Source of the DNA: Candidatus Saccharimonadota bacterium | GTDB taxonomy: Bacteria > Patescibacteriota > Saccharimonadia > Saccharimonadales > Saccharimonadaceae | DNA: 32,000 nucleotides | Assembly: GCA_000503915.1 (NCBI GenBank) | Contig: CP006915.1 | Location: 450,001-482,000 of the forward strand | Reading direction: 5' to 3' | Position numbers and translations under genes: made by a program | Part shown: positions 1 through 32,000 of the stretch, one piece after another | Layout of the letters: each line of letters starts with the position of its first letter | Numbering within the stretch: the stretch's first letter is position 1 | The notes under the pieces: model-generated | The model's database searches: none | Told to the model about the DNA's origin: nothing | Seen by the model: the letters and a program-made list of their open reading frames with translations, nothing else

Positions 1-334
1 ATATGAGATTGACGGCCTAGTATTGGTAACTACCAACTACTAGTCAAGTCAATGCATAAAAAGGTACTCAAGGGCACAGAGCGGATGCCTTGACGTATAT
101 CACCGATGAAGGACGTGGAAGACTGCGATAAGTCTCGGGTAGCTGTCAACAAGCTTTGATCCGGGAATTTCCGAATGGGGAAACCTAGTGCGAGTTATGT
201 CGCATTGTCTGCTTCTGAATATATAGGAAGTATGAACGGGAACCAACTGAACTGAAACATCTTAGTAGGTTGAGGAAGAGAAAGTAAATAACGATACTCG
301 GAGTAGTGGCGAGCGAAACGGGTAGAGCCCAAAC

Positions 335-500
335 CTTACAAGTTTTTGTCTGTTCGCAGGCAATAACGGCTGATAGGCCAATGCTTATAAGGGGTTGTGA
401 TATTACATATGACCAAGTCAGAGAATTAAACCTCGGTTTAGGTATCTGATTTGCGAAGCCCGGCTATCACCGAGGCTATAAGGTAAAAAATCGGCGTGGT
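335..500 (+). other. 23S domain I expansion segment (about 140-150 nt extra relative to E. coli)
   Basis: The interval between gagcccaaacc and gagtagggcgggg is about 248 nt here versus about 105 nt in E. coli. It contains local helices, e.g. ccttacaag/cttataagg and cctcgg(431-436)/ccgagg(470-475). Confidence 0.6.
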
Positions 501-656
501 TAGCAGAATAACTTGAATGGTTAACCAAAGGACGTGAAAGTCGTGTATGTGAAAACGACGCTGACCTTATGTGTGTTTTATCGAGTAGGGCGGGGCACGA
601 GAAACCCTGTCTGAATCCGGCTGGACCACCAGCCAAGGCTAAATATGATATACGAT

Positions 657-697
<41 letters not shown>

Positions 698-1373
698 CCG
701 GGAGGGGAGTGAAATAGATCCTGAAACTCTGTGCCTACAAGGAGTCGGAGCAGATTTATTCTGTGACGGCGTGCTTTTTGTAGAACGATCCAGCGAGTTA
801 ATTTCTAGAGCAAGGTTAAGTCAAGTGACGGAGCCATAGTGAAAGCGAGCCTGAATAGGGCGAATTAGTTCTAGGGATTAGACCCGAAACCAGGTGACCT
901 AACCATGGGCAGGTTGAAGCGACAGTAACATGTCGTGAAGGACCGAACCAGTGTCGTGTAACAGGCTTGGATGACCTGTGGTTAGCGGTGAAATGCCATT
1001 CGAACTTGGAGATAGCTGGTTCTCCTCGAAATAGCTTTAGGGCTAGCGTCGCGTAGTAGCATACGGGGGTAGAGCTCTGTAAAGGACTGGGGGGAGCAAT
1101 CCTACCCACCCTTAACAAACTACGAATACCGTATGTGTAATCGCGGCAGTTAGAACGTCGGGGCTAAGCTCGGCGCTCGAAAGGGAAACAGCCCAGACCA
1201 TCGTCTAAGGTCCCTAAATTAACACTAAGTGGGAAACAAGGTGAGATTTCTTAAACAGCTAGGATGTTGGCTTAGAAGCAGCCATTCATTTAAAGAGTGC
1301 GTAACAGCTCACTAGTCAAGAGATCTTGCGTGGAAAATGTAACGGGGCTAAGTGTTATACCGAAGACATGGAT

Positions 1374-1502
1374 GCCACCAGTACAGTAAACATCTAACGT
1401 AGAAAAGCTACATTTTCTCCGCCACCCGGAAGGGCTGTCGGTCAAAATAGCTCCGCCAAGGCGGATAACCTACGATCATGAGGTGTTTAGTGTACTGGTG
1501 GC
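1374..1502 (+). other. 23S helix-45-region insertion (IVS-like extended hairpin, about 100 nt extra)
   Basis: E. coli has a hairpin of about 25 nt between CACCGAAGCTGCGG and GGGTAGGGGAGCGTTC; here there are 129 nt. The segment is closed by a perfect 12-bp stem, gccaccagtaca (1374-1385) / tgtactggtggc (1491-1502). Confidence 0.7.
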
Positions 1503-1993
1503 GTGGTAGAGGAGCGTTCCTATCTGCGGTGAAGCAGTTTTGGAAAGAATTGTGGAGCGTTAGGAAGTGAGAATGCTGGAATGAGTAACCACAAGAGGGG
1601 TGAGAATCCCCTCGGCCGTAAGAGCAAGGTTTCCTGAGCTATGGTAATCATCTCAGGGTTAGTCGGGCCTAAGCCGAGGCGCATAGCGTAGGCGATGGAC
1701 ATCAGGTTAATATTCCTGAACCGGCGTGTTTTGTACACTGTTCACGGCGAGATATTCGGAGCGGATTCATGGTTTATCCGTCCAACCTAGGGGGAACCCG
1801 ATGGGAGTGAAAGTTACCTTTTTAAGGTGACGATTCTGGAAAAGGCGCTGGCTAGAAAAGCAGGTGTACGCGTGGACACGTCGACCGTACCGCAAACCAA
1901 CACAGGTGCTCGAGTCGAGTAGACTCAGGCTTACGAGAGAACCTTCGCTAAGGAACTCGGCAATACAGCGACCGTAACTTCGGGATAAGGTCT

Positions 1994-2226
1994 GCCCCCA
2001 CTTCGGTGGATATGAGCCGCGTTCATAAACTCAGCGATTAGGTGGTTAGAAGAACGCATTTATCAGAGGTAAAAGCGCTGATAAATGTAGTGAGTACGCA
2101 TCGTTTCTGCGTAAAGTAGAATCGGTGTGATCAAATCCTTTTTAAAACCATAGAATTTTTCTGAGATAAGTAACATGAATAATGTTCTTTTGAACGCGAA
2201 CCGTTCACATCTAACGATGTGGGGGC
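1994..2226 (+). other. 23S domain IV (helix-63 region) insertion, about 170-180 nt extra, AT-rich and highly structured
   Basis: The interval between cttcgggataagg and ggaactgtttatcaaaaacacagg is about 250 nt versus about 68 nt in E. coli. It is bounded by gcccccac (1994-2001) / gtgggggc (2219-2226). Internal perfect stems include catttatcag (2057-2066) / ctgataaatg (2078-2087), plus tacgca/tgcgta, gaacg/cgttc and cacatc/gatgtg. Confidence 0.7.
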
Positions 2227-2967
2227 CGCAGCAAAAGAGCCCACGGAACTGTTTATCAAAAACACAGGTCTCTGCTAACACGAAAGTGGATGTATAGGGG
2301 CTGACTCCTGCCCAATGCTGGAAGGTTAAGGGGAGCGCTTCACGGTGCGAACTGAAGCCCTAGTCAATGGCGGCGGTAACTATAACCGTCCTAAGGTAGC
2401 GAAATTCCTTGTCAGGTAAGTTCTGACCCGCACGAATGGAGTAATCATGTGGGCACTGTCTCAGCGAAGGACTCGGTGAAAGTGCATTGGCGGTAAAGAT
2501 GCCGTCTGTCCGTACCAGGACGAGAAGACCCCATGGAGCTTTACTACAGTTTTACATTGATCCGGGTTTTGGCCCGTGTAGCATAGTTGGGAGACGTTGA
2601 AGCAGATACGCTAGTATTTGTGGAGTCGCCGGTGAAATACCAACCTTGCCAAGATCTTGATCTCACCCTGACCGTTATCCGGTTAGGGGACCGTGTATGA
2701 TGGGTAGTTTAACTGGGGCGGTTGCCTCCTAAAGAGTAGCGGAGGCGTTCAAAGGTTGGCTAGCTTCGGATGGAAATCGAAGTGATAGTGTATGCGCATA
2801 AGCCAGCTTGACTGTGAGGAGTACATTCCAAGCAGAGACGAAAGTCGGAGCAAGTGATCCGCTGTACGTACATTTGTACATGAATGTGGGATCGACAGCG
2901 CAAACGGATAAAAGTTACCCTGGGGATAACAGGCTTATAGCGCCCAATAGTTCACATAGACGGCGCT

Positions 2968-3002
<35 letters not shown>

Positions 3003-3016
3003 AGGGGGAGCACCTT

Positions 3017-3087
<71 letters not shown>

Positions 3088-3123
3088 TTATATCCGGTAT
3101 GGACGATAGGAAATTTGAGAGGA

Positions 3124-3156
<33 letters not shown>

Positions 3157-3564
3157 AACCTCTGGTGTATCGATTGTGGCCACCTGCTGCATTGTCGAGT
3201 AGCTAAGTTCGGACTAGATAAGTGCTGAAAGCATATTAAGCACGAAACTAACCTCAAGATTAGATTTCCCTATGAGGACACTGAAAGATTATCAGTTTGA
3301 TAGGTGCAAGGTGGAAGTGCAGTAATGCATGGAGCTGAAGCATACTAATAGTCCCATTGCCTTTTTATGTCCTTATCACCAGCGTTAATGCTTGCATTAA
3401 CAGAGGTGATGAGGTAGACTTGACTAGTAATTGGTGTTTATCACCACGTTAGTCTCTAAAAAAGAGATTTGTACATCACTAATCCGTGTCTACGAGTTCA
3501 CGGACATCGAAGTAAGGCTTTTCCCAGGTTGCCCAGCGCGGAACCTCCGAGGAGCAAGCCTTAC

Positions 3565-3673
3565 TTCGGTGCCCATGGCGACGAGGAAACACCTGTTCTC
3601 ATCCCGAACACAGCAGTTAAGCTCGTCAGCGGCGATTATACTGCCACAAGTGGGAAACTAGCACGGTGCCGAA
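3565..3673 (+). rRNA. rrf: 5S ribosomal RNA (109 nt)
   Basis: Conserved cccgaacacagcagttaagc core. Helix I forms between 5' ttcggtgcc and 3' ggtgccgaa (9 bp including two G-U pairs). It lies about 195 nt after the 23S and is followed by a terminator. Confidence 0.9.
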
Positions 3674-3683
3674 TTATACAAAT

Positions 3684-3707
3684 GCCCCTCCGAATAGGAG
3701 GGGCTTT
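3684..3707 (+). terminator. Rho-independent terminator of the rRNA operon
   Basis: gcccctcc (3684-3691), loop gaata, ggaggggc (3697-3704), then ttt. Confidence 0.8.
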
Positions 3708-3734
3708 GTCATAATTCGATTTCATACTAATTCC

Positions 3735-3873
3735 CACCTGTCAGCAGTATAAACCCGGCGGCAGAAGAGCCAACGAAGTGAGTAAAGAAAATTAGTTTAC
3801 TCATTTTCTTTCGAACGAGGCGACTCGCCATCCAGTCTTTAGGCTGGATGATTATACTGCCACAAGTGGGAAA
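3735..3873 (+). pseudogene. Decayed partial second 5S copy (fragments only)
   Basis: gattatactgccacaagtgggaaa (3850-3873) is identical to 5S positions 3634-3657 (24/24). Upstream, cacctgt+cagcagt (3735-3748) matches the 5S segments 3590-3596 and 3611-3617 in the same order, with the 14 nt between them missing. Confidence 0.45.
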
Positions 3874-3875
3874 GA

Positions 3876-3904
3876 TTGACAAAACATATTACTTATGCTA
3901 ATAT
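3876..3904 (+). promoter_or_regulatory. Near-consensus sigma70-type promoter (P1)
   Basis: TTGACA (3876-3881), 17-nt spacer, TAATAT (3899-3904), with TGc immediately upstream of the -10. Confidence 0.75.
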
Positions 3905-3944
3905 TTAATCAGAGATTGATCAAAACAAAAAGGACACCACCACA

Positions 3945-4478
3945 ATGAGCGAAGCACTATCAACAGCAATAATGCAATCAGAAGCGGATTACGCTGAATC
4001 TGAAAAAGTAAGAAAAGAGCGTATTGGCAAGGATGCTGTTAGTGGCTTTGAGGAAGACCACAGCTATAAAACATCACTAGAAGACCGTGACTATCAGGAA
4101 ATTACGGTTGGTATGATTGACGAGAAGATGCTTGACCTTGAGGAAGCTGGGCTCGAAAGCTCTGCGAATACAAAAGCTTATAACGATTTGCGTGATATGA
4201 AAAACGTTATCACCGATTTATCATCGTCTGCGGATGTTGACGGCATGTATGGAGATGCTGTGAAGCGTGCCGAAAAATACAAGGCAGAGGGTGACACAGC
4301 ACGTGCCGCTGCGGCGCGAGGTGCTGCCGAGTTCTTCCTTCGTACAAGGAGTGAGGCGTCGAGTGTTGAGGGTACATCTGAAGACTATGACGAAAACCGC
4401 TTGGCAAATATCCAGCAAGCTGTAAAAGACCATAATGATCGAAGAAGTCGGAATTTAGAGCGTCGTCGAGCACTGTAG
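3945..4478 (+). CDS. Hypothetical highly charged, acidic protein (177 aa)
   Basis: ORF preceded by P1 and an aaaaggaca SD-like sequence. The protein is rich in E/D/K/R/A/S and has no Cys or Trp. No family recognised. Confidence 0.7.
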   Translation: MSEALSTAIMQSEADYAESEKVRKERIGKDAVSGFEEDHSYKTSLEDRDYQEITVGMIDEKMLDLEEAGLESSANTKAYNDLRDMKNVITDLSSSADVDGMYGDAVKRAEKYKAEGDTARAAAARGAAEFFLRTRSEASSVEGTSEDYDENRLANIQQAVKDHNDRRSRNLERRRAL

Positions 4479-4497
4479 GGCAACAAGAGATAACACA

Positions 4498-4779
4498 ATG
4501 AGTGAACAAGATTCCCGCAAAAATCCCGAGACCTCAACAGCCATAGTGATTGGTTCCCCGAAGAGGGTAGCCGCAGATACCCTGGCCAGAGAAATGGCCG
4601 GCAAAATTGTTCTAGATATGGTCGGCACTGAGGGGATGAGTAAAGATAAGCTTAACATGGCTTATCGTACGGAATATGCATTGAGGAGAAACGAACTGGA
4701 GCATATAGCCGGCCACGAAGAACCATACGCAGAAAAGCAAATACAGTCAGGTGAGATAAACCACCAGGAACCTGATTAA
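4498..4779 (+). CDS. Hypothetical small charged protein (93 aa)
   Basis: ORF starting 19 nt after the previous stop, same strand. It starts MSE.. like its neighbours and is followed by the repeat-borne terminator. No family recognised. Confidence 0.55.
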   Translation: MSEQDSRKNPETSTAIVIGSPKRVAADTLAREMAGKIVLDMVGTEGMSKDKLNMAYRTEYALRRNELEHIAGHEEPYAEKQIQSGEINHQEPD

Positions 4780-4845
4780 ACTACCTACTCAGAAATAAAT
4801 GTGCTGCCAGAACGAGCCAAGCCTCCGCTTATACTAAAATAAAAG

Positions 4846-4909
4846 AACGACCCATCTCGCAGATCGGGTCGTTTTGATTTGTTCGAAACTAATTTGGTTT
4901 CAAACAGGT
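4846..4909 (+). repeat. 64-bp direct repeat, copy 1 (terminator hairpin plus second imperfect hairpin)
   Basis: aacgacccatctcgcagatcgggtcgttttgatttgttcgaaactaatttggtttcaaacaggt is identical to 5335-5398. It contains the stem cgacccatct/agat(c)gggtcg followed by tttt, then gttcgaaac..gtttcaaac (8 of 9 positions pair). Confidence 0.9.
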
Positions 4910-4927
4910 CTCACAAGTGGTTACCTA

Positions 4928-4956
4928 TTGACAAATCATACCTCTTATGCTAAAAT
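4928..4956 (+). promoter_or_regulatory. Near-consensus sigma70-type promoter (P2), paralogous to P1
   Basis: TTGACA (4928-4933), 17-nt spacer, TAAAAT (4951-4956). The spacer matches P1 at 13/17 positions, and the shared upstream cacaagtgg and downstream caaaaaggacac..acaATGAGCGAAG are also present. Confidence 0.75.
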
Positions 4957-4997
4957 GTTCTCATAATCCAATAAAAACAAAAAAGGACACATTAACA

Positions 4998-5315
4998 ATG
5001 AGCGAAGAACCCAAACCTACCACTGACCGACCTAGTAATGTTGAATCAGAGGTGCCTACACTAGGAACCTACGACGTTACCAGCCCAGAGGTAACACCCG
5101 AGCAGCACAAACGCAACCAGGAAATCCTTGCAGCGATTGAAAGAGGAGAGCGAAAATTCTCGCTCCCAGATGCTAGAACAATGGAGGCTCAGGATGTGTT
5201 CCACGAAGAATCTAAGCGAGCCGAAGGGATGGCTCACAGCGGATCTCGACAAACAGGCATGCAGTATGATGGGTTTGTTGATGTTGATGCCTTTGGCCGC
5301 TCACAAGACAGGTAG
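4998..5315 (+). CDS. Hypothetical small acidic protein (105 aa)
   Basis: Same frame as track ORF 4947-5315, but ATG 4947 lies inside the promoter spacer and -10 region. ATG 4998 follows aaaaggacac, as in the 3945 gene. The gene is followed by repeat copy 2. Confidence 0.65.
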   Translation: MSEEPKPTTDRPSNVESEVPTLGTYDVTSPEVTPEQHKRNQEILAAIERGERKFSLPDARTMEAQDVFHEESKRAEGMAHSGSRQTGMQYDGFVDVDAFGRSQDR

Positions 5316-5334
5316 CTAGAATAAGTTAAAGAAA

Positions 5335-5398
5335 AACGACCCATCTCGCAGATCGGGTCGTTTTGATTTGTTCGAAACTAATTTGGTTTCAAACAGGT
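5335..5398 (+). repeat. 64-bp direct repeat, copy 2 (terminator)
   Basis: Identical to 4846-4909 (64/64 by manual comparison). Confidence 0.9.
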
Positions 5399-5508
5399 GC
5401 CGATTCGAAGGGGTAGTTTTTACGTGCCCATACGAACTGTATCTATAATATAGCATAGGCGGCATAACTGCAATACTTTTTAAACCATAAGAATGTCTAT
5501 GGTAAACG

Positions 5509-5537
5509 TTGACAAAAAGCATAAGCTATGATACTAT
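5509..5537 (+). promoter_or_regulatory. Sigma70-type promoter of the KGG gene
   Basis: TTGACA (5509-5514), 17-nt spacer, TACTAT (5532-5537). Confidence 0.7.
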
Positions 5538-5626
5538 ACATAACGTACACATAGCATATGTGAGGTAAACGGAGGGGCTACCACTGTAAAGTGAAGCCTC
5601 TTTTAAGTAGAAAAGGAGTCATTATT

Positions 5627-5830
5627 ATGGCAGGTACAAAAGCAGGCGGCATGAAAGCTGCTCAGAAAAACTTAGCAAAAGACCCAAACTTTTACGCCAA
5701 AATTGGCCGTAAAGGTGGCCAAAACGGCCGTACTGGTGGCTTTGCTGCCAACCCAGAGCTTGCTCGCATCGCGGGCGCTAAAGGTGGCCGCATCTCTCGC
5801 CGCCGTAAAGCAACTGCTAAAGCTGCTTAA
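5627..5830 (+). CDS. KGG-repeat general stress protein (YciG/GsiB-like), 67 aa
   Basis: GRKGGQNG and GAKGGRIS repeats in a small basic Gly/Ala/Lys-rich protein. ATG 5627 follows aaaaggag with good spacing, whereas the track ORF starts at a GTG at 5591. Confidence 0.75.
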   Translation: MAGTKAGGMKAAQKNLAKDPNFYAKIGRKGGQNGRTGGFAANPELARIAGAKGGRISRRRKATAKAA

Positions 5831-5850
5831 TAGGCTGTACGCCTAAGAAG

Positions 5851-5874
5851 AACCCGCTTTTAAGCGGGTTTTTC
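5851..5874. terminator. Bidirectional terminator between convergent genes
   Basis: aacccgctt / aagcgggtt inverted repeat (5851-5870) followed by tttc. On the other strand it directly abuts the stop codon of the minus-strand gene (5874). Confidence 0.75.
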
Positions 5875-6350
5875 TATGTGATTTTATAGCGGCGCAGTGC
5901 ACAGATGCGCGCGTCGTTGACGCGCCAAGTCTGTCGGCAGGAGATGCACTGGTAGAGCTTCTTCTGTATCTGGAGACCGGTGGCTTTACAGGTGGGACAG
6001 GTGCTGCGCTCATGGAGCCAATCACGGTAGGTATCCATATCGTTATGAATGATTGCAGCGGGGATGATGACGTCAAACTGTGGTCCTAGGGTAACTTTGG
6101 CGTATTCCCAGGCGTCTCGCTCCATTTTTATGAGGTCGATATCACGCTGATAGGAAGTGTGCTTTAATACCGCGTGGCTTGCTTCATGAAGAAGGTGGGC
6201 GTCAAATGAAGTGTCTGAAAGGTCGTATTGAATGGTCTTTTTAGTAGGTTGCCAATGAAAACGGTTTCCTTCGACAAAGTGAAGCTCGGGAAACTGGCTG
6301 GAGAGCTTATCGAGTAGAGAGTTGGTCGACGGCATAGTAATAACATCCAT
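5874..6350 (-). CDS. HExxH metallopeptidase-like protein with C-terminal Cys4 zinc ribbon (ImmA/IrrE-like motif)
   Basis: LLHEASHAVLKH (HExxH..H) followed by CPTC..(15 residues)..CISC. The 5' end overlaps the ROK gene's 3' end by 29-44 nt, depending on whether M1 or M6 is the start. Confidence 0.55.
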   Translation of the reverse strand: MDVITMPSTNSLLDKLSSQFPELHFVEGNRFHWQPTKKTIQYDLSDTSFDAHLLHEASHAVLKHTSYQRDIDLIKMERDAWEYAKVTLGPQFDVIIPAAIIHNDMDTYRDWLHERSTCPTCKATGLQIQKKLYQCISCRQTWRVNDARICALRRYKIT

Positions 6351-7122
6351 AAATAACAGCGTGTTCGGGGTGGCGAGCCTGGATCAGTCTTGGGCAGGGG
6401 ATATAGTCGGGTAGGCGCTCTCTCAGAAGTTTTTCCAGCTGCTCGTGGTATTGGTCAAAATACGTCCCCATACTGCCACCAAAAATGATGACCGACGGCT
6501 GCAACAAAGGGATAATCGTCAGGAAGCCGCGACTAATCCGATCGGCAATCTGCTTCCAGGCTCTTTTTGAGGTGATGTCGCGAGCGTATTTGCCGTACGC
6601 CTTGTAAATAGCCGCTCCCGAGGCAAATGACTCCCAGGTACGCACTACGCCATCATATTCGGTCAAGATATGACCGCCCTCACTGTCACGGGTGCCAGAG
6701 TTGATCTTGCCGTCTTCGATAATACCGGTACCGATGCCGGTGCTGATCGTGACGTAGAGTGATGACGTCGGAATAGTGCGCAGGCTGCGCGTTTCAGCCA
6801 GGCCGGCTAGATTGGCATCATTTTCGAGATAAACACGGGTACCCGGATAGTACTCCTCGAGCCTCTTTTGAAGTGTAAAATCACGCCATGGTAGGTTGCC
6901 GCACCACTTGATGACACCGCTTTTTATAACACCGGGTGCGCCGACGACGAGAATAGTCGGCTTTTTACCCTTCGTGATGGTCGTGATAGCATCAAATAAC
7001 TCGTCGAGATATTGCTTGGTGGCAGTAGGGGTCGGAAAACGGATGGAGTCATGAATAGCCCCTCGTTGGTCGAAAATTGCGACCAGTGTCTTGGTTGCGC
7101 CAGTATCTACCGCTACGAGCAT
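6307..7122 (-). CDS. ROK-family sugar kinase (glucokinase-like)
   Basis: N-terminal AVDTGATKT phosphate-1 motif, ENDANLAGLAE ROK signature and GIGTGII. Length 271 aa. Confidence 0.8.
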   Translation of the reverse strand: MLVAVDTGATKTLVAIFDQRGAIHDSIRFPTPTATKQYLDELFDAITTITKGKKPTILVVGAPGVIKSGVIKWCGNLPWRDFTLQKRLEEYYPGTRVYLENDANLAGLAETRSLRTIPTSSLYVTISTGIGTGIIEDGKINSGTRDSEGGHILTEYDGVVRTWESFASGAAIYKAYGKYARDITSKRAWKQIADRISRGFLTIIPLLQPSVIIFGGSMGTYFDQYHEQLEKLLRERLPDYIPCPRLIQARHPEHAVIYGCYYYAVDQLSTR

Positions 7123-7213
7123 AGTACTTTTAGTCTAGCATACTCAAAGAGGAGGGTTGTAATTTATCTCTTACGGGGGTACAGTACTAGGTAAGAAACG
7201 TGGAGTTTTATAT

Positions 7214-7603
7214 ATGAAGAAACGGTATGTGCGTCAGGGTGGATCGGCACTAGTATATGCACTGGTAGCCGCTGTGTTGGTAGTGGTACTTGCGGGCGGC
7301 CTCTATGCGGTGCGTCAGTACGATATTGGCTCGGAGATAGCGAAAAACGATAGTCCACCTACTTCCAAGGAGAAGCAGCCTGCGACAGATCAGCCTTCGG
7401 ACGACAAAGAGGGCGGCCAGGCTCCCGTAGCGTCATCTGACAGGGGTCAGGAGCAGCAACAGACGGATACTTCGCCGCAAATGTTACCGGTGACCGGCCC
7501 GGCACTTGATATGGGGCAGCTGTTGGCGATTATGGCGCTTGCCTTTGGGCTGACATCGTATATTACGAGCCGCCGTGCGCGCTGGACTTCTCGAGAAAAG
7601 TAG
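7214..7603 (+). CDS. Small LPxTG cell-wall-anchored protein (129 aa)
   Basis: N-terminal hydrophobic signal/anchor (ALVYALVAAVLVVVLAGGLYA), a low-complexity acidic/Q-rich linker, then LPVTG, a hydrophobic stretch and an RRARW basic tail. This is the canonical sortase sorting signal. SD is ggag. Confidence 0.75.
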   Translation: MKKRYVRQGGSALVYALVAAVLVVVLAGGLYAVRQYDIGSEIAKNDSPPTSKEKQPATDQPSDDKEGGQAPVASSDRGQEQQQTDTSPQMLPVTGPALDMGQLLAIMALAFGLTSYITSRRARWTSREK

Positions 7604-7628
7604 CGTATAGTAAAAACCAGCTAGGAAG

Positions 7629-7661
7629 GTGACAACCGCACTCTTCGAGTGTCACTTTCTT
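7629..7661 (+). terminator. Possible terminator after the LPxTG gene
   Basis: gtgaca (7629-7634) / tgtcac (7650-7655) with an inner ctc/gag helix, followed by tttcttt. Confidence 0.45.
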
Positions 7662-7693
7662 TAATAGTAGTAAGGAAGGAGTCTTTTAGACAT

Positions 7694-8764
7694 ATGGCTA
7701 AAACCGCTATAACAATGGACGACCTGCTCAGCATGGAAAGCAGTGTCAAGCAACTTGTTGCCGGAGAGACAATCGTCGGCACGATCTTAAGCGTTAAGAA
7801 ACATGAGGTACTTGTTGACCTCGGTCCTCAGGGTGTTGGCTTGGTGCCACGCCGCGAAGTGGGCTTCTCGCGCAACTTAAACGAAGGCGATGAGGTTACC
7901 GCCAGTATCGTCGATGCCGAGCTGGAAAACGGCTATTCGTTACTCAGCCTGCGCAAGGCAGCAAAAGAGCGCGGCTGGGAAGAGGTTGTCGCCAAGCAAG
8001 AAGCAGGTGAGATTATCGCTATTTCCCCCTACGATGCTAACCGTGGCGGTCTGCTCGTAGAGTTTGAAGGTGTACGTGGCTTCTTGCCCGTTTCACAGCT
8101 TTCGGCCGAGCACTATCCGCGTGTCGGCAGCAGTGACAAAGATGAAATTCTGCAACGCCTCAACGGGCTTGTTGGCCAGGAACTCAAGGTGCGCATCTTA
8201 GATGCTGACCGGAAAGCCAACAAGCTGATCTTCTCAGAAAAAGAGGCTATCAAGGACGGCCTGGCGGAGCGCTTTGAGAAACTAAGCGTCGGTGACAGTG
8301 TTAAGGGAGTCGTAACGGGTGTAGTTGATTTCGGTGTATTTGTAAACGTCGATGGTATCGAAGGCTTGGTTCATATCTCAGAAATTAGCTGGGAACGTGT
8401 CAACAACCCTAACGATTACGTCAAAGTTGGTCAAACAATCGAGGCGAAGATTATCTCTATCGACAAGGATCGCCTCAGCCTCAGCATGAAGCAGCTGATG
8501 AAAGATCCATGGCTTGACGAGGTAGAAAGCCTCAAGCCCGGTACGGAAGTTGAAGGCACAGTCACACGAATCACGCCATTTGGCGCCTTCGTACAGCTCA
8601 GTCCGGCGGTTGAAGCTCTGGTTCATATTTCCGAACTCGGTGGCGGGAGTGATGTTGACCCAGAAAAGGTCTTTACTCTGAACGAACGCAAGAAGTTTAT
8701 CGTCCTCGAAGTAGACAAGGACAACCGCAAGATTTCTCTCAGCCTGGCTGACAAGAAAAAATAA
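7694..8764 (+). CDS. rpsA: 30S ribosomal protein S1 (four S1 domains)
   Basis: Repeated S1 OB-fold motifs (VGTILSVKKHEVLVDLG, VKGVVTGVVDFGVFVNV, VEGTVTRITPFGAFVQL). Start moved to ATG 7694 (M16 of the track ORF), which follows aaggaaggag. Confidence 0.9.
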   Translation: MAKTAITMDDLLSMESSVKQLVAGETIVGTILSVKKHEVLVDLGPQGVGLVPRREVGFSRNLNEGDEVTASIVDAELENGYSLLSLRKAAKERGWEEVVAKQEAGEIIAISPYDANRGGLLVEFEGVRGFLPVSQLSAEHYPRVGSSDKDEILQRLNGLVGQELKVRILDADRKANKLIFSEKEAIKDGLAERFEKLSVGDSVKGVVTGVVDFGVFVNVDGIEGLVHISEISWERVNNPNDYVKVGQTIEAKIISIDKDRLSLSMKQLMKDPWLDEVESLKPGTEVEGTVTRITPFGAFVQLSPAVEALVHISELGGGSDVDPEKVFTLNERKKFIVLEVDKDNRKISLSLADKKK

Positions 8765-8799
8765 TACTCGCCCATGAAACGGCAGAAGGGAGCGCATAC

Positions 8800-10569
8800 A
8801 TGGCTGAAAAAATCGTACACATTGCCGACGCGATTACTGTTGGCGAACTTGCCGAAACGCTCAATCTGCCGGTTACAAACTTAGTCGGCGAACTGTTTAA
8901 AAACGGTATCATGGCGACGATTAATCAGAAGATTGATTTTGAGACCGCTTCGATTATTGTTGGCGAACTCGGCCTCGATGTGGAGCTGGAACGGCGTGAA
9001 TCGACACTTAGCTCGACTCGCCAAGATCATATCCTGAGCGACGCGGCAGTTGAACGGCCACCGATTGTGGCCGTGATGGGTCATGTTGACCATGGCAAAA
9101 CGAGTCTACTTGACGCGGTTCTTGATACCAAGACTGCAGCAGGTGAGGCTGGCGGTATTACTCAGCACATCAGTGCCTATCAGGTAGTACGCGATGGTCG
9201 TAAGATCACGCTGCTCGACACACCTGGGCACGAAGCCTTCGCGGCGCTTCGGCAGCACGGCGCAACACTCACTGATGTGGTGATTATTGTTGTGGCGGCT
9301 GATGACGGTGTTAAGCCGCAAACGATCGAAGCCATCCGTTTCGCACGCGAAGCCAATGCCAAGATTGTCGTTGCTATCAATAAAATGGACAAAGAAACCG
9401 CTAACCCGCAGCTCGTCAAAACGCAGCTGGCGAGCGAGCATCACCTTAACCCCGAGGAATGGGGTGGCGATACGATCATGGTTGAAGTGAGTGCCAAGAC
9501 CGGCGCCGGTATCGATAAACTGCTCGAAAGCGTCCTCCTGATCGCCGACCTCGAAGAACTAAAAGCCGATGAAGACGTACCGGCTGAAGGACTCGTGATC
9601 GAAGCGCACACCGAATCAGGCCGTGGCTCGGTAGTTGGCCTTCTGGTTGAACATGGCAAGCTACATCCTGGTCAGTACTTGGTAGCGGGAACTTCTTATG
9701 GTAAGATCCGTACGCTGCTTGACTTTAAGGGTGCATCCCTCAAAGAAGCCGGCCCTTCTACACCGGTAACAGTGACTGGCTTTAAGGATTTGCCACAGTT
9801 TGGTGACCAGTTCCGTCTGGTGAAAACTGAAAAAGAGGCGCGTCAGGCCACAGTTGCAAACCGCCTAGAACGTGAGCGTGAAGCGGCCAGTACCAATGTT
9901 ACTAGCGCTGACCTTCTCAAAATGATGAACCAGAAACACGAAGCGTCGGAATTTAACGTCATCGTGAAAGCCGACGTGCAGGGTTCGCTGACTAGTGTTG
10001 TGGATAGCCTGCGGCTAATCGAGACCCAAGGTCAGGTGGATCTTCATATCGTTGGCAGCGGTGTTGGAAACATCTCGGAAAACGATGTCCATCTTGCGGC
10101 CGATGAAAACACAGTTATTTACGGCTTTAATGTGGATCTCCCCCCGGCCGTGAAACGCCAAGCAGCGCGCGACAAAGTACAAGTACGTCTCTATAAAGTA
10201 ATTTACGAACTACTCGACGATGCGAAACGCAGCATGGAAGAACTGCTGGCGCCAAAAGTCGTTGAGACCGAAATTGGTAAACTGACGATTAAGGGCGTGT
10301 TCCGTACGCTGAAAGATGAAGTAATCTGCGGTGGGGAAGTTACTAGCGGCAAGATCACTCCAGGTCTGCGCGTGCGCGTCAAACGCGGCGATGAGCAGCT
10401 TGCCGAAGTGAAAGTGGAGAAAGTCCAGCGCCAGCAATCAGAAGTAAAGGAAGTCTTCGAGGGTGAAATGTGTGGCCTTAGTCTTAAAACGGAGAAAAAA
10501 CTCCAACTTGAAGAGGGCGATAAGCTCGAGTTCTTTACCCGCGAGACAGTGAAACGAACACTGAAATAA
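8800..10569 (+). CDS. infB: Translation initiation factor IF-2 (short form, 589 aa)
   Basis: GTPase motifs GHVDHGKTSLLD, DTPGHEAF and NKMD, and a C-terminal IF-2 domain. SD is aagggag. Confidence 0.95.
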   Translation: MAEKIVHIADAITVGELAETLNLPVTNLVGELFKNGIMATINQKIDFETASIIVGELGLDVELERRESTLSSTRQDHILSDAAVERPPIVAVMGHVDHGKTSLLDAVLDTKTAAGEAGGITQHISAYQVVRDGRKITLLDTPGHEAFAALRQHGATLTDVVIIVVAADDGVKPQTIEAIRFAREANAKIVVAINKMDKETANPQLVKTQLASEHHLNPEEWGGDTIMVEVSAKTGAGIDKLLESVLLIADLEELKADEDVPAEGLVIEAHTESGRGSVVGLLVEHGKLHPGQYLVAGTSYGKIRTLLDFKGASLKEAGPSTPVTVTGFKDLPQFGDQFRLVKTEKEARQATVANRLEREREAASTNVTSADLLKMMNQKHEASEFNVIVKADVQGSLTSVVDSLRLIETQGQVDLHIVGSGVGNISENDVHLAADENTVIYGFNVDLPPAVKRQAARDKVQVRLYKVIYELLDDAKRSMEELLAPKVVETEIGKLTIKGVFRTLKDEVICGGEVTSGKITPGLRVRVKRGDEQLAEVKVEKVQRQQSEVKEVFEGEMCGLSLKTEKKLQLEEGDKLEFFTRETVKRTLK

Positions 10570-10589
10570 GACTTTTGCGGCAAGAGCAC

Positions 10590-11186
10590 TTAAGCCGTTT
10601 TCATTGTATCAAGATGATCACGGTAAGCATTGAGGGCTAGCCGAGCGGCTGTCCTACGAATACGCAAGCGGCGTTTCTGTTCTGATTTACGCTCTTTTGA
10701 TGGAGGTATTATTTTGAGCTTCTCGGTTGTTATGGCGTTCCTTTTAATCCTATTAGCGGCTCGATTAGCTGATCTAAGATCGAGCTTATTTGCCCGTTGA
10801 CGGAGCCAGTCCCCTCGGCTTGTTGTCCGAACCGTCTCATGTGACAGCGGATTGTCGCCATCAGTTGCATAGCGCTCTTGAAGCGACATGTCTTCATAAG
10901 ATTTGGCGGTTTCCTCAAAATTTGTTCTTCGGCTAGGGTATGTATTTCTAACTAAACTCACAGCAGTTCCCCCAAGTCTACGGTAAAGGGAAGGACGGCG
11001 CAGTTCAACCGGCTCTCCACGCTCCCAGCGAGCATCCTTTTCAGCACGGCCCGCTTTAAATGAGGCGACAAACGCATCGTAGTCAGAACCGTCTAGGTTG
11101 TATCCGTCAACTTCCTTCGAATCGGCTCCGGTAGGGCTTACAGCGTGGTCGGGGGAGGCGGGGGTGTTTGTAGAGTGTTTTTCCAT
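10590..11186 (-). CDS. Hypothetical charged protein with Arg/Lys-rich C-terminus (198 aa)
   Basis: ORF with its own near-consensus promoter (11223-11252, minus strand). No family recognised. Confidence 0.65.
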   Translation of the reverse strand: MEKHSTNTPASPDHAVSPTGADSKEVDGYNLDGSDYDAFVASFKAGRAEKDARWERGEPVELRRPSLYRRLGGTAVSLVRNTYPSRRTNFEETAKSYEDMSLQERYATDGDNPLSHETVRTTSRGDWLRQRANKLDLRSANRAANRIKRNAITTEKLKIIPPSKERKSEQKRRLRIRRTAARLALNAYRDHLDTMKTA

Positions 11187-11222
11187 AATATCTCTTGTTT
11201 GTATTTCTTAGGGGATGTGTTT

Positions 11223-11252
11223 ATTATAAGCATAAGAGTATATATTTGTCAA
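11223..11252 (-). promoter_or_regulatory. Near-consensus promoter for the 10590-11186 gene
   Basis: On the minus strand: attgacaaatatatactcttatgcttataat, i.e. TTGACA (11247-11252), 18 nt, TATAAT (11223-11228). The spacer closely resembles P1 and P2 (TTGACAAA...CTTATGC). Confidence 0.7.
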
Positions 11253-11296
11253 TAGAACAAAATATTAACAGAGGGAAAGAGCACTTGATAACCTAG

Positions 11297-11325
11297 TTGA
11301 AATATGCGTCGTTTTATGCTATACT
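11297..11325 (+). promoter_or_regulatory. Promoter for the 11356-12513 gene
   Basis: TTGAAA (11297-11302), 17 nt, TATACT (11320-11325), with TGc upstream of the -10. Confidence 0.65.
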
Positions 11326-11355
11326 ATCGCTTAGTAAAACTATTCACAGCTTAAG

Positions 11356-12513
11356 ATGAGCAAAACGGACGATATTTTCGCTATGACACAATCACATGAT
11401 AATTTTCCATCTTCAAGGCCGGATGAGACTGATGAGCCCCGGTTGATTATTACCGATAGATATGGGCGTGAAGTGACAACCGAACATGTTCATGAGGCGG
11501 AAGACGCAGACGGTGGCGCGTTAGATGCAGCTCGCTCGGCATATGTTGACGCCCTTAATGACCCGGTGATTGATGGCGCGACCATGAAGCTGGTTCGTAA
11601 GGTTCGAGGTGCTTCGGCTGAGACTGGAGATGACGCCGCTAGAAGGAGTGAATACCTGGATGTAGTTACTGACGCCGTCCGTTTACGACTGGAGGCAGAA
11701 CGTACCGAAGACCACACTACTACGAATACCCGGATTGCTGAGCTTGTCGGCGACGAATGGGAAGCACTCGGCGGTGAGTTATATGAACGAAGGGTGCGGG
11801 TAGATGCTTCTCGTCACCGCTTGCGACAGTACGGCGGCCGGGCATTATTTGCGGCTGAAGCCGGTGCGGCAGCGGTTGTTACACATTATACTCATTTTGG
11901 CTATCTCGAGCCGCTCCTCCCCGCAACGGCGATGGGGACGACGGCTGCTTTGACGCGATTCCGTCCAGACCAAGAGGCAATCGATGAAGTACACCCACCC
12001 ACGGAAAACCGCGGTCCAGTCGAGGAACAAGCGGTAAAATTGTTAAATGAACTCGGGTTAAAAGAGAATACTACCCGCGATACACTTGCGCTGGCAATGA
12101 AACGTTGGCTGAAGCGCCACAAACCTTCTTTACAAAGCGAGGGTGGTAAAGTGTATACTGCGGTAAAGGCGCGCTTCGAGGCGCTGCCTACAGACAGTAG
12201 TGAAGTTGACGCGTACCGACTTCGGTCGGCGGTAGAGCTAACATTTGCTTCACTAGAAGAAGCACAACACGCTGCCCTTACCGAAGAACGTAATAATGAG
12301 AGCCACCGTCGGTGGATAGCCGGCGGAGCGGCCTATTTCGCCATGCTGGGACTAATGTATTTTGGTGGTATTGCTACAAAAGATGAGACTCCTCCGGAGA
12401 AGAGCCCTACGTTTGTCGAGCCATCGCCAACGAACTCAGGCCCGAACGATGGCGTAACGGAAGAGCCATTACCCTCTGATGTGCCAAGTGAAGGGTATTT
12501 TGACGACAAGTAA
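11356..12513 (+). CDS. Hypothetical protein (385 aa) with one clear C-proximal transmembrane segment
   Basis: Long ORF. The hydrophobic segment WIAGGAAYFAMLGLMYFGGIA is followed by a Pro/Ser/Glu-rich tail. No SD was seen before ATG 11356, and no family is recognised. Confidence 0.6.
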   Translation: MSKTDDIFAMTQSHDNFPSSRPDETDEPRLIITDRYGREVTTEHVHEAEDADGGALDAARSAYVDALNDPVIDGATMKLVRKVRGASAETGDDAARRSEYLDVVTDAVRLRLEAERTEDHTTTNTRIAELVGDEWEALGGELYERRVRVDASRHRLRQYGGRALFAAEAGAAAVVTHYTHFGYLEPLLPATAMGTTAALTRFRPDQEAIDEVHPPTENRGPVEEQAVKLLNELGLKENTTRDTLALAMKRWLKRHKPSLQSEGGKVYTAVKARFEALPTDSSEVDAYRLRSAVELTFASLEEAQHAALTEERNNESHRRWIAGGAAYFAMLGLMYFGGIATKDETPPEKSPTFVEPSPTNSGPNDGVTEEPLPSDVPSEGYFDDK

Positions 12514-12584
12514 ACCGCCTTCGTTTAAACTAGGTACCATCTTTGCTATAATAAAGGGCAAGTAAAATAAAGGATGGACTTACA

Positions 12585-13061
12585 ATGTTTCGACTAGATG
12601 AGCAGTTCCTAAAAGATATCGGCCTCGATGGGCTGCCCGAAGAGCAGAAAAAGCCGTTTTTGCAGCATATTTATAGTGAATTAGAGCTTCGCGTCGGTAC
12701 AAAACTGTCCGATGGTCTCAGTGATGAGCAACTGGAAGAGTTTGAAAAAATTATTGATCGTGATCAGGAAAAGATTCAAAGCTGGCTAGCCGAGCATGCG
12801 CCGGCCTACCTACAGGAAGATGCCTTTAAGAAACTTCAAGAAGCCACAAAGCTACCGGCTGAAGACCCGCGCCTGGTCGCAGAATTTACTGCTACCAAGT
12901 GGCTGGAGGTCAACCGTCCGGACTATCGCCAGGTAGTCGCCCAAGTACTTGAAGAACTCAAACAAGAGATCATGACCAATCGCGATACTATTCTCGGTGG
13001 TATAAGTCAGCAACCGCCAGTATCTACGCCAGATGATGGCCAGATAACGCAAGCCTCGTAG
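12585..13061 (+). CDS. Conserved-looking hypothetical acidic helical protein (158 aa)
   Basis: ORF preceded by tgctataat (12544-12552) and SD aaggatgg. No catalytic motif recognised. Confidence 0.65.
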   Translation: MFRLDEQFLKDIGLDGLPEEQKKPFLQHIYSELELRVGTKLSDGLSDEQLEEFEKIIDRDQEKIQSWLAEHAPAYLQEDAFKKLQEATKLPAEDPRLVAEFTATKWLEVNRPDYRQVVAQVLEELKQEIMTNRDTILGGISQQPPVSTPDDGQITQAS

Positions 13062-13063
13062 CC

Positions 13064-13954
13064 TTATCGTAGGTAACCGTTGATAAAGGCTTCTGTGCTC
13101 ACCAGTTTACCGCTGGGAGCAATAAGCTCATCGATCGAAAGAATCGAGTTGTTCTTAAACACCATGTCGAGTGGTGTTTTTGCTTCACTGGCAACGTGGG
13201 CTTTTGTAACGATAACAGCTTGGCCTGCGATGACTAGTTTTGTTTTTGGGAAACCGAGGTAGGCGCGAATACGCCGCTCGGCTTCATCGGCGCTGAGCTG
13301 GTCTGGATCGAGCAGGCTATCTTGCTTGGTTAGTAGCTGGCAATAGGTCACCCCATCTTCATCTTGCGGCTTCGGAAGGAGTGAGCCGTCGAGGATAGCG
13401 GGTAAGTTAGTAAGGAGTAAGTCGGTGCCTGCCTCGGCTAATGCTGTGTAAAGGTCAAATTTGGTCTCGGCACCAGTTAATTGGATCAGGCTTTGGGCAT
13501 GGACTGGTCCAGCATCCATGGCGGTGGCGAGCTGCATGATGGAGACGCCGGCAGTTGTGTCACCACTGACAATGGTTGACTCGATCGGCGTCGGGCCACG
13601 CCAACGAGGCAGAAGCGAGGGGTGGAGATTAATAATCCCACTCGGAAAAATATCGATGACGGACTGGGGAATAATCTTGCCATAGGCCACCAATACGGCC
13701 GCTTCAGCCTCAAAACTGTGAAGCTGCTCAATGATTTCACTTGGTTTTTCTGGTAGTAGCACCGGGATATTGTGAGAAGTGGCAATTTCAGCGACCTCAA
13801 GCGGTCGGTTGGTGCGCGAGCGGCTATCCGTATGGTGCGAGACGACCGCACGAATGTCGTAACCTTGCTCGATAAGCCTACGGAGAACGGGTGCATTGGT
13901 ATGCTGGAGCCCGCTCACCAGTCGCTCGTTGCCAAAGAAAACTAATCTCGCCAT
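13064..13954 (-). CDS. fmt: Methionyl-tRNA formyltransferase
   Basis: N-terminal formyltransferase fold with INLHPSLLPRWRGPTPIE. It sits directly downstream of def with no gap. Confidence 0.92.
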   Translation of the reverse strand: MARLVFFGNERLVSGLQHTNAPVLRRLIEQGYDIRAVVSHHTDSRSRTNRPLEVAEIATSHNIPVLLPEKPSEIIEQLHSFEAEAAVLVAYGKIIPQSVIDIFPSGIINLHPSLLPRWRGPTPIESTIVSGDTTAGVSIMQLATAMDAGPVHAQSLIQLTGAETKFDLYTALAEAGTDLLLTNLPAILDGSLLPKPQDEDGVTYCQLLTKQDSLLDPDQLSADEAERRIRAYLGFPKTKLVIAGQAVIVTKAHVASEAKTPLDMVFKNNSILSIDELIAPSGKLVSTEAFINGYLR

Positions 13955-14533
13955 TTACGTTTCCCAGAGCGTATCGTTGTGCTTGATATGACTATCATAG
14001 TCGAGTGCCTCGAGCTCACCCTCAGCATTGAGTGTGAAGAATGCATCCGACTGATCTTTGATATGATCGACAAAGACGATACCGTTGGTGTGGTCGATCT
14101 CGTGCTGGATGACGCGAGCGAGGAAACCTTCTGCTTTAAAGCGGACTTCTTCGCCATCTTTGTTAAGTGCACGAATACGTACTTTGGTGTGGCGTGGCAC
14201 GCGACCGTAGATGTCGGATACGCTCAGACATCCTTCGTAGTCGGCCACTATATCACCTTCGTATTTGACGATCTCCGGGTTGATCAGGACGGTAAAGTCA
14301 CGCGCCGCTTTGTCTTCAAAATCGCTACGGACAATCACGATCCGTTCCAGTCGATCGACCTGTACTGCCGCCAGTGCGGCGCTGATCTCATGCGGCCGCG
14401 AGTCTTCCCAGTCCAGAGCCGCCGACGTCATTTCGTCGATGACTTTTTTGATATCATCAGTGATCACATGGATCCGTGCTGACTTTTGCCGTAGATGCGG
14501 ATGGGGCAGGGTGATGATGTCTTCTTTTTTCAT
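13955..14533 (-). CDS. def: Peptide deformylase
   Basis: Motifs EGCLSV and QHEIDH. Length 192 aa. Confidence 0.92.
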   Translation of the reverse strand: MKKEDIITLPHPHLRQKSARIHVITDDIKKVIDEMTSAALDWEDSRPHEISAALAAVQVDRLERIVIVRSDFEDKAARDFTVLINPEIVKYEGDIVADYEGCLSVSDIYGRVPRHTKVRIRALNKDGEEVRFKAEGFLARVIQHEIDHTNGIVFVDHIKDQSDAFFTLNAEGELEALDYDSHIKHNDTLWET

Positions 14534-14540
14534 TAGCCCT

Positions 14541-14549
14541 AGTATAACA
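14541..14549 (-). promoter_or_regulatory. Extended -10 box 7 nt upstream of the def ATG (leaderless-type promoter)
   Basis: Minus strand reads TGtTATACT-agggcta-ATG, with no SD. The -35 region would lie in the 3' end of the pilin gene. Confidence 0.55.
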
Positions 14550-14558
14550 GATTGGAAT

Positions 14559-15068
14559 CTATTGGCTGTAGTTTGTCCACGGATTCCAGGAGCTATAAAA
14601 ACCGGTCGAAGCGCTTATAGAGAAGGGTGCACCAAGCCCGCTGCATAAGCCAGAAGCTCCGGTCGCTGGCGTCCATGTAGTTGTAAACGGCTGGATTTGA
14701 GGGCTGGTATTGGTGACAATGAACGCATTTCCTGATTTACTTTTTGCCAAGTACGCATAGGCAGAACCATCCGAAGTGAAGCAGTAAAGAGCATTTCTCA
14801 TGGTCGTTGTGGTGTCGTACGCACCTCCAGAAATACGCATATTAAGTGCATTCAAATCGTTGTTGTTCATGGGATAGGTGTCGGAGTGATCGATTTTATA
14901 GAGCTCAAGCTTCTTCATCAATGTCGTTATATCTGCCTTTATAGTGGAGTCCTGCGCCCGCCCTTGAATTCCGTTGTAGGCAACTATAGTAATGGCCGCA
15001 AGGATTGCTATCACGACAATGACAATCAATAGTTCAACAATCGTAAAACCGCTTGTGGTTTTTATCAT
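14559..15068 (-). CDS. Type IV pilin-like protein (prepilin N-terminal cleavage/methylation domain)
   Basis: MIKTTSG|FTIVELLIVIVVIAILAAITIVAY: class III signal with Gly-1, Phe+1 and Glu+5. The C-terminal half has a Cys pair (LYC...GLC). Confidence 0.9.
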   Translation of the reverse strand: MIKTTSGFTIVELLIVIVVIAILAAITIVAYNGIQGRAQDSTIKADITTLMKKLELYKIDHSDTYPMNNNDLNALNMRISGGAYDTTTTMRNALYCFTSDGSAYAYLAKSKSGNAFIVTNTSPQIQPFTTTWTPATGASGLCSGLGAPFSISASTGFYSSWNPWTNYSQ

Positions 15069-15074
15069 ATGGTC

Positions 15075-15083
15075 AGTATAGCA
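15075..15083 (-). promoter_or_regulatory. Extended -10 box 6 nt upstream of the pilin ATG (leaderless-type promoter)
   Basis: Minus strand reads cTGcTATACT-gaccat-ATG, inside the 17-bp priA-pilin gap, with no SD. Confidence 0.55.
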
Positions 15084-15085
15084 GA

Positions 15086-17029
15086 TTAGAGAAGAGAAAT
15101 AGGGTCTAGCTCAAATTGCCAGTGCTGTGGGGGAAGATATTGTAATACTTCCAGAAGTTGAGCACGCTTCGGTGCCTTGAGAATCAGTTGCCAGCGGTAG
15201 GTATCACCCTGACGTTCATAGAAAGCGGGCGCAGGGCCGAGGATTTCGACGTCTTTGGGCAGCTGCTCGCGCAAAGTAGCCGCTAGCTTTTGACTATTCG
15301 CGACAGCGGAACGTTCGGTTTTATACACACAGACAAGTTTGAGTAGGAAACGATAAGGCGGAAAATGAGTATGCTTTCGCTGTGCCAGGGTGCGCTCATA
15401 AAACGTTTGATAATCTTGTGACAGACCAGCTTGGATAATCGGATGAGTGGGCTGATAGCTTTGGACGATAACGTTTGTAGGGTGGGTACTTCGACCAACA
15501 CGACCGATAGCTTGAGCTAGTAGTTGGAACGTACGTTCAGCAGCGCTGTAATCGGGCAAACTGAGACCCGCGTCAGCCTGGATAATCGCAACGGTGCGCA
15601 GATGGGGTAGATCAAGCCCCTTGGCGATAACCTGGGTGCCGATAATGATATCAATATCTCCATCATAGAGCTCCTTGTAACGCTGCTCGACCGTATCAGC
15701 AGCCGCACTGTCGCCGTCAAAACGGGCGATGACTTTATCTGGATATAGCTTCTTGAGTTCACTTTCAATGAGCTTGGTGCCTATACCCTTGTGGATAATA
15801 TCGGTGTGATGACATTCAGGGCAGCTGGTAGGAACCTTAGCAGTGTAATTACAGATATGACAACGAAGCAAATGCTGGTCGGCATGGAGAGTGAGCGGCA
15901 AATAACAACGGGGACATCCGGCTTGCCAACCGCAGTTATTACAGAGACTGATGCTAGCGCTGCCGCGACGATTATGAAACGCCATCACTTGTTTCTGGCT
16001 CGCTAGGTCTTGCTCTATTTGCTTAAGGAGATCGTCAGAGAGAAAGCGGTGGCGACTAAAAAGCGGACGCTTGGTCATATCAACGATTCGGACCTCTGGT
16101 TTAACAGTGTTCACAATGGCCGGTTTAGTAAGTTCTATCAGGCTACCGGGTTTCTTCTCGGCGAGGTAATAATCCTGCATGGAAGGCGTAGCGCTGCCAA
16201 GCACCACATGGGCACCGGTTTGCTCGGCCAGGATATGAGCTGCGCGCAGTGCAGAGTAGCGTGGTGACTGCTCCTGCTTGTAGGTCGGTTCATGCGCTTC
16301 GTCGATCACGACAAGTCCAAGACTCGGAACGGGCATGAATAGTGCCGAGCGCGGGCCAACAACGACGAGAGGCTCTTTGCTATGTAGGGCAGCTTGCCAC
16401 TGCAAGTGACGTTCAGCCTCAGTTTGGCGGGAGTGTGTCACGATGACATGGGGAAAGTCATGAGAGAAGTCGGCGACCAGCTGAGAAGTAAGTGCAATTT
16501 CGGGCACTAGTATAACAACCGATCGCTTCTTTTCAATCGTTTGCCTCGCTACTTCGAGGTAGACGGCTGTTTTGCCCGACCCTGTCACCCCGTGAAGCAG
16601 TGTCGTACCTGTTGCACCTGCCGTGATCTTTTGTACGGCAGCCTGTTGCTGGTTATTGAGTAAAAAATTTGTTCGCTTACGCACTGGGGCAGATACTTCT
16701 ATAGTCCTAGCACGCCGTGATTTCTCGAGGCCGCGGGGGAGTAATGTCTGTAACACACTCGCCAATGGTGTTGCGTAATACGACGCCATCCAGAGGGCAA
16801 GATCGACATAAGCGGCTGGAATGGGACGAGACTCGATACATTCAGTAATCGGCTTAACCGGATAGGTAGGTCTCGTTGTTGTTTCGTGAATGATGAGACC
16901 ATTCATGAGTAGCTTACCGACATTGATTCGCACTAACTGTCCCCGATCAAGCGGTGTTTCGGAGCTGTAGGTAAACGCCGTTTTATCGGCGCGGACAATC
17001 CGGAGTGGGGCTACCTCGTAGTAATGCAT
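15086..17029 (-). CDS. priA: Primosomal protein N' (replication restart helicase PriA)
   Basis: Walker A GVTGSGKT, DEAH-like VIDEAH, and the Cys-rich zinc-binding insert CNNCGWQAGCPRC...CHIC...CPEC. Length 647 aa. Confidence 0.93.
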   Translation of the reverse strand: MHYYEVAPLRIVRADKTAFTYSSETPLDRGQLVRINVGKLLMNGLIIHETTTRPTYPVKPITECIESRPIPAAYVDLALWMASYYATPLASVLQTLLPRGLEKSRRARTIEVSAPVRKRTNFLLNNQQQAAVQKITAGATGTTLLHGVTGSGKTAVYLEVARQTIEKKRSVVILVPEIALTSQLVADFSHDFPHVIVTHSRQTEAERHLQWQAALHSKEPLVVVGPRSALFMPVPSLGLVVIDEAHEPTYKQEQSPRYSALRAAHILAEQTGAHVVLGSATPSMQDYYLAEKKPGSLIELTKPAIVNTVKPEVRIVDMTKRPLFSRHRFLSDDLLKQIEQDLASQKQVMAFHNRRGSASISLCNNCGWQAGCPRCYLPLTLHADQHLLRCHICNYTAKVPTSCPECHHTDIIHKGIGTKLIESELKKLYPDKVIARFDGDSAAADTVEQRYKELYDGDIDIIIGTQVIAKGLDLPHLRTVAIIQADAGLSLPDYSAAERTFQLLAQAIGRVGRSTHPTNVIVQSYQPTHPIIQAGLSQDYQTFYERTLAQRKHTHFPPYRFLLKLVCVYKTERSAVANSQKLAATLREQLPKDVEILGPAPAFYERQGDTYRWQLILKAPKRAQLLEVLQYLPPQHWQFELDPISLL

Positions 17030-17035
17030 GGACTT

Positions 17036-17041
17036 ATTATA
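17036..17041 (-). promoter_or_regulatory. TATAAT box 6 nt upstream of the priA ATG (leaderless-type)
   Basis: Minus strand reads gcgtTATAAT-aagtcc-ATG, with no SD. Confidence 0.5.
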
Positions 17042-17061
17042 ACGCGAAGCGCTCTTATAGC

Positions 17062-17070
17062 TGGTACACT
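17062..17070 (+). promoter_or_regulatory. Extended -10 box 6 nt upstream of the PRTase ATG (leaderless-type)
   Basis: cTGgTACACT-agatat-ATG (ATG at 17077), with no SD. Confidence 0.5.
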
Positions 17071-17076
17071 AGATAT

Positions 17077-17733
17077 ATGTATTTTGAGTCACGTACCCAG
17101 GCTGGTGCTCTTCTGGCCATGCAGATGGTAGAGAAATATCGCTTTGAAAACTGTGCAGTGGTCGCGTTGAGCGATGGTGGCGTCTTGGTGGGGGAGCAGA
17201 TTGCCAGCGCCCTACACTGTATCTTGACGATGCTACTCATCGAAAACATCGAAGTGCCGGGTGAGAGCATCGATTTCGGCGGTATGTCACAGGGCGGCGG
17301 CTTTACCTATAACGGCATGTTTAGCGCTGGTGAGCTCGAAGGATATATTAATGAGTTTCATGGATATTTGGACGAACAGAAGCGCGAAGCATTCCAAAAG
17401 ATAAACCGGCTTCTTGGCGACGGCGGGCTGATCGATAAAGACATGTTACAAGACCACGTGGTTATCTTAGTCTCCGACGGGGTGGATAGTGGCGCAGCGA
17501 TCGATGTCGCGATGGACTTCTTGAAACCGATCCGCACACAGCGAGTAGTCGTGGCGACACCTCTTGCTACCGTGCCAGCTGTTGATAAATTGCATCTGGT
17601 CGCCGACGAGCTGCATATTCTTGACGTCAAAGAAAATTTTATGGGCGTTGACCATTACTACGAGGATAATACGATCCCGTCGCACGAAGAAACGATTGCG
17701 AAGATCAACCAGATCGTTCTGAATTGGCGCTAA
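17077..17733 (+). CDS. Phosphoribosyltransferase-family protein (COG1926-like predicted PRTase)
   Basis: MYFESRTQAGALLA..VVALSDGGVLVGEQIA N-terminus and the PRPP-loop-like VVILVSDGVDSGAAI. The track start at 17005 would overlap priA, so ATG 17077 is preferred. Confidence 0.7.
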   Translation: MYFESRTQAGALLAMQMVEKYRFENCAVVALSDGGVLVGEQIASALHCILTMLLIENIEVPGESIDFGGMSQGGGFTYNGMFSAGELEGYINEFHGYLDEQKREAFQKINRLLGDGGLIDKDMLQDHVVILVSDGVDSGAAIDVAMDFLKPIRTQRVVVATPLATVPAVDKLHLVADELHILDVKENFMGVDHYYEDNTIPSHEETIAKINQIVLNWR

Positions 17734-17831
17734 CGCTTATAAAGCCAAACCTACAGTGCGCGAGCGATGAAATAAATTACCTGTCCAGCTGCTCTTTTCC
17801 CTAATTCGCTAATTTAATATAGAATTTGGGC

Positions 17832-17861
17832 TTGAGTAATGTTGTAAGATTGTGTTACGAT
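17832..17861 (+). promoter_or_regulatory. Promoter of the wHTH gene
   Basis: TTGAGT (17832-17837), 18 nt, TGtTACGAT (17853-17861). The downstream 5'UTR carries the SD gagggagag. Confidence 0.5.
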
Positions 17862-17901
17862 AGTAAATAACGACAAACAACGCTAAATCTGAGGGAGAGT
17901 A

Positions 17902-18213
17902 ATGTTAGACGTTTTTATTACTTCACGTGTCCGCCGAAAAATCGTGGTTGTGTATGCCAAATATCCTGACTTTCACACGCATGTGCGAGGTTTGGCGAAG
18001 CTGATCAAGGAAGATCCGGGTAATATACAGCGCGAGCTCAAACGTCTCGAGAAAGTTGGTTTTCTCACTAGTGAAAAACAGGGTAATACCAAGATTTACT
18101 CGACCAACAAGCAGTTCCCGATCTTTAAGGAACTCCAGAGTATTGTTATCAAGTCGCAGCAGCACCAGACGAGCCGCACGAAGCGCGCTTCTAATGATAT
18201 TCAGCCGGTTTAA
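17902..18213 (+). CDS. Small winged-helix (ArsR/MarR-like) transcriptional regulator
   Basis: 103 aa with an HTH-like VRGLAKLIKEDPGNIQRELKRLEKVGFLTSEKQGNTKIY (helix-turn-helix plus wing). Confidence 0.6.
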   Translation: MLDVFITSRVRRKIVVVYAKYPDFHTHVRGLAKLIKEDPGNIQRELKRLEKVGFLTSEKQGNTKIYSTNKQFPIFKELQSIVIKSQQHQTSRTKRASNDIQPV

Positions 18214-18237
18214 GGCTAGAACGGAACTCATACTGCT

Positions 18238-19875
18238 ATGAGTGCCGAAAATTTATTCGAACAAATTTTAATCGCTCGTGGCCTGAAGACCCGCAGCCAA
18301 CGCGATGCTTTTTTGAATCCAAGCTACGACGCCAAGCATGACCCGTTCTTGCTGCCAGATATGAAGCCAGCGGTCGAGCGCCTAGTAAAGGCTCACAAGA
18401 AACAGGAACGTATCGCAATATACGGTGACTACGATATCGATGGGCTGACCGCTACGACGCTATTACTAGACGCGTTGGGGCAGTTTGAGTTTCGGCATGT
18501 CAGTGCGTTTATACCAAATCGTTTTGTCGAAGGCTACGGACTGACGGTCGATGCAATCGAGCGGATTGCAGCCGATGGCGCCGAGCTTATTATCACGGTG
18601 GACTGCGGTAGTCTCAGTCATGAACCGATCGCGCGCGCCAAAGAACTAGGCGTCGATGTGATCGTGACCGACCACCACAATGTTGCCGAAGTGCAGCCAC
18701 CTGCCGAAGCGGTGATCAATCCCAAGCGCCCCAACCACAAGTATCCATTTATCGATCTAGCGGGCGTGGGAGTGGCATTCAAGCTCGTACAGGCATTGCA
18801 AACGAAGCTTGACGGCGTACCAGTTGGCCAGGAAAAGTGGCTGCTAGATCTGGTCGCGCTCGGGACAGTATGCGATGTCGTAACATTGGTAGACGAAAAC
18901 CGGGCAAACGTCTTTTGGGGATTAAAGGTGCTTGCAAAAACGCGTCGGCCGGGACTGAAAGCGCTGATGGCCGTTTCGCGAATCGAACCCGATAAATTGA
19001 CAACCCGTAGCCTGGGATTTATGCTCGGGCCACGCATGAATGCGGCTGGTCGGCTTGAAACAGCGCAGATCGCGCTCGATATGCTGACGACGGATGATCC
19101 GATGGTGGCGCTTGAAAAGGCGGAGCGGCTTGATGCACTAAATCTCGCACGACGCAGCGAACAGGATCAGATTTATAAAGAAGCGATTCAGCAGGCCGAA
19201 CAATTTACTGAGGACAATGTGTTGGTTGTCAGCGCACCAAACTGGAACCATGGTATCGTTGGTATCGTTGCCGCGAAACTACTGGAGAAATATAAGAAAC
19301 CAACGTTTGTATTGCAGGAAATAGGCGAGGAAAGTAAAGGCTCGGCGCGCAGCTATGGTGACTTTTCGGCGGCCGATGCGATTCGTGCAAGCGATGGTCT
19401 CATCACCAAGGGTGGCGGACATAAGCTAGCAGCTGGCGTAACGCTGCCGACCAAAAACATTGCTGCGTTTCGCCAGCGAGTGAATGAATTTTATAAAGCG
19501 CAAAAATTAGTCAACCAGACGACGTTGTTGCTTCCCAAATCGGAGGTAGTCGCCGAACTTCAACATGTGTCCGAAGTGCTAATCGAGTTTATAGCTCAGC
19601 TTGAGCCCTTCGGCAACGGTAACGAACAGCCGATACTGCGCTCTAGTGATCTGCGTGTCATCCATACTCGCCGTATGGGCAGTGATAGTCAGCACCTAAA
19701 GCTGGAAACTCAAGATTCCGCCGGGCGTAAGATGCAATTTTTAGCCTTCAATGCACCTGCCCACTTCTTTGTCGAGCCGGGCGAGTTGATTAATGTCTGG
19801 TACCAGCCGGATATCAACGAATGGCAGGGTCGGCGTAGTGTGGAGGGTCGATTACTTCATCTTGAAATGGCATAA
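18238..19875 (+). CDS. recJ: Single-stranded-DNA-specific exonuclease RecJ
   Basis: DHH-family motifs IYGDYDIDG, TVDCG, VTDHH and GGHKLAAG. Length 545 aa. Confidence 0.92.
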   Translation: MSAENLFEQILIARGLKTRSQRDAFLNPSYDAKHDPFLLPDMKPAVERLVKAHKKQERIAIYGDYDIDGLTATTLLLDALGQFEFRHVSAFIPNRFVEGYGLTVDAIERIAADGAELIITVDCGSLSHEPIARAKELGVDVIVTDHHNVAEVQPPAEAVINPKRPNHKYPFIDLAGVGVAFKLVQALQTKLDGVPVGQEKWLLDLVALGTVCDVVTLVDENRANVFWGLKVLAKTRRPGLKALMAVSRIEPDKLTTRSLGFMLGPRMNAAGRLETAQIALDMLTTDDPMVALEKAERLDALNLARRSEQDQIYKEAIQQAEQFTEDNVLVVSAPNWNHGIVGIVAAKLLEKYKKPTFVLQEIGEESKGSARSYGDFSAADAIRASDGLITKGGGHKLAAGVTLPTKNIAAFRQRVNEFYKAQKLVNQTTLLLPKSEVVAELQHVSEVLIEFIAQLEPFGNGNEQPILRSSDLRVIHTRRMGSDSQHLKLETQDSAGRKMQFLAFNAPAHFFVEPGELINVWYQPDINEWQGRRSVEGRLLHLEMA

Positions 19876-19883
19876 AGTGCTTA

Positions 19884-19892
19884 TGCTACAAT
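19884..19892 (+). promoter_or_regulatory. Extended -10 box 6 nt upstream of the second pilin ATG (leaderless-type)
   Basis: TGcTACAAT-aaccct-ATG (ATG at 19899), with no SD. A possible -35 TTGAAA lies at 19862-19867 (19-nt spacer). Confidence 0.55.
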
Positions 19893-19898
19893 AACCCT

Positions 19899-20396
19899 AT
19901 GAAACATGGCTTCACGATTGTTGAACTCCTCATCGCCATAGTGGTAATTGCCATACTCGCCGCGATCACAATTGTGTCGTATAACGGAATACAAAATCGT
20001 GCCAACGATACATCTATCCAGAGTGATCTGAAAAATCTGGGGACGAAAGTCCTTACCTATCAAGCCACCGAAGGAGCTGTTCCCGCAACGGGTCCGGAAT
20101 TTGCATCAATGGAAGGAAGAGTATCCCCGAATGCTTATGGTAGTCATTTCCAGCCAACGGCAGGCAATAATTATAATATGGCCTATTGCTACAATGCTAG
20201 CACTAAAGCAGCCTTTGTACTTGTTGCGGCAAGTAGATCGGGCAATGTATACGTTTTTCGGGATGGCGGAGTGAAATTAGGCATTGGACCCATGCAGACG
20301 GTAGCAACTACATGTGCAAACAACGGCATAAGCACTAACCTAGGATATATATGGCTTTACAATGCTAGCGTATGGCAGTATAACCTGGCATCGTAG
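19899..20396 (+). CDS. Type IV pilin-like protein, paralogue of 14559-15068
   Basis: MKHG|FTIVELLIAIVVIAILAAITIVSYNGIQNRANDTSIQSDL. It has a C-terminal Cys pair (AYC...TTC). FVLVAASRSGNVYVF parallels AYLAKSKSGNAFIV in the other pilin. Confidence 0.9.
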   Translation: MKHGFTIVELLIAIVVIAILAAITIVSYNGIQNRANDTSIQSDLKNLGTKVLTYQATEGAVPATGPEFASMEGRVSPNAYGSHFQPTAGNNYNMAYCYNASTKAAFVLVAASRSGNVYVFRDGGVKLGIGPMQTVATTCANNGISTNLGYIWLYNASVWQYNLAS

Positions 20397-20399
20397 TAG

Positions 20400-20428
20400 T
20401 TGAATAAAATATCTATCCCTGTTACAAT
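20400..20428 (+). promoter_or_regulatory. rpsU promoter leaving a very short leader
   Basis: TTGAAT (20400-20405), 17 nt, TGtTACAAT (20420-28). The ATG is 9 nt after the -10 box and there is no SD. Confidence 0.6.
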
Positions 20429-20437
20429 ACTAACAAT

Positions 20438-20653
20438 ATGATACAAGTAACCCGCAAAGACGAACGAGAAGCTAACGAAAACGTGATTCGCCGCTTTAAC
20501 CGCAAGGTATTGCAGAGCGGTGTGCTGTCAACTGCCAAGACGAGCATGCGTTTTTCTAAGCCAATGAGTAAAACCGAACGTCGTAGTAAAGCCATTATTC
20601 GAAAAGCTCGCAAAGCTGACAAAATGGCCAAGATGCGACTTGGCGTGAGGTAG
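20438..20653 (+). CDS. rpsU: 30S ribosomal protein S21
   Basis: 71-aa basic protein, MIQVTRKDEREANENVIRRFNRKV..., a typical S21. Confidence 0.9.
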   Translation: MIQVTRKDEREANENVIRRFNRKVLQSGVLSTAKTSMRFSKPMSKTERRSKAIIRKARKADKMAKMRLGVR

Positions 20654-20658
20654 CCTGG

Positions 20659-21114
20659 ATGCCGCTCAAAGAGCAGATTCAAGCCGAGCTAAAAGCCGCT
20701 TTACTGAGCGGCTCTCGTTTTGACGCCGATGTGCTACGGGGACTCAAGGCGGCAATTCTGAATGAAGAAGTTGCTAGCGGTAAGCGTGACGAAGGCCTCG
20801 GCGACGAAGAGATCGAAAAGGTAGTTGCTCGGGAAGTTAAAAAGCGTGCCGAGAGTATCAAGCTTTATGAAGAAAACAGCCGGCCTGAGTTGGCAGAGAA
20901 TGAACGCAACGAAATAGCGATCCTTGAAAGATATTTGCCGGCTCAAATGAGCGAGGCTGAGTTAGAGGCGCTTGTTGACGAGACAATCGCGTCTCTTAGC
21001 GAGGTTACTATGCAGCAAATGGGACAGGTTATCGGTGCAGTGAAGGCCAAGGCCGGGAACGCAGCCGACGGCGCGCTTATCGCGCAGCTCGTGAAAGCAA
21101 AATTAAGTAAATAA
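20659..21114 (+). CDS. GatB/YqeY-domain protein
   Basis: MPLKEQIQAELKAALLSG...LRGLKAAILNEEV...ERYLP pattern typical of YqeY. Length 151 aa, directly after rpsU. Confidence 0.8.
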   Translation: MPLKEQIQAELKAALLSGSRFDADVLRGLKAAILNEEVASGKRDEGLGDEEIEKVVAREVKKRAESIKLYEENSRPELAENERNEIAILERYLPAQMSEAELEALVDETIASLSEVTMQQMGQVIGAVKAKAGNAADGALIAQLVKAKLSK

Positions 21115-21125
21115 AAAGGGACGCT

Positions 21126-21677
21126 ATGATTCTACTGTTTGGTCCAACCGGTGCCGGAAAAAGCATGCAAGGTCAGATGCTGGCGGTACGCCAGGGTTGG
21201 AAGTGGCTGAGTACTGGCGAAATGCTGCGAGATAGCAGGGACCCGGCGATTATTCAGATTTTGAAATCTGGCGACCTCGTAAGTGACGCGGCGACCTTTG
21301 ATGTTTTTCATGAAGCTGTTGAAGATGCAAACGCAAAACATTTTCCAAATATTATCGTCGACGGATTTCCGCGTACCAAGGTACAAGCCGAATGGTTGGC
21401 GCGGTATCTCGATAAAACTGACCAACACATTGATCTGGTGGCTGTACTAGAGGTGCCGGAAACAGAGATCATGGCTCGGCTCGAAAAACGCGGTCGGATG
21501 GAAGATACACCCGAGACGATTGCCAAGCGTATGACAATTTACCGCCAGAAGATGTATCCGGTACTGGGAATTTTTGCCGAGCAAGGTATCAAGATCGTTC
21601 ACCTTGATGGTACCGGTACAGCTGGTGAGGTTCACGATCGTCTGTATGCTGAAGTAATGCATACGATTGAGGAATAA
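21126..21677 (+). CDS. adk: Adenylate kinase-family nucleoside monophosphate kinase (short, no zinc lid)
   Basis: P-loop GPTGAGKS, LSTGEMLRD, GFPRT and a short LID region. Length 183 aa, upstream of map as in many bacteria. Confidence 0.8.
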   Translation: MILLFGPTGAGKSMQGQMLAVRQGWKWLSTGEMLRDSRDPAIIQILKSGDLVSDAATFDVFHEAVEDANAKHFPNIIVDGFPRTKVQAEWLARYLDKTDQHIDLVAVLEVPETEIMARLEKRGRMEDTPETIAKRMTIYRQKMYPVLGIFAEQGIKIVHLDGTGTAGEVHDRLYAEVMHTIEE

Positions 21678-21683
21678 ATACAA

Positions 21684-22445
21684 ATGACGCAGCCACCAAA
21701 AACAGACGACCAAATCCAGGCTATGCGTGAGGGTGGACAGATTATTGCTACCATTTTTGATGGCATCAAGCAGCGGGTAGTGCCGGGAATGACCGGGCTT
21801 GAGGTAGATGCTTGGGTAGCGATGGAGATTAAGCGACTTGGTGCTGAGGCGACGTATAAAACATCTGAAGTGAACTTTCCAGGCGCAATATGTATTAGTG
21901 TTAATGATGCGATCGTTCATGGCGTACCGACGGAACTGCCGTTTGAGAAGGGTGATGTGGTTGGATTTGATCTCGTCGTTACCTATAAAGGCATGAAGAC
22001 CGACAGTGCCTTTACGATGGTGGTGGGTGAAGCGCCGAATGGCGCCGTCAAGCATCTATTAAGTGTTACCGAGCGAAGCCTCTATGCTGGTATCGACGCC
22101 ATTAAGGGTCGTGGTACGCGGATTGGTGATATTGGCTCTGCTGTAGAAAAGGTGCTGGCCAGCGGTAAGCTTGGTATTGTGCGAGATTTAGTCGGGCATG
22201 GGGTTGGTACGGAAATGCACATGCCTCCCGAAGTACCGAACTACGGTCGCTCCGGCAGCGGTCTAGTGCTTGAGCCTGGTGATACGATCGCAATTGAGCC
22301 GATGGCGACATTGGGCGGTGAGACGATCCGGACTGACAGCGATGACGGCTGGACGATCTTGACACGTGACGGCAGCTTGGCAGCTCATTTTGAGCATACG
22401 GTGCTCATCACCGAGACCGGTGCTGAGATTTTGACACAACAGTAG
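21684..22445 (+). CDS. map: Type I methionine aminopeptidase
   Basis: Metal-ligand context FDLVV..., GHGVGTEMH, IAIEPM and FEHTV. Length 253 aa. Confidence 0.92.
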   Translation: MTQPPKTDDQIQAMREGGQIIATIFDGIKQRVVPGMTGLEVDAWVAMEIKRLGAEATYKTSEVNFPGAICISVNDAIVHGVPTELPFEKGDVVGFDLVVTYKGMKTDSAFTMVVGEAPNGAVKHLLSVTERSLYAGIDAIKGRGTRIGDIGSAVEKVLASGKLGIVRDLVGHGVGTEMHMPPEVPNYGRSGSGLVLEPGDTIAIEPMATLGGETIRTDSDDGWTILTRDGSLAAHFEHTVLITETGAEILTQQ

Positions 22446-22510
22446 AAAACTTGAGTACGTCGGCTTGTTTTGTGCTCATCTCCTTGTGCCATATCTTACT
22501 AAATAAGATG

Positions 22511-22670
22511 TAGCATTGCCTCGTTCGGAAAAATCTACGGGTAGCTTTTTCCCTCACATCGTTATGCTATATGAAGCTTCCGCACAGATATAACACGGCC
22601 TCACTCGGAAAATTGTGCAAGCACATTTTCACTCGTTTCGTTGTGTTATAATGAAGCTTATGCAAGAAAA
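22511..22670 (+). repeat. Imperfect tandem duplication (2 x 80 bp) of the ftsA promoter region
   Basis: Unit 1 (22511-22590) and unit 2 (22591-22670) share gcctc..tcggaaaa, tttt, cgtt.tg.tat(a)atgaagctt at the same phase. Identity is roughly 60-70% by eye, with one 1-nt indel. Confidence 0.6.
22644..22652 (+). promoter_or_regulatory. Extended -10 box 7 nt upstream of the ftsA ATG (leaderless-type)
   Basis: TGtTATAAT-gaagctt-ATG (ATG at 22660), with no SD. Confidence 0.55.
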
Positions 22671-23919
22671 TGCTCGATATGCTGTCGGGATCGACATAGG
22701 TACGACTTCGGTTCGCTGTGTTGTTGGTCACATCGACGGCAGTACTGGTAGTCCAACGATCGTAGGAGTGAGTACCGCTGTCAACAGCGGTATGCGAAAA
22801 GGGGTGGTAGTAAATCTACAGGGACCAGCCGCTGCAATTGATGAGGCGCTTGGAGAAGCCGAGCGTATGAGTGGCTACCAGGTAGACTTCGCGACGGTCA
22901 GTATCAATGGCTCGCACATCGTCAGCGTAAAGGCAGATGGTATGATCGCTGTTGGCGCGATGGACCATGAAATCAACCGTGAAGACCTACTACGAATTGA
23001 GGATGTGGCTACCACTGGCAAAGTGCCAGCAAACCGTGAGATTTTGGACGTTGTACCACATAGTTATCGGCTTGATGGTCAGGATAACATCAAAGATCCA
23101 CTGGGTATGACCGGTACGCGCCTCGAGATTCGCGCCAACGTGGTATCGGCGCTTGCCCCTCATCTCCATAATCTGCAGAAGACGGCTGAGATGGCTAAGG
23201 TTGACGCACATACGATCGTACCTTCGGTACTGGCTAGCGCACACGCAGTTTTAAAAGAGCAGCAGCTCGAAAGTGGTGTCGCTGTCGTCGATATGGGTGG
23301 AGCAACCACTGGTGTGGCGGTATTTGAAGAAGGCGATCTGCAATATGTTGGCGTTGTTCCGATGGGTGGCGTCAATATTACTAATGACCTGGCGATTGGT
23401 CTAAAGACGGATCCGGAAGTAGCCGAGAAAGTAAAACTATTACACGCAACGGCAATGGCGCGCAGCGATGCCGAAGGGATAAGTGTAAAAGTCGAGGGTG
23501 AGATTCATACGTTCACCACGACCGATATTGATGAAATTGTTGATGCCAGGCTTGAGGAAATTTTTGATGCAGTTAATAAAGAACTGAAAAAAGCTGGCCG
23601 CGCCGGGCAATTGCCGAGTGGCGTTGTACTAGTTGGTGGCACGGCAAATATGAAACATATAGCCGAGTTTGCCAAGCAAAAATTAGGTTTGGCTGCGCGC
23701 GTCGGTAAGGCAAGCGGCTTTGGTGGCGTCGTGGAAAATATTGAACAACCAGAGTATGCAGCAGCGATTGGCCTTATGCTGACCGACGCGGAGGGTGCTA
23801 AAGCTAACAGAGGTAAATCTAGTACTCATATCGGAAAAATTAATGGCAAGCAGGCCGCTAACTCGCTTAAAAAAGCTTCCGATGGACTGGCAAAATTCTT
23901 CTCGAAGTTCAAAGTTTAA
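22660..23919 (+). CDS. ftsA: Cell division protein FtsA
   Basis: Actin-like ATPase GIDIGTTSVRCVVG 8 residues from the M at 22660. The C-terminus is an amphipathic helix, LAKFFSKFKV. The upstream in-frame starts (22615, 22651) overlap the promoter. Confidence 0.9.
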   Translation: MQENARYAVGIDIGTTSVRCVVGHIDGSTGSPTIVGVSTAVNSGMRKGVVVNLQGPAAAIDEALGEAERMSGYQVDFATVSINGSHIVSVKADGMIAVGAMDHEINREDLLRIEDVATTGKVPANREILDVVPHSYRLDGQDNIKDPLGMTGTRLEIRANVVSALAPHLHNLQKTAEMAKVDAHTIVPSVLASAHAVLKEQQLESGVAVVDMGGATTGVAVFEEGDLQYVGVVPMGGVNITNDLAIGLKTDPEVAEKVKLLHATAMARSDAEGISVKVEGEIHTFTTTDIDEIVDARLEEIFDAVNKELKKAGRAGQLPSGVVLVGGTANMKHIAEFAKQKLGLAARVGKASGFGGVVENIEQPEYAAAIGLMLTDAEGAKANRGKSSTHIGKINGKQAANSLKKASDGLAKFFSKFKV

Positions 23920-23935
23920 TTTTTGTATTCGGTAG

Positions 23936-23944
23936 TGATATACT
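23936..23944 (+). promoter_or_regulatory. Extended -10 box of an ftsZ-proximal promoter
   Basis: TGaTATACT, about 45 nt upstream of the ftsZ ATG. The leader carries the SD aggggag. Confidence 0.45.
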
Positions 23945-23990
23945 GGAATGAGTAAAAGTTTTGAATAGAATTAGGGGAGATGAATAATCC

Positions 23991-25202
23991 ATGCCCGAAG
24001 TAAAACCTAGTGAGATCCAGACATTCGCCAGTATTAAAGTAGTTGGCGTGGGCGGTGCCGGTGGCAGTGCTGTCAACCGTATGAAAGAAGCAGGCCTGCA
24101 GGGTGTGCAATTTATTGCTATGAATACCGATGCCCAGGCGCTACACAACTCTAAAGCTGATGTAAAGATTCACCTTGGCAAAGAAACAACTGGCGGACTT
24201 GGCGCCGGCGCCGATCCTGCCAAAGGCGAGCAGGCAGCCAATGAGTCTCGCGATGACATCAAAAGCGCCCTCGAAGGCGCCGATATGGTGTTTGTTACTA
24301 TCGGTGCCGGTGGTGGTACTGGATCGGGGGCTGGTCATATTGTGGCGGAACTTGCTCGTGAACTTGGTATCCTCGTGGTGGGTGTCGCGACGAAACCGTT
24401 TAGCTTTGAGGGTGAAAAGCGTCGCCAGAATGCCGAATGGGCGATTGCCCAGCTTGGCCGTCAGGTGGATACATTGATCACAATTCCAAACGACCGTCTA
24501 TTGCAAACAATTGACCGCCGCACGCCGCTACTAGAGACATTCAAGATTGCCGACGATGTATTGCGCCAGGGCGTGCAGGGTATTTCGGAGCTTATCACCG
24601 AACACGGACTGATTAACCTCGACTTTGCAGACGTCAAGGCGGTCATGAGCAACGCTGGTAGTGCGCTGATGGGGATTGGTCGTGCCAGTGGTGACGACCG
24701 CGCCGCTCAAGCTGCACAACAGGCTATTGAATCACCGCTGATCGAAGTTTCGATTGATGGCGCCAAGGGTGTACTCTTCAACGTCACTGGTGGCTACGAC
24801 ATGAGCATGAGCGAGATCCAAGAAGCGGCTGAAATCATTACTAGTGCTGTTTCTCCAGATGCGAATATCATCTTCGGTGCCACACTTAAGCCGGAGCTGG
24901 AAGACGAGTTGATTATTACCGTGATTGCGACTGGCTTTGACAGTGCTTACTTTGAAGAACAGGCGGCTACGTTGGCACACCCAGGTGATGTCGTAAGTGC
25001 CATGCCAGCGCCAATAACAGGCAGCGATGTTGATGATTCGACGGTCGAATCAGTTGATATGGATCTCGATAAAGAGGACGCGGCAGCTAGCTTTGCCGAA
25101 GACACGCCTCATGACATCTGGAACCAACCGGACATTGAGGATGAAGACGATACGCCGGCATTCCTCCGCCGACGCAAAAAGAAAAAGTCAGACGAAGAAT
25201 AG
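23991..25202 (+). CDS. ftsZ: Cell division protein FtsZ
   Basis: GVGGAGGSAVNRM, the tubulin signature GGGTGSGA, and the C-terminal peptide DDTPAFLRRRKK. Confidence 0.95.
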   Translation: MPEVKPSEIQTFASIKVVGVGGAGGSAVNRMKEAGLQGVQFIAMNTDAQALHNSKADVKIHLGKETTGGLGAGADPAKGEQAANESRDDIKSALEGADMVFVTIGAGGGTGSGAGHIVAELARELGILVVGVATKPFSFEGEKRRQNAEWAIAQLGRQVDTLITIPNDRLLQTIDRRTPLLETFKIADDVLRQGVQGISELITEHGLINLDFADVKAVMSNAGSALMGIGRASGDDRAAQAAQQAIESPLIEVSIDGAKGVLFNVTGGYDMSMSEIQEAAEIITSAVSPDANIIFGATLKPELEDELIITVIATGFDSAYFEEQAATLAHPGDVVSAMPAPITGSDVDDSTVESVDMDLDKEDAAASFAEDTPHDIWNQPDIEDEDDTPAFLRRRKKKKSDEE

Positions 25203-25215
25203 GAGCCTACACAAA

Positions 25216-25674
25216 ATGGCAAGATCCATTAATATCGGTGATAGTAGGGTGCTAGAGTCGCGCGAAGTTGGTGATGGCAAGACAATTCGCCGCCGTCGCG
25301 AAGCACCCGACGGCACGCGATTTACGACTTACGAACGGATTGAAAAGCCGAATTTGGCGGTGATTAAAAAAGATGGCTCGCGGGAGCTATTTGACCGTGA
25401 TAAGTTGGCTAACGCTATCAAACAATCGGTCGGCAAGTTTTTCTCCTCCGAACTGGAAGTCGAGGAGATTGTTTCCAGTGTCGAAGACGCGATCTACAAC
25501 CAAGGTGATAGCGAAATCTTTTCTAAGCAGATTGGTGCGATTGTGCTCGACGAGCTGGAAGCACGCAATCAAGTCGCCTATGTACGGTTCGCGAGTGTTT
25601 TCCATGATTTTAAGACACTTGATGATTTTGTCGATATTCTTGCCAAGCGCCGTCAAAAGCAGGGCAAGCAATAG
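25216..25674 (+). CDS. nrdR: NrdR-family regulator homologue (ATP-cone) with a degenerate, Cys-free zinc-ribbon region
   Basis: DSRVLESREVGDGKTIRRRREAPDGTRFTTYERIE aligns to the NrdR N-terminus, and ATP-cone-like KKDGSRELFDRDKL...VAYVRFASVFHDF follows. SD aggag lies 10 nt before ATG 25216. The longer track ORF from 25027 overlaps ftsZ. Confidence 0.8.
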   Translation: MARSINIGDSRVLESREVGDGKTIRRRREAPDGTRFTTYERIEKPNLAVIKKDGSRELFDRDKLANAIKQSVGKFFSSELEVEEIVSSVEDAIYNQGDSEIFSKQIGAIVLDELEARNQVAYVRFASVFHDFKTLDDFVDILAKRRQKQGKQ

Positions 25675-25676
25675 TC

Positions 25677-25934
25677 ATGAGAGCGGTGGTTATCTATAGG
25701 GCTGAGAGTGAACACGCTCGTGCCGTTGAGGAGTACCTCGATAACTTTAAGCGTCAAACCGGCCGGGAGCTGGAGACACTCGATCCGGATAGTAAAGAGG
25801 GGCGTCAGTTCTGTGAAACCTACGATATTCTGGAATACCCGAGTATCTTAGCGCTTAGCGACGACGGTCATATGCAAAACTTGTGGCGGGGACTGCCTCT
25901 ACCAACTATCAATGAAGTAAGTTATTATAATTAA
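25677..25934 (+). CDS. Small thioredoxin/NrdH-fold-like protein lacking a CxxC motif (hypothetical)
   Basis: 85 aa. The pattern VVIY-[SEHA where CxxC would sit]-helix...EYPSI (cis-Pro-like)...LSDDG matches a thioredoxin fold. It starts 2 nt after the nrdR stop. The fold assignment is by eye only. Confidence 0.4.
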   Translation: MRAVVIYRAESEHARAVEEYLDNFKRQTGRELETLDPDSKEGRQFCETYDILEYPSILALSDDGHMQNLWRGLPLPTINEVSYYN

Positions 25935-25946
25935 GGTTAAAACTAT

Positions 25947-26579
25947 ATGTTTACTCGAATCAAAGAATATTTTACCCACCACGAAGCCACTGTACGAGAC
26001 AACCGCTGGATTTTCAGCAGTATGCTCGTCGGCTCGCTCTTAAGTCTACTGGCTTCGTTTGCCTTATCAGTTGATGTGATCGAACTAGCGAAAAATCCTG
26101 ACGCACAGCTTAGCTGTAGTATCAGTGCGGTGGTCAACTGCGCGACCGTTAACAGTCATCCCAGCGCAACCATGTTTGGCTTCCCGAACAGTTTTCTCGG
26201 CCTGATAGCTGAACCGATCGTCATCACCGTTGCAATCGCTGGCCTGGTTGGCATTCGTTTTCCGCGTAAATTTATGTTTGCGGCGCAAATTGGCTATACG
26301 CTCGGCTTTATCTTTGCCTGGACGCTGTTTTATATCAGTTTCTTCATCATCCAGGTACTTTGTCCGTGGTGCCTGCTGGTGACGCTGACGACTACGCTGG
26401 TGTGGTTTGCGATTACGCGCTACAACATTCGTGAAGGTAACCTATATCTACCGAAAGACGTATCGATACGTCTAAAAGCGTGGGTGGCGAAGGACTACGA
26501 CAAGGCTGCTATGTTTGGGCTGATCGCACTTGTGACGGCAGCCATCTTGGTGAAGTACGGCAACGGATTGTTTCTCTAG
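25947..26579 (+). CDS. Vitamin K epoxide reductase (VKOR)-family membrane protein
   Basis: Multi-pass membrane protein with a loop Cys pair (LSCSISAVVNC) and an in-membrane CPWC redox motif. Confidence 0.8.
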   Translation: MFTRIKEYFTHHEATVRDNRWIFSSMLVGSLLSLLASFALSVDVIELAKNPDAQLSCSISAVVNCATVNSHPSATMFGFPNSFLGLIAEPIVITVAIAGLVGIRFPRKFMFAAQIGYTLGFIFAWTLFYISFFIIQVLCPWCLLVTLTTTLVWFAITRYNIREGNLYLPKDVSIRLKAWVAKDYDKAAMFGLIALVTAAILVKYGNGLFL

Positions 26580-26602
26580 CAGACGCCAGTCCACAAAATA
26601 GA

Positions 26603-26631
26603 TTGCTTTTATTTAGCAAAAGCGGTATGCT
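26603..26631 (+). promoter_or_regulatory. Promoter of the DoxX-like gene
   Basis: TTGCTT (26603-26608), 17 nt, TATGCT (26626-26631). Confidence 0.45.
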
Positions 26632-26669
26632 CAAAGGGAAATCACTACACATAGGGGGCACACCGCTTT

Positions 26670-27176
26670 ATGGCACAAAAATCATCAAACTATAAAACAG
26701 CCTGGAAGGCACTAGCCGTTGGCAGGATTATTCTTGGTCTTATTCTATTGTGGGCATTCTTTGACAAGACGTTCGGCTGGTATTTTGCGACAAAGCCGAC
26801 AGATGCCTGGATCAACGGTGGCTCACCGACGACCGGCTTTTTGCAATTTGGCGTCAATGGCGGTAGCCCATTCGCTGACTTTTTCACTAGCCTCGCTGGA
26901 CAAGCTTGGGTTGACTGGCTATTTATGGCCGGCCTCCTCGGTATCGGTCTCGCACTTGTCCTTGGTATTGGGCTACGTATCGCAGCCGTGACAGGTACGG
27001 TACTAATGCTACTCTTGTGGATGGCCGAAATGCCTTCTGACAACAACCCAGCTCTCGACGATCACCTTGTTTACGCCGCTGTCATGATCATGGTGGCAAC
27101 TGGACGTCGCGAGTGGAGCCTAACCAACTGGTGGCTAAGCCTCGGTTTCGTCAAGAAAAACAAGTGGCTCTGGTAA
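26670..27176 (+). CDS. DoxX/DoxD-like integral membrane protein
   Basis: 168 aa with about 4 TM segments (GRIILGLILLWAFFDK..., LFMAGLLGIGLALVLGIGLRIAAVTGTVLMLLLW). SD is aggggg. The family call is by pattern only. Confidence 0.5.
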   Translation: MAQKSSNYKTAWKALAVGRIILGLILLWAFFDKTFGWYFATKPTDAWINGGSPTTGFLQFGVNGGSPFADFFTSLAGQAWVDWLFMAGLLGIGLALVLGIGLRIAAVTGTVLMLLLWMAEMPSDNNPALDDHLVYAAVMIMVATGRREWSLTNWWLSLGFVKKNKWLW

Positions 27177-27194
27177 ACATTGTCTAAGTTATGT

Positions 27195-27222
27195 AAAATG
27201 AGGACAGAAACGTCCTCATTTT
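27195..27222 (+). terminator. Rho-independent terminator after the DoxX-like gene
   Basis: Perfect 11-bp stem aaaatgaggac / gtcctcatttt with loop agaaac. It has an A-tract upstream and a T-tract downstream. Confidence 0.75.
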
Positions 27223-27416
27223 AATTTGGAGAGTGAGGTAAGCGGCTATCACCCGCGAAGTTTCGGGAAGAACGGCACTTGCCAAGTAGAGCCCGACGCC
27301 AGGCTGCGTAAATGCCGAATGAAGTGCTAAGAAGAATCTCTTTTTAGAACCTGGATGGTACCGTCCGATGAATCGGATTCCAGGAGCTAAGAAGGGATTT
27401 TTAATTGGAGAAAATC
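27206..27416 (+). promoter_or_regulatory. Probable T-box leader (Ile specifier) controlling the downstream ileS operon
   Basis: The antiterminator-like element is helix cctgga (27350-55)/tccagg (27379-84), a 5' bulge TGGTACCG (27356-63), then helix tccga/tcgga with loop tgaa. ttAGaacctGGaTGGTACCGtcc resembles the conserved T-box sequence. An ATC-A (27248-27251) is left unpaired between nested helices gaaac/gtttc (27207-11/27260-64) and cctca/tgagg (27214-18/27234-38). The downstream operon ends in ileS. The 5' boundary is uncertain. Confidence 0.7.
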
Positions 27417-27698
27417 ATGGAAGAGTTTATACCGTTCACACCCGAACACGAGACGACTGAAGAGCGAGCCGCGTGGGATGATATTCTACGCGCTCTTAGT
27501 ACGCTGCGCGAGTACGATGAGGAGCTGGATGTATATGAGGCGATCCAGAATCTTAAGGATGAGCAGCTTGAAGACGGGTATATGATGGTTTTCAATTATG
27601 CGGTCAATGTGATTGTTCCCGAGGATGAGTCGAGCGACCTTGAGCAGGTAATGGAACTTCTCCAGGACAGTGGAGTGGTAGAAGGATGGGCAGAATGA
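27417..27698 (+). CDS. Hypothetical small acidic protein (93 aa), first gene of the T-box-led operon
   Basis: ATG 27417 lies 6 nt after ggag, whereas the track start at 27405 is a TTG. The stop overlaps the next start as ATGA (27695-27698). No family recognised. Confidence 0.6.
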   Translation: MEEFIPFTPEHETTEERAAWDDILRALSTLREYDEELDVYEAIQNLKDEQLEDGYMMVFNYAVNVIVPEDESSDLEQVMELLQDSGVVEGWAE

Positions 27699-28480
27699 AA
27701 TTTAAAGCAGTTATCACCGACCTCGACGGAACTGCGGTTAATTCTCCCGAGCAAAAACAGGCGAGCCAACGCCTGAAGAATGCCGTACGACAGTTAGAGA
27801 AAAGCGGCATCAAAGTGTGCGCAGCAACTGGTCGAGCAATCTCGTTTGCCAAACCACTTCTTTTGTCTATGGGATTGACCGGACCGGCGATTGTTGCCGG
27901 AGGCACGAAAATCATCGACTCACAATCTTTCCAAGAACTGTGGTCATGCGCTATTTCTGACGAGGCTATGGCAAAAGTAAAGGCAGAGGTTGAGAGCATG
28001 CCTTATGGATACCTTTGGAATGACTATATCGAGGACGATTATTTGAATGGCGGCTGGCAACTAGCGGATATGCCAGTGAATGAAAAAAACGTTTACTTTT
28101 TTGAAATTGTGTTTGTTCCTGACGACGAAGCATTTGCGCTTGCCGGTAGACTTTCTACGATACCCGACATTGCGGCTACAGTCGTCGTCGCGCAGCGTTC
28201 TGGTATGAGGGATATTCATATCACTAATGCTCGCGCCACCAAGGAACATGCTATTCATGAGCTTGAAGCAATGCTTGACATATCAAAAGCGGAAATGATC
28301 GGGGTAGGTGACGGGCATAATGACTTACATCTGTATAATGCAGTTGGTTATAAAGTGGCGATGAGTAATGCGGTTCCTGAACTGAAAGAAGTAGCGGATG
28401 AAGTAATCGGAGCGGTACAAGATGACGGACTTGCTGAATATTTTGAAAGATTAGCACATGAAGTAAAGGAGAATCGATGA
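27695..28480 (+). CDS. Cof-type HAD-IIB family hydrolase (sugar/phosphate phosphatase-like)
   Basis: Motif I ITDLDGT, cap domain, and motif IV GDGHNDLHL..AMSNA. ATG 27695 is preferred (ATGA overlap with the upstream stop). The stop overlaps the ileS start as ATGA (28477-28480). Confidence 0.8.
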   Translation: MKFKAVITDLDGTAVNSPEQKQASQRLKNAVRQLEKSGIKVCAATGRAISFAKPLLLSMGLTGPAIVAGGTKIIDSQSFQELWSCAISDEAMAKVKAEVESMPYGYLWNDYIEDDYLNGGWQLADMPVNEKNVYFFEIVFVPDDEAFALAGRLSTIPDIAATVVVAQRSGMRDIHITNARATKEHAIHELEAMLDISKAEMIGVGDGHNDLHLYNAVGYKVAMSNAVPELKEVADEVIGAVQDDGLAEYFERLAHEVKENR

Positions 28481-31326
28481 AGTTCAAATCAGGTACACGT
28501 CGGCGGGCGATTGAATACGAAAAAGACTGGGTCAAACGCTGGAAAGCAGATAAAACGTTTGAGAAATCGGTCGAGCAGCGCTCGAAAGATAATTCATATG
28601 TGTTTTACGACGGGCCGCCGTTTATTTCCGGTGTGCCTCACCACGGCACCTTGCTAAGCTCGATCGTCAAAGACGCCGTACCGCGCTACCAAACCATGAA
28701 AGGCAAGCGTGTCGAGCGTGTCTGGGGGTGGGATGCGCATGGTTTACCAGCAGAACGCTATACCGAAAAGAAGCTGGGTATTCATTCTCGCCAGGAAGTA
28801 CTCGATTATGGCCTCGAAAAATACATCAAAGCGACGCGCGCCAATATGCTCGAGACTTCAAGTGCCTGGGAAGATGTCATTGATCGTATCGGTCGCTGGG
28901 TAGAATTTAAGGGTGCCTATAAAACCATGGACAAAGATTACATGGAATCGATCTGGTGGGCGTTCAAGGAGCTTTACGAAAAGGGCAAGATCTACGAAGG
29001 CGAAAAGGTGCTTATGTACTGCACACTCGATGGTACGCCGCTCTCGAAAGCCGAAGTGACAATGGACGCGGGGGCGTATCAGGATGTGACCGATCCGAGT
29101 GTCTATGTTAAGTTCCAACTTGATGACGGGCGCATCTTACTAGCTTGGACGACAACGCCGTGGACATTGCCGGCCAATACGGCACTAGCGGTCAATAAAG
29201 ATGTACGGTATGTTGAAGTTGAAGTTGATGGTGAGCGTATGGTAGTCGCCAAAGACCTAGCCGAAAAAGTGTTTACAGACGAAAAGCATCAACCGCTGAA
29301 CTACGAAGTTCTCAGTGAACTTACTGGTGCCGAACTGGTCGGATTAGAATACCGACCGTTGTTTGTTGATCGCGGCAAGAATGCGCACAAAGTCTGGCAC
29401 GCTGACTATGTGGAGACGGAAGCCGGTACCGGTATTGTCCACCTAGCGCCGACCTACGGTGAGGAAGACTTTGAGCTTGCCAAAAAAGAAGGCTTTCCGG
29501 CCGTACACACCATCGATCAAAACGGCTTTTTCACCGAAGGTGACTGGAAGGGCGAGAATGTATGGGAAGTAAACAAGCAAATTGCGAAGGATCTACATGA
29601 GCGCGGTGTCGTCTGGAAGATCGACTACATCCAGCACAGTTATCCGCACTGTCACCGCTGCGGTACACGTCTAATGTATCGAGCGCATCCGAGCTGGTTT
29701 ATGGATATCGACGGCCAGCGCGAGAAAATGCTCGAGAAAAACGAGCCAATCAACTGGTTTCCGGCACACCTCAAACACGGTCGCTTTGAAAAAACCGTTC
29801 AGCAGGCACCCGACTGGAACATCTCGCGTGACCGCTTTTGGGCGACGGCCATGCCGGTTTGGAAGTCAAAAAGCGGTAAGGTGAAGGTCGTGGGTAGCTA
29901 CGCCGAATTGAAAGAACTCTCGGGTATTGAGTTGGCAGATTACCACCGCCCGTGGATCGACGACGTGAAATTCACTATCGACAGCGAAGAATATACGCGA
30001 ATCGACAAAGTGATGGACAGTTGGTTCGAAGCTGGCAGTATGCCATTTGCACAGTTCCATTATCCGTTTGAAAACAAAGAAAAATTTGAAGAAAACTTCC
30101 CAGGTGACTTTATCGTCGAGTACATCGGTCAAGTGCGTGCCTGGTTTTACTATATGCACGCTATGGCGATTGCATTGTTCGATGAAAACTCATTTAAAAA
30201 CGTCATTACCACCGGAAACGTGGCCGGCAACGATGGCCGTAAGATGAGTAAAAGCTATGGCAACTATACTGATCCAAATGAACTGATGGACAAATTTAGT
30301 GCTGATTCGCTGCGCTTTCTGCTGCTTTCCAGCCCGCTCTTAAACGGTGAAGATTTTGCGCTTCAGGACAAAGAGGTTGGCGATGTCGCGCGCAAGCTCG
30401 GTATGATCTGGAACATGTACGATTTCTTCACGATGTACGCCGAAGTTGATGGCTGGGAGTTTGACGGGGAACTCAAAGACCCGCTCGATGAGGCTACTAA
30501 TCCGCTCGATATTTGGATCATTTCGCGTCTCCATCAGCTAATTGAAGAGATTGAGAAAAACATGGATGTCTATAATCTCCCCGACGCGATGAATCCAATC
30601 TTACCGTTCCTTGACGATGCGTCAAACTGGTACGTGCGCCGCAGCCGTCGCCGATTCTGGAAGTCGGAAGACGACGGAGACAAACAGATGGCCTACCAGA
30701 CGCTTCATTATGTGCTGGTACGGCTAGCCTACGTGCTAGCGCCCTTCACGCCATTCCTCGCCGAGGAGCTGTATCATAATTTAACCGGTGATAAAGAATC
30801 GATTCACCTCAAGGATTGGCTATCGGCGGGTCATATCAATAAGCTCGTGATGGACGACATGGAGACAGTGCGTGATTATGCTAACCAGGGGTTAAGCTTG
30901 CGTGCAAAAGCCGGCCTGAAAGTGCGCCAGCCACTGGCTAGCGTCACGGTACCCAGCCTAGGTGAGTATGTAGAATTTGAACCAATCCTACTCGATGAGC
31001 TGAATGTTAGATCTGTAAAAATCGGTGATGCGGTGACGATCGATGAAACGTTGACACCAGAGCTGCGGCGCGAAGGTTTGATACGCGAAGTCATTCGCCA
31101 TATCCAAGCCGCACGCAAGAAAGCAAATCTTAAAGTGGATGACCATATCAGTCTTTCACTATCGACAGCTGGTGACAATGAGCTGACAAAAGCTATCAAC
31201 GAGCATGAAGATACAATCATGGCGGAAACACTGGCGGATCACATGGTGAAAGGCGACCTCGCCCACAGTGAGTCGGTGAAAGTTGAAGATGAAGAGCTAG
31301 TCATCTCTCTCGAAAAAGCTCACTAA
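28477..31326 (+). CDS. ileS: Isoleucyl-tRNA synthetase, type 2 (eukaryote/actinobacterial-like)
   Basis: FYDGPPFISGVPHHGT (HIGH region in the type-2 context YDGPPF), WGWDAHGLPAE, the editing domain, KMSKS (GRKMSKSYGN) and the anticodon-binding domain. Length 949 aa. Confidence 0.93.
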   Translation: MKFKSGTRRRAIEYEKDWVKRWKADKTFEKSVEQRSKDNSYVFYDGPPFISGVPHHGTLLSSIVKDAVPRYQTMKGKRVERVWGWDAHGLPAERYTEKKLGIHSRQEVLDYGLEKYIKATRANMLETSSAWEDVIDRIGRWVEFKGAYKTMDKDYMESIWWAFKELYEKGKIYEGEKVLMYCTLDGTPLSKAEVTMDAGAYQDVTDPSVYVKFQLDDGRILLAWTTTPWTLPANTALAVNKDVRYVEVEVDGERMVVAKDLAEKVFTDEKHQPLNYEVLSELTGAELVGLEYRPLFVDRGKNAHKVWHADYVETEAGTGIVHLAPTYGEEDFELAKKEGFPAVHTIDQNGFFTEGDWKGENVWEVNKQIAKDLHERGVVWKIDYIQHSYPHCHRCGTRLMYRAHPSWFMDIDGQREKMLEKNEPINWFPAHLKHGRFEKTVQQAPDWNISRDRFWATAMPVWKSKSGKVKVVGSYAELKELSGIELADYHRPWIDDVKFTIDSEEYTRIDKVMDSWFEAGSMPFAQFHYPFENKEKFEENFPGDFIVEYIGQVRAWFYYMHAMAIALFDENSFKNVITTGNVAGNDGRKMSKSYGNYTDPNELMDKFSADSLRFLLLSSPLLNGEDFALQDKEVGDVARKLGMIWNMYDFFTMYAEVDGWEFDGELKDPLDEATNPLDIWIISRLHQLIEEIEKNMDVYNLPDAMNPILPFLDDASNWYVRRSRRRFWKSEDDGDKQMAYQTLHYVLVRLAYVLAPFTPFLAEELYHNLTGDKESIHLKDWLSAGHINKLVMDDMETVRDYANQGLSLRAKAGLKVRQPLASVTVPSLGEYVEFEPILLDELNVRSVKIGDAVTIDETLTPELRREGLIREVIRHIQAARKKANLKVDDHISLSLSTAGDNELTKAINEHEDTIMAETLADHMVKGDLAHSESVKVEDEELVISLEKAH

Positions 31327-32000
31327 TTAGTTCGTACGTCGCGGCGTAGGAAACCAATCCAACCGATGATGGTGAGAACGACGATAGCTCCAATAATGAC
31401 AAGCAAGTTCGTTTCATCGAGGCCATTGCTCATAATTTGTGGATTGTTGTAGTAGTGTAGTAGTGAAAACTTATCAAGGATTTCCAGCTTATCGACGGCC
31501 GGAGCCAGTGAGGTGATGAACAAGCTGGCGACAGCATAGCCACAGGCAAGTAGTAGCGTCAAGCCGCGACTGCCCGTAAACATAGCGATGACGTAGACGA
31601 TGACTCCATAGGCGATGTTGATGAGGCTAAAAGCGAGCAGTGATTGCCAGACTAGTGTAAAGTCGGTTGATTCGTCAATGACGAGCAGTGCCAGCCAAAT
31701 CGCTAGGACAACACTTGCGCAGATGACGGTAACGACCGTGATGGCGGCGAGCCATTTCTGAAAGTAGACACGGGTGCGACTGACCGGAAAGCTGAGAAGA
31801 GACTGCATGCGGCCGTCGGCTTCTTCGCTGGCGCTGATACCGAGGAAAATGAGGATCGCCATGATAAGCGAAATGATATAAAGATTCGGGCCGAAGATTT
31901 GTTGGCCGATGTAGCCAGGGACAGTTTTAAAATCAGCCACGTCGCCGACTAGGCTTTTAAGCGAATCAGGCACGGAATTGACAATATCTTCAATACCCGT
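31323..32000 (-). CDS. ABC-2-type transporter permease (5' end probably beyond the window)
   Basis: Multi-TM protein with a typical ABC-2 permease pattern. The frame stays open upstream of the GTG at 31973 to the window edge. The stop overlaps the ileS stop convergently by 4 bp. Confidence 0.6.
   Translation of the reverse strand, partial: TGIEDIVNSVPDSLKSLVGDVADFKTVPGYIGQQIFGPNLYIISLIMAILIFLGISASEEADGRMQSLLSFPVSRTRVYFQKWLAAITVVTVICASVVLAIWLALLVIDESTDFTLVWQSLLAFSLINIAYGVIVYVIAMFTGSRGLTLLLACGYAVASLFITSLAPAVDKLEILDKFSLLHYYNNPQIMSNGLDETNLLVIIGAIVVLTIIGWIGFLRRDVRTN

Follow-up and report, generated by a model that had tools for sequence, protein, structure and literature searches.

The window, a 32,000-nucleotide stretch of the genome of an ultrasmall bacterium of Candidatus Saccharibacteria (CPR/Patescibacteria), contains a predicted isoleucine T-box leader at positions 27232-27405; the earlier note on this DNA had rightly considered the lineage to be apparently CPR-like. 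All features described here are on the forward strand. The operon that the leader is predicted to control (27417..31326) consists of three genes with overlapping stop and start codons in the list of open reading frames (ORFs): an acidic ORF of 93 amino acids (27417-27698), a Cof-type HAD hydrolase identified by Pfam (27686-28480), and ileS, encoding a type-2 isoleucyl-tRNA synthetase (28477-31326). The product of ileS matches TIGR00392 at 803 bits, and the nearest PDB entries are type-2 IleRS. The 93-amino-acid ORF and the HAD gene were considered as conserved members of the regulon and rejected; both are lineage-specific passengers.

Upstream of the leader, the intrinsic terminator of a DoxX-like gene (27194..27229) has a stem of G27200-C27205 and G27212-C27217 followed by AUUUUAAUUU. 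This terminator overlaps a candidate -10 box, TAAAAU (27194-99), to which the promoter of the leader is tentatively assigned in the window. The same arrangement of hairpin and TAAAAT was also seen in three relatives (L009, L032 and L007), and 51 of 69 leaders have a pair of -10/-35-like sequences before Stem I. A generic promoter scan gave no useful signal.

The Rfam T-box model RF00230 aligned over its full length (model positions 1-219) to the leader of the window in the search that the earlier note had proposed, with an E value of 1.7e-7 (in a search of 401 nt) and a score of 39.7 bits, which is below the gathering score of 93 bits. At the gathering score, RF00230 had no match in this leader and none in ten relatives. 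The leader is the sole sub-threshold match in three of four divergent relatives, at 34.8-38.9 bits. Routine annotation misses the Saccharibacterial leaders because RF00230 gives them 35-40 bits against a gathering score of 93. A family model built for this analysis matched exactly once at each ileS locus, both in the window and in 78 of 80 relatives (related Saccharibacteria ileS loci), and the architecture of the leader recurs upstream of ileS in all of these. Covariation was assessed across 67-69 leaders (66 distinct leaders for helices A1 and A2), and it supports every T-box helix. The full-length alignment to RF00230, the covarying modules and the ileS gene downstream sustain the proposal of the earlier note that the leader is a T-box; this predicted identity is more than chance.

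The 5' part of the leader would constitute a decoding module (27239-27316) in which a Stem I of four base pairs presents AUC-A, with an S-turn Stem II and IIA/B behind it. The ultrashort Stem I (27239..27259) comprises UAA, GCGG (27242-45), the loop CUAUCAC (27246-52), CCGC (27253-56) and GAA; its hairpin is 100% paired across the leaders, and all four pairs covary. The specifier codon AUC (27248-50) is invariant in 70 leaders, within a Stem I loop of 7 nt (8 nt in one leader), and the A that follows it, A27251 in the window, is at least 90% conserved. The codon therefore has the T-box setting: it lies in the Stem I loop, precedes a purine, and corresponds to the regulated gene. No distal tRNA-elbow platform of Stem I is present, RF00230 aligning 19 nt of this leader compared to 71 in the model. 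The earlier note had described a very short Stem I whose terminal loop carries the codon and that lacks an elbow platform, and had placed AUC and A27251 in the 7-nt loop of GCGG/CCGC, all of which agrees with the covarying 4-bp hairpin; its other arrangement, a Stem I of about 58 nt with the codon freed by two nested helices, covers a span that is really Stem I plus Stem II. A K-turn-like motif of flanking GA/GA is partly supported across the leaders: of 69 leaders, 46 have GA before the hairpin, 57 have GA after it and 23 have a flanking C-stem of 3 bp (10.0 +/- 2.6 with permuted partners), and the flanks in the window are UAA and GAA.

Stem II (27263..27296) has a lower helix of U27263-G27267 and C27292-A27296, an apical hairpin of GGC/GCC, and internal loops AAGAA (27268-72) and AAGUAGAG (27284-91) that are of the S-turn type (GAA/AGUA) by sequence. 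The lower helix is 97.7% paired with covariation in five of five pairs, the GAA and AGUAGA are invariant or nearly so, and RF00230 aligned the AAGUA of the leader to the Stem II motif of the model. Stem IIA (C27297-C27299 with G27306-G27308) and the IIB pseudoknot (G27302-C27304 with G27314-C27316) occupy 27297..27316. Stem IIA is 94.2% paired; the pseudoknot is 71.4% paired, all four tested pairs covary, and its strands vary among the leaders as UCGA/UCGA, CCAG/CUGG, GUGA/UCAC and CCACU/AGUGG. The leader thus combines the IIA/B pseudoknot with a Stem II whose S-turn was judged from its sequence motif. Taken together, the decoding helices are 91.7% paired, with a covariation score of 0.538 compared to 0.05-0.10 in slid controls, and no further conserved helix was found.

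The predicted discriminator (27322-27384) begins with the purine string, defined for T-boxes as 5'-RRRxG-Stem III-AA-3' (PMC7583486) and represented here by AAGUG (27322-26), Stem III and AA (27348-49), which together span 27322..27349. A27322, A27323, G27324, G27326 and A27348 are at least 90% conserved among the leaders, and A27349 is invariant. Stem III pairs C27327-A27333 with U27341-G27347 around the loop GAAUCUC; its basal helix is 95.9% paired, and when the pre-terminator transcript is folded, the minimum-energy structure contains Stem III in 65 of 67 leaders. In T-boxes, Stem III is indispensable for binding of the tRNA 3' end (PMC7583486).

The second part of the discriminator (27350..27384) consists of helix A1 (CCUGGA 27350-55 with UCCAGG 27379-84), a 7-nt bulge of UGGN and ACC (UGGUACC, 27356-62), and helix A2 (GUCCGA 27363-68 with UCGGAU 27373-78, loop UGAA). 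No pair of A1 is broken in any of the 66 distinct leaders, and four of its six pairs show compensatory changes; A2 is 94.8% paired and all six of its pairs covary. RF00230 aligned GGAUGGUACCG of the leader to GGGUGGUACCG of the model. The comparison of orthologous leaders that the earlier note had suggested finds A1 and A2 covarying, AUC invariant, and UGGUACC preceding ileS at most of the 80 loci. The bulge is variant in four relatives, in two of which (UGGA in L024 and UGGC in L066) it would not pair with A73. The G.U wobble at the base of A2 is a steric sensor of the aminoacyl group in T-boxes (PMC7583486). This pair is G27363.U27378 in the window; it is not universally kept, because UA (13), AU (9) and GC (3) were found besides GU (39) across 66 leaders. 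The A1 helix (cctgga/tccagg) and UGGUACC bulge of the earlier note were both found in the sequence, as was its A2 helix with the UGAA loop, which is longer by one pair, the basal G.U, than the note had written it.

The tRNA-Ile of bacteria generally has the anticodon GAU and A73. The predicted specificity of the Saccharibacterial leader is for isoleucine, in keeping with the earlier note, given the invariant AUC and the ileS gene downstream. ARAGORN detected no tRNA in the window, positions 1-56 included, and only tRNA-Trp across 60 loci. Metagenomes were scanned for this Stem I hairpin carrying a codon that does not begin with A. Of 33 matches, none was leader-like, and none had a discriminator match by model R1; owing to the strict pattern, this is a weak negative.

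An intrinsic terminator (27333..27405) was predicted from the minimum-energy fold and from covariation. In its base helix, PT, position 27347-i pairs with position 27387+i (i = 0-14), forming 13-15 bp between 27333-27347 and 27387-27401. An AA/AG internal loop separates PT from the intact A1/bulge/A2 hairpin that closes it at the top, and U27398-U27402 with AAUU follow on the 3' side. Stem III supplies the 5' strand of PT with its loop and its 3' strand, and the two helices are mutually exclusive. The sequence GCUAAGAAG is present twice, at 27326-34 and at 27386-94.

PT is found in the minimum-energy fold of the leader (z = -5.15). PT, A1 and A2 together are 91.2% paired across the leaders, with changes on both sides in 22 of 25 pairs, and their covariation score of 0.570, compared to 0.10-0.16 in slid controls, was reached by none of 500 shuffles. 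The duplex energy of the PT strands is -14.05 kcal/mol for self and -7.8 kcal/mol for non-self pairings (0 of 5000 permutations). A run of at least four U directly follows PT in 67 of 69 leaders, and in these 67 the 9 nt beginning at the U-run contain 7.5 U on average. When folding was simulated in the order of transcription, PT replaced Stem III in 64 of 67 leaders (ddG -10.8 +/- 3.9 kcal/mol), and A1 and the unpaired UGGN persisted in both simulated states, A1 being intact in 66 of 67 terminator folds. Mimicry between the 5' strand of Stem III and the 3' strand of the terminator is only marginal family-wide (3.06 of 5 positions identical, compared to 2.79 +/- 0.07 when permuted), and for this reason the exchange of helices is argued from the covariation of pairing.

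The predicted intrinsic terminator of the leader is strong and covarying, and its topology is non-canonical; it appears to compete with Stem III instead of the usual antiterminator helices. The earlier note had reported no strong terminator, overlooking this long helix and its U-run because the 5' strand is part of Stem III rather than of the antiterminator's 3' half. Its statement that a canonical expression platform is missing holds for the topology but not for the terminator itself, and its view of the output mechanism as open is not supported either. In a generic scan of the window for terminators, sites with a hairpin and U-run were not enriched (23, compared to 19 +/- 4.8), and the scan therefore gives no independent backing for intrinsic termination in this genome.

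The leader is interpreted, with a probability of roughly 0.7, as a tRNA-Ile-responsive T-box riboswitch that would control the ileS operon by transcription attenuation. The segment 27387-27401, just 3' of A1, would act as a copy of the Stem III 5' strand and pair with the loop and 3' strand of Stem III. PT stacked under the intact A1/A2 hairpin, with the U-run, would be the default and more stable fold, in which transcription terminates. Uncharged tRNA-Ile would dock with its ACCA 3' end paired to the UGGUACC bulge, locking Stem III and the purine string against the tRNA/bulge duplex; with Stem III locked, the 5' strand of the terminator would be unavailable, and RNA polymerase would read into the operon. 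With charged tRNA, Stem III would undock and be invaded by the downstream strand. The analysis shows the modules, their covariation, the mutually exclusive helices, the U-run and the conservation of all these across the clade; that the leader binds tRNA, responds to its charging, terminates transcription and switches in this direction is a prediction. [quoted passage not shown] According to a review, transcriptional T-boxes as a rule depend on a long Stem I to capture tRNA quickly (PMC7583486), and transcriptional control by a leader whose Stem I is ultrashort is therefore kinetically unexpected. With a gap of only 2 nt between A1 and the invading strand, the decision window would be short. 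Both points count against the proposal.

Of the other interpretations, the one that survives best, though it is improbable, is a T-box that regulates translation, as the actinobacterial ileS leaders do; an alternative fold would hide the Shine-Dalgarno sequence (SD) and tRNA binding would expose it. In its decoding module the leader belongs with the short-Stem-I T-boxes of Actinobacteria, which act on translation (PMC7583486), and the earlier note had hinted at such action. In the window, the SD (GGAG, 27407-10) of the first operon gene (start codon AUG 27417; SD and start codon at 27407..27419) is 5-6 nt past the terminator helix, so that the hairpin could hinder the 30S subunit on full-length transcripts. 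However, the SD is in no conserved helix, and no alternative fold of the leader sequesters it as in the actinobacterial type; the helix gatttt/aaaatc, which the earlier note had drawn around the SD, is not conserved in relatives of the same SD context, which share UUUUUAAUUGGAGA without the AAAAUC partner. The U-run adjoins the covarying helix in 67 of 69 leaders, and where ileS is directly downstream, the end of the U-run lies at a variable distance, 13-45 nt, from the start codon, with the SD unpaired between the two, beyond the helix. In the window and a few relatives, where the SD is only about 5 nt past the U-run, attenuation may be accompanied by an added translational effect.

It is still less probable that the leader is a relic of a T-box, or a constitutive attenuator or stability hairpin, which would terminate or stabilise the transcript regardless of tRNA. 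The low RF00230 score is compatible with a relic, as are the reduced genomes of these bacteria, whose regulation is considered sparse (PMC11665869). Against it, the positions that would contact the ligand (AUC in 70 of 70 leaders, UGGUACC, RRRxG/AA and the S-turn) are conserved down to 67% IleRS identity, both of the mutually exclusive helices have been kept by compensatory changes, and a constitutive terminator before an essential single-copy ileS would be deleterious. A canonical transcriptional T-box, in which the A2/A1 3' strands and downstream sequence would form the terminator, can hardly be credited: this is the textbook topology (PMC7583486), and a weak 7-bp hairpin with three G.U pairs (GGAUUCC/GGGAUUU, 27375-27400), the one picked out by the earlier note, can be drawn in the window, but the pairing was rejected on duplex energies (an average of -4.5 kcal/mol between the A2/A1 3' strands and the downstream segment, compared to -4.0 kcal/mol for non-self), the hairpin does no better than slid controls (70.8% paired, compared to 71.4% when slid by one column; covariation score 0.19 compared to 0.175), and the same downstream nucleotides covary strongly with the 3' side of Stem III.

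The attenuation reading places the leader between two kinds of known T-boxes. The actinobacterial ileS T-boxes of M. tuberculosis, N. farcinica and M. smegmatis, with a short or ultrashort Stem I, were reportedly described by Sherwood in 2015, and the resemblance to them that the earlier note had noticed is genuine in the short Stem I and in the codon in its terminal loop. [quoted passage not shown] A structure of an actinobacterial ileS T-box is available as PDB 6UFM (cited in PMC10651847). The phyla differ (Patescibacteria here, Actinobacteria there), and the K-turn at the base of the actinobacterial Stem I is clear in only a subset of the Saccharibacterial leaders. Whereas the actinobacterial T-boxes use an SD sequestrator, the predicted output of the Saccharibacterial leaders is an intrinsic terminator; and whereas the sequestrator of M. 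tuberculosis needs large-scale breaking of the antisequestrator (PMC12647780), the Saccharibacterial helix would take the 3' strand of Stem III and leave A1/A2 intact.

With the transcriptional T-boxes of Firmicutes (RF00230; tyrS and glyQS of Bacillus subtilis), the Saccharibacterial leaders share a logic of tRNA-dependent antitermination, which is predicted in the present case, as well as the UGGN-ACC bulge, A1/A2, RRRxG-Stem III-AA, and a terminator with a U-run. Stem II with IIA/B is common to the Saccharibacterial leaders and to tyrS-type leaders of Firmicutes. In contrast, the Firmicutes Stem I is about 70-90 nt long, and in place of the canonical long Stem I with its elbow platform of interdigitated T-loops the Saccharibacterial leader has a 15-nt hairpin. 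The sequence of A1 and the bulge is GGAUGG rather than GGGUGG. The 5' strand of the terminator is contributed by the 3' strands of A1/A2 in Firmicutes and by the loop and 3' strand of Stem III here, which is why the 'antiterminator' helices persist in the terminator fold. The odds are slightly better than even that the Saccharibacterial ileS leaders form a class of T-box expression platform of their own, a 'Stem III swap', in which A1/bulge/A2 would be folded in both states and the sole switch would be whether Stem III forms or a downstream mimic of its 5' strand holds its 3' strand.

If this interpretation is correct, the Stem III swap would be natural evidence that docking of Stem III converts the charging status of tRNA into a genetic decision. 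A platform that competes for Stem III, and not for A1/A2, is what the undocking model (PMC12647780) predicts could evolve, and it would provide a simple test system. A transcriptional T-box would then be able to work without any tRNA-elbow platform, and the Saccharibacterial leader would contradict the generalisation that transcriptional T-boxes require a long Stem I (PMC7583486). Tables of T-boxes that end at Firmicutes, Actinobacteria, Chloroflexi and Deinococcus-Thermus are incomplete, because the Rfam model misses the whole Saccharibacterial family.

Gene regulation in Patescibacteria has been described as virtually unknown, and riboswitches have been mentioned only as synthetic tools that are hoped for (PMC11665869). 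The leader, if it is what it is predicted to be, would be the first native riboswitch described in CPR/Patescibacteria. A conserved switch on an essential gene, predicted to respond to tRNA, would represent a concrete regulatory mechanism in epibionts that are auxotrophic for amino acids. The predicted switch would sense the charging of tRNA with isoleucine, and hence, indirectly, the supply from the host, and may be a candidate part for inducible expression.

The leader of the ileS operon (27232-27405) contains every sequence element of an isoleucine T-box riboswitch that the earlier note had picked out by inspection: a specifier, AUC-A, in the 7-nt loop of a GCGG/CCGC hairpin (Stem I, 27239-27259) and, beyond Stem II (27263-27296), IIA/IIB (27297-27316) and Stem III (27327-27347), the second part of the discriminator (27350-27384), in which helices A1 (CCUGGA/UCCAGG) and A2 (GUCCGA-UGAA-UCGGAU) accompany the bulge UGGUACC. 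Rfam reports no T-box in the window at the gathering score. The proposed comparison with the Rfam T-box model RF00230, carried out on 27100-27500, gave a full-length alignment (39.7 bits, E 1.7e-7) but remained under the gathering score of 93; the alignment deletes distal Stem I (19 nt aligned versus 71 in the model), and the relatives score under the threshold too. The T-box discriminator signature is 5'-RRRxG-Stem III-AA-3' (PMC7583486). The purines AAGxG on the 5' side of Stem III and AA on its 3' side, at least 90% conserved among 67 discriminator halves, fit this signature; the leader therefore constitutes a complete T-box, beyond a resemblance at the bulge. With a probability of about 0.95, it is a T-box, and one more complete than had been supposed.

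In most of 80 related loci, UGGUACC precedes ileS by approximately 70 nt, or by a few hundred nt where other genes intervene. A covariance model built on the discriminator/terminator half matches exactly once per locus in the window and in 78 of the 80 loci, and the 32-kb window holds no further copy; in three of the matching loci the leader is 570-660 nt upstream with an inserted gene between, and the two loci lacking a match have little or no upstream sequence. Covariation of the helices and conservation of AUC, which had been suggested as a check, are supported by alignments of 69 decoding halves and 67 discriminator halves. Among the decoding halves (MAFFT alignment), pairing is 100% in the Stem I hairpin (4/4 pairs covarying), 97.7% in the lower helix of Stem II (5/5 covarying), 94.2% in IIA and 71.4% in the IIB pseudoknot (4/4 covarying), for an overall covariation score of 0.538 versus 0.05-0.10 in slid controls. 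The specifier AUC is invariant, at least 90% of leaders have A as the next base, and the internal-loop motifs GAA and AGUAGA of Stem II are invariant or almost so. Among the discriminator halves, pairing is complete in A1 and 94.8% in A2, with compensatory changes in both helices, and reaches 95.9% in the Stem III basal helix. Only 39 of 66 leaders retain a G.U pair at the foot of A2, and only a subset clearly shows the K-turn that would be expected below Stem I.

The anticodon GAU and the discriminator base A73 assumed here are those of bacterial tRNA-Ile in general; no tRNA-Ile gene was found in the window, which has no tRNA genes across its 32 kb, or in the related loci searched. Variant bulges occur in four of the relatives, designated by L numbers: UGGAACC (L024:5893-5979), UGGCACC (L066:5902-5988), UGGUAUC (L012:5893-5979) and UGGUAAC (L055:5897-5982). 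UGGA of L024 and UGGC of L066 would not pair with A73, though the specifier remains AUC; L066 also apparently lacks the Stem III hairpin, and keeps the GUCCC/GGGAC terminator base. Large lineage-specific insertions are tolerated: about 190 nt at the Stem II apex in two leaders (L066 and L080), GC-rich hairpins within the Stem III loop in four, a long insertion in A2 of one (L069), and in nine, between Stem I and Stem II, an additional hairpin closing a longer basal helix (UCCG/CGGA, for instance).

No strong terminator had been seen in the earlier note. In its minimum-energy fold (z = -5.15), the leader pairs 27333-27347 with 27387-27401, forming a long hairpin that carries A1, the bulge and A2 at its apex and is followed by UUUUUAAUU; the terminator platform is clear, yet non-canonical. 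On its 5' side, this base helix is made up of the Stem III loop and 3' strand, and GCUAAGAAG occurs twice, at 27326-34 as the 5' strand of Stem III and at 27386-94 as the 3' strand of the base helix. Together with A1 and A2, the base helix is 91.2% paired versus 74.8 +/- 0.6 in shuffles, has changes on both sides in 22 of 25 pairs, and has a covariation score of 0.570 versus 0.10-0.16 in slid controls. In an alignment-free test, each leader's own strands average -14.05 kcal/mol versus -7.8 with the strands of other leaders, and 0 of 5000 permutations attained the observed value. At least four U residues directly follow the helix in 67 of 69 leaders, and the nine nucleotides starting at the U-run contain 7.5 U on average; where ileS is directly downstream, 13-45 nt that include the Shine-Dalgarno sequence separate the end of the U-run from the start codon. 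Alternative pairings do not hold up. The textbook pairing of the 3' strands of A2 and A1 with the downstream segment averages -4.5 kcal/mol, versus -4.0 for non-self partners. A ggattcc/gggattt hairpin offered previously is 70.8% paired versus 71.4% when slid (score 0.19 versus 0.175), and a gatttt/aaaatc helix is missing in relatives that share the Shine-Dalgarno context. A generic scan of the window gave no independent sign that the genome favours intrinsic terminators; the gene upstream of the leader ends in a classic hairpin and U-run. The leader probably acts by termination.

When each of 67 leaders was folded in transcription order, Stem III formed in 65 of the transcripts ending at A1, and with approximately 15 nt more the minimum-energy fold changed to the terminator in 64 (ddG -10.8 +/- 3.9 kcal/mol), with A1 intact in 66 of the 67 terminator folds and the bulge UGGN unpaired in both states. 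Stem III and the terminator base are mutually exclusive structures, and Stem III alone is weak (-6.2 +/- 3.0 kcal/mol). Since A1 and the unpaired UGGN are retained, the switching element is likely to be Stem III and not the 'antiterminator' helices. This fits known discriminator behaviour: with a charged-tRNA mimic, the ileS T-box of M. tuberculosis keeps the bulge pairing while the linker undocks and Stem III shifts away (PMC12647780). In the proposed mechanism, by which the leader would bind its ligand, sense charging and terminate, uncharged tRNA-Ile held through AUC/GAU and ACCA/UGGU pairing would lock Stem III and withhold the 5' strand of the terminator, allowing read-through; absent the lock, the downstream mimic would invade the weak Stem III and form the terminator. 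Transcriptional T-boxes normally require a long Stem I for rapid tRNA capture (PMC7583486), so that this leader, with its ultrashort Stem I, would either have unusual kinetics or rely on pausing.

A DoxX-like gene ends, with its stop codon and a terminator hairpin, ahead of the 240-nt non-coding stretch that precedes the operon. The operon's tightly overlapping genes encode a 93-aa acidic ORF (27417-27698), a Cof-type HAD hydrolase (27686-28480) and, third, IleRS (28477-31326), a 949-aa class I synthetase that scores 803 bits against TIGR00392 and is 67-83% identical to the IleRS of 80 Saccharimonadales genome contigs. This IleRS is of the eukaryote-like type 2, its closest PDB entries being 8c8u and 1ile (640-686 bits); the type 1 enzyme of S. 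aureus scores lower (303 bits). It also matches MupA/MupB-type models (approximately 645 bits) and has a C-terminal DUF5915 domain. Type-2 IleRS is generally linked to mupirocin insensitivity, which bears on the choice of inducer for experimental work. The genes between the terminator and ileS (27417-28480 in the window) differ by lineage; in 21 other loci with such genes, they include small acidic ORFs and ORFs that by eye resemble GNAT acetyltransferases, CYTH, NUDIX and cupin proteins. The only detectable relative of the 93-aa protein, in L008, is encoded upstream of the leader instead of downstream.

Directly upstream of the leader, a VKOR-family gene (25947-26579) and a weakly DoxX-like membrane protein gene (26670-27176) make up a thiol/quinone-redox pair, apparently unrelated to the T-box. 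The best -10 candidate for the leader (TAAAAT, 27194-99) overlaps the terminator hairpin of the latter gene (27200-27217, plus U-run), as also in three relatives, and the hairpin's 3' arm CCUCA (27214-18) has an alternative partner, UGAGG (27234-38), immediately 5' of Stem I, with which it would form a small 5' hairpin resembling those of many relatives. Elsewhere in the window, the 23S rRNA gene (57-3369) is 3313 nt long versus 2925 nt in the bacterial model, with large insertions toward the 5' end, among them ~343-395 and ~408-483, and 5S follows at 3565-3674.

The discriminator of the leader matches that of T-boxes in general. The leader differs from both known archetypes in joining an ultrashort Stem I to a transcription terminator, in drawing the 5' strand of that terminator from Stem III with A1 and A2 left intact, and in belonging to another phylum, the window being from a Candidatus Saccharibacteria (TM7, Patescibacteria/CPR) genome. 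TBDB used its short-Stem-I model on Actinobacteria only, and full-text literature searches found no paper connecting T-boxes with Saccharibacteria, TM7 or Patescibacteria. A metagenome scan for this Stem I design with non-Ile codons gave no credible match, and the family appears to be specific to ileS for now, as in Actinobacteria. Among the sampled Saccharimonadales, the isoleucine T-box is universal.
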